This document shows positions 1-64,000 of a stretch of DNA of 64,000 bases, piece by piece. The stretch's first letter is position 1. Each line of letters opens with the position of its first letter. The notes under the pieces are model-generated. The model was not told the DNA's origin. It did not search any database and saw only the letters and a list, made by a program, of their open reading frames with translations. The stretch comes from Heteronotia binoei (taxonomy: Eukaryota). Location of the stretch: positions 30,566,001-30,630,000 of the forward strand of contig NC_083229.1 in assembly GCF_032191835.1 (NCBI RefSeq), written 5' to 3'. The position numbers and the translations under genes were made by a program.

Positions 1-375
1 TCATGTACTGAAACAATAATATGGCTCTATGTTGATCCAAAAGTAGGGCATTTTCATATGCAGTATTATTTTTTCAGCATTTACATATTTACCATACAAT
101 TGTTTGTTCTTCCTGCTCTGTAGAATGGACTCTTTGTGGAGGGACTGTAGGGTTTTTGTTGTGTTTTGTTTGACTACAGCTTTTGATAGTGTTTAAATGG
201 CAAGCATCTTTTAAAGGGGAGTTGTTATTTTATTTTGGGTTTAATTGGAAATATTTTTAGACTATTACTGTAATCTGCCTTGAACCAAAAGTAAGGGTAA
301 AATGCTTTAATAAGTATTATGATTGTTATGAAAAACATTGGTATAATTTATCATATTTTCTTAGGTATCAAATAA

Positions 376-600
<225 letters not shown>

Positions 601-666
601 TGATTTTACATATTCACTATATGGATTTTGTGTCTCTTTTTAAAATATCAGAAGATATGTAATCAT

Positions 667-2102
667 ATATCATGAATAGATCCCTGACTGAAGGGCATTT
701 TCCAGCACCTCTTAAAGAGGCGGTGGGTTGCCCTCTCCTGAAAAAATCAACACGAGATCCGGCCGAATTGGCACACTATCGGCCGGTCTCGAATTTACCC
801 TTTTTGGGTAAACTCATTGAGAGGGCATTGGCGTTGCAGTTACAGAGTTTTCTGGAGGATCCTTCCATTCTCGATCCCCATCAGTCCGGCTTTCGCCCAG
901 GTCAAGGGACAGAGACAGTGCTGGTTGCTCTGGTGGATGACCTTCAGCGGCATCTGGACCGAGGCGGCTCGGCAGTACTGATGTCATTAGACCTATCGGC
1001 AGTGTTCGATACGGTTGACCATTGGTTGCTGACTTGCCATCTCGCCGATGCAGGGATTCAGGGGCTGGCCTTAAAATGGCTTTCCTCTTTCCTCGATGGT
1101 TGGGAACAAAGGGTGACGATTGGGGGTGAACTGTCCTGGAGGCACACGCTTGATTGCGGGGTGCCTCAGGGGGTGGTGCTTTCCCCTATGTTGTTCAACA
1201 TTTACATGCGCCCCCTTGCCCAGATTGCCCAGAGGTATGGGTTGGGTTGTCACCAATATGCTGATGACACCCAGCTCTATCTACTCATGGATGGCTGGCC
1301 TGACTGTGTCCCAGAAAATTTGGACCTGGCGTTACAAGCCGTGGCTAGATGGCTTAGGCTGAGTGGATTGAAACTAAATCCAGCGAAGACAGAGGTCCTT
1401 TGCTTGGGTCGACATGGTCCGGGAAGGGAAATTCCCTTACCAGCCTTTGACGGTGTGCCACTGACAATGGCACACAGGGTCAAGAGCTTGGGGGTACTAT
1501 TGGAGCCTGCCCTGACAATGGAGGCCCAAATAGCAGCCACTGCTAAGTCTGCATTCTTTCATCTTAGGTGGGCAAGGCAGCTGGCCCCTTTCTTGGAACA
1601 CGACGATCTGGCAACAGTGATCCATGCAACGGTCACCTCAAGGTTGGACTACTGTAAAGCCCTCTACATCGGGCTGCCCCTGTGCCGAACCCGGAAGTTG
1701 CAGCTAGTCAGAATGCCGCCGCCCGGCTGTTATTAGGGCTTCCCAGGTGGGAGCACATTCAGCCGGGGCTCTGGGGACTGCACTGGCTGCCAATAATATA
1801 CCGGGTTCGGTACAAGGTGCTGGTTATTACCTTTAAAGCCCTATATGGCCTAGGCCCTGCCTACGTTAGGGACCATCTCCCCACATGTTCCCCAGAGAGT
1901 GTTTAGATCTGGTTCTCAAAATCTACTAACAATCCCTGGGCCGAAGGAGGCCCGTCTGAAGTCAACCAGGGACAGGGCTTTTTCGATTACAGCCCCTTGC
2001 TGGTGAAACCAGCTACCGGAAGAGGTGAGGGCCCTGTGGGACCTTGGGCAGTTCCACAGGGCCTGTAAGACAGTCCTCTTCCGGTTGGCATATAACTAAC
2101 CG
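667..2102 (+). mobile_element. 5'-truncated L2-clade LINE (reverse transcriptase region plus 3' end)
   Basis: ORF 672-1736 has non-LTR RT motifs YRPVSNL, QSGFR, LDLSAVFDTVDH, GVPQG, YADD. After a frameshift near 1709 it continues as QNAAARLL...LHWLP...KALYGLGP, typical of L2. Confidence 0.9.
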
Positions 2103-2218
2103 GTACTTTTCCCCTCCAAAGTAAGTATTTTTGAAATATGAAGTTATATCTTATAATGAACATTACATTGCCAGCACATTGAAGAGATTCTTATGGTTAT
2201 TGTTTCATTTACTTTCAG

Positions 2219-2407
2219 CATATCAGTTGCAGAGTTGTCCTGACCCACGTCCATTCCGCAATGGTTTTGTCATTGGAACAGACTTTACTGTAGGACAAAC
2301 CGTTTCATTTGAATGTTTCCCCGGATACACTTTAATTGGGAACTCGGCACTTACTTGCCTTCATGGGATCAGTCGGAATTGGAATCATCCTCTACCAAGG
2401 TGTGAAG
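2219..2407 (+). CDS. CSMD3: CSMD3 exon (189 nt), Sushi domain
   Basis: tttcag|CATAT ... GAAG|gtatgt; (A)YQLQSCPDPRPFRNG...WNHPLPRCE. Confidence 0.95.
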
Positions 2408-4039
2408 GTATGTTTTCATTTTTGTTAGTTCATTTTTGATGTCCGCATGGGACTGCACAGGCACATAGCTAGCCACCAGAAGATTTTGTAACTAGCTTAG
2501 TAACAAAGCAGGTGGAACCCCTCACAATGGGAGCTGTTGAGACCATTTTCCTGCCAATAGTTGCATGCTCCAGGGAGAGGCTCCACTCTGCCTCCGTTCT
2601 CTCTTTGCCACCATTGGAAAAGAACAGTTCTTGGCTTCTGTTTCTTGGTCTTCAAAAAATTTGTTGCTTTTGAAAAAGATGACAATGGATAAACACTCCA
2701 TTTGATTGTTGTGTCTGGGGGAGAGCCATAATGTATTGGCACTTAAAATCACACTGTTCAGCTCAAGGCCACTTTATGGGAAAAGGCTCTCTCTATTTTT
2801 TTAAAATACATCAATCTTTATTAAAAACAAAGATTTAAAACAAATACATAAAAAGAGCATCAATTTTGCTTACCAGACAGTTATGAATTTTGCTTGATTT
2901 TTTTTTAAAGGGATGGTGGCTGTAGGATTGTAAGCATCAAATGAGCCACATATATGGATGTGCACAGATGCTCAGTACACATTACAATTGTTAACCTGGC
3001 AGCAAAAACATCTGCCCTGCTAGTACAGCCTGTAATCTTAATCCCCAGACCAGTCCCTGACTGCACTTCCTACCCTCTATTGGTGATTTCAGCCCACTCT
3101 ATTCCAAGGTCAGATCTGAACCAAAGACATTCCAGGACACCCGGAAATTTCCAACCAGGTCCTCTTCCGAATCTCTACCAAAGAAACACAAGTCTAAACA
3201 TAAGACTCAATGTATAGGAATCAATTAAGCACCTGGAACTAAAGAAGCCAGGTTCAAAGGAATCAGAGTTGGTTCCAAAGACTGTTGTTGAGATCAGCAA
3301 GCATACTACCCCACACACTTCATCTCACACTTGCTTGTCAGCAGCACAGTTGGTACATGAACTGGCACCATCAGTTGATAATACCCACAAAATACATTCT
3401 AGGACCTCCTGCCCCACATTCTCAGTGGACACATTTGGGACCATGACAACAGTATCCTTGCTATCACCCTCCTCAGTATCATCAAGGATGGTCAGAACCA
3501 TCAGAACCATACATGGAACCAATGGGGCTGATGATGGAACAGCTGCAGACATCTGAGGACTTGGACCCTCATTCAGGACTGATCACTTATGGTTCCAAAG
3601 AGGAGGAGGAATTCGGGTCCATAGCCTGTTCAGGGGTGGCTTTGGAACTGTCCCCTGATGACGCTGTTGGAGACCATGACTCTCTGTTCCCAAATGAGAA
3701 CTTGCATCTTTATTCTGAACAAATGGTGCAATAATTAGACACCAGATAACATTCATGGAAGCTAGCCTTCGTAATAAGATCCTAGGTTGACTCTATCCTG
3801 ATATGCCAATGATTGTGGCCTTCCCACCTCTAGAGGGAATCATAGAGATGGTGAAATTCATTTGGGGGAAAATCATCTTCAATTCCTGCCATGTTTTGAA
3901 AACTCGAGAATATGTAGAGGGTTCAACAAGAAGGCGGTCCCTTCCTTTTCATCCATCCTGCACCATCCACTAGGGTGACCATAATGTCTGAAGGCCAGCC
4001 AGGGACACGTTGGGGGGGGGAGGTAGGGGTGTGCGCGCC

Positions 4040-4235
4040 GCCGGAAACAGGAAGTGACGTCACTTCCGGTGACGGCATGCCACCACAGGAAACAGGAAGT
4101 GACATCACTTCCTGTGACATCATTTCCCCGCGTCACCTGCCGGAAACGGGAAGTGACATCACTTCCTGTGACATCATTTCCCCCAAATGCCACTGCCGGA
4201 AACAGGAAGTGACTTCACAGCACTTCCTGTGACAT
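4040..4235. promoter_or_regulatory. About four tandem GGAAGTGAC(G/A)TCACTTCC palindromes (ETS-CRE composite-like)
   Basis: Perfect 18-bp palindrome 4050-4067; copies with one mismatch at 4095 and 4149; degenerate copy at 4205. Function not shown. Confidence 0.5.
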
Positions 4236-4748
4236 CCCCAAAAATCCCCCAAATATCACCGCCGGAAACAATTTTGTTCTGAAATCCTGTATATACTTCA
4301 TCAGTATATGGGATAAGGCACTTTCTCAACTGTGCTGCATAATGCAGCCTATTTATTTTGTCCTGTTTGCTCTGTTGGCTCTATCTGCGCCACCTTCATC
4401 ACTTTCGGGGTGTGGATCCCCCAGTGGGGTGCTCTCCCGACTCCCTCCGCCGGCTGTTTCTGATAGCCCTGCGCCTCCTCTTTCATTTGATATGTGTCCC
4501 GTGCGGGTGCTACCCTCCCGCCGGGAGATGCCGCAAAATGAGCCCCCCTGAGGCTTATGGCGGCAGGGCTCGGGGGAAGCGAGCTAGACTGCTGTTCTTT
4601 TGAGGGGTTATAGAGTGTTTCGAGCCCGTCCCTGTGGCATCGGTCCCATCGTTGTGGGGCCCAGGGGGCCGGCGCAGCGGCACGCCGAAGCAGCCTGTCA
4701 CTAATAACACAGGTCGAGATGCAGGACAGGAACTCGGAAGTGACCGAC

Positions 4749-4806
4749 AGGAAGGAAGGAAGGAAGGAAGGAAGGAAGGGAGGGAGGGAGGGAGGGAAGA
4801 AAGGAA
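4749..4806. repeat. (GGAA)n/(GGGA)n simple repeat inside the hAT element
   Basis: aggaaggaaggaaggaaggaaggaaggaagggagggagggagggagggaagaaaggaagg read directly. Confidence 0.9.
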
Positions 4807-4924
4807 GGCCGCCCCCCGCCCCCCCCCGCTTTCGGCCCCCTTACCTCGTTCCAGGGCGGCGGAGAGTCCAGCGGCGGCGGCGATTCCAGGGCGGCAGCCT
4901 CGCGGCGAGGGAGGGAGGGAGCTG

Positions 4925-5885
4925 CCGGCGCTGGCCTCTGGAGGCCTCCAGGGACCAGCGCCGGCTGCTCCGCGGCTTCCCCGCGGCCTCCGCTGGTCCC
5001 TGGAGGCCCTCCAGAGACTCTGGAGGGCCTCCAGGGACCAGCGGAGGCCGCGGGGAGGCCTTCGCTGGCCGGCGCTGGTCCCGGAAGGCCTTCCAGAGGC
5101 TCTGGAAGGCCTTCTGGGACCAGCGCCGGGTGCTCCGCGGCTTCCCCGCGGCCTCCGCTGGTCCCTGGAGGCCCTCCAGAGATTCTGGAGGGCCTCCAGG
5201 GACCAGCGGAGGCCGCGGGGAGGCCTTCGCTGGCCGGCGCTGGTCCCGGAAGGCCTTCCAGAGGCTCTGGAAGGCCTTCCGGGACCAGCGCCGGGTGCTC
5301 CGCGGCTTCCCCGCGGCCTCCGCTGGTCCCTGGAGGCCCTCCAGAGACTCTGGAGGGCCTCCAGGGACCAGCGGAGGCCGCGGGGAGGCCTTCGCTGGCC
5401 GGCGCTGGTCCCGGAAGGCCTTCCAGAGGCTCTGGAAGGCCTTCCGGGACCAGCGCCGGGTGCCCCGCGGCCTCCCCGTGGCCTCCGCTGGTCCCTGGAG
5501 GCCCTCCAGAGACTGTGGAGGGCTTCCAGGGACCAGCAGAGGCCGCGGGGAGGCCTTCGCTGGCCGGCGCTGGTCCCGGAAGGCCTTCCAGAGAATCTGG
5601 AAGGCCTTCCGGGACCAGCGCCGGGTGCTCCGCGGCTTCCCCGCGGCCTCCGCTGGTCCCTGGAGGCCCTCCAGAGACTCTGGAGGGCTTCCAGGGACCA
5701 GCGGAGGCCGTGGGGAGGCCTTCGCTGGCCGGCGCTGGTCCCGGAAGGCCTTCCAGAGGCTCTGGAAGGCCTTCCGGGACCAGCGCCGGCTGCTCCGCGG
5801 CCTCTCCGCGGCCTCCGCTGGTCCATGGAGGCCCTCCAGAGACTCTGGAGGGCTTCCAGCGACCAGCGGAGGCCGCGGAGAGGCC
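4925..5885. repeat. GC-rich minisatellite, 165-bp unit, about 5.8 copies, each unit containing two long palindromes
   Basis: Unit anchor CCG(C/T)GGCCTCCGCTGG recurs at 4981, 5146, 5311, 5476, 5641, 5806 (exact 165 spacing). Confidence 0.95.
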
Positions 5886-6925
5886 TCTGCCACCGCTGCC
5901 GGCCCCGCGCTCGGGCGGGGAAGGCGGCGAGTGAGGGAGGGAGCGTCCCTGCGCATGCGCAGGGGCCCTGCGCAGGCGCAGGGACGCTCCCTCCCTCACT
6001 CGCCGCCTTCCCCGCCGGCGCCCGCGGCCCACCGCCTCCGGGGCTGGCTAAACCGGGACCTTTAATGTTCCCGGTATAGGCAGCCCGGGAGCCGGGATTG
6101 GGTGGCCAGAACCGGGAATGTCCCGGGAGACCGGGACGGTCTGGCCACCCTACCATCCACCCTATTAGCTGAAGAGATGGAGGCTAAGCAAATAGTTGGA
6201 TCCATTTCACTTCAGGGCAGGAAGATCAATGCCTTGAGCCATAAAGCTTTATTGGTCATCAACCCCAGAAGAGCTATCAAGCTATTATGGCAGTGTACCT
6301 CTTGCTCTGCTACTAAGCTACATGAAAAATCTTTTTTGTGGCTGGCCTGCACACCTGTGCAGTCCCACATTTGCCTGCACAGTAACAACTCAATGAACAA
6401 CATTTACAGGTAAGGGCAACATTATGTTCATTTACTGGATGTTTTGATATTGTGTGTTCAGTGAATTCATAAGGAGAACCAGCACCATTCTTCCCTTCTA
6501 ACAGATCAGATTGACTACAAGAAAAGATGTGGTTTCTGGGACTGCATGATTCCTTCGTTAAGGATGATGGGAGAGATTGAAAGGAAAGTCTGGGTAGAAA
6601 GAGTTTATGATCCCACTTCCTATTCCTTATCTTTTTTACAATGTTCATAGGTCCACGTCTACAGTGGGCCAGACAGTAAACCTATAGGAAGACACCTGTG
6701 TCACTTTACTCAATGTATAGTGCCTGCAGTATGTTAGGAAAATAACACAGGTTTCTCGATAACAAAATCCAACAAAGACTTGTTGTGTCTTTTATTAAGA
6801 CTGAACCATACCCTCCCCAGGCTCTGCATTCTAATCTCCATGAATGTCCTAATCCAGATTAGAAAACCCAGTTCTCTTCTCCCCCCATTTTTTTACTTTG
6901 TTTTGTTTGTTTTAATAATAATAAT

Positions 6926-7010
6926 CAGTCTGATGAAGAGTTCTGGAGAACTTGAACACTTGTATTTTGTGTTGTGTTAGTTTGATTGTTCTTAATAAAA
7001 GATATTACAA
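6926..7010 (+). pseudogene. Decayed Penelope-like element end with hammerhead-ribozyme-like motif
   Basis: CTGATGA 6930-6936, stem AGTTC-TGGA-GAACT, then TGAAC where CGAAA is expected. Confidence 0.55.
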
Positions 7011-7170
7011 GGCTTTTGTGATTTCACAATACTGTAGTTACATTTTATAAATAATTTCTCACAATTCTATATTTTAATGAGTTACTTTACTCAATGTATA
7101 GTGCCTGCAGGGGGCTTTTGTTCAGTCATATGTTTCATATCTAGTAGCTATCATCTCAGGTAAGTTTTAA

Positions 7171-7404
<234 letters not shown>

Positions 7405-8689
7405 TAAGCAAAAATGCATATTAGTGATTTATGTTATGGCATGTGACATGGAGCAACAAGGCAGATAACCAGTTGCATCTTGCTGATTTGGCCTATGTTT
7501 TAATGCTCCAAGCCAGTAGTACTAAGTTGTCTCCCAAACTGACTCAAAAGAATATACTTCACCTTACAATAGGGTAAATGTACTTCATTACTGAAAATGC
7601 AATTCTTTGGAATTTCATTGTTTGGAAATGCTCTTACCCATTGTGTTTTTATAGTACATGCATTTGTCATTAAGTGTAAGGTGGCATTTATGAGTAATTG
7701 CTTCCCACACTTATGCAAAAGCGTTCAACATAGTACAATGCAAACAATGTCTTGAAGTGTTACGAAAAAATCATTACTGAAGAATGCATCCTGCCCTTTA
7801 TAACTGTGACATCAAGTGATGAATTACTTGTATGAATGGGTCACCACACATAAACACACCAGATACAACTTTCAGCTCTGCTTGCATCATCTCAAATGTT
7901 GTGCTTTTCTGTAAAGCCAAGTGGCTAGTTAGCAAGCTCAAGTGATACTTGAGTTTGTATCAGCCAGACTGCTAAGAGACGAGACTTTTTTTTTTTTGTA
8001 GTAACTTGACAAAACTCTAATGGGTCAAGCCAAGGCCTAAGGAAAAAATATACAAGTTTTCTGTTTTCTGGGAGCTGACTGTGACCTCAGAGGGAGAGAT
8101 ACTGGGAAGTTTTCACAGGTGCCAGGATATCATGGGGCCTAGAAGTTTCCCTATGCATTTCATTTTGCTGGAGTAAGGATTTAGCTTAATTGGACCTGAT
8201 ACAGCTGCCGAGTGTCAGGGCTAATGGCATCCTTACCTGATTGGCTGAGTCACCTGGTTAGATATGATCTGATTACATCACTTGCCATACTTTAGATTGG
8301 TCAGCAAGAATCACATCGACATAGGCTGTGAGGCATGAATGAAAGATCTTCTATTCTAGTTTTGCCAGGATTATAACTAGCTTTGGGCATCTATTGATTC
8401 TGGTTAGGCCAGGTTGGCTTGGACATCTGGTTGACTTGGACTTCAGAACTATCGTGGACTCAGTCGTTTCAAGGTGGCATCTAGATTAGAACCAGTGCTT
8501 GTAAAAGAGCTTAGATTAGTTATTTAGCTTTATTACTTTATTGTCACCATTCACTGCTCTTTTATTGTATATTCTTGCAGTCTTTTAATAAATCATGTTG
8601 ATTATATTTTGTGATGTTCTTGAACTGTGGGACTTCAATCTGAATCTAGTACTTTAGCCCATATTGGCTTCAGTTACCAAAGTTAAGCC

Positions 8690-8905
8690 AATATGTGAAT
8701 CTTCTCCTGTCCCCCAAAGAGCCCTATGTACAGCCAATCAACATCTACTGGTAATCACCAGGCCAAAAGATGTCCATTTAACTTCAACTAGGGCTAAGGC
8801 ATTTTCAACCCTGGTCCCAGCCTGGTGGAATCAGCTCCCAATAGAAATCAGAGCCCTGTGGGATTTTTTACAGTTCTTCAGGACCTGCAAAACACAGCTA
8901 TTCCA
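8690..8905 (+). mobile_element. L2 LINE 3' fragment
   Basis: Peptide TRAKAFSTLVPAWWNQLPIEIRALWDFLQFFRTCKTQLF parallels the end of the 667-2102 L2. Confidence 0.75.
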
Positions 8906-9310
8906 CTAGGCTTTTAGTGAACAGCGGATGTCCAATATTATTGGTTCCTCTTGCTCAAACTGCTGTCTAGCTGTTGTGGGGAGGGAGCTAGTTAACCTAG
9001 GAACACAGGCCACATCTGTGTATAAGGATATAATAATATCTGAAACAGTACTGGGATAGTACTATTTTTTTTTTCTCTGAGTGCCATCTTTATTATTGTT
9101 TATTGCAATTTTAATTGATCTTTTTTTTAAGAATTCCAATGTGATTATTGTTATAACTTTTATATTCCAACCTTTCCTAAGCCCCTTTGCCAGGAGGGTG
9201 GGACAGAAAATGAATGAATGAACAACCTTACAGGCCTGATTTTTCATTCTTAGACCCAGGAGGGCTAGAGGCTTGGTCCCTTGGTCTCCGGCTGTCTGGG
9301 CAGTTAAGTG

Positions 9311-10382
9311 CAGCGGTCCCCAACCTTTTTGGTCCCAGGGACCGGCTCTAGGGCCAGCCCGCCGACTGCAGCCCAGAGCAGGCAGTCTGGGGGGACCCAA
9401 TTCCTCCCTCCTGTTTTCCTCCCTCATTTAACTCCTCCCTCCCTAGCCACCCATGCAGCCTCACCGCTTCCTCCTGTCCCCATTTTCCTCCTCTCTCCTT
9501 CCCCCCCGTGCAGCCTTGCCACCTCTTAAAGGTGCAACTTGACTCCTACTTTGTTCTACTGCTTCAGACCAACTCGGCTGCCAACCTGGATCTATCCTCC
9601 TCCCACCCGTTTTCATCCCTCCCCCCCCCCCATGCAGCCTTGCCACCTCTTCTCTCCCCATTTCCTCCATTTTAAGGCTGGGGAAGGGTGGTGAAGTCCT
9701 TCCAGGTCGCTCTCTCCGCCAAATAGCTGTGGGGGGGAAACCGCCACAGCCAGTGGCACCTGAGGGCATGTCATGCCCCAGGCAGGCACCCCCCCAAAGC
9801 ACTTCAAACCCCCCTGGGCCCGCAGCACTCACCCCTTCCTTCCCTTCCCTTTCTGTCCTGTTCCATCGCTTTCCCTCCCCCGCACCCCAAATCATAGCAC
9901 AACGGAAGGAAAGGGAAGGAGGGTGGAGGTGGCGGTGGCGGGCTCTGAGGAGGAAGCAGACACACTGTGGCCAGCAGGGCGGGGGGAGGCAACAGGAAGG
10001 GAAGCGAAAGAGGTGACAGAGGAGGAGGCAGGCATGCTGCGGCTGGAGAGCCCAGGCGCAGGGGGGCAGTAGGCAAAGGGACGGAAAGGGAAAGGAAGGC
10101 AGCTGGTGGCCAGCAGCAGCGGTGAGCAATGCTGCCCTTGCCTCCTTCCCATTTGAGGAGGAGGCAAGGGCAGCATTGCTCGAAGCTGCTACAGCGGCTT
10201 TCCCAGCCGATCAGCTGATTAGTGGGAAGGGGAAGGAGGTGGGGAGGCTGTGCAGGGGGGACGAAGGAGGAAACAGGGGGAGGAGGAGGCACCGCGGGGG
10301 GGGGGGGGGCGAGGCTGCGTGGCCCATGGAAAACAGGCCACGGCCCACTACCAGTCCCCGGCCCAGGGGTTGGGGACCCCTG
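9311..10382. mobile_element. hAT (Charlie/MER1-like ends) non-autonomous element, 1072 bp
   Basis: CAGCGGTCCCCAACC ... GGTTGGGGACCCCTG; perfect TSD GTTAAGTG at 9303-9310 and 10383-10390. Confidence 0.9.
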
Positions 10383-11005
10383 GTTAAGTGGACTGGTGGC
10401 AGTGATACCAAGAGACATGAGGACTCACACTTCAGCCCTTTTGTTTGTCTTGCCCAACCCATAACACTTTAAAAGGTCTTAGCTTTAAGACACCTCTGAG
10501 TATGAAAGTTACATATAGATCCCTGACTCAGAAGAGATTAGTACACCTAAATTTCCATTAGCTGAGAATGACTTGTCCCATTAAATGGGACAAGAGTAAC
10601 TTACTTTGGAATAGGGCCAGTGTGAAAGATGCATGAGCAAGTGCTGTCATGGCACCAACTTTTTAAAAAAAATTCTTGCAGAGAACCAGTGATAGCAAGT
10701 ATACAAAACACTGCTTTTTACAAAAGCAGTCTATGAAAGAACAGGCGGTGCTTCCAAGGAATAACAATTATCCTGTGATGGAAAATAATCAAAGAAAACT
10801 TGGTGGAAGAAAAAAGAGAAGGAAAGGGACCAATTATAGGATGGGGAGTCTGCAGCAGTTGAGCCTATGGCCGCAAAGATAATGTTCATTCCATCTATAT
10901 TGCCTTGATCATCTTCTTTGGACTTCCATTTTAGTTTCCTGTAATTTTTATCTGGTCTGGTCCTACAAACACCATAAACATAGAAGATATTGGAAGAAGA
11001 TATTG

Positions 11006-11222
11006 AACATATGAACATATGAAGCTGCCTTATACTGAATCAGACCTTTGGTCCATCAAAGTCAGTATTGTCTTCTCAGACTGGCAGCGGCTCTCCAGGG
11101 TCTCAAGCTGAGGTTTTTCACACCTATTTGCCTGGACCCTTTTTTTGGAGATGCCAGGAATTGAGCCTGGGACCTTCTGCTTCCCAAGCAGATGCTCTAC
11201 CACTGAGCCACAGTCCCTCCCC
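11006..11222 (-). mobile_element. tRNA-derived SINE with CR1-like tail (Squam2/Anolis-SINE2-like)
   Basis: Minus strand GTGGCTCAGTGGTAGAGC (A box) ... GGCTCAATTCC (B box) ... CAGTATAAGGCAGCTTCATATGTTCATATG; TSD ATATTG at 11000-11005 and 11223-11228. Confidence 0.85.
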
Positions 11223-11228
11223 ATATTG

Positions 11229-11491
11229 GATTTATATCCCACCCTATACTCTGAATCTCAGAGCCTCAGAGCATTCACAGTCTCCTTACCTCTTCCCCCA
11301 CAACAAACACTCTGTGAGGTAGATGTGCCTGAGAGAGCTCATACAGCAGCTGTCCTTTCAAGGACAACTCCTACAAGAGCTATGGCTAACCCAGGGCCAT
11401 TCCAGCAGCTGCAAGTGGAGGAGTGGAGACTCAAACCCGGTTCTCCCAGATAAGAGTCTTTGCACTTAACCACTACACCAAACTGGCTCTC
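11229..11491 (-). mobile_element. CORE/MIR-like tRNA SINE (Squam3-like); its tail continues at about 10982-11005
   Basis: Minus strand AGAGCCAGTTTGGTGTAGTGGTTAAG ... GGTTTGAGTCTCC ... CTACCTCACAGAGTGTTTGTTGTGGGG ... TATAAATCCAATAT. Confidence 0.8.
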
Positions 11492-11815
11492 ACCAAGCTG
11501 TCTTCTTGCAGAGAGTAAGCCTGGTGCTGGACAGCACTAAGCCATGAAAACTAACTTTTATTCTACAATTTATCGATCACAGAGATCTATGATTGAATCT
11601 ATCCACATTTTCACATCACTTTCTTGTTTGTGGATTGGTTCTGCAAGTGTCTTTAGAACAAAGACTATTTGTTTTGTCATAGCTTCAAAAGCTACTTTAA
11701 ATGCACCACTTGATGCAAATCAAAAAGTACACAGGAAAATAACTGGTGTTTAAAGAGCACTTCGTTTTTGGACTTTCTTTTAAAACAGGGGAGGCAGAGA
11801 GCAAAATGAGATGTA

Positions 11816-11951
11816 NNNNNNNNNNNNNNNNNNNNNNNNNNNNNNNNNNNNNNNNNNNNNNNNNNNNNNNNNNNNNNNNNNNNNNNNNNNNNNNNNNNNN
11901 NNNNNNNNNNNNNNNNNNNNNNNNNNNNNNNNNNNNNNNNNNNNNNNNNNN
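11816..11951. other. Assembly gap (136 N)
   Basis: Run of N. Confidence 1.
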
Positions 11952-12727
11952 AAAAAATCTGCTAGAACAGTAAGAGATACACAATTTTAAATGGTCTGTA
12001 ATTTTATGATCATTCCAGTGTCATAATTTCAATGTCCAGCTCCATCTACAAATCACATATCTGTGACCAAATGATAACATATCGGCCCCTCCCAGCCAAG
12101 CTGGCATCGCCGGTGATAGGCTGGGGGCTGTCAGTTGGAAGGAGGGAGGGCTTACCGTTTATCCCGGGCATCTGAGAGCTTGCTCTGGGTGTGGCGTCAG
12201 GGCTGTATAAGCCCCGGCCCCGCCCAGAAACACACAGTTGCTTTTCGGCTCTCTGCCCACCCACCTGCCCTTTGGCAGTACAGGTTGATTACCGGTTGCC
12301 TTATTAGAGGCAAGGTAGGATTTTTTTTCATCTTCACAGAACTGGCCTATGTGGAGTTGTTTTTTGCTTACCTTGTACTGCTTTGTAGTGTTAGAAAGCT
12401 TGGAAGGAGTTTTGTTAGTTCGGTCGCTAGGCAGGATGAGGTATCGGCCACAGTGTTTTCAGGGGAGCACCTATGGCTCTGCACCAGTTGGTGCGGGTGG
12501 TCTGTATGAACTGCAGATGGGCTGTACGGCTCAATGCGGGGAGTGCAGATCACGGAAAGCCTCACCAGGGCGGATGTTTCCATGAGGGATTGATGCTAGC
12601 CCAGGTGGAGGCGGGCTTTGGGCCTGGCTGCTCAGCACCAGCCAGAATACTGGGCTTGTGCTGGGGGTAGGGTGGCTTGCCCTCCCAGGACAAGGCGGGG
12701 TCATGGGGCTGACCCCAGGGCTTGTCC

Positions 12728-12812
12728 TATTAATAATAATAATAATAATAATTTTATTTATATCCCGCCCTCCCCACCTCGGCAGGCTCAGGGCGGCTAA
12801 CAACATTTTATA
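12728..12812 (-). mobile_element. Short L2-type 3' tail with (TAA)n
   Basis: Minus strand GCCGCCCTGAGCC...GGAGGGCGGGATATAAAT(AAT)n; a near-identical copy lies at 24965-25045. Confidence 0.7.
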
Positions 12813-13270
12813 AAAACATACAGTAGTTAAAAGCCTTTAAATTTAACAATATAAAACAGTAAACACTAAATCCAATCCAGTAAACACTAACTTAACATTA
12901 AAACCAATCCATTAGGCCATGCCCCTTGTCGTTCTAGTTTGCTCAAGTTTGTTTCCAATAAAGCGGCCTAGTTTTATCCAACACATTGTGTCAGCCTCTT
13001 CATTCCGACTGGGGGGGGGGGGGGACTGTAGCTGCAATTAATTGCACCTGAAGATTAGAGGGAGTGTTTCAGTGCTCCATAAAAAAATGTTTTCTGGCCA
13101 TTAAATATCTGCAAAATGTACTTGACAGAAATCTTTCCAGCATTAAAAATGTAGCATGCACATATTTTATGACTGTTTGACACCATGCAAAAGGATGGAG
13201 ACAGTGTAAAATGCTATAAACACCAAGCCTGGATCAGTGAGGGGCTGCTGGCTATTTGATACTCTTATTT

Positions 13271-13720
13271 GCCAGTTAGAGATTTCCAAGATGACAGAGC
13301 AAAATGGGAAGATATTGCTTCTTCCCCAAAACAAATACTTAAAGTTTGTTTAAAAACTTGATGAAGAAAAATAGGAGAAGAAGAAAAAGGAACTTTATCT
13401 GTGTCATTTTAAAGAAATGTTTGCAGTAAAGGAAACTGTGGTAAATGTTGCCTTTTTATTTTTTTCCGAGATGCATACAACCTGTTAGGTTATATTCCCC
13501 AAGTACTGCCAGTTTACATCTACATACTCTTATTTATAAATACTCTTAACTGCCAGTTAGAGATTTCCAGGATGACAGAGCAAAATGGGAAGATATTGCT
13601 TCTTCCCCAAAGGAATATTTGCAGTAAAGGAAACTGTGATAAATGTTGCCTTTTTTTTTCCCGCTGCATGCAACTTGTTAGGTTATTTTCCCCAAATACT
13701 GCCAGTTTACATCTACCACT
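13271..13720. repeat. Local tandem duplication, period 281 bp, second copy internally deleted
   Basis: GCCAGTTAGAGATTTCCA(A/G)GATGACAGAGCAAAATGGGAAGATATTGCTTCTTCCCCAAA at 13271 and 13552. Confidence 0.85.
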
Positions 13721-14034
13721 TATTTTGATAGACCTTCTTTTCAGGTTTCATTGAAGTGTGTGTGTGGTGTGTGGGCAGGGGGGAAGGATGGATATTAGTT
13801 CTTGGTGAACAACGCCGATTGCGTATTGTCTTATCATGTATTAATTTGTTAATGTGTTTAAACGTTTATATCCCCCCTTTCCGTATTACCTAGGCCATAT
13901 TACCTAGAATTACTTAGAATTATCTGTTTCCAGACTCTTAATTTCTGCTCTCAAGCCTTGAAATCTTCCTTAAAGAATTTGAAAAGGCATACAGTTAATT
14001 GTAGTAGCATTGTTTTGTTACTGTTATTTCTTAG

Positions 14035-14180
14035 GGATGGGCCTGACCAAAGTTCTCCACAGATTGGACAGTTTAGTGGCAACACTGCATTGGAGTCAGT
14101 CTACAGCACTTCAAACCAAATACTCATCAAGTTCCACAGTGACTTCACAACAAGTGGCTTCTTTGTGCTCAGTTATCATG
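14035..14180 (+). CDS. CSMD3: CSMD3 exon (146 nt), C-terminal half of a CUB domain
   Basis: tcttag|GGATG ... CATG|gttagt; (W)DGPDQSSPQIGQFSGNTALESVYSTSNQILIKFHSDFTTSGFFVLSYH. Confidence 0.95.
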
Positions 14181-15654
14181 GTTAGTATATGCTTGATTGT
14201 CTAACAAGCTACCTTGTTGGAAAATATTTCCCTGCTCAATTCCACATGAGCAAGAGGTTATTTTATTTAACAAAGCCGCACATATATTTATCTATATGTG
14301 CATATTTACATAATAGGAGTGTAATAGTGCCATAGTCTTGTGAAAAAATAATACAATATTGAGAAATGTTTTGGTTTAAAGTAATTGTAGAAATGTATAA
14401 CTACTTACCAGTGACCTGTTACTCCAAAAAGTTACATTGCTTGGTATAAGCGGTGTCTATTTATTCAGTGTGAATCAAACATTTTATCAGACCCATTAAT
14501 GGCTGGGGGGGGACGAAAGAGCTGTTAAAATGATGACTATCAAGATGCAGATTCAGAAGGTATGGTCTCTTATAGAGTAGCATTGTTGTAGGGAGGGGAA
14601 TTTGTTTTTTTTGTTTTTTTCTGAAATACATTCTCTTCCCCCCTGTCCAATTTAGTCATTGATTCCTTCAATCCAACAGGTTATTAGAGGGATGGAAGAT
14701 GGAAAGAGCACTCCTCCACATAAAAAAATACTGGCATTTTTTTAAAAAATGTTACTAGCATCAAACACTGGGCCTAGCTTGATTTCTGTAACTTTTCTTC
14801 TTTAATGTAATATGTATAATGTTTGTGTTCTATAAAATTAAAATAATAATTATAAAAATATTGGTAAGCCTGCACTCCATGCAAGTAGATTTTGGGATAT
14901 GCAAGCAAGTACAAAGGGAGAAAGATTAAGGAGAGTTTACTATAGGTACTACAAACCTGTCACTCTGAAAGGGGCAAACACATACAATTGGACTTCACTC
15001 TGATAGGTTTTTCAGAATAAAAGCTTTTAGTTCTTGGGCTTCGTTTTTGGCTAATCTATCAGCTGCTTCAGAACTCTCTCAAATCACACAAATGTACATG
15101 CTATCTCTGCCCCATGGTGCCAACTCCTGAGTGACCACAGATTCCACCAGCTTTTTCCACATCAGTTCCAGTGCTAATCCCAAATGGTGGGACATGAGCT
15201 GTCTCATATCTCCTGCTCTCTGGGGCCAGTTTTGACAGCACTGGCTTTCCATCCACCACCTCTCCAGTCATGTAACTGCTGTCTGGTTGCTGCTGTTGCC
15301 AGATATATAAAAACAAGAATCATTGACATTTGGGACTTTCTACAAATCCTGTCCTTAAATCCAAATATGTAGTGGTGGCTATGTGGCTGTTGTAATTCTG
15401 TAAAGAAGAAAAGTACTTTTCAAAAGTACCAAGAGTACTATGCTGTTGAGTGGCTCTTCTAATGTTCCAGAACCAGTATTGCCAGCAGAGCCTGCTTTAC
15501 ATTAAGCCCTTGAATCCTTAGCCTTCTCCTTCCTTTCTAGCACAAGAAGTTCTTGAAAGAAAAAGTTTAAATGTTTGGGACAAACATGAGCTTTATCCAG
15601 GCCTTACTAGTTGGGAACTTGAAAAAAGTTACAAGTATAGCCTCTAGATCAGGA

Positions 15655-16040
15655 TGTGGGGTGTGTTTTCCCCCCCCTTGAGAAAACTTTTTGGATTTAG
15701 ACCCGCTGTTTTTTAGGTCCTGCTGTCTACACTTGCATTAACAATGAATATGACAACTGTTACTTTCCATGATCTTCCAATACACTCTGATCTGAAGGAA
15801 GTGTATTTCTCATCTTAATTTGAAAGAGCAGTGCCTCTTGACCTGTTTGTGGGGTGTGTTTTTTCCCCCCTTGAGAAAACTTTTTGGATTTAGACCCGTT
15901 GTTTTTTAGGTCCTGCTGTCTACACTTGCAGTAACAATGAATATGACAACTGTTACTTTCCATGATCTTCCAATACACTCTGATCTGAAGGAAGTGTATT
16001 TCTCATCTTAATTTGGAAGAGCAGTGCCTCTTGACCTGTT
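15655..16040. repeat. Tandem duplication of 193 bp (2 copies, about 4 differences)
   Basis: 15655-15847 vs 15848-16040 compared by eye. Confidence 0.92.
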
Positions 16041-16345
16041 TATTACTTAATGTGATTAGAAGGGTTTGAAGAGGGTTCTTAGATGTGTTTTCTCGAGAAT
16101 CCTTAAATTTCATTGTTTCCCCACCAGTGTCAGATTATCCAAAATACATAATAAATGAGAGATTGCCACTGGCTAATGTACTTGAGCTAGAAGTGAAAAT
16201 TCAGAAAAAAAGTATTTTAAATACTGTAGAGTCCAGGTAGTCTGCTTTGTAGCTTCCAAACCTTTCAAGATAGTGATTTTTTTTCTGTTATCATCCTGCA
16301 AAAAGGAGCAACATATTAATCATAACTCTTTCTGAATTTCCATAG

Positions 16346-16426
16346 CATACCAACTTCGAGTGTGTCAGCCTCCACCTACTATACCAAATGCTGAAATTCT
16401 GACTGAGGATGATGAATTTGAAATAG
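16346..16426 (+). CDS. CSMD3: CSMD3 exon (81 nt), first part of a split Sushi domain; absent from the ORF track
   Basis: ccatag|CATAC ... ATAG|gtaatt; (A)YQLRVCQPPPTIPNAEILTEDDEFEI. Confidence 0.93.
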
Positions 16427-16706
16427 GTAATTTAATTCAATGCATAAATAACACTCGTTTCACCTAAAGAGATGTGCCAAACCTACAGAACTCTTGGTTT
16501 GCTCAGTACCCTAGAATTGTCCTGATGCATCTCTTTATTCTACCTACTGCTCGGCCCATGAGTAAAACAGTTATTGAACTTTTAATGTTATGATATGACT
16601 CCCTTAAAAACAATAAAGTTTTGCCACTGGTATCACTTCCATCATGACTGGCAGAAGAACAGGGTCCTATTAAGTTTTGTTGAACTATTCTGGGTACTTG
16701 GGCACC

Positions 16707-16905
16707 ATAAGAACATAAGAGAGAACATAAGAGAAGACATGTTGGATCAGGCCAATGGCCCATCCAATCCAACACTCTGTGTCACACAGTAACCAAAAAA
16801 ACCCCAGGTACCGTAAGGAGGTCCATCAGTGGGACCAAGACACCAGAAGCCCTCACCCTGTTTCCCCTCCCAGGCACCAAGAATACAGAGCATCACTTGC
16901 CCCAG
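16707..16905 (-). mobile_element. CR1 LINE 3' end
   Basis: Minus strand ...GTGTTGGATTGGATGGGCCATTGGCCTGATCCAACATGTCTTCTCTTATGTTCTCTCTTATGTTCTTATG, a CR1-type tail. Confidence 0.75.
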
Positions 16906-17137
16906 ACTCTACCATGCTCAAGTATATGTAATAAAATGTAATAGTATTTCATTCTTTCAGTAAGGTGCATATTCTGTGTTCTCATAAGAATATGCAAAAA
17001 TGCCATGAACATTTCCAAGATAATGATACCATAGAGTACAGTCTGGGGCGCTCTGTTCTTTCCTCTGCCCTGGATATTTCAGGTTGTGAAATTTTCTTCA
17101 CACTATGACAGTGCCTTTGGGACAACAGGGTTTGGGT

Positions 17138-17300
17138 TAAGGTTTCCAACTCCTGGTTGGAAAATTCCAAGAAATTTGGGGTGGAGCCTGTGGAGGGTTG
17201 AGTTTGGGACAGAAAGTGAGCTCAGCAGGGATGTGAGGCCATAGAGCCCACCACCCTCTGATGTTGCCATTTTCTCCAAGGGGGGAAGACATCTGCATGC
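17138..17300. mobile_element. Fragment of TAGGGTTGCCA-ended hAT-like MITE family
   Basis: Shares GGAAAAT..CTGGAGA/TTTGGGG...GCCATAGAG.CCACC...GCCATTTTCTCCA with copies at 42545, 43981, 52122, 55105. Confidence 0.6.
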
Positions 17301-17567
17301 AGCCAAAGTTTATTTGAAAGTGTTATTACAGTTGATTACCTGGCTGAATGGGCCAGTATGTCTGGTCACCTGGATGATCAGCTGCTGTGGAAATTTTCAA
17401 GATTTCCCCCCCATTTTTTATGTGTAGTTTTGTCCCCAAAACTCAGATGACTATCTAGAATCATGCAGATGCTGATAGTAAAGCAAGATTTCATAGAAAA
17501 AGATAAGTTACATGAGCAATTAAATGTTACAAAAATTTACTCCATGCCACAGCCACTAATATTTAAT

Positions 17568-17698
17568 GGGTTGGATCCAACTAGTTTTTCCACTGGTAAA
17601 AAGGGGAGGCTGCCTGAACAAATGCCACCCAGGAGGAGGGCTGTGTTAAAGAGAGAAATTAGGTGAGATTTAGTGAAAAAGCTGGCTGGATCCAACCC
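17568..17698. mobile_element. PIF/Harbinger-like MITE, 131 bp
   Basis: TIR GGGTTGGATCCA / TGGATCCAACCC flanked by AAT on both sides (3-bp TSD). Confidence 0.7.
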
Positions 17699-18153
17699 AA
17701 TGCTAGGACTTTCTGTAGGACTGAGATCTATGGACGGTAGCATTTATCAAGTTAAACACTAAATAAGATGCATTTCAAGTCACTTTTTAATCCTGTCCTG
17801 TGGTTTTCAAGCTGACAAGACATCTCCAAACCACCAAATTTGGATGTCTGAAAAAGGACAGCAGGAATAAGTGTCTTTGATGCCATCCTTTTAATTACTG
17901 TCATGACTGCTACAAAATACGGAGCTTTAAAACTCAACCAGCCTGCTGTTGTGCTCTGCAGAGTAACAAGCACCGGATGCCTGTGACTCACACTAATAGT
18001 ATAGCTGGCAAGAAATGATAAATGTGGCTGCTTGTTTGCCACAACATTTCCTCTGTCTAATCAAAGCTATTTGCGCCAGTGGTCATTTACACATTATATA
18101 TGGCGGGTGCTTCATTAATCAGTGCTGCTGTCAATGCCAAAAGTCCTCATTAA

Positions 18154-18384
<231 letters not shown>

Positions 18385-18620
18385 TAATGAACTTGTGCAT
18401 TTATATTCTGCTTTTGTACTCATCAGGCCTTCAACGTGGCTAATAATGGTAATATGCAGCATTCCACTTACATGGCACTTATATACTTCCATTAACTTGC
18501 TTGGAGATCAGACCAGGCATAATTTATCCACTTATTTCCACTTGCTTTTTCCTCACTCGAGGCACCCAGCATGAATTAGCCAGAGATGGAGGTTAATAAT
18601 GTCTGTCTATACTCTACTGA

Positions 18621-18965
18621 GCCCAGGCTAACCTTATTTTGTCAAATCTTGGAAGCCGAACAGGGTCAGTCCTGGCTAGTATTTGGGTGGGAGACCTCTA
18701 AGAAATATCAGGGCTGTGAGGTGAAGATAGGCAATGGTAAACCACTTTGGAATGTCTCTGGCCTTGGAAACCCTATGGCAGGGGTGGCCAACGGTAGCTT
18801 TCCAGATGTTTTTTGCCTACAACCCATCAGCCCCAGCCAGCATGGCCAATGGCTGGAGCTGATGGGAGTTGTAGGCAAAAACATCTGGAGAGCTACCGTT
18901 GGCCACCCCCCTGCCCTGTGGGGTTGCCATAAGTCAGCTGTAACTTGATGGGACTTTCCAGCATC
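18621..18965 (+). mobile_element. 5S rRNA-derived SINE with RTE/Bov-B-type tail (5S-Sauria-like), interrupted by a MITE
   Basis: ATCTTGGAAGCCGAACAGGGTCAGTCCTGGCTAGTATTTGGGTGGGAGACC resembles the 5S internal promoter region; followed by GGCAATGGTAAACCAC. Confidence 0.75.
18779..18913. mobile_element. Palindromic hAT MITE, 135 bp
   Basis: CAGGGGTGGCCAACGGTAGCT...AGCTACCGTTGGCCACCCCCCTG; TSD CCCTATGG / CCCTGTGG (7/8). Confidence 0.85.
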
Positions 18966-20254
18966 AGACCTTACTGAGACCAACTATATTTTACACTAAT
19001 TCTGATAAGCATCTTGGGTTATTCTTTACAAAAAAAAATAGTAAGCTATATAAAGAGAGGAGCAGTTCCTTCAATGCAGTCTATTGTATTTCATGGAATT
19101 TGCCATTTAAAATCAGTGGGGGTTATATCATGGTATAAATGAGTAGATTGTAAAATCATAGCACAGAAGTATGTTTATATAATCCCTCTACTTCCTATCC
19201 AGGCAGTTGTTTTTCCCCCCTAAAAACAATTTCAGTAAATTGGCATCTGTAGAAATCAGAAAAGAGAAAAGTGATAGTTTGGAACAGAGGTAAGGTAATT
19301 GCAGATGGATGCATTCCTTCTCAAATGCTAATCTTTCAATATGAGAAAGGTGGTGTGTGTGTGTGTGTTGTTAAATCTAGCAGTTTCACATAAATGCTCA
19401 CTTTTATAATATGAAAAGAAATAAGAATAAATTTGACAGCCACTGAGCACAAGCTTGTGCAAGCTCTATAACAAACTTCTAAGCATTCTTAGTCCTCAGG
19501 GTCTTGAACTGGAGCTGCAGAAATTCAGCAGCCAGTAAGCCGTTGGTTACAGATGTTGACCTTTATACAAATGTAGATGAAATTTTTTTATCATTTAAAT
19601 TCACAAGCAGTTTCTCTTTACATGTACATAAATCCTTAGGGTCAAAGCCTACCATTTTGTTCTGTTGGTTCCTATATGTTCCTCTACCACTAGAAATCAG
19701 CTGATCTAAGATTGTCTTGCATTGATGCAAGTTTGTCTTAAATTCCTAATATTTTAGAATCCCATTGTGCATTGGATCCCAGTATGGAGACAGCAAGGAA
19801 AAAGAAATTTGTCTTATAACCATGAAGTTCCTACTCAATCAGAACTACAAATTTGACAGTGCAATCCTATGCAGATACACTGTAATTTAAGCACACTGGT
19901 TTCAGCAGTCTTAAACTGGAGTAATTCTATGTAGCATTACATTCTAAATATATTCAGCAAGTAATTGCAGAGCTATTTGCAAGGAATATCCAGTCATATT
20001 TACATGCAGGGCCAGATTTTAACAGCCAGTTGGTGGGCTAAATTATATCAGAGCTGATGATCTTGTCTGAGAACAAGTTTACCATTTCAACATATTTATT
20101 TACAAAATTTATACCCTGTCTTTCTGTTCTTACCAGGGCTACCAATGTACCTAATAAATTTAAAATATATATGATAAAAACACATATTAAAACAAAAAAG
20201 TCATTACAACAATAGGGAACACATTACAACACAGGGAAAGAAGAGAGGATCAAA

Positions 20255-20660
20255 GACAAAATAAATGTCTTCACTTGCTGGTGTAAGATGACAACAGAAA
20301 GGAACAAGTGGGACTCTAGATTCTAGAATGTTGGTGCCATTACTGAGGAGGCCCTCTCCCAGGTTGCCACCCACCTAATCTCAGAAGGGGTGGATGGGAA
20401 ATGAAGCAGGGTCTTGGAAGATGGCCACAGTAGTCTGATAGGTTCATAACAGAGTTGGCAGTCTTTCAGGTGAGCTAAACGTTAGCTATATAGGGCTTTA
20501 AAGGTTAACTACCTTGAAATATGCCTGGAAACAGATTGGCAGCCAGTGTAGATGGGCCAAGAATGAAGTAATATCATCCATATGACCCACTCTAGTCAAT
20601 ATCCTGGATGAAGAATTCAGCACCAGTTGAAGTTTCTGAACAGTTTTTAAAGGGAAGACT
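20255..20660 (-). mobile_element. L2 LINE 3' fragment
   Basis: Minus-strand peptide KTVQKLQLVLNSSSRILT...ITSFLAHLHWLPICFQAYFK. Confidence 0.75.
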
Positions 20661-21801
20661 TGTACCCTCTGGAAAAGATTCAGGAGAACAGGGAAAAGAT
20701 TCAGGAGAACAGGTTTCTTGTGTCTGATAGACAGCTTTTTCTCGCAGGAACTTGTTAGTAAAAAAGTTATTACTGGCACTCTTTTGCTTGCAGTAATTTG
20801 AGCACATGAAGAGAAAGCAGTGCACATACACATACACAAATTGGTTAAAAGTAGCTTCTTAGCTTTTAGCTAGCTCATAATATTAAATGTTTAGAAAAAG
20901 TGAAAACTGGCATATATATGGATATAATATGAAAATGAGCTTTTTCAGTGCAGTGGGCTTGCAGAGATGTACTTATAAATAATTGAATTGAGATGCTTAT
21001 AAAACCACACACTTTATAGCTAAAAGATAGATCTGTTCACCCAACATTTACCATGTATCTATTTACCTATGTATTTACAGTGGTTTATTTCCATTTAATA
21101 CCATAGACATGAATAACCTAAAGAGAGAAAAAATATCTTTCAGTCTGTTATTAGTTCATATCTGAATAATGTATCATTCCACAAAGTACATTGTATATTT
21201 AGGTAGAAAACTGTCTCATTCTCTGTTCCCCTTCACACTGTTCAGGTATTTGTAAAGGAGGAATAAAGTTCTGCTGTGCTTCTTTGCAAATATTTTCTGC
21301 TTCTTTTAGAATGTGGAGACCATTGCTTTTAATTACCGTGTGATTTCAGCAGCTGAAAATGAAGTATTGTCTTGAACTCTCAAGTTAGGCTGGTGGAAAG
21401 AACAGCTAAATGAACAATTGGGATTCTGACTTTGTGATAACCAGAAAGTCTGAATGCATCTTTATAGAAATCTATGTGTAGTCTTGACTAGGGATGGGTA
21501 CTATCCAGGGAAATGGAGGCTCGTGAAGGTTAGTGGTTCATGGGGCTCCCAAACCACCATGAGCCTTTCCATTTAGTGAACCAGTTTGAGGTTCATGGTT
21601 TGTGAGGGGCAGCTTGCAGAAGTCATTTAAAGAGTTTCTGTTAAATGGGTTTTGTAACTGACACCACTGCTGCCACGGTGTGAATCAAAAGTGAACTCAG
21701 AAGGCATTTAGATACCTTCTGAGTTCACTTGCAAGTTGCATTGTGGCAGTGGTGCAGTGTGACTCACAAGTGAACTCAGAAAGTTGCACCAGTGACTCAT
21801 T

Positions 21802-22088
21802 GGTCGTTTTCGCACTCACCTTCTGCCGGCGCGACCCCCCTCTTCACCACGCAGGATCTGCGTGGATTTCGCACTAAACGCTGCGGAGCAGCCAGAAAAG
21901 CCGGAAGCTCCCGTCACAAAAGCCGCGCAAACGCCAAACTGCTTTTTGGTGGTTTCAGTTTGAGCGGCTTTTGCGCCGGAAGCTTCCGGTTTTTCTGGTT
22001 GCTCCGCAGCGTTTAGTGCGAAATCCACGCAGATCCTGCGCGGTGAAGAGGGGGGTCGCGCCAGCGGAAGGTGAGTGCGAAAACGACC
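21802..22088. mobile_element. PIF/Harbinger-like foldback MITE, 287 bp, CpG-rich
   Basis: GGTCGTTTTCGCACTCACCTT ... AAGGTGAGTGCGAAAACGACC; about 125-bp near-perfect arms; ATT on both flanks (21799-21801, 22089-22091). Confidence 0.85.
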
Positions 22089-22500
22089 ATTGAGTAACCT
22101 CAGAAGGCATTTCAATTTTTTTCTGAGTTCATTCGTCAAGTTGTGCCACTGTTACGGTGCAGCTTGGAGAAGGCATTTTAAAAGACCAAGGTCTCTTTAA
22201 TTCCCTTCTCCAAGCCCCCCATCTCTGTTGCCAGCATGAATCACACAAACCCAAAGCTATGGTGTGTGATGAATTTTGATCCAAAATTTGCATCATGTCC
22301 TTGTTGTGGAATCAGAAGCATTAGTCACTTTCACTCATGCAGTGATTTATTTTTAAAAGGGCTTATTAATATGCCTTTTGGGTTCATGGAAATGAAATCA
22401 TTGATGTGCATGTTTAGGATGTTAAAAGTGAGGGAATGGGGAGAATCCTGCAACATTCCAGTTATCTAAATTTTGGGAGTGTTTCTCTCTTTTTTTTCAG

Positions 22501-22689
22501 TGCTTTGTCCAGCAAATGAATTGCGCCTAGATTCAACAGGAGTAATATTGAGCCCTGGCTACCCAGATAGCTACCCAAACCTCCAAATGTGTGCATGGAC
22601 CATTACTGTGGAAAAGGGCTATAATATTAGTCTTTACTTTGAATTCTTTCAAACAGAAAAGGAATTTGATATACTTGAGGTGTTTGATG
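22501..22689 (+). CDS. CSMD3: CSMD3 exon (189 nt), N-terminal half of the last CUB domain
   Basis: tttcag|TGCTT ... GATG|gtaact; (V)LCPANELRLDSTGVILSPGYPDSYPNLQMCAW...FDILEVFD. Confidence 0.95.
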
Positions 22690-22973
22690 GTAACTATACA
22701 CAAGCTTCAATGCATCTGTGCAATACATGTGCTTGGGTTTTTGGCCATTAATGTTGACATAAGCCTCATATTCATATGAGTTCCATTGCCATTGTTATGA
22801 TATGTTGTCATAGTCTTTTGTTCTCCATCATTGACCTTATGTATATGAATTGCTTTGCGGTATCCAATGTATAGCTCCATTGAATTGTATCATTTCATTT
22901 TTATATATATCTCTAATTTTAGTCTGTCTGTTTTCTTCTTTCTGCCTCCTTCCCCTTTTTGCCTGTTACCAAG

Positions 22974-23120
22974 GACCAAATAGTCACAGTCCACTGCTAA
23001 TCTCCCTAAGTGGAGATTATTCTTCCTCTCTAAATGTAACCAGCAGTGGCCATGAAGTTTTCCTCCGATGGTCAGCAGACCATGGCACCAACAAAAAGGG
23101 CTTCAGGATAAGATATATAG
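22974..23120 (+). CDS. CSMD3: CSMD3 exon (147 nt), C-terminal half of the last CUB domain
   Basis: accaag|GACCA ... ATAG|gtatgc; (G)PNSHSPLLISLSGDYSSSLNVTSSGHEVFLRWSADHGTNKKGFRIRYI. Confidence 0.94.
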
Positions 23121-23189
23121 GTATGCAAATAAAATACATTCTTTTTCTACCTTTCCAGCAACTGATGTGATCAAATGAAAATACCCAGC

Positions 23190-23280
23190 ATGGGATCTGA
23201 TGAAGGGAACTTGTCTCAAAAGCTTATGCCCAAAAAAATCTTGCTAACCTTTAAGGCGCTACTGGACTAGAGTTTAACTC
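23190..23280 (+). pseudogene. Decayed Penelope-like element end with hammerhead-ribozyme-like motif
   Basis: CTGATGA 23197-23203 ... CAAAAGCTTATGC (expected CGAAAGCTT/CATGC) followed by ATCTTGCTAACCTTTAAGGCGCTACTGGACT. Confidence 0.55.
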
Positions 23281-24964
23281 ACTGAATATACTGATAACCA
23301 TGTATGCATGTTAGAAAACAAAATCCACTCTCCAAGATGTGTCAATGGATCTCTTCCAGTATTCAGGGCTATCTATAGTAAAGGATAGTGAACTTTGGTA
23401 GTTTGTGTCTAGCCAGTGTGGAAATTCTGTTTCATTGAGACCACAGAAGCTTCTGAGACTTCTGTAAAGTAATTTGTATAAAAGTTATTCATGATTGAAA
23501 AATTGTTCTCATCTAGTTTAGAGGTAATGGAGACTCTCCTCTCCCTGAAATTTTTTACTTATAACTAAACCGTTCAGGCATTTTTCAAAATTTGATTGTT
23601 TTTCCTTTAGACAAGATTGTAGGGACTTTACAGCTAAAATAGACCACTGGTTTTTCAGATGTGTGAGTTTTGGACAATTTCTAAAATGTGATTGGCTTTT
23701 GATACAGAATTGTAGATGTCATTATTGAATCAGGAGGCTGAATCCCATCCCGCTTATACTCTCTCCAAATTTGTGTCACAAACAAGCTTTGTGATTCATA
23801 TATTCCGTCAGTTGCAGAGTCCATCTGATGGGCTATGCTCATGCTCCAAAGCTTTTGTTTAAAACCCAGGTCATTTTATAAATCTAAAAGTTGTGCATTT
23901 AGTGGAACTTGCAGGAGCCTTTTTATCTTTGTTCTTACTTCAGAGCCCATTGCCTAGTCAAAGACTCTAAGAGCACAGTGCTTTTATGACCATAAGATCT
24001 AGTGAGTCAGAGAGACTGCCTTAATGGGTGGGTAATTTCTTGATTTGCAAGGTGAATCATTATAAATAATTATTTATAATAGATATTTAATTAAAGGAAT
24101 CAAGAAATTCATGCTATAGGAAAACAATAAAAAACACTAGTCATGTTACAGTCCAGATTGTCTTTTAAGATTCTCTTAGGCAGCAAAGGCCCATTAGCTT
24201 TTCAAAACACGCATAAAGGAATCAAGTGTTATCAGAAGTATGCAGCCATGTAGCTCAAGCAAGGCCCTTCTTTAACTAACTAGCCAGTCCTTGCTTTTGA
24301 AGTACAGCAGAGTTAAGCAGCAAACATTTGCATCTTTTCAATATGTCTGGAGTTCTTCCCATCCCCTGCTACATGTCAGGTGAGTTCACATTCTGTTTGT
24401 CCAGCAAATGCTCTGTGCCATCTTTCTTGATCTGCCTACCAATATTAATTAGGCTGGGTACATGTTAGAACAAGACTTAATTATTGGTATGCAAGATCTT
24501 CAGACAGAAGATTGCGCTTAGAAGTTGACACAGTGTATTTAGATTATGTTTATAATTAACACATGCAAATTTTGTCGGGCAGGAAGAAATAAGGTTCACA
24601 AATCATGTATTTGAACAGAAAAAAATAAATTATAGTCCAAGTGATAATTGGCGCAGTAATACTGACTTTTAAAATGAAATCCCAAGTAGTATATTACAAA
24701 GTATAGGATATATATGAATTGTAAGAGAATAGGCACACCATTGTGTTGATTGTGAACTATCGGTAAGTGTGCAGCCTTTTTGCTCTCCCCTCCTATGCAC
24801 CTTTGTTTGATCTATTTATTCTGAAGCCATAAGCAAGTGGAACTAGGTGAAACAGCCATGGTTATACTGGCCTAGCACCACACCTAGGTTGTGAATGACA
24901 CAGCCCAGCAGGTATCCCATTGCAGTTCTGTGATACCACAAAGGGCACCCAAGCCTCCCCAATA

Positions 24965-25045
24965 TATAATAATAATAATAATAATTTTTTATTTCTATCC
25001 CGCCCTCCCCGCCGGAGCAGGCTCAGGGCGGCTCACAACATAAAA
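24965..25045 (-). mobile_element. Short L2-type 3' tail with (TAA)n
   Basis: Plus strand TATCCCGCCCTCCCCGCCGGAGCAGGCTCAGGGCGGCTCACAAC, same family as 12728-12812. Confidence 0.7.
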
Positions 25046-25423
25046 CATACATTACATCAATTATACTTATAAAACATGGTTAAAACAATTACAGAGTATT
25101 AAGATTAACATAACAGTATGGCGTTATAAACAGGTTTCAATAAATTTCAGAAGTAAAAACATTTCAAGAATAAAAGCATTTCTAGCAGCATATCTAGATT
25201 TATCACAGTTTTCCGCTAGTTGAAGGCCATCTTGAAAAGGTGGGTCTTACAGTAATACTGTATATCTGAATATAATGTTCAGAATAGATAAAGTGGACCA
25301 GGATATGGCCAGTGGCTACATTACTTGTTGTTGTTGTTTTAAAAAAACCCCTTATTTAATAGATTCCTGTTAAATAATTTGATATAAGGAACAAAATTCA
25401 TGGTTTGCTATTTTTTTCTAAAG

Positions 25424-25612
25424 CTCATTACTGCAGTACTCCAGAGTCACCTCCTCATGGGTTCATTGTCAGTCAGACAGGCGGACAGCTCAACAGTGTG
25501 GTTCGCTGGGCTTGTGACCGAGGATATCGGCTCGTTGGGAAGAGTACTGCTGTTTGTAGGAAATCTTCCAATGGATATCATGCATGGGATGTGCCTGTCC
25601 CGGCCTGTCAAG
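25424..25612 (+). CDS. CSMD3: CSMD3 exon (189 nt), Sushi domain
   Basis: ctaaag|CTCAT ... CAAG|gtaaat; (A)[12 protein letters not shown]...[11 protein letters not shown]...[10 protein letters not shown]. Confidence 0.95.
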
Positions 25613-28058
25613 GTAAATTCTTACTTCATTATCAATTTTTAAAAAAGCTTTGGATTTATGTCCAGTGGTTCCACAGATGTTCCAGTGTGCCAATATTGAG
25701 CTCGACACAAGGAACACAAGGCTTGGATCCACTGAAGATTTTCATTGATGGGGAGGGGTTTCCATCCACAGAAAGAGACTTTCTATCTTCCCTCCTCTGG
25801 CTGCAGCAAGAGGGAAAAAGCTGACAGAAATTATGTTCCCACCACCACCACCCCACCTATGAAAGTTCTCTGTAGGATCCAAGGTAAGATGTACATATGA
25901 TGTTGTTCTTGTGAATAATATTTGTAGGAAAGATATAATTCATGTGTGAGTCTCATGTGCCCACTGGAGTCATCAAACATTTTTAAAAACCCTTAATCAG
26001 ATTGTTTATTTCCAGTTATCTTGGCTGTATTTCTGTCAAAGAAACCAGGCACTTAGGGAAGGGTTTGAGATTCCCTGAGCCCCAGCTTTTGGGGGTTACT
26101 TTTGGTTTCACTTTGGTTGCCACCAACACCTTTATACTTCTAAGCAATATCTACCTGCAGATTTTTATTATTTTTTTGAGGAAGGTACATCTCTGTCAAG
26201 GCAGCTGACATCTAAATCTCTAGGCACAAGGGTGTGTCTTTCATCTTCTCTGCAGTCCCACTTTGGGACTATGCATGCACAGGCCAAAATGTCTCTGTGC
26301 ACAGAAGACAATTCGACTAACAGGAAGTACAACTCTGTTTTTCTTATATTTTTCATGCTGGCTCCTCCAGATCAATGAAAATGTGCAACTGTAGAACAGA
26401 TAAGCATATGAATAAGTCTTGGAAGCCCACAGGGCATCTGAACATAGAATAGTATTTTTAATGATAATCTCAGGAGAGGAGGAAATACCAAAGAAAATTG
26501 GCATCTTATACAGAACAAAAAGATGTGTATCAGTATGTTTTTATTATTAAGCTGAATTTATTCTAAAACTTAAACAAGGAGGAGTTATCTACGGCTTCTT
26601 CAGTACTAAGATGGACATCATGATCCTAAGCAAAAGGGTAAATTCACTGTTGTATGCAAATAGCTGTAGCTTATTCCACTGTTAATGTTTTGAAGATTGT
26701 TCCAGTAGAGTCCAGGGCCCCTTCCATATAGAAAAGAAAGTAGGTTGAGGAAGAAGAGGAGAAAAAGACAGAACAGAAGTGCAGGGGATATAAGGACAGA
26801 AGAATAAACTGGATTTTGTATGATATATCCTGCCTTGTGTAGCTTCCTTGTCTGTATCTAGATTTTTAAAAATGTTGTGACTGTAACATAGAAATGTTCT
26901 TTTTAAAAAGAGGACCCTGAGAGCACTTCCTTTGAAACTAGTGTTGATATGTTTAAAAAATTTCCAGACTGTGGTTCCTTAAATAGTTTGGATCAATGAT
27001 GGTCATTTAATTTTGCCAAGCATGTTGAGTAAGTAATATTCAAAGGACATTTGGTAATTACTTCAAAATAAATGTTGCCTGAGGTGTATACCAGAGCCTA
27101 GCTGAAGTCTAACCACATTCTTCAGGGTTTTTTTTGGCTTAAATATTGTATATTGTGTGATGCATGTCCCTTCATAGTCTGCAGTATAGTTTCCCACTAT
27201 AATATTATTATATTTTCAAGATAAAGAATGGCTGTTAAAATTTTATTGTGCTTAAATGAAGTTCATTTATGTGTTTATTTTCTTCATTTGTTTATCGCTT
27301 TAAACTTCCAATACTGTTGAAGCTCCTAAAACAGACAACACATTTTATATTAAATTTTTTATTTTTATATAATTTCCTATGGGTCTGTCTAATGCTTTTA
27401 CGGATTCAGATTTATTATACAGCTTTACAACTTTGATCAAAGTTCTGTGGATTAAAATGATTATATGCAATTTTCTGTAGTGTTGAAATGGTAAGAGTAA
27501 TGACTTTTAGGCTGATCATGGGTAATCGGCAACATGTGTTTTTATAATACTTATGTTATTATCTTGGGACTTGATTGATAATTACTAGTGGCAGTTTTTT
27601 ACTAATACATTTTTCTCCATTCATTTTATAAAATCAAGGAAGTTTGCTGTTTGATTGCATAAGTAAGGAAAAATCATCAATACTGTTTTTATTCCTTGAG
27701 CTTATTTCTGGGATGTGTTTGATGCCACATGTAGAGGAATGCAGACCTCTATTTATGCTGTCCAAGTATTTCCCCTACTTAAATGCAAGTCCACATACAT
27801 GATCTTCCTGACCTTTTGACTGAAATGAGATTGAAATTTCCTCCATGCTAATTCTCATAAGTAGTTTGAGATAATAAACTTTTGATTTGAAATACAAAGG
27901 TTCATCATCATGTCTTCTGTGCAGTCCCACACAGGACTGCCCTGATGCAGGGCCTCTCATGGAAGAGAGAAGTGCATAAGCTTCTAGAAAACTCCTAGAT
28001 GAGCACTCCCCCTCCCCTCTAGAGGCAGAGGCCTTTTTCCTGCCCCTATGGTCACATG

Positions 28059-28208
28059 CAGGCCTTGGATTCAGCAGAAGCTCTCAGGAACACAACTCCT
28101 GAACCTTTCTGAGGGTTCCCCCTCCCCACCTTGTCCATTGAATAGTAGGTGCAACTGCATAACCATCCCTGGATGAGCTCCACCACCTATTCTACAAACT
28201 GATCCCTG
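28059..28208. mobile_element. hAT-like MITE, 150 bp, inserted in the DIRS left ITR
   Basis: CAGGCC...TCCCTG with perfect TSD GTCACATG at 28051-28058 and 28209-28216. Confidence 0.85.
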
Positions 28209-28863
28209 GTCACATGACAGAGGGGGAGGGAGTGTTCTGTCAATTTTCTTTTGCAACTGTGCAGAGAGAACCGATTCTGAGCTCCTGCTTTAAAAATTAC
28301 TTTAGCATTTTTCCTTTTGAGTGTTTCAGATAAAAGATCTTTTTCATGGCTCTTTTTAAAAAGTGCTGGATCAAAGTATGAAAGAATGGGACTTTTCTCC
28401 TGTTATTTCCTAATAAAGAAAAAGGGTGGGGGATTGAGACCCATTTTGGACCTAAATCAACACCTGAAGGTCCCCAAGTTTCATCCCTATCAGATATCCT
28501 CCCTCTAATTCAAAGGGATGCATGGTTTTGTGTCCTGGATCTCCAAGATGCTTACTTTCACATTTCAGTACATCAGGACTGTGGAAAGTATCTGAGGTTT
28601 ACACAGAGAGAAAATTGTTTCCAATATGAATCTAAGCAGCAGTGATTCATAACCTGGGTCAGATAAGTGTATTAGGCCAGATAGTTGTCCACTTTCTGAG
28701 ATTTTTGAATACTTAGTCTAGCTGAAGGATACAGGTGTCTCTACGTCCTCACTAAAGGTTTATTTAGCAGCCATTTCCACATTTCATGTAAGCATAGACT
28801 CAAGACCAGAGTTTTTAAAAATGTAATGTCAAAGAGGTTTTTTAGGGGCCTCTATAACCTATA

Positions 28864-29149
28864 AAAAGGTAAAGCACCAGTTGTTTCTGACTCTGGGGTG
28901 ACATCGCATCACGACATTTTCATGGCAGACTTTTTACGGGGTGGTTTGCCTTTGCCTTCCCCAGTCATCTACACTTTCCTCCCAGCAAGCTGGGTACTCA
29001 TTTTACCAATCTCAGAAGGATGGAAGGCTGAGTCAACCTTGAGCTGGCTATTTGAAACCCAGCTTCTGCCGGGATTGAACTCTGGTCGTGAGCAGATGGT
29101 TCAGACTGCAGTACTTCAGCTTTACCACTCTGCGCCATGGGGCTGCAGT
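28864..29149 (-). mobile_element. Sauria-type SINE (Bov-B-type tail) inserted in the DIRS YR
   Basis: Minus strand GGTTGACTCAGCCTTCCATCCTTC...GGTAAAATGAGTACCCAG ... GAAGGCAAAGGCAAACCACC; 13-bp TSD TCTATAACCTATA at 28851-28863 and 29150-29162. Confidence 0.85.
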
Positions 29150-31319
29150 TCTATAACCTATATCCACCAGTTAAACCTCCCATTACTCAGTGGAGTCTAT
29201 CTCTTCTTTTGTCCTAGCTTGTGCATAAACCATTTGAATCAATGGCTACATGTGACTTGTCTTTATTGTCCTACAAGACTACATTTCTAGTAGCAATTGC
29301 CTCAGCCAGGAGGATGGGGGAGTTAAGAGCACTGATGAGTAACCCACTAATCCTCAGAGTCCTTACAAAGTGGTATTGCTTCCAACCAAGCCTGGATTTT
29401 TTTTTTTTACCAAAATTCTTTCTGGGTTTCATATGGCACAGGACATTGTTCTAACTGCCCCCCCCCCCCACAGAGCCACAGTCACCAGCAGAACAATCCC
29501 TGCATAGATTGAATTTAAGAAGAGCAATGCTATTTTATTTAGATTGTACTTCTAAATTTAGAAAAGTTGACAATTTCTTTGTATGCTTCAAAGGTGTTGA
29601 TAAAGGGAAGTCTGTGTCAGCACAAACACTCTAGATGGGTCACTTCAGCTGTTAGATTAGTTTATACCACAGCTAAGGTGCAGTACCCTTCCCAGTGAAA
29701 GCTCATTCAGCAAGAACATAGGTGACATCCACATCATTCTGCAGCAGCACTGACAGATGTGAGATCTGCAAAGCAAAAACATGGTTTTCTGCATGCACAT
29801 TCACCAGACGTTATTTGACTGACAACTACAGGAGAGAAGTGACTGTGAGAAAGGCAGTTTGCACTTATTATTCAGATGAGCAGCCCTCCATGGTAGGTAA
29901 GCTTGCTATTCTCCCATGTACTATTACAAAGAAGATGTGATGGCAAAGACATGATTGCAGCTATCTGTAATTGGTGTTCATCAAGTGTCTTCTGTGCAGA
30001 CACACATCCCTCCATCCCTCCTTTCCCTGCTATGGGCTGGAGTTGTCATGCATTCTACCATACTCCATGGCAGCAAAGGGAGAAATGAGGGAAGAGTGCT
30101 CCCCCTCCCCCTTCATCACATGATCTAATGAGCAGGAAACAGGCCTCTGCCAGAGGGAAAGGGGAGTGCTCATCTAGATGGCAATAGCATGGTGATGGTG
30201 GTTTTACTCCCCTTTCTTCATAGCCAGCTGGTCCTTCTCTGGGCACCTGGGCAATCTCTCTCACCTGACCTGCTGTGCCTCATACTGAGGAGACAACAGG
30301 AAGGCAGAGAGGGAAGTCCTTTACCTCACTCCAGTTAAGAAGAACTGACTAAATTTCAACGATGGTAGGCAGAGACACCCTTACAAGCTGATAGGTACTC
30401 TGTTAATATATATTAATAGTTATGTATGTATTATGTATATATGTGTTTAATGTGGTTGTGTACAGAGCACACAGTAGTCATGTGGCTCTTTTGGTTGATG
30501 GGAACTGTCAATGTGGTTTTCCATGAGCTGCAGAGTGAGCATCCTGATTTAAAGGGTCCCCAAAGGTCATAAAACAGAGTAGGAAAGTGCAGAGGTTTTC
30601 TGTTGCTCAGGCCTACATTTCCCAAGCCAAGTCTGATTCTAGTATTTCACTGCTTGAGATATCTTCCCCACACATAGATGGTGAAAATTGGCCTGATTCC
30701 CCAATGAGTTAAATGTTACCCTGTGGAGTCCACCAAAGGGTATTTCACATATCTTTGGGTTGGATGGGATGTCTCCTGCTTTCATCTATGATGATTGTCA
30801 TTTGTGAGTTTTTTCTAATCTGCTGGTTCTTGGGCAGGCTTTAACATTTGAATATCTGAAATGCACTTCATAATTTGTAGAATTTGTATTTAACTTAATC
30901 TGTCCTATTGCCATTTATATTTTAGTTTCTTTTTTGTGCCTAGTTTTCTTCTCGATAAATGTGTCAGTGGCCTCTAGCAAACCAGTATTTCTTTTGTTAT
31001 ATTATATATCATTAATTGGGTCTTTGGACACAGAGCTGAGATTTTTGAAAGAGTGTTTTGAAGCAAACAAAAATAAGCATCATGTTTGTAACTGGTCCAG
31101 AAGAATCTCCTTTGCGTTGGCTCCCCTCCCTCAGTATTATATATCAAAATTTCCTGCATTTATTGATGTCTGAATGATTCAGAACCATAAAGGGGAGGAG
31201 ACAGGATGTATAGTTTTGAGTAATATTAAAATTTTCACCATTCCATGTAGTTTGCTGCAGCAGTTTATATTTTTCCCCTCAAATGTATAGCACTTTTGAC
31301 AGGCAGAACGGTGAAAAAC

Positions 31320-32000
31320 CTTTATGAGAAAACATCTACAGTGAAACAATATCTGGCAAATATTAGCTTTCTAGGAGACCCAGGACAGGAAATAGAAGGA
31401 GCCATGGTTATTGGAAAGAAGAGCGCAATGACTTTATTAAGGAATCTTAAAGCAAACAGTGTGACAATGATAGAATACAAAAGCACATTGAGGCTTTGTA
31501 CATGGCTTGCCTTGACTCCCCTGCTGGCGACAACCATGTTTTGGAACTTCTGCTGCTTCTCTTGCTACTACTCTTGCTGCTGCAATTTAACATTTAACAC
31601 CGAGAGGATGCAGTGTCCTGTAGAGAACAAACAAATGACAAAAGTGCTTTCCCAGAGAGCTTATAGACTGTTTGGCCAGCGTGGACAAAGGTGACAGAGT
31701 AAGAGAGGCCTTGATAAAAGAGTAGCAAGAATGTGGGTTGAGCTGAGCGAGCTGATGGTGAATGGCACAATGAACAGAAGTCAGCTGTGAACTGAGAAAG
31801 TAGATTTGCAAAAGGTCACTTGATGGATAGATACAATGGTGGTTGACTCTTCTAGTCAAAGGACATATATAACAAAGAGCAAGAAAAAGAGCACAGGAAG
31901 TCCTTGTTATTCTGAGCAAGTGCGGATGTAGTATTGCGTGCATACATTGGGACCTTGGGGACATCCAAGTGTGAAAGGGTTGTGGAATTTGCCTACAGGT
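31320..32000 (+). mobile_element. Possible very decayed BEL/Pao LTR-retrotransposon gag-protease remnant
   Basis: Peptides KQYLANISFLGDPGQEIEG, VVDSSSQRTYIT (31839-31874), IGTLGTSKCERVVEF; similarity is from recall only. Confidence 0.3.
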
Positions 32001-32566
32001 AGGAAGGGCAGAGCCTGAATAAACACAGGTTGTTTCTGCACAGATCCTACCTGTGACCATTCAAATGCATATAAGCTCCTGTACATAATGGGATGGATCC
32101 AAACACCTTTTCTACTGATGAAAAAGGAACAAGGGATCCCTTTTCACTACCCAAAAGGCTATGTTGGGGATTAAGGGACCTGCATGAACAAAAGGCATGG
32201 GAGAAGATGGCTACAGTAAAGCAGGAGAATTAAATAAAATCAAGTGAAAAAACCTGACTACATACAAGCCAGTGTTTGTACTTCCTATTTTTTCCTATGG
32301 TGTTGATTGTATATATGAGAAGATATGTTGCCTCAGATTTAAGCTCAAAAGCATAGTGTACAAATTTCAGTGACAACATAGATGATGGAGGAAGGGCCAG
32401 CAACCAGAACCCTAGACTCTCCCTAGACTGTATTTGTTCCTACCCAAAATGAATGTTGTCTTGTTACAATCACCCACATGTTTATGAATTTTAAAGATAC
32501 TATCCACAAAATGAGGATTGAGGTAAGCCAAGACAAATCATATATCTGTACATTTTAAATCTTCAG

Positions 32567-32752
32567 CTATATCCTGTGGAATTCCAAAAGCACCAGCAAA
32601 TGGTGGGATACTGACAACAGACTATTTAGTAGGCACAAGAGTTACATATTTTTGCAATGATGGATATAGGCTATCATCCAAGGAACTTACAACTGCAGTC
32701 TGTCAGCCAGATGGCACATGGAGCAATCACAACAAAACACCTCGTTGTGTAG
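32567..32752 (+). CDS. CSMD3: CSMD3 exon (186 nt), Sushi domain; absent from the ORF track
   Basis: cttcag|CTATA ... GTAG|gtaagg; (A)ISCGIPKAPANGGILTTDYLVGTRVTYFCNDGYRLSSKELTTAVCQPDGTWSNHNKTPRCV. Confidence 0.95.
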
Positions 32753-33049
32753 GTAAGGACAGTCCGGGTTCAATCAAGTAGCGGTGTTACTTTATGAACT
32801 AAAGATGTGTATTTCAAGTGATCACATTTGATAGCTCAAGAGTGATATTTTCAAGGGCAAATGATATGGAGAAAGTAGGACTGCGCATCACAGTATCCAT
32901 GAAAGCCGCAGAGCCTCCTGTCAACTTTACCAGCTCTTGCCAAGTATTTCTAGAAGGTGAGTGGGTGGGGCTTTAACTCAACAGGGCTTTCAATTGGCAG
33001 GTTGGATTGGTTTTTTGTTTATTTGCTTAGAAAAAAGTTGTTTTGGCAG

Positions 33050-33410
33050 CACCATTTCTTCTACGGCATTCTTGGCCACAATAATAGATGTAGTGATCCT
33101 CTGAGTTAAATTCACCCATTCCCATCCATTTTAGGTCACTGATTTCTAAGATGTCGCTGTTCAGTCTTGCCATCTCTTGTTTGATCACATCTAGCTTACC
33201 TTGATTCATAGATCTTACATTCCATGTTCCAATGCAGTATTGTTCTTTGCAGCCTCGGACTGTTCTTTCACCATCAGACACATTCACAGCTGAGCGTCCT
33301 TTCGGCTTTGGCCCAGCCACTTCACTCTTTCTGTGGTTACTTGAACGCTCTTCCCCAGTAGCATATTGGACACCTTCTGACCTGAGGGGCTCATCTTTCA
33401 GCGGCATGGT
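33050..33410 (-). mobile_element. RTE/Bov-B LINE fragment (N-terminal ORF, start of AP endonuclease)
   Basis: LKDEPLRSEGVQYATGE...CKEQYCIGTWNVRSMNQGKLDVIKQEMARLNSDILEISDLKWMGMGEFNSEDHYIYYCGQE..RRNG. Confidence 0.9.
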
Positions 33411-34402
33411 TAGGTCGGGCTAAATCTCTTGTGTGGTAGCACCCCAAGATACTGCATAAGGAAGCTGACTGTCAGGGCTCAAATAGAGGGGGCAAACACC
33501 ATGCAACTCACTCTTGGCTAAAATCAAGTTGCATGCTTGTGCAGCCACGACTTGCCCCGGAGCTATGCAGAGAAAGAAAAAAGAGTTGAACCCTTTAACT
33601 TTTACTGCATTTTTACTGTTTGAAACTGGAGTCCCTGCTTAGTTAGAGGGAAGTGTATGTTTTTTAAAGCATCAAGAATATTAACTGATGAAGTGACAAA
33701 ATGGAAAAAAGAGCTGAAAAGGGGTTTGTCAGGTTTTTTTACGCTGTTTAGATAGGCCTGAGTTAATGATAAAATATCAAAGGCTACATGACACCATGGT
33801 GTTGAATTCAAAGGAGAAGGAGATGATGACTTTGTGTTGAGGCAAAGGAATTAATCACAGTCCATCCAAAGAACTATAATGGGATCATATTCTAGCACAA
33901 TTATGATGGATCTTATCACTGTATTTCTGCTAGTATGAATATTTTACTAGGTGTGAAATTAAAAATGGGAATTCTCAATATGTAAAAGGAAGACAATGGT
34001 ATCAGCGCTATAATCCAGAAAGAGTCAAGGTACTTATATAAGGATTAAATCAGTAGCCAAATAAATAAAGCACTTTTTGGCTGTCATGCTTAATCCATTA
34101 AGTAATTATTTTGAGCATTAATATAAATCTGGATAATCGCCCACCAAATCCAAAGATAAGAAGTTAAATCCAGATTTTTATTTTTATGCTGAAATTCAGC
34201 AAGAATCCAATTTAGCTGTTGCCTGTAAATCACTGTGCTTCTGTTTAGGTTATGAACTTAGATAATATCCTATCCACAATGTGTGAACTCATCTGGTTAG
34301 TATTCATGGCAAATTCTTTTTTTCCCATTGCATGTTAATTTCCTTTATATGATAGGACAAAAATATCATACCGTTTTTATCTTTCTGTGTATCTCTTTCA
34401 AG

Positions 34403-34597
34403 TTGTTACATGCCCAAGCATCAATTCATTCACCTTGGAGCATGGGAGATGGCGAATAGTGAATGGTTCTCACTATGAATACAAAACAAAAGTTGTTTTC
34501 AATTGTGATCCTGGGTACCATGGATTGGGACCAGAATCCATTGAATGCCTCGCCAATGGAACATGGAGTTGGAGAAATGAGAGACCATACTGCCAAA
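34403..34597 (+). CDS. CSMD3: CSMD3 exon (195 nt), Sushi domain
   Basis: ttcaag|TTGTT ... CAAA|gtgagt; (V)VTCPSINSFTLEHGRW...WSWRNERPYCQ. Confidence 0.95.
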
Positions 34598-34930
34598 GTG
34601 AGTGTTTTGTTCATCAACAAAAGGTCTGATTTAGTCACAGGCCTTCTGTCTCCATATTGTCATAACTTAGTACATGCATCTACAGTTCATCATACTGTAC
34701 TTAACATGTTAACTAGAATCCAGGGATCTGGCACTGGGGAAAAAACTTTTCATTGGCTGGATTGCACCAAACTATGTAGTAGTCTTGGGGCACAACCCTG
34801 GGTCACCACAGCCATTTTACAGCAGGGCCATGGGGCCCTTCTTGCGTGTGTTGCTAATGATGCTTTATTATCTAGCCGTGCCTTCAGAAAGTCTTCTTGA
34901 AAATATGACAAATCTAAAATGACTCACTGG

Positions 34931-36310
34931 TAGGGGTGTGTACAGAAAAAAAATGGCTAAATTCAGATTTGGGAGTATTCAGGGGAGCCAAATATCCCTG
35001 AACATCAGGCTTGGTGGCCAAACCTTATTTGGGAGATATTCAGCTATCCTAAATATATGGCCCCATTAAAACTCTAAGTGCCATTAAAGTCAATGGCAAA
35101 ACATAGAGTTTAATATATGGAGGCTAGGGGAAAGGGGTTTGGGGGAGAAGAACCAAATTTGCAGTGTAGCTGCAGGAGGCTCTCCCTCAGAGAACCCCCA
35201 AGTTTCAAAAAGATTGGACTAGGGGATCCAATTCTAGGGGGACACAAATTGGTTGCCCCTCTTCCCCATTGTCTCCTAGGATAGGGAAATTGGTTTCCCC
35301 TCTTTCCCATTTCTTCTATGATGGGGAAAACACAGGCAGCAGTCAAATTGTCCTAGAGAAACTCTGCACTGGAAAGTCAAAAGTAGTGAGAATGCTTGTT
35401 TGCAAGGTGAATAACAGCGCTATGTGCCCAGCAGAATAAGTGCCACAGTGGCAGTGCCAGTACCACATACAGGACCTTAGTTCATATCTGAGAATCTCTC
35501 TGAATTGCAAACCTAGGGGGGCGGTGCTTTCTGCAGGGACTGCAGCATAGAAACAGTGCATTGAATACACTGATGCTAAGCAGCAGAGCCCTGTGTCAAC
35601 CTAATAGTGACTAGCCCAGTGACACAATCCTACCAACTGCTGCCCAGCAGCTGAACCCAGTGCCCCTGAGTTCTGAGTATACCAAAAGACGAATGGACAC
35701 ATATCTGAAATTGAGATTTGCAAAGCTGGGAAAACTTGGTTCTCCCATCTGAACCATGCCACAGACTTTGGGATTCCATTAAATGGGAACCCCTGGTCCA
35801 TTTTTTTTTAAATTTTGGGATTCTCTGGGGGAGAGGTTCCCTCAGCTACATGGCAAATTGGTCCATCTTCCTCCAATCCCCTCCTCCCCAGTGCCAATTT
35901 TCCCACTATGGGGAAATTGACACTTTTTCCCCCATCATAGGAGATAGTGGAGGAAGGGGGGTGACTAACTTGGGTGCCCCTAGAGTTGGACCTCCTGGTC
36001 CAATCTTTTTGAAACTTGGTTGTTCTCTGGGGAAGAAGCTCCTGCAGCAATATGGCAAATTTGGTGTCTCTCCCTCAAACTCCCTTCCCCGCAGCCCTCA
36101 TCTATTATACCCTATTTTTTCTCATTGACTGTAATGGTCCATAGGGTATAATGGAGCTGAACAGCTGCTGATTAGATATTCTGGACTGTTGTATTTGGCA
36201 GTTGAAACAGACCAGAGAATCTGATTTGGCTGTATACAGTGCCAAGTACAGCTGAATCAGCTGTTATTCAGGGCTGTATTCAGTTCAGCCAAACCAAATG
36301 CACACCCCTA
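34931..36310. mobile_element. hAT-like non-autonomous foldback element, 1380 bp
   Basis: TIR TAGGGGTGTG(T/C)A; flanks CTCACTGG / CTCAGTTG (6/8); internal inverted repeat with perfect 22-mer 35198-35219 vs 35998-36019. Confidence 0.75.
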
Positions 36311-36832
36311 CTCAGTTGTTAATATTTTGAGGACTGTAGCAAATGTACAGTGTTGAATCCAAGCAGCTTTTCCACTGGTGAAAAAGAGTGGAAGGGATCC
36401 TCTTTCACCATCAAAAAAGGCTATGCTGGGGACCTTGAGATTTTCATAGATAAAACCCATCTGACAAAGCAAATGTAGTAAGAGGGGAATTAGGTGACAG
36501 TAAGAGAAAACATTTCCTGGATTCATCCCATAGGCTGCACAATTATAGATATATGGCAGTCATTGTTCACAAGTTGTTGCTTCTGCAGAGTGTTCAAGGA
36601 TAGCCTCATACATTTTAGAAATCAAGTTCAAAGATGTATCATACACAATGACAAGTAAGCATTCCAGCTATTCACTTATTCCGTTGTGTTGTAGCTGAAT
36701 GATCTATCCTTTTTTTTTCTCCCTCCCTGATTGGTCAACTCTCCCGCACTGAGCTCACATAGGCTCTCCCCCACCTTTGTGGTTTCATCCAAGGGAATGG
36801 GAGGCGGCCAATTGCCAGCAGCTGCTCAGTAG

Positions 36833-37258
<426 letters not shown>

Positions 37259-37347
37259 TGAGAAACTTATATTTGATTGAAGTTCTGTGCACAGCCAGAC
37301 ACCTGGATGTCCTGTTGGTTTCAAAGTGAATTATGAGCATGTAATTG

Positions 37348-37387
<40 letters not shown>

Positions 37388-37393
37388 TACATA
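37348..37393. repeat. (TA)n(CA)n microsatellite at a CR1 tail
   Basis: Read directly. Confidence 0.9.
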
Positions 37394-37705
37394 CTGTGGC
37401 TAATAGCCACTGATGGACCTCTGCTCCATATTTTTATCCAATCCCCTCTTGAAGCTGTCTATGCTTGGAGCCGCCACCAAATCCCGTGGCAGTGAATTCC
37501 ACATGTTAATCACCCTTTGGGTGAAGAAGTACTTCCTTTTATCCATTTTAACCTGACTGCTCAGCAATTTCATCGAATGCCCACGAGTTCTTGTATTGTG
37601 AGAAAGGGAGAAAAGGACTTTGTTCTCTACTTTCTCCATTCCATGCATAATCTTGTAAACCTCTATCATGTCACCCCGCAGTCGACGTTTCTCCAAGCTA
37701 AAGAG
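37394..37705 (-). mobile_element. CR1 LINE 3' fragment
   Basis: LFSLEKRRLRGDMIEVYKIMHG...TRGHSMKL...RKYFFTQRVINMWNSLP...FKRGLD. Confidence 0.9.
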
Positions 37706-39444
37706 TAAATTAAAGTGTATGCCCAGATCAAAATAACCGTGCAATGATTTATAAATTTGTGTTTTTTGAGAAATACCCCCCCCCCCCATCTGAACCATGC
37801 CACAGATTACTTTTTCATCAAAGGGAACTTTCAGAAACAGTTTGCAGTGTATCATGGAAATCTTTTGAAGTAAACCAAGCCAGAAATCCTGCTAGACAAG
37901 TATAAGCAGTTGACTGCCCCTAAAGAACTTGTTCGTACAGATTGTAGGCCATAGACTGTCTGTTCTGATGCCAGAAATTATCAATTACCTTTTTTTCATA
38001 TTTAAAATCTGTTCAGTTTATCTCAGTGGAATGTATTAGGGTTGCATTTCTCTTCTGGTGTATCTGCTTTCTATGGATATTTTCCAAACTCTATTCCATC
38101 TCTAAATGAAATCCTTCACTCGTATGGGGAGAGTCTCTATTTCACAGAGCTCACTGCATAAATCAGGAACACTCAGATCATGGCCAGCAAGCACTTTTAT
38201 ATTCATTATAGCTTAACCAAGTATCACTGGAGTGAAGTCTTGGGCCACCTTCTGGGGAAGCTCCTCAAAATGCACCCTGAAGTTTCATGTACCCAAATTT
38301 GGGGGGTTTTGACTTTTCTCACATTGTTTTTTTTTAAGTTCCTGGCAAGCATCACTATTGCGTATGGATTAAAGGAGGGAACTAGCACTTCCAGTCTTCT
38401 TTTTGAGTGCTTTCCTTTATGTGAGGCTGCATAGAAACACAGAGGACTACTTTTGACAATTTCTGAGTTTGTTTCTTTGTTCAGATAATTATTCCCAACT
38501 TTTCTTAGTTTAGAAGATTGCTTTCTTTGCCTCCATCTTACCTTCATGACAACAACACCATGAGTTCAGTTAGTCTGAGAGAAAATGACTGGCTCCAGTC
38601 CTGGATTTGTCAGATGCACATCCCACTAAAATCCATGAAGTATGCATACATACAGCCTGGAATGGGAGTTCAGCCTTCAAAAACTTCCTGTCTGAAACAC
38701 AGCTTCTGTAATGCCTGTTTCATTTTCAAAGGTGGAACCAAGTGGTCATACGGCAAAGGCTTGTGAATGAACATATTTTGTTCTGGATTATTGTGTTGAC
38801 TTTATATCAGACATCAATTCAGGCAATCTGTTGACATTTTCTTTCCAGTCGAGGTTAAGATGGTGATAGCATTTTGAAGTTAGCCATTACAGTTTCATTC
38901 TCATTTATCATTATTAAGGCAGAGTTCAGGGCTGTGCAGCAGAGAGACAGGAGAAAATATAAGTTTACTTTTAGGGTACAAAGAGATTTTTGTTTGCCCA
39001 ACTTACTAAAAACATTTGCCTGTCATATCTTCCCCCTCAGGGTAGCCACCCTTCTGCATTTCCATTAGTCTTCTTACTGTTAGGCTTCATCCAATGTAGT
39101 TCTTTTCTTCCATGAACAAAACAATAATTAGTTAATCTATAAATCTTTGGCAGACAATTTATTTCTTGATACTCAGTAGAAGTAAAGTTGAGCTCTCCCT
39201 TATATTTTGCCAAGGGAACAATTTTGGACAGGAGTTCTTAACTGCTTGACAAATGGTTGTTTTTCCCTCTTTGATGTTAAAAGAAACAGTAAAGGAAACC
39301 AATTAGGAAATAAAAACTGAATCAAACTCAGCTGAACTTTTACCGTAAAGAATAATCTGCTTGCAAATTAAGCTCACAAATGTATCTTTTTACAAAAGCA
39401 AATGCTTCTGGGTTTGGGGGTAGTTTTTATTTATTTATTTTTAA

Positions 39445-39646
39445 TGTTAAGTTGCAGCCAATTTATGGCAATCCAGTAGCACTTTCAGGCCAAGAGATGT
39501 TCAGCAGTGGTTTGTCATTGCCTGCCTCTACAAAGCAATGCTGGACTTCCTGGGTGGTCTCCTATCCAAATACTAACCAAGGCCAACCCTACTTAGCTTC
39601 CAAGATCCATCAAGATCAGGCTAGCTTGGGCTACCTAGGTCAGGGC
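39445..39646 (-). mobile_element. 5S rRNA-derived SINE
   Basis: Minus strand GATCTTGGAAGCTAAGTAGGGTTGGCCTTGGTTAGTATTTGGATAGGAGACC ... GGCAATGACAAACCAC. Confidence 0.8.
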
Positions 39647-40202
39647 ACATCAACACTAGCTAAAGGGTTTTAAGCACTCTTGATATAGATTTATTACAAG
39701 TAGTTTAAAATGGGAGAACATTGACCCAACCTTAGATTTAAATTGACTTCTACTTAATTAGTTTGCACTGAAGTTAGAAAAAGAAAGAAGGCAGCCATGT
39801 AAATAAGAACAATAGCTACTTAAGAAGCTACAAACGAGATTGTGTTTCAGGAGCAATGCTCATGTTCCTTCTCTCTCACTGCTGGGTTAAGAAGGAAGCC
39901 CTGAGCTACAGGCAAGAAATCCAGATAGCAGCTTCTCCCACACTAGGGTTGCCCTTTTGAAACTGGGTTATTTCTGAAATGGCAAAGAGCCATCTCATAG
40001 AGTTCTTTCCCTGTGCCTTGTGGCTTTTAGTGTTGCCCCAGTGGTATAATAAGGTGTACTACTGCAGTGCCTCCCTCAATGCTATTGAATCTGGTTTCTG
40101 AATTGTCACGTTTGTTTCAAACAAGGAAAGCAGGTTCTCTTTATCACTTACCTCCCAAAGATCAGCCACAGTTCAGCTAGATACTGGTGTATACTGGTGG
40201 TG

Positions 40203-40412
40203 AAAAGTGTCATCAAATCACAGCTTACTTGTGATGACCCACCTATTGGGTTTTCATGGCAGGAAGCAGATGAAGGTGGTTTTCCATTGCCTGCCTCTGT
40301 GTAGCAACCCCAGGCTTCCTCAGTGGCTCCAGTCTAGTACTAATGAGATCTGACCCTTCTTCGCTCCCAAGATCTGATGAGAATGGTTAGCGTGGGCCAT
40401 CCAGATCAGGGC
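40203..40412 (-). mobile_element. 5S rRNA-derived SINE (more decayed)
   Basis: Minus strand GCCCTGATCTGGATGGCCC...GATCTTGGGAGCGAAGAAGGGTC...GGCAATGGAAACCACC. Confidence 0.7.
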
Positions 40413-40462
40413 ACTGGTTTTTATTACAGAATGTTTAAAAAATACATTAGTCTTTTCATAGC

Positions 40463-40647
40463 ATGAACATATGAAGTTGCCTTACACTGATTCAAACCAC
40501 TGGGTCATCAAAGTCAGAACTGTCAATGCAGTCTGGCAGTGGTTTGCCAGGATCATTGCATACTCCCCAAGCCTCTTAGCTGGATGTTCCAGGAATGGTA
40601 CCTGAGCCCCTCTGCATGCCAAGCAGATGCTTTACCACTGAGCCACA
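40463..40647 (-). mobile_element. tRNA-derived SINE, same family as 11006-11222
   Basis: Plus strand CATGAACATATGAAGTTGCCTTA...GCAGATGCTTTACCACTGAGCCAC. Confidence 0.75.
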
Positions 40648-41690
40648 TCTAATGCCTGTTAAAAAAAAAAAGCCCATAAAGCTTAGGCTCCTGTAATGTG
40701 TTTATTTGCTGTACTGTCTATCCTGCATTAATGGAATGGGCCAACAAGTTTACCATAAAATCCTTGGAATACTTTCCTTGGACTAAGCCCCACTGAATAG
40801 GATGGCTCACTCACAGTGACATCCAAGCAGAGTTTATGTCCTTCAACCTTCAAGTGCTACATCCTGCTGACCCTACTCCCAACTATGCTGCTGCCATTTT
40901 TTATGCCTGTAAAATATACCGTAAATGATAACTATCATAAAGGAATGCCTATATGCATATAAATGTTCTTAGGAAAGAGATTTCCCCCCCCCCTGACATA
41001 CTGGGATCCAGATTCTTTGACAGAGTGATTGGAGGAATGTAAGATATGGAAAGATGAGAACCAGTATTCTAAACTGCTGGGTTGTCCCCATCATATCTAG
41101 TGAGATCCTGGTCTGTTGGGTTTTTTTTAACTAGCAAGCTATTTCTCACTTGGGGGTTCGTGCCACACTGGCACACTTCTTTCCCTTGCAGGTCTTGGAG
41201 TTGAGATGAAACTTTCCTAAGTGCTGATACCTTCAGTAGTGTTGCTTAAGCCAGAAGGGGGTGTTGCAGCACAAACATTTTTTAAAAAAATATATTTTGG
41301 CAAATGGTTTCATTTGTGTACCTTACCGGATACTGTTTGAATTTCCCAGCCCAAGCCTCATAAATAACATCAAATAATAGATGATAGGTGGCTTCCTTCC
41401 AAAACAGCAATGTGCCAACTTAATCATTAAATCAAAGATATTACCCGACAGACAATAATGTTTAATTGAAAAAATTTGGCAAGGAAAAAATTAATGGGAA
41501 AGTTTGTCTCCTGTAAACCTGCTGGAACAATATACCACAACTATCAATATGTGGAAGACAGCATCAAATGACATGGCAGGTCCCGCTTCTACACAGGTGC
41601 ATGTGCAGAGCAATTGGATGTGGTCTTCTCCCATCCCCAGTGTCTTGACTGTGTATAGCTCTTTTGACTGAATATAGCTTTTGTTGCACT

Positions 41691-41856
41691 CAGGGCCAGC
41701 CCTGCCAGTAGGCAAACTAGGTGTTTCCCTAGGGCGCTGGATTTCTGGGGTCACCAAATTGGGCGCCCCCCTTTTGACTCAGTGGCATTATCAGTGTAGG
41801 GAGGGCACCAGAAGTTAGCCTTGCCTAGGATGCCAGACAGTCTAGGGCCTGCCCTG
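41691..41856. mobile_element. hAT MITE, 166 bp
   Basis: CAGGGCCAGCCCT ... AGGGCCTGCCCTG; TSD GTTGCACT / GTTGTACT (7/8). Confidence 0.8.
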
Positions 41857-42544
41857 GTTGTACTGAAATTATTTGGGGGGAGGGCAACAACACAAACAGA
41901 AAGTCCTAGGATCGGCTGCTGATTTTGTTGTTGCTGTTACTCTCCTTGAGTCCCAGTTATCTGGGCTTATAAATGTTATAAATAAATAAACTAGGATGAA
42001 CAGATTTCTCGGGAGGGAAGGAACTTGATTGTTGCAAAGGCATCATGTAGTAGGAGTAAAAACATGTAGATTAAAATATTGCGGACTGCAAAGCTTGATG
42101 GATTTTAGCTTTTCTAGCAAAAATATATTTGGGTGATCTAGAGGGTATATAGCAGCTTTCCCATCTTTTAATATGCCATCAGTCATGAAACCTTTCACAG
42201 AGAAGCATCAAGCAATGCTGTAACATTAGTAACAAGATTATAAGACTGAGTGTGGAGAATGTTGTTGGTCCCTAAGGTGTTACTGAACAATATAGCTGAA
42301 ACTAGACTCGAGTAATAGCTTGAGCGGTATACGAGTGTGGGGTCAACATTTCATTAATTACCAAATGAGTGTTTAGCCATGATATTTAGGATAATAATCT
42401 AGTGTGGTAAGGATTTGGACTGGGGAGACCTGGGTTCAGGCTCAAGGTACTCTTGGGCCCAGCTTTTCTTTTCTCTTCAGCCTAAAGTGTTTCACAGTGT
42501 GACTGTCAGGATCAAACAGAGGAGGGAAAATTGTATACTCATAC

Positions 42545-42749
42545 TAGGGTTGCCAAGTCTGTGTTGGAAAATACCTAGAGACTTTAGGGATGGATGTGGG
42601 AGAGGGCAGGGCTTGGGGAGGGGAGGGGACTCAGCATGGTTCAATGCCATACAGTCTACACTTCGAAACAGCCATTTTCTCCAGGGGAGCTGATCTCTGC
42701 TTTCTGGGGATCAGTTGTAAAAGTCCCCACCTGAAGGCTGACAATCCTA
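42545..42749. mobile_element. TAGGGTTGCCA-ended hAT-like MITE
   Basis: TAGGGTTGCCA ... TGACAATCCTA; same internal sequence as 43981-44196. Confidence 0.7.
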
Positions 42750-43980
42750 ACCCTTATCTCTACAGAGCGCAAAGCCCAGGATACAAATATGAGCGATAGT
42801 GTACAATTGTCAGTCTTGATTGCAAACATGGTACACTATTATCCAGAAAAAAAGCTTTCAAAATACTTCTGAAAAACTGCATTTCTTACAACTGTCTTTA
42901 AAAATGTCTACCCCAGATGCTAGATTTGCCCACCTGTCATCCAATTTTGAGCGACCAGACATTTTTAGGTCGGAACGATAGCTTATATACTGAAAATCAG
43001 CTGGCGAGAAAGGAATTTTCTAGTCTGAATTATGAAGTGAATAGAAATAATAGATTTGTTCTTTGGCATCATTCCAGAGGTTAATGCTAGTTATTCAAAG
43101 TGGCATGTTTATAACAAAAAGGTGATTTGGTATGTGCAGTCTTCATATTACTGAGTAAAATAATCTGTTCTTTTTTTCCTGTACTGTACAATTATCTTTG
43201 TCATATAAAAACCTGGAGAAAATTCTATTGTGAGAAGGCACATGGAAAGCGTTATTGGCCTACAAAGAAATGATCAAGAGCAACTATATTTCAAACTGAA
43301 CAATAGTTGTGTAACTTTTAAAATGTCCTGGTAGAATGGATTTAAACTTTAGGAAAAGAATCACACACACAACACCCCCACCCCCAAACTGGCCCAGAGT
43401 CCTGAAAATTAGAGTTTAAAATGGAAGCGCTGAAAGACCATTAACAACAGACAGGACCATAAAATGTGTGGTGTGCAGCCATGCTTTACTGTAGCTAATG
43501 CTCTCATATTCCTGACAATGTCATATTGGCACTTTAAGATTCTTTTCATCACAGATATCTTAGAAAGAGAACTCAAAAGGGAGCAGAAAAAAGACACTGA
43601 AATCCAAGGGAATTAAACAGGCCTTGCTGGAATGGCTATGCAATATACAGTTAGCAGTTATCTATAATTCTATTATTGCATTGTTTAAAATTCTTCTTCA
43701 TCTCTTTTTTCAATGCATAATACATAATGAGGAAGTCATTCCCCAAGACATGCAGAGAGACAGAATGGTTTCCTTGGTAATGGAAATAACTGTAAATGAA
43801 AGTGATCACAACAATCTCTTCCTTTCAGAAATGCTTATTTCATTCTCACAGGCCAAATCTTGTCCACACATTCTCCATTCATTAGAACATTTCATGTGTG
43901 TGTGTGTATGGGGGGAAGGGAGAATATAATTGTTTTACATGTGAGAGTTTGATAGAGGACTGAATCTGTGGTTTCCCAAA

Positions 43981-44196
43981 TAGGGTTGCCAGGTCTGTGT
44001 TGGAAAATACCTGGAGACTTTGGGAGTGGGTTCAGGAGAGTGTGGGGTTTGGGGAGGGGAGGAGCCTCAGCATGGTACAACACCATAGAGTCCACCCTTC
44101 AAAGCAGCCATTTTCTCCAGGGGAGCTGATCTTTTCCAGCTGGAGATCAGTTGTAAAAGCAGATCTCCAATCTCTGCCTGGAGGATGGCAACCCTA
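43981..44196. mobile_element. TAGGGTTGCCA-ended hAT-like MITE
   Basis: Perfect TIR TAGGGTTGCCA / TGGCAACCCTA; TSD not clean. Confidence 0.75.
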
Positions 44197-45080
44197 TATC
44201 TCAAACCATGGTAGTGGGAAACCCTCCGAAATAATATTAATGAGGTTTCATGTTCAAAGGCCAAAACCCCAAACTGAGTTTATTCCAAGTACATTTTAGG
44301 AAATAAGTAGGTATGATGGCTATATGCTTCTGTATCCATAATACAGAGGCTTTATACCACAAGGGACAGAACAGTATTTTACAAAATATGTATTTAAATG
44401 AGACGTGTACAAGTTGTGACCAAGAAAACTGCTCAAGAGTCCAATCCACCAGGTGAGCATTATGGCCCACCAGGTGATTAACAACCTTTTTTGTTGCTGT
44501 TGTTCTAATGCCAGGCAGGCACCAAGAGGTTTACTGATTCCCTAATTAGCCATTTTGCATGGCTAGTTGCCTCTGTTTGTCTGGGATTCACAAGTTGTGC
44601 AGATGTGCCTTAAATGCAGAAGAGCTGGTACCAACTTTGTCATTTGTCACACATATCAACTGGAAAGGTAGCATTTCAATAATGATTGCGCTTAAAGTGC
44701 CAATATAATGCTTATTACAATTATTTCTTGTAGCTCTGCTTTTGTCCAAAGCATTCAAGATGGGGGTACAAAAAGGCTGCCACATTTCATCCCTGAGAGT
44801 GTACCTTGTAAACGAGCATATTGTCTTAGTGAGACTTGCTGATCCATATCCAGTACCTTAACCACTCTGCCACATTGAGTTTCACTGTTCTTTTTCAAGG
44901 AAGATGTTTCTAAGAAATCATAGGTGATCTGGTGTAGTACATTGAATACCCTTTGATTGAAGAGGCCTGGCTTCAAATCCCAGCACAGTTAAGAAGTTCA
45001 CTGGGTAGACTTGAGTCAGACGCATGCTCAGTGCACCTTGTAGGGTTGTGAGGACAATTTTATTTGCTCTGTTCTCCTTA

Positions 45081-45110
45081 AAATTAAATTAAATTAAATT
45101 AAATTAAATT
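45081..45110. repeat. (AAATT)6 microsatellite
   Basis: Read directly. Confidence 0.9.
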
Positions 45111-45229
45111 ATCATATGGCATTGTGTGTGCATTACTAGGAGTTCCTATGATTGTCTGGCAGCCTGATGTTCTAGCTCTTTTTAGCATTATGCAGCAAGC
45201 TAGAGTTATTTGGGAGGGGGGCTGGAAGA

Positions 45230-45342
45230 GCCATAATTGACTCAAGATTACCTAGGCTGACTTCAAGCGGAGGAGGACAGAATCAAACTTGGTTCTCCAG
45301 ATTGGAGTCTGTTGCTCTTAACCACTATACCACACTGGCTCC
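45230..45342 (-). mobile_element. 5' part of a CORE/MIR-like SINE
   Basis: Minus strand GGAGCCAGTGTGGTATAGTGGTTAAGAGC...CCAAGTTTGATTC. Confidence 0.6.
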
Positions 45343-45413
45343 GCTATCTTCCTGAAATGAAGACAGAATCTGAATATAATAAAAGTCCAATATTTGTAAG
45401 GTTAAATTTTTAA

Positions 45414-45638
<225 letters not shown>

Positions 45639-46287
45639 TAAGGATGGCAGAGGTTTGCATGATGCATGTTCTGTTTCTACTATTTTGGTAAAAGGGTAGC
45701 ATTAAAGTGAACAGTTTATTATTCTGTATATTAAAGACTGTTTTTCAGGAAATTGAATATTGCAGTAGATTAGCATACATGATTTTTTAATTAAAAAAAA
45801 TCATTGTGCATGCTAATCTACTGCAACATGCAATTTTTAATTTAAAAAATCAACTTAAAAAAAAAACCCTCTCCTTAGCATTATATCATTGTGACTCACC
45901 CTGAGCCCATCTTCGGGAAGGGCAGACTAGAAATGCCCAGTTTGGAATAGGACTGGGGTATGCATATACAGATGGGCTTCCTAATGGGCCAAATTGCAGC
46001 CCAGCCTCCATCTGTTTCTGATGGGGGAAATGGGGGTAAGGCTGAAGCCCTTTCTCCTGGTTATGGCCCTGATCCAAATTCGGGACTGTGCACATGAGAA
46101 TTGAATAGAACCCACACATTCACATCTGTCTTTAACACAAGGTGGGGCCCCAGACTCTGTGTACTCTGTAACATGTGAACTAAGAGACATGAGATTTTGG
46201 GGAAACAGGGGGAAACTTCTCATGGAGATCTCAGAGGCTAAAGCTGATTTTGAAGAAATCATGGCAATTCCTGCGGTTCTGTACAAG

Positions 46288-46754
46288 CAGGCCTCAGATT
46301 CAGCAGGAGTTCACAGGAGCACAGCTCCTGAACCTTTCTGATGGCTCCCCTTCTTCCTTCCCACCTATCTTGTCCATTGAATAGTAGGTGCAGCTACATA
46401 ACAATCCCTAGATTAGGAGACTGCGTAGCCAGCCAGCCAGCCACCAGGGGCTTTGCCATGTCCCCAGCACCTCTCATTAACCCCTGGAGAAACTCACGCC
46501 ACCCTTTCTCCACTTCTTATGTGATTTTGGATGGCAGGTGGCTTGCTGGCCTTTTGACTGGGGGGGACACCCAGGAGAGCCCCAGGCAAGCAAGGCCTGC
46601 TAGGACTGGTTGGATCTCTAGCCAGCCCAAGCAGGCCACGCTCGCTTGGGGCTCTCCTTTCTTACATCGGGTTGCTTTTGGCTGGGGGAGCAGCATATGC
46701 TAATAAGTTATGCTAATGAGCTCTGCCACCTGTTTTTCTATAAAACAACCCCTG
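46288..46754. mobile_element. hAT-like MITE, 467 bp, longer relative of 28059-28208
   Basis: CAGGCCTCAGATTCAGCAGG ... AAACAACCCCTG; perfect TSD TGTACAAG at 46280-46287 and 46755-46762. Confidence 0.85.
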
Positions 46755-47213
46755 TGTACAAGCATAGTTGAGTCATATATCTATGTCTCATAGAAATGAG
46801 AGGGACTGGAACAGAAAGTGGGTGAGAATTGCTTCATGCTCAAGGTACCAAGAGGAGCCAGCATAAGACACATGAGTTTAATCTCGTTCACCAGTTCTTT
46901 CCTCTCAGCTCTCAGTTGTTAAACTGTATGCCACCATCTGACAGCCTTAGACCAGTCCCAAGAGGAAAGAGAAGAAACAACTCTGGGATGCAGCCCCAAA
47001 ACTTATTGTTTGCCAGCCCTAGTACAACCTCAGATTTTTTAACCTCTACAAAAATGATGTGAGAGCTATTGCTGGCAAAAATGGTGGGTTTAACCTCATG
47101 TAGTATTTTTGCTTCCTTTCTGAGTACCTATTACTTTCCAGCATAGGGTCAGAGAGGTGTTTTCTCTTTGAGAACATCAAACCAGAGATGAGGCAAGGAC
47201 ATCTCTGTTGCAC

Positions 47214-47243
47214 CACACACACACACACACACACATACACACA
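47214..47243. repeat. (AC)n microsatellite about 80 nt upstream of an exon acceptor
   Basis: Read directly. Confidence 0.9.
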
Positions 47244-47246
47244 TAA

Positions 47247-47504
<258 letters not shown>

Positions 47505-47535
47505 TGATTCTCAGGAAAGGAAGGTTTGCTTAGAT

Positions 47536-47823
47536 CGGGGTGGCCAAACTGTGACTTGTTCACACATATTGTGTGGCTTTCAAAGTCCCCTATGCCCCGT
47601 TGGCCAGCTCAGAGAAGGCATTTGTGACTTCTCCAAGCTAAGTCAGTTGGTGGCTTGGAGAATGCATTTGAAGTTAAAATTGCTTTCTTTCCACCTCTCC
47701 CTCCCTTCCATCTGTTTGCCTGCCTGCCTGCTCTCAAACATCTGATGTTCATGTCCTGTGGCTTTCAAACATCTGAGGTGTATTTTATGTGACTCTTATG
47801 TTAAGCAGGTTTGGTCACCCCTG
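47536..47823. mobile_element. hAT MITE, about 288 bp, 40 nt downstream of a donor site
   Basis: CGGGGTGGCCAAAC ... GTTTGGTCACCCCTG; flanks GCTTAGAT / TTTTAGAT (6/8). Confidence 0.75.
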
Positions 47824-49078
47824 TTTTAGATGAATGAACAGCGAATTGGATACCAAGCAGTTAATGTATATTCTAGGCACTGTTCTAAAAAGCACCTGAG
47901 GGAGAGGCAACAGGTCTTTGAAGACTGAAAGTTTTCCACTTTTCAAAAATAATGGTTTGGATCTGAAAGCCATGTGCAGAGTTCCACTGGGGTACCAGGA
48001 CTATTCTCTCCCACCCACCCCTTATTACAACTGCTCCTTGAACCTGTCAGACCCTCTAGAGCTACATGGGCTGAGGGGGTGGAGAAACTTGGTTCAAGAA
48101 CTCCTGTTTTGTCAATTAAAGTACTTTGGGCTAGTAGTAATAATACAGGCTCTGTTAATTCAAATGGATTGTGGTATACTTTAAAGACAGTATAGAATGT
48201 AAAAACATACTGTATTTTAATTGTTTTACATAATGCATTTGGTCTTCTGTTTGGAATTATGTCACTTGAAACTATAGCTGACATGGCAAGCCTTTGAGAA
48301 AATGTTTCCTTACAATGTTGGATTCTTTTTGCCTAACAATGATAAATCACTTCTGTGTATTGGGCACTAAAATATATATCTTACGTAGTTATTATTATAA
48401 GGGTCAGATGCCCAAGGTGTTTATTGATTCACTTGCTTTTGAAAAACTTAAACAGCCATGACATTTTAAATTCTATTTCAAAAGTTAGCTTTGAACACCA
48501 AAACTGATAATAAGCATCAAATCATTCTCCCATCCCCTGTGGGGTACCAGCTCTAGTTCTACCCTTGGGAATATGACAGTTAAACTGGTTAACTTTAAAA
48601 TTAATCAGCCTGCTGTGGCCTGTTAAAAACAGGTAAACTTTTAAATATCTGCAAGCTTGCAAGTTGTTCTTTTATCAAGTGAAACAACCCTCTAGTAGGT
48701 TCCTGTCACAGTGATAGGAAAAAAAATACAGCAAAATTCCTAATGAGAAAAATTACTCAAAGGACTGCAAAAAATTCTGCACAAAAGGCAGTATGAAAGT
48801 CACTATTTGGCACCATCCCTCTTTTATCTAATATTCTAGGTTTTGTTTCTGGCATGTCGTTATACATTGTTCTACATTTTCTGATTTATTATCTTTTTTA
48901 AAAGTATATGACCAAAATAATAATTAAAAAAAAAAACAAATTAAAACATCCGTATATGTTCTACTCAAGAATTATCCATATACTAATTCCACATTTTCAA
49001 GTACCAATGCCTGCTTTTAAACCTACAGGTAGAAAACTCATTCAAATACTATCCTTGTATGTTAAAATTGGTCATAAT

Positions 49079-49260
49079 CAGAACTTGTTTTGTAACAGGA
49101 ACTCCTTTGCATATTAGGCCACACACCCCTGATGTAGCCAATCCTCCAAGAGCTTACAGGGCTCTTCTTACAGGGCCTACTATGAGCTCCAAGAGAATTG
49201 GCTACATCAGGGGTGTGTGGCTTAATACACAAAGGAGTTCCTGCTACCAAAAAAGCCCTG
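49079..49260. mobile_element. Palindromic hAT MITE, 182 bp
   Basis: Arms CAGGAACTCCTTTG...CCCCTGATGTAGCCAAT / ATTGGCTACATCAGGGG...CAAAGGAGTTCCTG; TSD GTCATAAT / GTCATAAC (7/8). Confidence 0.85.
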
Positions 49261-51036
49261 GTCATAACTTAATTTTGTTGATGGTCTATTAGTGCAGTAT
49301 GAAATACTCATAGAGGTGGATACTATGAAAAACCAATAGAAAGTGCAGATGGACCCCAAATGCTTCCAGCTTTCCCCTCCCTCCCAGGAGCCCTTTCCAA
49401 CCCTGGGAGAGTTAATTCTTGTGGTCAGAGAACCCTCATGCAGGCTCAGAGGCTGTTGTGAGGAGGAGGAGGAACAGAGTAAAGTCATTCCTTCCTACCT
49501 CTTGAATGACCAAAGAGATTTTGCCTTCTTCTCCACTGCAGGCTCCCAACCTGTGCAGCTATTAGTCCACATGGGTCCCACACCCCTGGAAATAAACTTT
49601 GCCAAAGTCAGAAAAGATTAATAGGAGAGAGGAAAGTGATATTTGCACGACTCTCATAAGGTCCTTGCTCTGGATCCCACCCATATATTGTATCACATAT
49701 GTCTTATTGTAATTAGGGGTATGTAGGAAAACTTTAAAAAAAAAAAATTGGGTCCATTGGACCAAAAAATATTGGCATTCCTGACTATTCCTAAATTCAA
49801 ATGTTGTATTGGGAGTTGAGTAAATATTCAGGAAACCTGGATTTATTCTGCTCCATTATACTCTATGGGAACGAAGATATTTTTCAGATATTATTCGGCT
49901 CGGTATATACCGAGTGCACACCCCTAATTCCCATTCTTCTCTTCCAGACTTTTTTGAACAAAATAAGAGCTTGTTCTCTTCTCTCCTATGTGTTACTTAT
50001 GTGTATATGGTAAAGAAAAGCAGTAAAACAGAAAGGACAATGATATTTAGTGTGAGTGCTGTGACTGAAGAGGCAGTCTATAGACTGCTTTGTTAATTCC
50101 AGAAAGCAAACCCAGACACGTTCGGTTTCATCACATGGAACTTCCATCATTACAAAGAATGAATAAACCATAAGTATGTGTGTTCATTTCCAAACGACTG
50201 GGGAAAAATCAATCCAAAAGGCCCTATTTGTTAAAATCATTGGAGTAACAAAAATGAATGGGAATATCAGCAAATGAATGAATTTGATTTCTTTCAATCA
50301 GTTCCCTGGAACTTAGCAGTCTGGTTTAGAGAGATTGATAAGATCAGAGGGAGTGAGACAGAGCCAGGAAATATGAAACTGCCATTACAGCTTCCCATTC
50401 CTCAAAGTCAAAAGAATTCTGCAATAGAAGAGAATTACACTGATACTTTTTTCTTTCTTCAATGTCTCCATCAATCATTGCTGGCTCAGTGATTCAGGGA
50501 TAGCTGTCTTGATTCTGTATAAGCTGCAGTGGATGACCTCCCAAGTTTCCCCTTTTACTGAGTAGTTGCCTATAGGGCATTTTGGTGTTACTCTGATCTC
50601 TGCTATTTAGTATATACATTTTTGTTCATTTTGGAATGCCCCATTGAAACTACTGGGAATAAAAACATATCTAAACATATCTAATGGTGAGGTCTAACAA
50701 ATGTAATGCTTAATGAAGAGAAAATAAACAAAACTAAAAAAAATTAAAGGAGCAAAAACTCACATTCCTAATAAGTTATAAAAATCATTCATACAGTTAC
50801 CCATCACTGGATTGGGACTGGGGGTATCAGAATGACCTCCCCACTTACTTTCACATGCATAATTATCAAATTTTTCACAGGGCAATCCCAAACTGTTAAT
50901 GGATTTAGATGGCTATAACTTACTTTAGGCTTGCACTGTCTTTAAAGTTTTTTTAAAAAGTCAAAATTTCTTTCTGATAATGGAAATGCCCCAGGGTTTG
51001 ATATATGTATACTCTTGTGTCATCTGTATTTTGCAG

Positions 51037-51222
51037 TGGTCAACTGTACTGATCCAGGAATTCCTGCAAATTCCATAAGAGAAAGTAAAATTGAGCATGG
51101 AAATTTTACCTATGGCACTGTTGTGTTTTATGACTGTAATCCTGGATATTTTTTATTTGGATCGTCTGTTTTAGTCTGCCAGCCAAATGGTCACTGGGAT
51201 AAACCTTTGCCAGAATGCATTA
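51037..51222 (+). CDS. CSMD3: CSMD3 exon (186 nt), Sushi domain
   Basis: ttgcag|TGGTC ... ATTA|gtaagt; (V)VNCTDPGIPANSIRESKIEHG...WDKPLPECI. Confidence 0.95.
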
Positions 51223-52121
51223 GTAAGTATTTTAGAAATGTGTATATGAGTACAAAATGCATATCTGCTTGTTAAAATAAGCAGGACAACTGTGCATGAT
51301 TTTTCATGTCATGTACAGAAAGCAAAACTATTGTGTTTGATCATCCCATGCAATAACCTTCATTGGGTTTATGTCTCTCCCCGCCACCCCACACACAGAA
51401 GGACTAGCTTTGTCCAAAATCTATCACATTTCAGATCACCTATCTTCCTGCTCCCTCCATTGCAGGAGCTCCTGCTAGAATTCTACCCCTGAGGATCAGA
51501 ATACTGGATTGTTAATATTTACAGAGATCCATGATTAAGGCATTGATTAATAGGTGATATAGCACCATAAAATATGGTGAACTGAAAGAGCCTTTATTGT
51601 GTGATTAATTTCTGTTGTCTTAAAACAGGTGACCTGAAACTGATAATTATTACCAATTAAATCTTCACTTTTTTAGCATGGAAGATTGGTTTCATCAAAG
51701 TTTCAACAAAACATTCATTGACTTCCATGCAGTCATGATATTCTGCCTCTTCTGTTCCCCCCTTCTTAAGGCACCGTAAGCAAAAGTTGTGTTAATGTCC
51801 ATTTTGTATGGTTCAGCGCTACTAGGCCTCAATCTGTGAAACACTATTTAAGATTAATCTTGGTGATCTGTCTCTGGAACTACTTTTAAAGCATGCTGTT
51901 GTAGGATTGATTTACAAATGTTATCACAATATATTTAGGTCAGACAAAATAGAAAAAATAGATACAAGGCATAATTCATACAGAATTTGCTGCCACAAGA
52001 TGTAGGGATGAGGTGATGGCCAGTGGCTTAAGTGACTTGCAGGTCAATCAGTGACTGATATTGAAAGCTAAATGGAATATTTGTATTCAGAGCTAGGATT
52101 TTTTCAAACACCACATCATGG

Positions 52122-52698
52122 TAGGGTTGCCAGGTCTGTGTTGGAAAATTCTGGAGACTTTGGGGATGAATCCGGGATAGAATGGGGTTTGGGGAGGGGC
52201 CTCAGAATGATACAGTGCCAAAGATTCCACCCTTCAAAGCAGCCATATTCTCCAGGGGAACTCACAAAAAAGAGAGAACCACAGAATAATAATAGCCTAT
52301 ACAAAAATAGACCATGATAAGATAACTAACAAACTTCACACAATATGTTTGAAATAATCACCTTATATAAAGTTAATGATATATCAAAAGCCAGTTCAAA
52401 CAATTGAATCATCAAGATACAATGATTTCCTCTATGTTGATAAATAAACACATGATTTAGCAACATACAAGAAATCATTGTGTCTTGATTCAGTTGTATG
52501 AATTGGCTATTGATAAATCATTAACTTTGTATAAGGTGATTATCTATTTCAAATATATTGTGCAGTTTGTTAGTTATCTTTCCATGGTCTATTTTTGTAT
52601 AGATTACTATGTTCTCCAGGGGAGCTGATTTCTGCCTGATGAAAATCAGTTGTAAAAGCAGGAAATATCCAGGTCCTACCTGGAGGCTGGTAACCCTA
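52122..52698. mobile_element. TAGGGTTGCCA-ended MITE split by a 350-bp AT-rich insertion
   Basis: TAGGGTTGCCA at 52122, TGGTAACCCTA ending 52698; host sequence TTCTCCAGGGGA duplicated at 52248-52259 and 52612-52623. Confidence 0.75.
52297..52602. repeat. AT-rich inverted repeat (about 130-bp arms, about 40-nt spacer)
   Basis: CTATACAAAAATAGACCATG...CAATGATTTC versus GAAATCATTG...CATGGTCTATTTTTGTATAG. Confidence 0.9.
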
Positions 52699-55104
52699 TC
52701 ATGGAGACAAACCATAGGTGAGAACTATTGCCTTCACACCCTGCTTATAGCCTTCCTGAAATTGACTTGCTTCTGTGCTGCCCTGTCAATTTCCCTACAT
52801 CGCAGGTCAGTGGATTGTGGATTTGGCTATAGGGAGGTGCTGTTAAATAGGTTGGTCGCTTTAGTTTGGCAGGTTTTTATTGTGCATCCAATGGAAATGG
52901 AGCTGTTCCCCCATCTGCACTGCCGGAATCCCTGGCTCCTCCAGAGAAGATCGCAGCAGACCTGCCCTCAAGAATGGACAATCTCATTAATATATCAGCT
53001 TGAAATGCAACTTGGGAGTTCTTTCCCGAACCCAAGCCTGAAACTCTGTGAGGGAGGAATGCCTGACACCTGTTCCAACGGAAAGAGCCTTTGCATTATG
53101 GCCGTGTTAACCCCTTCCTCGCCCTCCTCATCTGAAGAAGATGAAGGGGGGCTGGCCTTTTAGGCAGGCCTTAGGGAACTTGGGTGACAGCTGGTTACCC
53201 TTAGACTTACCCAACCCCTTCTTCCCAGGCATCTTGTAAAACCAATTAAGAATAAAGCCACACAAAGAATAAAGTCACACAAAATAGCCTAATATGGCTG
53301 CTGCTTCCACAAAAATTACACTAAAATGGCAGACGCTAGGCACCACTTAAAATGGCTGCCTACAGCTTCAAAGAAAGGCAACAAAGCTGATAGTGCCTGC
53401 CTAAAATGGCCCCCACACAACAACCCCTAAAACAGCCGCCTTCCTGCACAAGAAGGAGGCCAAAAAGAAGCAAATATGGCTGACCCAGCCCACAAAAAAC
53501 AAACATTGGGTAGGCAAAAAATTGGGCAAACTCCCTCAAAATAAATGAAAACAATTTGCAGAGGCCAAAAATCCAACCCTTTGCATACCGCCTGCTAAAA
53601 AGGGGAGGGGTTTCTGGCAATAAGGCTGATAAAGGAATGCTAAGCAGCCTAGGAAGGCATCCAAATTAAATTGAAGTGGGGGATGGGAAAAAAGGGCGGG
53701 GGGAGACCAATAAGCCGTGAACTCCGCTTCTCCTCCTCCGATGTCTTCTTCATGCACTGAGACCACCCCTCAGTCACGCCAAAAGCTGCCATCACGAAAC
53801 TGCGCCCACCAGGCCTTATCAGTGGCCTGATCAGCTCCCATCCCCTGAAATTGACCAGGGCAGAGCAGAAGCGAGTAAAGGCAATCCTGCCTGCCCATTA
53901 AGCCTCTGGGCCTAGAAATTGACCAGGAAAGAGGAGCAGCTAACGACACTCCTCCTTCAACGATCTCGAGCTGGAGATTGCAGAAGGGGGCAGATGGTCC
54001 TGCCGTTACTCCAGCAAGCCCCACCACTTCAAAAATGCACCCAAATGGGCCGCGAAAGTCCTCCCTTCCCTTCCAGAGAGGCAAAGACGTCCCTGCAGCC
54101 AAGCAGCATTGCTGCTGCCTGCTAGAGACAGATTGTCAAGTAACCATCCGCTCTCTGAGGACATGCACTGGATTTACGCACAGCATCTTCACTTATGACT
54201 CTGATAAAGAAGTCTGTGAAAACTCATATCACAGTACATCCATTAGTCTGTAAGGAATCACAAGTTATTTTTACTGCCTGCTGTAAATCAAAAACTCACC
54301 TCCTCTTCCACCATCAGAAAGTAATTCAAAATATAGTATCATTTTTATTTTAAAAAAAAACAGAGTTTTGGGCAGAATCTGAGTCTGTTGCATGCTGTGT
54401 GTGCCTTGAATCAGTTATAAAAAAAGTATGTAGCACAACACCTACAAGTGACATTTACTGACCTTTTTAAAATGTAATGTGTCAGTAGCCATAGAAGACT
54501 TTTTCAGATTAACTATATAATGAAAGTGTGAAACTAGTGGCTGTACTGAAATAGCCTAGTGACTTTTTGTCATGGGGAGGATGGTGAACTACTGTATTCA
54601 GAGCCTTAGGAAACACTTTTCAACATGACATTATAACACACCATGTAATAGATTGGGGGGGGGGAGAGGATGCAGTTTCTATAGGACAGAATTAAGGCTG
54701 TAAAGTTTGCTTAACTATGTCCATGGTATTTTTGTAATTGTGTGTATCTTACAACTTACAAGAGGTGTCGTTTTTCATTTGCTCACCAGAAGTAGAAGGA
54801 TTTTTCTCTTGTGTATCCTATAGATATAAAAACCAAGTTGTACTGGTGACAACTCACCTACCCTTCCTTTGGCTAAGCCACATGGCACTCAATCCCTCCA
54901 GCCCCAGAACTGATGAGGACTGGGCCTCTGGGGAAGCTGCCTTCACATCCTATTGGCCCATCCTGCTGGGTCCATTTTCCCTGAGTGGCTGTTGTTAGGC
55001 AACCACAGTATTTCAAGATTGGCTCTGTCAGTAAAAGGTGGGGAGGAGGCCCTTTCCAGGCCTATTTTGGCCTTTGAGGGAGAACTCATTGAGCCCAGTA
55101 CTGA

Positions 55105-55332
55105 CTACAGTTGCCAGCTCCAGGTTGGTGGGCAATTTCTGGAGATTTTGTGGTGAAGTCTACAGAAGCCAGAGTTCAAGGAGGGGAGAGGCCTCAGCTG
55201 AATATAATGCCATAGAGTCTACCCTCCATAGCAGTTATTTTCTCCAGGGGGAGAGAGATCTGTTGTCTGGAGTTCAGCTGTGATACCAAGAGATCTTCAG
55301 GCTCCACCTGGAGGTTGGTTGCCGTAACCCTG
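55105..55332. mobile_element. Decayed copy of the TAGGGTTGCCA MITE family
   Basis: CTGGAGATTTTG...GCCATAGAGTCTACCCTCC...TTTTCTCCAGGGG...CCACCTGGAGG...AACCCTG. Confidence 0.6.
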
Positions 55333-56421
55333 GCAGCACCCTCTTGTTGCACACAACCTGTGAGCCAAGTGTGCTCCCCCACCCAATTCAGAGCACAATT
55401 GGAGTCTTGTGAATATTACCAATGCATCTTTGCATATACAAGAATCATATAGATTCCCTTATTGTGGTAGCAGGACTAACTGTGACCCTCTGTTGAATGT
55501 ATACTTGATAAAGTATCTTGATTTGTTGTGGCATAATATGTAAAAAGATCAATTGATGATTCATTTCTAAAATATGGGTATGGAGGCTCAGACCTTGAAG
55601 AGATATGTAGAGGATGACAAGGGTCATTGTACAGCAACTGAAAGATGCTTTGCTTATGATTGCTGCTACTTGATCTTGTAATTTTGAGGGCAACTACCAT
55701 GTTTGCCAGCATAGTTCAGAAAATTGTCCCGTTTTTTAAGGGAATACAAAATCCCAAATATGTGTCACAATCAGTCTTTGAAAGAGTGGTTTGATTGTAA
55801 AAATAATTTGGATGAGAGCCAGTGATTTACAAAATATAGATTGTCAATGCAGAGTTATAAACATTTAAGACAGTAATGTCTAAGCAGGGTACTGAACTTA
55901 TAACAACCTAATTGGCTCTTGCAAATGTTGACATATGAAGCTTTATGTTTACTGATATTTCCCAGTTCTCCCAGCATTTTCCAAAATTTCATCTGGAAGA
56001 GAAAAGGAAGTAATATAACAGAATGTCTATTAGCTATTGCACAGGACTTGAAAAGAATCAGCTGAGATAATTTTCCCATAGTTACATAGGAAGTGCTTCA
56101 GAAGCAGTTCCATTAAATAAGGAATAAAATTGAGAAATAAAGACTGGATATATTACGTTTTCTGACATCTCTGTTTTCCTTGCACTCTCACTGTAGCCTA
56201 GGCAAAATAGTCATGTGCTGATAAATATGCACACAAACATCAATATACACATATAATCAACAATTGTTTGTTAAATTTCGGCTCAGGTAAGCCAAGTAAA
56301 AGGGTCATAGTGTGAGTAAATGTTTTAATGCCATGTAAAGAACACAAAATGCAATGGTGATGTCAAATGGAAGAATTTAGATTATAACGTAATTTTTATC
56401 TCCAATATTTATGTATCGTAG

Positions 56422-56595
56422 TGATTGACTGTGGTCATCCTGGCATTCCTCCCAATGCAATCCTGTCTGGTGAAAAATATACATTTGGTTCCACTGTTCG
56501 TTACTCCTGTACGGGAAGACGATTGCTAATAGGACAGGCATCCCGGACATGCCAGTTAAATGGACACTGGAGCGGATCTATGCCTCATTGCTCAG
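56422..56595 (+). CDS. CSMD3: CSMD3 exon (174 nt), Sushi domain
   Basis: tcgtag|TGATT ... TCAG|gtacca; (M)IDCGHPGIPPNAILSG...WSGSMPHCS. Confidence 0.95.
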
Positions 56596-56767
56596 GTACC
56601 ACTTTTGAAGTATGTGAATGTGCTTTTGAATGCAATTCTAAGCTTATATTAGTGTTGGCTGGAACTGGCTTTTTAGGAAACTGAAAATTAAACCCCAAAT
56701 GTTTAACATTTATATATAATTTATATATATATATATATATTTTTTAAATTTGTATTTTATATATTTG

Positions 56768-56982
56768 AGAGCTAGTGATGTGCAGTGGTTAAGAGGACTA
56801 ATATCTGGAAGACCAAGACCAAGGTTTGAATCCCCACTTACGCCATGGAAGTTCAGAGGGTGACCTTGTGCCAGTTATGCTGCCTCAGCCTGATCTACCT
56901 CACAGGGTTTTTGTGAGGATAAAATAGAGGAAAGGAGAATGATTTAAGCCACTTTGATTCCCACTGGTGGGGTATAAATTAA
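56768..56982 (+). mobile_element. CORE/MIR-like SINE
   Basis: GCAGTGGTTAAG ... GGTTTGAATCCCCAC ... CTACCTCACAGGGTTTTTGTGAGGATAAAA ... GGTATAAAT. Confidence 0.75.
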
Positions 56983-59900
56983 TTATTTTTAAAAAGATAC
57001 TTAGCTGCAGCAAAGCTAAATTCTACTTTATGCCTGGCAAGGAACACCAATTTGGAAAATGTTTCTAATGATATTTAAAATAAAAAATGAACACAGAGTA
57101 ATATAGGACAGCTGACCAGTTGGTGATGAATATTTATATTTAATGCTCTTTACATATTACTGAGAAGGAAGCTGAATTCCATATGGAGTGTTTCTGCATC
57201 TTGATTTCCTTCTCTTGACTTGGTTTTGTTTAACATGCAGAATTACTGTTTAATATAGTTTCCCTACACAGATGTCATATGTGTTATGATTATGCGTTCA
57301 TTCTCAGTAACATCCCAGATATCTTATTTTCTGTAAAGAATAGCATTTAGTGAAAAGGGGCTTCAGGGTTATTGGAAGATATTTCAGCACTGATTCACTT
57401 TTAAGGATGTGGCATTCACAAAACAGAATTGATCCTTATGCTACACAAAGCATTTGTGTAAAGTTTATCTGTCCAACTTTGCAACCAGTGAACAAGAAAC
57501 ATAACACCAGATGGGATTATGTAAATGGAAAGATAGGACTATGCAGATAGGATTCTTAATGATTCTCAGTGTTTTGGGCCACCAAAAAGAAGGAAAAATC
57601 ATAATCCTCATGAAGCTGCCCTATACATACCCTATTCACAAGCTACAGAGAATGCATGTACAATCTGTGTATAGTATACACGTGATTGTTCTTTGTACAT
57701 GAGTTAAATAATTCTTATGTTACAGTCAATGCGTATGCAGCTGAACATGTGATACAGATGCCACATTTATGCAGGTGCTGGTCCTGTTTTCTTCTTAAAG
57801 GGAACAAGTGTTGGCGCTTTTGTATAAACAGATGCATTCTTATGGGCAAGGTGTATGTGCATTCACTATAACATCTGAACATGTCCAGTGAGTCAAACCA
57901 ATGGCCTGTCAAGATCAGGATTGTCTACTCTGGCTGGCAGTAGCTGTCCAGGGTTTCAGGCAAACATATCTGACATCGGGTGTTTTTACACTGGCAGTTT
58001 GCAATGCCCTGTCACGGCATTGGAAACTCACCTTTTACATTACCTAATGTTCTCACAACTGTTTTGCATCGTTGCTCCCTGAAGCATCTACATTTGTTTT
58101 GGTGAGATAAGTTTTGGAGCTGCTGCTGCAGTGTTATTCTCCACACTAGTTTTGATCTGGTCTTTTCTCTACAGGCATTTCAAACTTATAGATGTTTTCA
58201 TACATTTTAAAAGACTCCTCCAAAGGCCACCACAAGGTGCAGTAATTTGCATGAGAACTGACAGCACTTGAAATTTTTACATATCATTGCTTGCCTCATC
58301 TAGTAATTTAAATTTGTATTGTTTTTGCAGTGTTTACACGATTTCCAAGAAATCGTATACATTTAACTTAGCACTGATATTCCAGCTGCCCTCTGATCAG
58401 AGACACCCCCCCCAAAAAAAATTGAAACACTTAAATGTAAAAGGAAAATAATTAAAATGGAACAGTGGCAGGTGATTTGAAGACTCTAAAAGTCTGGATC
58501 AAACTGAATGTAAAAACACCCATCATCTACTACCTGTTCCTTTAAATAAGATTCTGCAGATTGAATCTGAGAGCTTCCACACACAAAGCAGTTTTGCATG
58601 ACAACACAATCTCCTCCCAGTGATGTCCTAAAAGTTTTGTTTTGCTCCTCCCCCCCAGTGAATAGTTACCACTCATTCCCCAGGAGAAATGTGATGTGCA
58701 TCAGAGAAGTGCAATCAGTCTCTGACCATTGGGCACAGAGATGATTTAGTATACCAGTCCTTATTTCAAATGGGCAGCCCACTCATCATAATTATGAGTA
58801 TTTTTTTCTAATATTCGAAGATGGAAAACCACACATTTGTTGGGAAAACAGCTCAGAATTCTGCAGGTTTGCCTTTCAGGCTCATATCTGCCCATTTGAG
58901 CATTACAAAATTAGTAGTCTTGAGCCATCATAAAAATGTGAATAGGGGACAGTAATTCTCAGCTCAATGAGATCTAAGAAATATTTGACATCTTGAACAC
59001 TATCCAATCAAATATGGTCCCCTCACCCGAAAAGCAAACAAACAAACATAATCCATTAATTTTCCACAACTGGAGAATAGTAAACACATTCAACATTCTG
59101 CATGTTTAAGAATTTAAGTTTCAAGATTGTAATTGGCGTTTGGACTGCAGTGTTTGGTGAAATAATTTGAAACTCACCTACCAGGGTCATTCCTTTTACT
59201 CTACTGAAAGTGAATTATAGATTTTGTGCCACTGAAAAGCATCAGTCATATGTCTTCCTTGTGAAATACTTCCTTTGTGTGCTTTCATCTACATTACAGT
59301 TATAAAAAAACAGACATAAATCTGTTCATTTAAAAATAAACACTAGTGGAAAGGCTTTCCTTAAGTGCTTTTGTAGTAGAAAATGACTAACTGCTTCAGA
59401 GACCTCACAGCAGACATTAACCTTCCTGACCCGTACACTCAGACCTCGTGCTGGCTCTGTAAATGAGCCAATTTGGCTACTGTTGGCATTCCAGTACTGT
59501 CAATACTACAGTATCCATGCAAACCTGCCCCTCCCTCTTTTCATATTCTCTAGGAATGGAGGCCAGTAAGATCTTGTTGTATATGGGAGGTCAGTCTGGT
59601 GGTTGAGAGAAACAGACCATAAGACCATAATATTGGGGGGGGGGGAGATTTGGGGGGGAGGATTGAAAAAGCTGTGGCCGCCACCAGCCACCGAGATGTG
59701 GCAATATACAGTTGTTTTGCACCCCAAGAGACTATGCCCATGTGCTGATCTCTGAATCTTCTTCATGAGATTGGGAATGGCCAATGGACTAGTCTTCTTT
59801 CACTCTTCCTGTAAATGACGTGTTTATTATTATTTCTTTTTTTGAGATTTATACTCTGTATTTTTATCATATGATATCCATGTAGCAGGAAACCAGGTTT

Positions 59901-60107
59901 TGCATGACATCTACAGAACATGTTCATAATCTCTGAATTAAAATTAAACTCTGTTTGGTATTACTATAGTTAATGTTGGTATAGACATGTTACATCATTG
60001 TTAACATGGATAAGGGAAGAAGAGATTTGGACAGACAATGGGAGCAGAATCTGGGGAGGAGGGCGCAAGCCAATAAGGATTCTCAATTCCAGTGTTAAAT
60101 CTGTATC

Positions 60108-60449
60108 ATAACAAAGTTTGATTTCAATGGCACCTTTAAGACTAACAAAGTTTAATTCTGGATATAAACTTTTGTATGCATGCAGACATTTCATCAGATA
60201 CTTTGTAAGGTTGATGGAGTTCCATTCCATGCGTCTTAATGTGCTGCCTTCCATGATACAGTTTCAGATGAATAGCCATGTTGGTCTAAAGCAAAAGAAC
60301 AAAGTCTGAGTCCAGTGGCACCTTTAAGACCAACAAAGTTTAGTTCTGAGTATAAGCTTGCACACAAACACTTATACACAGAATTAAACTTAATTGGTCT
60401 TAAAGGTGCCACTCAAACTTTGTTCTGTTGCTTCAGACCAACATGGCTA
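60108..60449. mobile_element. Penelope-like pseudo-LTR remnants: tandem copy plus 177-bp inverted pair, with hammerhead-like motif on the minus strand
   Basis: GGCACCTTTAAGAC(T/C)AACAAAGTTTA occurs at about 60129 and 60315, inverted at about 60380-60410; minus strand GTAT-CTGATGA...CAAAAGTTTATAT at 60201-60162. Confidence 0.7.
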
Positions 60450-61384
60450 CCTTAGTAATTTTCCTAATGGTAATCACACCTATCCCGGAAACTGCTACAT
60501 GTCCCATGTGGGGATGGGGGGATACTTGTAGAATATAGTTTCCTATGTGTTTTGCGCCACAGGACAAAGAGCTTTAGAAAATTGGTGCAGAGGACATACT
60601 TCATCAAATTCAACTAATTATAGGTTATGTAGTTCCTTTTTCACCACAATTGTTTTTTTCTAGACATCTGGCATAACATTGACATTCTCATCCTAGACAA
60701 GCATTAATCTCAAGCCTCTTTGTAGCAGCCAAAACAGCTATTACCTCTAAATGGAAGTCACCTCAAGTTCCTTCACTTTCCTGTTGGTTTACCAAGATAC
60801 AGGACTCTTTAAAAATGGAAAAGATTATAATGGAAAAGATCGATCTAAACATTACCCCAGACATTCCCACTTCATTGAAAAATGGTTTCCATTCATTGAT
60901 TATGTTGCAATTCACAACCTCCAACCATACAATCCAGATTATCTCCAACTACTTTATCTTTAGTCTCTTTACTTCTTATAACTTTTTTCTTTCTTTCACA
61001 AGTGCTAGTTGTGGTCTGAATTCTAACATGGGAACATAACTTTGAGAGTCTTACTTAGTTCAGAATAACTTCATACTCTCGACTTCAGATAAATCTACTA
61101 AGATTGGTTCTTTTTTTCATTGTATAGTTCATTTTACTGTTTCAATATTCTGCTTGTTATTCCTATGTAATTATGATCTTGTTTTGATCTTATTTTGGTT
61201 TTTCTTTCATACTTGTTTCTTGGTTGTATTTTTATACTCAGTACACTAAAGTTAATTGTATTACCATAGCTCTTTATTAAAAATTCCAATAAAATATTAA
61301 TTACAGAGAAAATTGGTGCAGGAAGGAGGTTAAGCCTCTCTCCCATCCAACATTAATGCTTTTAAGCTTTTAGGAACTACAGCT

Positions 61385-61551
61385 NNNNNNNNNNNNNNNN
61401 NNNNNNNNNNNNNNNNNNNNNNNNNNNNNNNNNNNNNNNNNNNNNNNNNNNNNNNNNNNNNNNNNNNNNNNNNNNNNNNNNNNNNNNNNNNNNNNNNNNN
61501 NNNNNNNNNNNNNNNNNNNNNNNNNNNNNNNNNNNNNNNNNNNNNNNNNNN
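61385..61551. other. Assembly gap (167 N)
   Basis: Run of N. Confidence 1.
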
Positions 61552-61629
61552 AGTACTTAGACAAACCATGTATGAAAACTGAAGAGCTATAGATCATGAG
61601 GTGGTTACATGTCAATTTGGTACTCTGGG

Positions 61630-61738
61630 GTCAAATCATCAAACAGTCAGTCCTTGAATATTTAGAAAAAGATGGCTGTGATTAGTAAGAGCCAGCATGG
61701 GTTTCTCAAGAACAAGTCATCAGATTCTATGATTCTAA
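61630..61738 (+). mobile_element. Short CR1 remnant (RT start fused to ATTCTATG tail)
   Basis: QIIKQSVLEYLEK / AVISKSQHGFLKNKS followed directly by CAGATTCTATGATTCTA. Confidence 0.65.
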
Positions 61739-62682
61739 TATAAAGAGTAGCCATGTAGACCCTTTACTTTTGCGAATAAGTAGCAATAGGACCATGGCTC
61801 TTCCCTGGCTTTACAAGGGGGCATCCAAACATCACAAAACTATCTTGGTCTATTATCTCTTCATTATATTTGGGTCTCTAAACTGGGGTTTAAAAAATGG
61901 TCAGATATTGGCCAGTATAAACACATTTGCTGACGAGCAAAGAAAATCTCCTTCAGAACCTAATTAGAGGAACAGTGTGATGGGATGTCAACCACATCCA
62001 GAACATAGAGAAATGGAAAGGATTTTCTTTTAGTTCAGTGTGGCTGGTGTTTCTGGGATTTATTCATCTTTCTTTTTAACATTTTCAGTAACTCACATGA
62101 ATCAGATGGATGACTTGTATATATCCCATACTATAAGTCCCTTTTTCTGTATTTTAATAGCACATTTACACTGGACAATATTGATTTATTATAAATACTT
62201 ATTGTATTATTATATGTGGTATTAACTATCCTGCAGAATATTCATGTTACTTCTATCTAGTCTAGCTCAGCTCTTAATTAAGTGGAAAATTCAGAAGTAC
62301 CACAGTGTGCTAGAAAAAGTGAATTCTGGATTTTCTTTTAATTGCTGTGTGCTACAAGAAGAGAACAGACACTAGTTATATGTTCTGATTGAAACCTGGT
62401 ATTCTTTATTACAGTATTTTTTATTAATCCTCTTCATACTTCTGTGGGAAGTAATTAGATGCTATACATTTCAAGTTCAAAAGCAAATGTAAATACGCAG
62501 CATTTTTGTGTGCTTTTTCAAAGTGCTTTTTAATTTTGCATTGATTACAAAACTGTCTCGTAACATTGTATCATTGATGGATGTATATGCACTCAGTTTC
62601 TGCTGCTATATTAACATACATCAGTGTGATCTGTCCAAATTTTTTGTGCTCTCTGAAATATTCCCTATACCATAAATTCTAG

Positions 62683-62865
62683 GTGATAATGCAGGATCTT
62701 GTGGAGATCCAGGAACCCCAGGCCATGGTTCAAGAGAAGAAAACAATTTTAGAATTAAAAGTACTGTGCAATTCTCTTGTGAGCTTGGTTACATCCTTCA
62801 TGGATCAGAGGAAAGAACATGTCTAGCAAATGGAAGTTGGACAGGAAAGCAACCAGAATGCAAAG
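62683..62865 (+). CDS. CSMD3: CSMD3 exon (183 nt), Sushi domain; absent from the ORF track
   Basis: ttctag|GTGAT ... AAAG|gtaatt; (G)DNAGSCGDPGTPGHGSREENNFRIKSTVQFSCELGYILHGSEERTCLANGSWTGKQPECK. Confidence 0.95.
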
Positions 62866-63318
62866 GTAATTGATGTACAACAGATTTTGCAGACCAAAAT
62901 GTTAATCAATAAGCATCGTTTTAGAGAAACCTAAAAGCTGTTCTGTTATTTGGATAGCCCAGAGGGTCTGTCCTTCCTGTAAGTATTGCAGTGTCATTGC
63001 ACCAATTCATGAACACTGGAATAGCAATGTGGATGAATGTTGCAAGTCCCTCACTTCATAATGCAGCTGATCAGATGGTATTCAAGAGTGGATTATGCTA
63101 GTTGCATGGTTCTTTTCTGCTCCCTCCTTTAAAGGGTTGAAATTGAGCCAGTCATTTCTCTAAAGGATTAGACATGAATTTGGAACCCCTATGTACAATA
63201 GGAGTGTTTTTATGCCAATTAAGGCTGACTTGACTTGACACTAGGAGTGTGTACTTGCAAAATTATAATTTCAGTTCTGTACCAGAAAGTCAAAAATGGC
63301 ATTATAATTTTCATTACA

Positions 63319-63827
63319 TAAGGTTGTCAATCCCCAATTGTGGGCAGGGGATCCCCTGGTTTGGAGACCCTCCTCCCTTCAGGGTTGTTAGAAAGTGGGG
63401 GAGGGGTGGGTTGAATGTCTGCTGGGTGATCCGTTATGTTCTACGGAGACTTGTCCCAATAGGTTATAATGGAGACTAGACTTGTGGGTATCTGAGGTTC
63501 TTGGAGGGGTTGGTTTTTGAGGTAGATACACTAAATTTTCAGCATAGCATCTGGTGCTTCTCCTGAACCTCCCTCCCCCAAGTTTTAAAAAGATTGGACC
63601 AGGGGATCCATTTCTATAGGCCCCCCAAAAGGTGTCCCTGTCCTCCATTATTTCCAGTGAAGAGAAGGCATTAAAAAGGAGTGTGGTCCCTTTAAATGTG
63701 ATGGCCAGAACTCCCTTTGGAGTTAAATTGTGCTTGTCACAACCTTGCTTCTGGCTCCAGCCCCAAAGTTTCCTAGCTCCATTCCCAAAATCCCCAGATA
63801 TTTTCTGAGTTGGACCTGGTAACCTTA
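63319..63827. mobile_element. Longer hAT-like element with TAAGGTTGTCA / TGGTAACCTTA ends
   Basis: Degenerate TAGGGTTGCCA-type TIRs; internal CCAAGTTTTAAAAAGATTGGACCAGGGGATCCA shared with 34931-36310; no clean TSD. Confidence 0.6.
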
Positions 63828-64000
63828 GGGTGAAGTATGCATCAGAAATACATTAGGGATACATATTAGTGAAGATACATATATTATTGTGTATAGGTGT
63901 ACAATAATATGAAACAGAACAGTTGACACAGCAAAACAATGAGTGTAGAAGGAAATGGCTGAAATCTGTCAAACCTAGTTACCTCCAACAAATGATGTGA

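Follow-up and report, generated by a model that had tools for sequence, protein, structure and literature searches.

A probable non-autonomous hAT-type transposon family with a CpG-rich interior and promoter-like motifs in the gecko Heteronotia binoei

Results

Identification of the element and its boundaries

We analyzed a 64,000-nucleotide stretch of the H. binoei genome (contig NC_083229.1, positions 30,566,001 to 30,630,000; hereafter the window, whose own numbering is used throughout). The segment at positions 3971-6152 is probably a copy of a multi-copy, recently active, non-autonomous family of hAT-type DNA transposons. Its boundaries, target-site duplication (TSD), family status, the parts that it has in common with other copies, its non-coding nature and its motif content were established by the analyses described below, and the element exemplifies well a type of transposon that is already known.

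The element measures 2,182 bp and lies inside a perfect 8-bp duplication, CCATCCAC, with the same letters in the left (3963-3970) and right (6153-6160) copies. Its terminal inverted repeats (TIRs), TAGGGTGACCA on the plus strand (3971-3981) and TAGGGTGGCCA on the minus strand (6142-6152), are 11 bp long, and the left one agrees with the reverse complement of the right one at 10 of 11 positions. Past this short TIR, the left terminal segment, which contains a G-run (3982-4040, plus strand) and is covered by family contigs and reads, bears no likeness to the right end. The whole window was scanned for an 8-bp TSD combined with an 11-bp TIR with at most one mismatch. Apart from hits in the internal palindromic array, only the pair described here and a second hAT element at 9303-10390 were recovered, and chance pairs occurred at a mean of 0.15 per shuffled window. 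These results confirm the intact TIRs and the perfect 8-bp TSD of the original prediction, which had been made from the letters of the window.

The TIRs of hAT elements open with YARNG. Both TAGGGTGACCA and TAGGGTGGCCA have this start and fall within the short TIR length of about 10-25 bp that is typical of the superfamily, and CCATCCAC on both sides is a duplication of the 8 bp expected for hAT insertion. The TIRs of Ac/Ds are likewise 11 bp long (PMC3260210). Compared with the hAT target preference nTnnnnAn (PMC10368747), CCATCCAC, a single site, has the A at position 7 and a C at position 2. Within the window, blastn found no other copy of the element; the TIR-pattern matches at 42545, 43981-44196 and 52122-52698 belong to a separate MITE family (TAGGGTTGCCAGG...) and are not relatives.

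Copies of the element elsewhere

Public contigs and reads from four runs, representing organisms A and B, were compared with the window. In these runs, depth was high on 3971-4740 and approximately 5966-6152 and was zero on the flanks. Reads and contigs of other copies end exactly at 3971 and 6152, with a flank agreement of 0.42-0.67; behind 6152, loose ends were seen in 31 RNA reads and seven contigs (flank agreement 0.42-0.6). The breaks at 3971 and 6152 into differing flanks indicate many insertion sites, and the occurrence of many copies with identical ends at different sites is the behavior expected of a hAT family. The common core of the family is about 1-1.2 kb long and consists of the left 770 bp and the right ~190 bp, and a shorter derivative fuses 4584 to 6042.

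The numbers of records in the identity classes of 99% or more, 95-99%, 90-95% and under 90% were 12, 15, 18 and 6 in run X1, and 28, 190, 97 and 44 in run X16. With many records at least 95% identical to the window copy, the prediction of a young multi-copy family was borne out. In addition, four studies of organisms A, B and C provided very small DNA assemblies in which 29-45% of the exact 31-mers of the left module were present. Exact-pattern scans of metagenome contigs for element copies were blank, and a literature search for the TIR string returned unrelated primers only.

Organization of the left block

Behind the left terminal segment, four ETS-CRE-like units occupy 4041-4269 on the plus strand, each starting with CCGGAAAC and repeated with a period of about 54 bp (TRF, 54 bp x 2.4, 87%). 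The pattern CCGGAAACAGGAAGTGAC was observed four times (0 expected). Against 300 dinucleotide shuffles, MGGAAGT (8 observed, 0.40 expected) and TGACRTCA (6 observed, 0.03 expected) were in excess. A perfect ETS<->CRE composite 16-mer, CCGGAAGTGACGTCAC, is present on the minus strand at 4054-4069 as an exact match that is unique in the window. The ETS<->CRE motif is cooperatively bound by GABPalpha and CREB1 (PMC3464117, PMC4555227), and 4054-4069 is a putative binding site for the two proteins. Contigs of both organism A and organism B contain the array, and a 19-bp variant in unit length occurs behind 4168. The ETS-CRE units that had been predicted are present and located in the part of the element common to the family; three of the four units read TGACATCA rather than CRE.

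The adjoining AT-rich stretch (4270-4370, plus strand) contains TATATA at 4290 and a small hairpin followed by a T-run at 4334-4358. TATAWA was observed twice, compared to 0.02 in shuffles, and the region 4171-4370 has a GC content of 0.43 and a CpG observed/expected ratio (o/e) of 0.35. On this basis, 4270-4370 may serve as a core promoter. It is followed on the plus strand by a CpG-rich unique interior (4371-4748) that is common to the family, shows no coding signal and includes the predicted ETS-like site CGGAAGTGAC at 4735-4744. Single contigs span 4155-4650 in organism A (6 differences) and 4139-4604 in organism B (11 differences), and RNA contigs match 4294-4733 at 97-100%.

Organization of the interior and the right end

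The plus-strand segment 4749-4829 consists of (GGAA)n followed by a C-run with two CCGCCCC boxes (TRF period 4 x 14.8; CCGCCCC x 2.3). Both the (GGAA)n microsatellite, located at 4749-4808, and the GC boxes had been predicted; the latter are present, but at chance level (GGGGCGGGG, 1 observed vs. 0.39 expected from shuffles).

A tandem array of palindromic units (165 bp x 5.8; TRF 96% matches, score 1741) extends over 4936-5886. Every unit holds two CCGGGAC and two CCGGAAG words, and the unit folds as a single long hairpin (-106.9 kcal/mol, z -18.9). For the element as a whole, the best match to Rfam miRNA precursor families (mir-1258 and others) reached 56.3 bits against a gathering threshold of 74; these sub-threshold matches, which fall on both strands of perfect palindromes, were rejected as generic hairpin scoring. 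Coverage of the array was thin in other runs and nearly missing from those of organism B, with a 100% match in organism A at 4935-5034. The predicted hairpin array is thus real in the window copy, whereas its presence throughout the family is not supported.

Folding and motif counts revealed a near-perfect long palindrome at 5915-6015, centered at 5965. Its left arm carries the NRF1 site GCGCATGCGC (5951-5960), a match reached by 0 of 300 shuffles, and its right arm a near copy, GCGCAGGCGC (5970-5979). Other copies part from the window copy at the center, 5965, and the left arm with the perfect site has thin coverage in them or was not seen; since an organism-A contig departs exactly at this position, the left arm may have arisen locally by inverted duplication. 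The predicted NRF1 double palindrome comprises one perfect site and a near copy. Of the predicted ordered cargo, the ETS-CRE part is common to the family, and the array and the NRF1 arm are not supported as family properties.

The right subterminal region (6020-6152, plus strand), recovered in family contigs and reads of all four runs, contains eight copies of CCGGGA, which occur in either orientation and fall within the last 100 bp of the element. A further copy of the TIR lies internally at 6098-6108, and 6100-6150 forms a terminal hairpin. The element accounts for 12 of the 13 CCGGGAC words in the window, with three in the right subterminal region and nine in the array. On the left side, the first 300 bp contain four CCGGAAAC and TTCCGG. 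Short subterminal repeats of the kind found in hAT elements are therefore present at both ends as candidate transposase sites, and the left and right repeats are different words.

CpG content and transcription

An alternative that we consider unlikely is that the family disperses a CpG-island promoter or enhancer that is complete in itself. GABPA/ETS, CREB and NRF1 sites would protect the copies from methylation and initiate transcription, perhaps bidirectionally, and every insertion would thereby seed a new regulatory island. The composition of the element is in line with this idea. Its GC content is 0.677 and its CpG o/e is 0.68, compared to 0.34 in the left flank, 0.11 in the right flank and 0.23 in the whole window, as predicted from its high CpG density against CpG-poor surroundings. 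CpG islands are generally defined by a length of at least 500 bp, a GC content of at least 0.55 and a CpG o/e of at least 0.65, and the element has the sequence properties of an island across all 2,182 bp. The exact ETS<->CRE 16-mer with seven more MGGAAGT sites, the TATATA located about 20 bp past the last ETS-CRE unit, and the occurrence of the ETS-CRE block in copies from two organisms are also consistent with a promoter. On the other hand, three of the four units carry TGACATCA instead of CRE, the GC boxes are at chance, and the perfect NRF1 arm and the array were not seen as properties of the family.

Indirect evidence on methylation is divided. Among the array units, CpG transitions make up 4 of approximately 18 differences and CpG sites 18% of positions; this lack of an excess, although based on small numbers, would fit low germline methylation. 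Against the promoter alternative, comparison with the reads revealed two CpG-to-CpA changes in the window copy, at 4085 and 4234, as would be expected from the decay of methylated CpGs. If the copy is young, protection is not required to explain its high CpG content, and we infer that CpG richness reflects recent insertion more than escape from methylation.

Family sequence was detected in four RNA libraries, which speaks for the promoter alternative. However, the RNA reads cover 3971-4740 evenly in both mate orientations and run over both tips into differing flanks. No rise in RNA depth was seen downstream of the TATA box in a library that is apparently unstranded and lacks 5'-end information, and a pile-up of read starts at 4605 was weak (9 molecules). 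Read-through, or copies within host transcripts, would give exactly this pattern. Given the even cover and the reads crossing both tips, which fit passive transcription, an internal transcription start is not demonstrated. The motifs are promoter-like, but for the element as a whole promoter action is something that it may have. In the literature, we found no description of a non-autonomous hAT element serving as a CpG-island promoter.

Coding capacity and origin of the interior

The ten stop-free frames of the element gave no Pfam match at E values up to 1 and no remnant of a transposase or host exon, and no homologue was found with its 81-aa ORF as a protein query, confirming the predicted lack of a transposase. 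The ORFs of the element stay open solely because the array is GC-rich. The window likewise holds no autonomous partner with the same ends and a BED, DDE or hAT-dimerisation transposase; with neither partner nor transposase, the assignment to the hAT superfamily is founded solely on TSD length and TIR sequence.

The lack of an exon or protein signal in any frame also speaks against a Pack-type capture, to which we give the same low credence as to the mobile promoter. Here, the interior at approximately 4270-5965 would be host DNA, such as a CpG-island promoter region, that entered a hAT shell through gap filling or template switching and was later multiplied by transposition. A module boundary at 4269/4270 in RNA reads and one contig is compatible with such an origin: 25 RNA reads show a differing, mutually consistent sequence upstream of 4269. 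Yet the 4270 junction is unbroken in high-depth DNA contigs of both organisms. Although hAT elements are the commonest carriers among animal Pack-TIRs (PMC8277862), and the filler of non-autonomous Ac relatives is occasionally gene-derived (PMC3260210), multicopy Pack-TIRs are rare in animals, with four cases amounting to 1.4% (PMC8277862). The 4269 junction was also considered as a splice site: AG is missing, which rules out an acceptor on the plus strand, and a donor on the minus strand (ATT/GTTTCC) would be weak.

Discussion

Proposed mechanism

Our preferred reading, a non-autonomous hAT-type family, agrees with the published description of hAT layout (PMC3260210, PMC10368747), and we counted this agreement in its favor. 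In that description, the TSD has 8 bp and the TIRs have 11 bp, the two ends are dissimilar, repeats bound by the transposase lie no more than about 200 bp from them, and non-autonomous relatives carry variable filler. A hAT transposase encoded elsewhere would excise and insert the element in trans. Its presumed recognition sites are the 11-bp TIRs and the CCGG-containing repeats of both subterminal regions, with CCGGAAAC and TTCCGG at the left end and CCGGGA at the right end. Four ETS-CRE-like units and TATA lie 70-330 bp from the left tip; this block and the CpG-rich stretch behind it most likely descend from the promoter and leader of an autonomous parent. As they overlap cis-sequences required for transposition, they would have been retained in a deletion or filler derivative. 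The palindromic 165-bp unit, which shares CCGGGAC with the right end, would have expanded to 5.8 copies here, and the segment adjoining the array would have been duplicated in inverted orientation. Several observations may be set against this scheme, among them the lack of a partner or transposase, the differing words of the left and right subterminal repeats, and the absence of a CpG-transition excess among the array units. The ETS-CRE units, with one exact 16-mer, fit the host composite motif more exactly than a transposase site needs, and the consistent alternative sequence upstream of 4269 in the 25 RNA reads may indicate that the interior has a different origin.

A bolder proposal, slightly less probable than either alternative above, is that a young hAT family of geckos contains all of a compact Pol II promoter, with four GABPA/CREB-type composite sites, TATA and a CpG-rich leader, and stays unmethylated in the germline. 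Each transposition would then plant a non-methylated island or alternative promoter, and expansion of the palindromic array would raise the number of ETS and transposase sites. That the segment is no transposon, but a local GC-rich minisatellite or palindrome block with an 8-bp repeat and short inverted ends at its borders by coincidence, is highly improbable. In its favor, the TIR has just 11 bp, one of them mismatched, the ends differ past it and the window has no second copy. Against it, chance pairs arise about 0.15 times per window, and independent runs contradict this explanation by joining the same sequence to many flanks exactly at 3971 and 6152.

Should only the preferred reading hold, the element would be a clean, well-bounded representative, in a squamate genome, of non-autonomous hAT elements with recent activity. 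It could then help to annotate repeats, mark insertion polymorphisms and trace the active transposase. If the copies were unmethylated and started transcripts, the element would matter more: a vertebrate genome would be receiving ready-made CpG-island promoters from DNA transposons. Were it true, the promoter reading would bear on the origin of new promoters and non-methylated islands, and the many near-identical copies make it directly testable.

Comparison with known systems

Several known systems come close to the element. Maize Ds and Ds-like elements, which are relatives of Ac, have 8-bp TSDs, 11-bp TIRs starting TAGGG/CAGGG, short repeats crowding subterminal regions of about 200 bp, no transposase and variable filler, and their modal size is about 1 kb in some classes (PMC3260210). 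Unlike Ds, the element described here resides in a vertebrate host, differs in its TIR and subterminal words, and combines, in its CpG-rich interior, ETS<->CRE-type motifs of vertebrates with a long minisatellite of palindromic units. Animal Pack-TIRs, which are mostly hAT (Tan et al., 2021, PMC8277862), resemble it in their hAT-bounded non-coding, foreign-looking GC-rich interior and in the co-transcription of copies with flanking sequence. However, the family is multi-copy, in contrast to all but four of the 370 Pack-TIRs (PMC8277862), and its interior matched neither an exon nor a protein in any frame.

Hermes and other characterized hAT ends share dissimilar ends, imperfect short TIRs, asymmetric subterminal repeats and an 8-bp target, whereas CCATCCAC fits half of the nTnnnnAn preference (PMC10368747). 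A BED domain may bind the repeats of the element. SVA retrotransposons have been called "mobile CpG islands". Like the element, SVA is a non-autonomous composite with a GC-rich variable tandem array and moves CpG-island-like DNA (general description, PMC12593883). In contrast to SVA, which is an RNA-copied, L1-moved retrotransposon, the element has the TIRs and the 8-bp TSD of a DNA transposon that moves by cut and paste, and the resemblance between the two is functional only.

Structure and composition of the element

The non-coding CpG-rich element occupies 2,182 bp (3971-6152) between perfect 8-bp direct repeats of CCATCCAC at 3963-3970 and 6153-6160. Its left end, TAGGGTGACCA, and its right end, the reverse complement of TAGGGTGGCCA, form an inverted pair identical at 10 of 11 positions. 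We scanned the whole window for 8-bp duplications abutting inverted 11-bp ends that mismatch at no more than one position. With the internal palindromic array set aside, only this element and a second one at 9303-10390 were recovered, against a mean of 0.15 pairs in shuffled windows, confirming the predicted hAT-type termini. The six-frame ORFs across 4555-6156 arise solely because the GC-rich palindromic array lacks stop codons. A Pfam search of ten stop-free frames in the element (E up to 1) gave no match and a search with its 81-aa ORF found no homologue, in agreement with the predicted lack of a transposase. The expected CpG contrast was also observed: the element has 68% GC and a CpG o/e of 0.68, versus 0.34 in the left flank, 0.11 in the right flank and 0.23 in the window.

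The first 70 bp (3971-4040), a terminal segment, include a G-run and are followed by the ETS-CRE block, four units each starting with CCGGAAAC and containing AGGAAGTGAC[G/A]TCACTTCC (4041-4269). Next is an AT-rich stretch (4270-4370), in which TATATA occurs at 4290 and a T-run follows a small hairpin. Beyond it lie a CpG-rich unique stretch whose 3' end is CGGAAGTGAC at 4735 (4371-4748), and (GGAA)n followed by a C-run (4749-4829). The array comprises 5.8 copies of a 165-bp unit at 96% identity (4936-5886), each unit folding, when single-stranded, into one long hairpin (-106.9 kcal/mol, z -18.9). A palindrome of ~100 bp (about 5915-6015, centre 5965) precedes the right subterminal region (6020-6152), which holds eight CCGGGA words, an internal TIR copy and a terminal hairpin.

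As a background for motif counts, the element was shuffled 300 times with its dinucleotide content preserved. MGGAAGT (8 found, shuffle mean 0.40), TGACRTCA (6, 0.03), GCGCATGCGC (1, 0.00), TATAWA (2, 0.02), CCGGAA (14, 2.2) and CCGGGA (18, 4.2) were counted alongside the GC boxes GGGGCGGGG (1, 0.39) and GGGCGG (5, 6.9); being near or below their shuffle means, the latter are not enriched, and the proposal that they form promoter cargo gains no support from them. The minus strand at 4054-4069 carries an exact CCGGAAGTGACGTCAC, the sequence of the ETS<->CRE composite motif reported to be bound cooperatively by GABPalpha and CREB1 (PMC3464117, PMC4555227), and the remaining ETS-CRE-like units carry TGACATCA, a departure from the CRE consensus. 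The word CCGGGAC, common to the array unit and the right end, has 12 of its 13 window occurrences inside the element.

Copies in public sequence runs

Four public runs (DNA contigs from organisms A and B, plus RNA contigs and raw RNA reads from B; letters are coded sources) were aligned to window positions 3000-7000 at a likeness of at least 85%. Depth over the element flanks was essentially zero, and 3971-4740 and about 5966-6152 were deeply covered, even by assemblies of just 11-19 million letters. Matches ended exactly at 3971 or 6152 and continued into mutually unlike sequences (agreement 0.42-0.67); therefore one sequence lies at many sites, and the element belongs to a multi-copy family, as had been supposed. 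Identity to this copy was mostly at least 95%. In small DNA assemblies, exact 31-mers of the left module (~3971-4740) were present at 29-45% for organisms A, B and C. Two further organism labels gave 9-17%, with four studies represented overall.

The original prediction of an ordered promoter cargo is borne out in part. Individual DNA contigs run from 4155 to 4650 (6 differences) and from 4139 to 4604 (11 differences), so that the ETS-CRE block, AT-rich stretch and CpG-rich interior travel together. Coverage of the array (about 5010-5950) was thin in each of the four runs, the sole notable match being 100% at 4935-5034 from organism A; this is suggestive rather than proof that other copies lack it, because hairpin-forming arrays of 75% GC assemble and sequence badly. 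Positions 4742-5009 were deep in organism A and almost missing from the three organism-B runs. An organism-A contig leaves this copy exactly at 5965, the palindrome centre, so the left arm, where the single perfect NRF1 site lies, may have arisen by inverted duplication of local sequence. A shorter derivative is represented by an RNA contig in which 4584 is joined to 6042. Separately, a different upstream sequence (agreement 0.83) is shared by 25 raw organism-B RNA reads whose match to this copy begins at 4269 and extends to the right, and one RNA contig follows this copy as far as 4270 before diverging; 4269-4270 may mark the edge of a module, a junction between subfamilies or a weak splice donor on the minus strand.

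Transcription and methylation proxies

The sole expression data came from an apparently unstranded RNA library. Depth was even from the left tip to 4740 (about 11, 31, 41, 50, 24 and 18 per bin), mate orientations over the element were equal, and reads ran over the tips into unlike flanks (5 at 3971, 31 at 6152); the one read-start pile-up, at 4605, was weak (9 molecules). This pattern is as expected of copies embedded in host transcripts or of DNA carry-over, and it speaks neither for nor against an internal start.

Where all runs agree against this copy in the left module, 2 of about 10 differences are CpG-to-CpA (4085 and 4234), a small sample that hints at decay of methylated CpGs. CpG transitions make up 4 of about 18 differences between array units, with CpG sites at 18% of positions, an equally small sample hinting at little excess decay. 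The two proxies conflict. Youth alone can account for the CpG richness of the element.

Other features of the window

The second non-coding hAT-type element (9311-10382; 9303-10390 with its perfect 8-bp TSD, GTTAAGTG) lies 3 kb from the first and has the TIR CAG[C/G]GGTCCCCAACC and a GC-rich interior (GC 0.63) of mirrored pyrimidine-rich and purine-rich halves. Its CpG o/e of just 0.31 makes it look older or more decayed, and CpG richness is thus not general to GC-rich hAT filler here. Copies of a different MITE family with TAGGGTTGCCAGGTCTGTGTTGGAAAA ends occur at 43981-44196, 52122-52698 and 42545 onward; their flanks suggest a TA rather than an 8-bp duplication, and the 577-bp copy holds an AT-rich insert that itself has an inverted structure. 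A 354-aa ORF at 672-1736 encodes a reverse-transcriptase domain (RVT_1, E 2.3e-34), marking a retroelement fragment ~2 kb upstream of the first hAT copy. The ORF at 25405-25824 has a Sushi/SCR domain (E 1.2e-07) and probably represents a single exon of a gene with Sushi repeats, in which case the hAT copy may sit in an intron of that gene or upstream of it. A 193-bp unit is present twice at 15655-16041 (97% identity).

Discussion

The fit of these features to literature descriptions makes a non-autonomous hAT family the probable identity of the element. That the family captured a host promoter in Pack-type fashion is plausible in that hAT dominates animal Pack-TIRs (PMC8277862); it is nevertheless improbable, as the stop-free frames gave no exon signal, the high-depth DNA contigs run unbroken through the 4270 junction, and few multicopy Pack-TIRs are on record (four cases; PMC8277862). 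Equally doubtful is the mobile promoter first envisaged: the RNA data give no positive sign of it, and part of its cargo was thinly covered or not seen in other copies. Chance flanking repeats are excluded by the exact tips joined to disagreeing flanks. Among the papers searched, none describes the family or a hAT serving as a CpG-island promoter.

As a non-autonomous hAT, the element would be moved in trans by a hAT transposase, for which the CCGG repeats are putative binding sites. The ETS-CRE and TATA block with the CpG-rich leader probably derives from the promoter region of the parent element, retained because it overlaps cis-requirements for transposition, and the 165-bp array is probably an unstable local expansion.

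In Hermes the two ends differ, the TIRs are imperfect, and BED domains read subterminal repeats that are arranged asymmetrically (PMC10368747). Ac/Ds elements have 8-bp TSDs, 11-bp TIRs and transposase-binding hexamers that lie no more than about 200 bp from either end; their non-autonomous relatives carry variable filler (PMC3260210). Like Ac/Ds, the element combines an 8-bp TSD and 11-bp TIRs with short repeats near both ends: its two subterminal regions are filled with short repeats containing CCGG, the candidate transposase sites.

What the first reader, a model, noticed from the sequence alone, without database searches (positions are those of the whole stretch)
4925..5885. 165-bp tandem unit made of two long perfect hairpins (palindrome-within-palindrome minisatellite)
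Seen: the first unit has a perfect 36-bp arm / 1-nt spacer / 36-bp arm palindrome (4981-5053). It is followed by a 30-bp / 1-nt / 30-bp palindrome (CCGGCGCTGGTCCCGGAAGGCCTTCCAGAG|G|CTCTGGAAGGCCTTCCGGGACCAGCGCCGG, perfect in units 2-3). About 134 of 165 nt are in stems, and each arm holds smaller palindromes (GGAAGGCCTTCC). The two hairpins resemble each other, suggesting repeated fold-back synthesis. Inference: cruciform-prone DNA and, inside CSMD3 pre-mRNA, about 11 GC-rich dsRNA stems that could be ADAR or small-RNA substrates or alter splicing. The period is close to a chromatosome length (speculative).
Basis: partly seen in the sequence, partly recalled or inferred. Interest (0 to 1): 0.7.

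Follow-up and report, generated by a model that had tools for sequence, protein, structure and literature searches.

The report
Hairpin repeat array inside hAT transposon
The 165-base repeat made of two near-perfect hairpins is real, but it is the internal filler of a 2.2-kb non-coding cut-and-paste (hAT-type) transposon sitting in an intron of a CUB/Sushi (CSMD-type) gene, and nothing found here shows that it does anything.

Summary
Observation confirmed. A 165-bp unit is repeated 5.8 times (4936-5886, 96% alike). Each unit holds hairpin A (39-43-nt arms) and hairpin B (30-31-nt arms). Fold energies are 17-18 sd beyond shuffles.

The array is not a free-standing minisatellite. It lies inside a 2182-bp insertion (3971-6152) with 11-nt terminal inverted repeats TAGGGTGRCCA and a perfect 8-bp target duplication CCATCCAC. 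This is a non-autonomous hAT-type transposon. Reads from other runs break exactly at both ends into varied flanks, so the element is multi-copy.

It sits in an intron, between a Sushi exon and a CUB exon, on the sense strand. The CSMD3 paralogue was not tested.

A and B arms differ at 5 sites and all 5 are mirrored on the partner arm. So arms were copied from each other (fold-back or template switching) before the array amplified. Since then, 12 stem substitutions have accumulated and none is compensated. That points to youth, not selection for pairing.

RNA reads barely cover the array, no editing signal was seen (low power), and Rfam gives only sub-threshold generic hairpin hits.

The scan already reported the same kind of array in other hAT copies of this genome (s1-330137, s1-322614). 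This is an ordinary example of a known kind.

The parts
3963..3970 (.). left copy of the 8-bp target-site duplication CCATCCAC
   Evidence: Identical to 6153-6160.
3971..6152 (.). whole non-autonomous hAT-type transposon (2182 bp) that carries the array
   Evidence: TIRs and TSD. Reads from family copies break into heterogeneous flanks at 3971 and 6152/6153 (table 7). No credible coding capacity. GC 68% and CpG o/e 0.69, against 0.11-0.34 in the flanks.
3971..3981 (+). left terminal inverted repeat TAGGGTGACCA
   Evidence: Fits the hAT terminal consensus YARNG.
4040..4260 (.). subterminal ~54-bp repeats with GGAAGTGAC(G/A)TCACTTCC palindromes
   Evidence: TRF 4088-4218; perfect palindromes at 4050-4067 and 4092-4115. 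This part has the highest read depth of the element.
4920..4969 (.). B0: short 50-nt palindrome (centre GG|CC) at the left edge of the array; looks like the un-extended form of hairpins A and B
   Evidence: Self-alignment 22 of 25 pairs; its halves match the outer and inner parts of the A and B arms.
4936..5886 (.). 165-bp x 5.8 tandem array (6 A hairpins, 5 B hairpins)
4974..5060 (.). hairpin A of unit 1 (87 nt; perfect core 4978-5056); further copies at +165, +330, +495, +660, +825
   Evidence: (I11-I24).
5234..5294 (.). hairpin B of unit 2 (30+1+30, perfect); other copies at 5069-5129, 5399-5459, 5564-5624, 5728-5790
5901..6029 (.). palindrome C: unrelated 129-nt near-perfect palindrome (centre 5965) with two small hairpins at its tip; 4902-4922 is a direct copy of part of its left arm
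   Evidence: folded.
6142..6152 (-). right terminal inverted repeat TAGGGTGGCCA (read on the - strand)
6153..6160 (.). right copy of the 8-bp target-site duplication CCATCCAC
2236..2403 (+). upstream host exon encoding a Sushi domain (span of the domain match)
   Evidence: Pfam PF00084, E 1.5e-11.
7226..7403 (+). downstream host exon encoding the first half of a CUB domain (ag|CT...TG|gt)
   Evidence: Pfam PF00431, E 6.6e-13; splice signals read.

Best explanation
The array is a young, non-coding, palindromic minisatellite that forms the variable interior of a non-autonomous hAT-type DNA transposon. It most likely arose in steps. First, a short GC-rich palindrome of the B0 type was lengthened by fold-back or template-switch copying of one arm onto the other, giving long perfect hairpins. 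Two diverged versions, A and B, came to lie side by side. The A+B pair (165 bp) was then amplified about six-fold by slippage or unequal exchange. The element, probably already carrying the array, was cut and pasted into an intron of a CUB/Sushi (CSMD-type) gene, where it made the 8-bp duplication. At this site the array is a passive passenger. It can in principle form cruciforms or RNA stems, but there is no sign that this is used or selected. Shown here: the anatomy, the transposon boundaries, the multi-copy nature, the intronic position, the mirrored A/B differences and the absence of compensation. Inferred: the order of events, the mechanism of arm copying, and that the array came in with the element.
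For: TIR TAGGGTGaCCA / TAGGGTGgCCA and a perfect 8-bp TSD. Reads from other runs cover the two ends heavily and break at 3971 and 6152/6153 into flanks with low agreement (0.43-0.7), so there are many insertion sites. One contig joins 4584 to 6042, a family copy that lacks the array; other contigs repeat the B0 hairpin. The interior is therefore variable (tables 5 and 5c). There is no real protein family in any array ORF, and all six frames are open only because the unit contains no stop triplet on either strand. All 5 differences between the 30-nt A and B arms are mirrored; independent hits would give this with p about 2e-8. Of 19 unit-specific substitutions 12 lie in stems and none is mirrored: 6 give G.U and 6 break the pair. 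One mismatch (C>T at unit position 49; index 48) is shared by units 4-6, so it was copied during amplification and not corrected. Template switching is a published way to create perfect stems in one event (PMC8794818, PMC10710096, PMC13100816). Tandem repeats inside non-autonomous DNA transposons are well documented (PMC4079207, PMC9659126). Earlier notes of this scan describe the same 165-nt two-palindrome array, about six units, in another hAT copy of this genome (s1-330137; unchecked here).
Against: No second copy of the element lies in this window and none could be fetched. No autonomous hAT partner was identified. The low RNA coverage of the array may be a library bias against 74% GC hairpins and not true absence, so an RNA-level role is not excluded. 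High CpG o/e (0.63) could mean the array is kept unmethylated and not merely young.
Confidence: 0.8

Rival explanations
1. The hairpins are functional RNA substrates. Transcribed within the host pre-mRNA or from the element, the 30-43-bp stems are processed into small RNAs (hpRNA, endo-siRNA or new miRNAs) or edited by ADAR, and may silence the hAT family or modulate splicing.
For: Very stable predicted stems. Sense-strand intronic position 1.3 kb upstream of an exon. Six of 12 stem substitutions still allow G.U pairs in + strand RNA. Transposon inverted repeats and template switching are known sources of new miRNAs (PMC10710096).
Against: RNA raw reads give depth 0-2 on the array against 10-50 on the left arm, and the flanking intron is at 0-1. 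No A>G row falls in the array (table 3). All Rfam hits are below gathering scores and spread over dozens of unrelated hairpin families on both strands. No compensatory change was seen. From general knowledge, perfect stems with 1-3-nt loops are poor Drosha substrates, and only about 23% of stem bases are A or U. The libraries used cannot see small RNAs, so the test is weak.
Confidence: 0.06
2. The array is a DNA-level cis-regulatory or chromatin module carried by the transposon: a CpG-island-like block with paired ETS cores (CCGGAAG / CTTCCGG in every B hairpin) that binds factors or positions nucleosomes at a 165-bp spacing.
For: GC 74% and CpG o/e 0.63 over 951 bp, in flanks at 0.11-0.34. 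Five CCGGAAG and four CTTCCGG sites, one pair per B hairpin except the first, which has lost one. Two of the five A-to-B differences create that motif. The element's left end carries ETS-CRE-like palindromes.
Against: The motif copies are repeats of one unit, so they amount to a single observation. No methylation, chromatin or binding data exist. Four CpG-to-TpG/CpA changes among the 19 variants suggest ordinary methylation decay. Youth alone explains the CpG content.
Confidence: 0.1
3. The array or its copy number is an assembly artefact, such as collapsed or expanded repeats or fold-back chimeric reads.
For: No long read spanning 4900-5900 could be examined. Palindromic repeats are hard to assemble. 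Contig coverage inside the array is patchy.
Against: Units carry distinct substitutions in a nested pattern. Independent short contigs reproduce the B0-A junction with 0 differences (4935-5034), a full B hairpin (5344-5473) and the last A hairpin (5800-5884) (table 8). Earlier notes report similar arrays elsewhere in the assembly.
Confidence: 0.03

Closest known systems
Non-autonomous hAT elements with variable internal filler (Ds-like deletion derivatives; cargo-filled hAT elements of squamates)
   Same: 8-bp TSD, short TIRs starting YARNG, no transposase, multi-copy with a modular interior that differs between copies.
   Different: The interior here is dominated by a tandem array of long, near-perfect GC-rich palindromes. 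No autonomous partner was identified, and no repeat library (Repbase, Dfam) was available to name the family.
Transposon-internal tandem repeats that seed satellites (e.g. Tetris TIR-220 in Drosophila virilis, PMC4079207; review PMC9659126)
   Same: A 150-220-bp unit amplified inside a non-autonomous DNA transposon; modular, rearranged family members.
   Different: In Tetris the repeats lie within long foldback TIRs. Here the TIRs are 11 nt and the array is central, each unit is itself two hairpins, and no kb-scale free array was seen.
Hairpins created or perfected by template-switch mutation (PMC8794818, PMC10710096, PMC13100816)
   Same: Long perfect stems, and multi-site mirrored differences between related hairpins, are best explained by copying one arm from the other.
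   Different: Those studies concern single hairpins in RNA genes, miRNAs or promoters. Here the product was then amplified as a tandem array inside a mobile element, and no ancestral state could be reconstructed.
miRNA precursors and hpRNA loci
   Same: Stable stem-loops of 60-90 nt.
   Different: No Rfam family reaches its gathering score, stems are perfect with 1-3-nt loops, both strands score alike, and no small-RNA evidence exists.

Membership tests
hAT superfamily (non-autonomous member) | 8-bp target-site duplication | tested here: met
   CCATCCAC at 3963-3970 and 6153-6160, 8 of 8.
hAT superfamily (non-autonomous member) | short terminal inverted repeats beginning 5'-YARNG | tested here: met
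   TAGGGTGACCA / TAGGGTGGCCA, 10 of 11. No longer inverted similarity between the ends.
hAT superfamily (non-autonomous member) | mobility: many copies that share both ends and have different flanks | tested here: met
   Reads from RNA and DNA runs stop matching at 3971 and 6152/6153 and continue into heterogeneous sequence (table 7).
hAT superfamily (non-autonomous member) | an autonomous partner encoding a hAT transposase with matching ends | not testable with these tools
   No transposase domain in the element's ORFs. The rest of the genome cannot be searched from here.
Foldback (FB-like) transposons | long terminal inverted repeats, built of tandem repeats, making up most of the element | tested here: not met
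   The left and right parts are not inverted copies of each other beyond 11 nt. The palindromes are local, within each unit.
miRNA precursor families (Rfam) | score at or above a family's gathering threshold | tested here: not met
   Best hit 80 bits against a gathering score of 137. 322 sub-threshold hits to many unrelated hairpin models on both strands.
ADAR-edited or Dicer-processed long dsRNA | clustered A>G differences or small RNAs from the stems in RNA data | tested here: inconclusive
   Depth is 0-2 on the array in two RNA raw-read runs and no A>G row was listed. The libraries are not small-RNA libraries and the tissue is unknown.
Structured RNA under selection | compensatory (both-side) changes among copies | tested here: not met
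   0 of 12 stem substitutions among units are mirrored. The 5 mirrored A/B differences predate amplification and fit arm-copying equally well.
CpG island (Gardiner-Garden and Frommer criteria) | over 200 bp, GC above 50%, CpG o/e above 0.6 | tested here: met
   951 bp, GC 74%, o/e 0.63. Methylation state is not testable here.
CSMD (CUB and Sushi multiple domains) host gene | alternating CUB and Sushi exons followed by a run of Sushi exons on one strand | tested here: met
   On the + strand: Sushi 2236-2403, CUB 7226-7403, CUB near 22.5 kb, then 7 Sushi exons from 25 to 57 kb. The paralogue (CSMD3) was not tested.

The most novel reading that the evidence does not exclude
A hAT family of this (reportedly gecko) genome spreads a ready-made cassette of about a dozen perfect GC-rich hairpins, with paired ETS cores and CpG-island composition, into introns of many genes. 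The cassette would be used there, either as a source of hairpin-derived small RNAs that police the family or as a portable unmethylated regulatory block. The perfection of the stems would then be maintained by recurrent arm-to-arm copying and not merely by youth.
Probability: 0.06. Interest if true: 0.55.

Novelty: new member of a known kind. Interest (0 to 1): 0.2.

Why it matters
As it stands this matters little. It is a clear, well-bounded example of two known processes: template-switch or fold-back creation of perfect hairpins, and tandem amplification inside a non-autonomous DNA transposon.

It has some value as a natural record. The five mirrored A/B differences, set against twelve unmirrored later substitutions, separate an early phase of arm-copying from later neutral decay.

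It would matter more if family-wide data showed that the hairpin cassette is recurrently re-perfected, processed into small RNAs, or kept unmethylated. The family would then be a vehicle that seeds structured or regulatory DNA across squamate genes.

It also matters practically. Such arrays are likely sites of instability and of assembly or short-read drop-out in introns of large neuronal genes.

Tried and rejected
1. Other copies within the window: blastn of 3900-6250 against the window found none outside the element.

2. Related copies elsewhere: exact-pattern scans of metagenome contigs for the hairpin arm and for the right end both found nothing. The phage, plasmid and E. coli collections are irrelevant to an animal transposon and were not used.

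3. Coding reading: 165 is 55 x 3 and all six frames are open over the array. But the unit has no stop triplet on either strand, and Pfam gives only sub-threshold low-complexity noise with no passing stretch. Rejected.

4. Known RNA family: rejected.

5. Foldback-transposon reading: rejected, because the element's halves are not inverted copies.

6. TIR-like motifs elsewhere (42545, 43981/44196, 52122/52698; TAGGGTTGCCA) belong to a different, older MITE-like family with no similarity to the array.

7. Reads: no run holds more than 27% of the element's sampled words. Copy number, polymorphism and expression of this particular copy could therefore not be settled.

8. The N runs at 11816-11951 and 61385-61551 were left untouched.

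9. The costly protein searches were not used, because no open protein question remained.

Full report
**What is there**

The stretch 4936-5886 is a head-to-tail array of a 165-bp unit: 5.8 copies, 96% matches, no indels. Written in register, each unit holds two palindromes.

- Hairpin A has a single central base at 5017+165k. In units 1 and 3 its arms are perfect over 39 nt (4978-5056, 5308-5386), and they reach 43 nt with one mismatch. Units 2, 4, 5 and 6 have 1-4 mismatches.
- Hairpin B is centred at 5099+165k. It is perfect over 30 nt in units 2 and 3 and over 31 nt in unit 5. Units 1 and 4 each have one mismatch.

That makes 6 A hairpins and 5 B hairpins. A shorter 50-nt palindrome (B0, 4920-4969) lies at the left edge of the array.

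One unit folds at -178 kcal/mol as RNA (z = -17) and -108 kcal/mol as DNA (z = -18.5). None of 200 dinucleotide shuffles comes close. The whole block 4900-6030 folds into nested long stems.

**Where it is**

The array is not free-standing. Reading outwards shows an insertion from 3971 to 6152 (2182 bp). It is bounded by TAGGGTGACCA on the left and by the reverse complement of TAGGGTGGCCA on the right. It is flanked by a perfect 8-bp direct duplication, CCATCCAC, at 3963-3970 and 6153-6160. An 8-bp duplication with short inverted ends of the YARNG type is the signature of hAT transposons.

The element has no credible coding capacity. Its long ORFs run through the array only because the unit contains no stop triplet on either strand. 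Pfam returns only sub-threshold low-complexity noise. The two halves of the element are not inverted copies of each other, so it is not a foldback element.

Besides the array, the interior holds:
- about 54-bp subterminal repeats with GGAAGTGACGTCACTTCC-type palindromes (4040-4260);
- a unique segment (4270-4770);
- an (AGGA)n tract;
- a third, unrelated 129-nt palindrome (5901-6029), part of whose left arm is also found as a direct copy at 4902-4922, just before the array.

**Evidence that the element is mobile and modular**

No public run holds more than 27% of the element's sampled words. Four runs were laid on 3900-6250.

- The left arm (3979-4768) and the right end (6033-6152) are covered many-fold. 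Matching stops exactly at 3971 and 6152/6153, and the reads continue into flanks of low agreement (0.43-0.7). That means many insertion sites.
- One contig joins 4584 directly to 6042, which is a family member without the array.
- Other contigs repeat the B0 hairpin.
- There are breakpoints in both directions at 4269/4270.

The family's interior is therefore variable, as is usual for non-autonomous hAT elements.

Independent short contigs reproduce three parts of the array: the B0-A junction with no difference (4935-5034), a complete B hairpin (5344-5473, with differences only in the A-B linker) and the last A hairpin (5800-5884). This argues against an assembly artefact. No long read could be examined.

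**Host context**

Stop-free segments were scanned one by one against Pfam. On the + strand they give a Sushi exon (2236-2403), a CUB exon (7226-7403, with ag/gt splice signals), another CUB exon near 22.5 kb, and seven Sushi exons between 25 and 57 kb. That is the architecture of a CSMD-type gene.

The element lies in the intron between the Sushi and CUB exons, about 1.07 kb upstream of the acceptor (the array ends about 1.34 kb upstream), and is carried in the pre-mRNA.

**How the hairpins arose**

The 30-nt arms of A and B are homologous (25 of 30). All five differences are mirrored on the partner arm, so both hairpins are perfect. Independent substitutions would give this with a probability of about 2e-8. 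One arm must therefore have been copied from the other after A and B diverged.

B0 looks like the un-extended precursor. It has the outer arm (CCGGCGCTGG..), then the inner small palindrome (CTGGAGGCCTCCAG), then the outer arm reversed. A and B look like a left half of that structure folded back about a new centre (AGAGnCTCT).

It also fits the published template-switch mechanism, which can create or re-perfect a stem in one event (PMC8794818, PMC10710096, PMC13100816).

**What happened after amplification**

Among the units there are 19 substitutions, 14 of them transitions and 4 of the CpG-decay type. Twelve lie in stems and none is mirrored: six leave a G.U pair and six break the pair. One mismatch (C>T at unit position 49; index 48) is shared by units 4-6. 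It was therefore copied during amplification and never corrected.

So the perfection of the stems reflects youth, not maintenance or selection for pairing. The high CpG content (o/e 0.63 in the array and 0.69 in the element, against 0.11-0.34 in the flanks) fits a recent insertion. An unmethylated state cannot be excluded.

**The functional proposals**

- In two RNA raw-read runs the array has depth 0-2, against 10-50 on the left arm, and the intron flanks are at 0-1.
- No A>G row falls in the array. The A>G rows elsewhere are family variants; the clearest one (4234) is also seen in DNA contigs.
- This test is weak. The array is 74% GC hairpin sequence, which is poorly sequenced. The tissue is unknown. 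Small RNAs are invisible in these libraries. Reads come from all family copies.
- Rfam gives 322 sub-gathering hits to dozens of unrelated single-hairpin miRNA models on both strands, which is what any perfect hairpin gives.
- From general knowledge, perfect stems with 1-3-nt loops are poor Drosha substrates, and GC-rich centres extrude cruciforms slowly.
- The 165-bp "chromatosome" remark cannot be tested here. Periods of this size are common among satellites.

**Comparison with what is known**

Tandem repeats inside non-autonomous DNA transposons, and their occasional growth into satellites, are well described (PMC4079207, PMC9659126). So is template switching as a maker of hairpins.

Earlier notes of this scan (AI notes, not checked by me) report a 165-nt two-palindrome array of about six units in another hAT copy of this genome (s1-330137). 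They also report other hairpin arrays in hAT elements (s1-322614, s1-345470), and they call the genome a gecko. If s1-330137 is right, the array was already in the element when it transposed. I could not fetch those copies to test this.

**Verdict**

The structural and origin parts of the interpretation are supported. The functional parts are unsupported. This is a new member of a known kind and of low interest.

Noticed in passing
window 4270-4700: RNA raw reads cover this unique segment of the element at 10-35x. They show fixed differences from the window (4281 G>C, 4432 C>G, 4476 T>C, 4511 T>C, 4548 C>T) and a uniform loose end before 4269 (agreement 0.83-1). This points to one dominant expressed source about 1% diverged whose likeness starts at 4270, so the module may be captured from, or shared with, an expressed sequence.
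   Followed up: no
window 4040-4260: Subterminal ~54-bp repeats carry perfect palindromes GGAAGTGACGTCACTTCC (ETS-like halves around a CRE-like TGACGTCA core). This is the most deeply covered part of the element in all four runs.
   Followed up: partly
window 5081-5777 (each B hairpin): Every B hairpin holds an inverted pair of ETS core motifs, CCGGAAG / CTTCCGG; the first B has lost one. Two of the five A-to-B arm differences create this motif. Because the units are copies, this counts as a single observation.
   Followed up: partly
window 5901-6029 and 4902-4922: A third, unrelated 129-nt near-perfect palindrome with two 18-nt hairpins at its tip follows the array. A 21-nt piece of its left arm is repeated directly just before the array, so the array is bracketed by the same sequence.
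   Followed up: partly
window 42545, 43981-44196, 52122-52698: Older MITE-like elements (216 and 577 bp) have ends TAGGGTTGCCAGGTCTGTGTTGGAAAA, close to the TIR of the element studied but otherwise unrelated. The 577-bp copy contains a long internal AT-rich inverted repeat.
   Followed up: partly
window 15655-16041: A 193-bp x 2.0 tandem duplication at 97% identity; not examined.
   Followed up: no
window 9000-11000: A GC-rich block (49-54% GC) with strong and opposite GC skew (-0.19, then +0.20) in an otherwise 35-45% GC intron. A long low-complexity ORF lies on the - strand at 9464-10210. It may be another GC-rich repeat or element.
   Followed up: no
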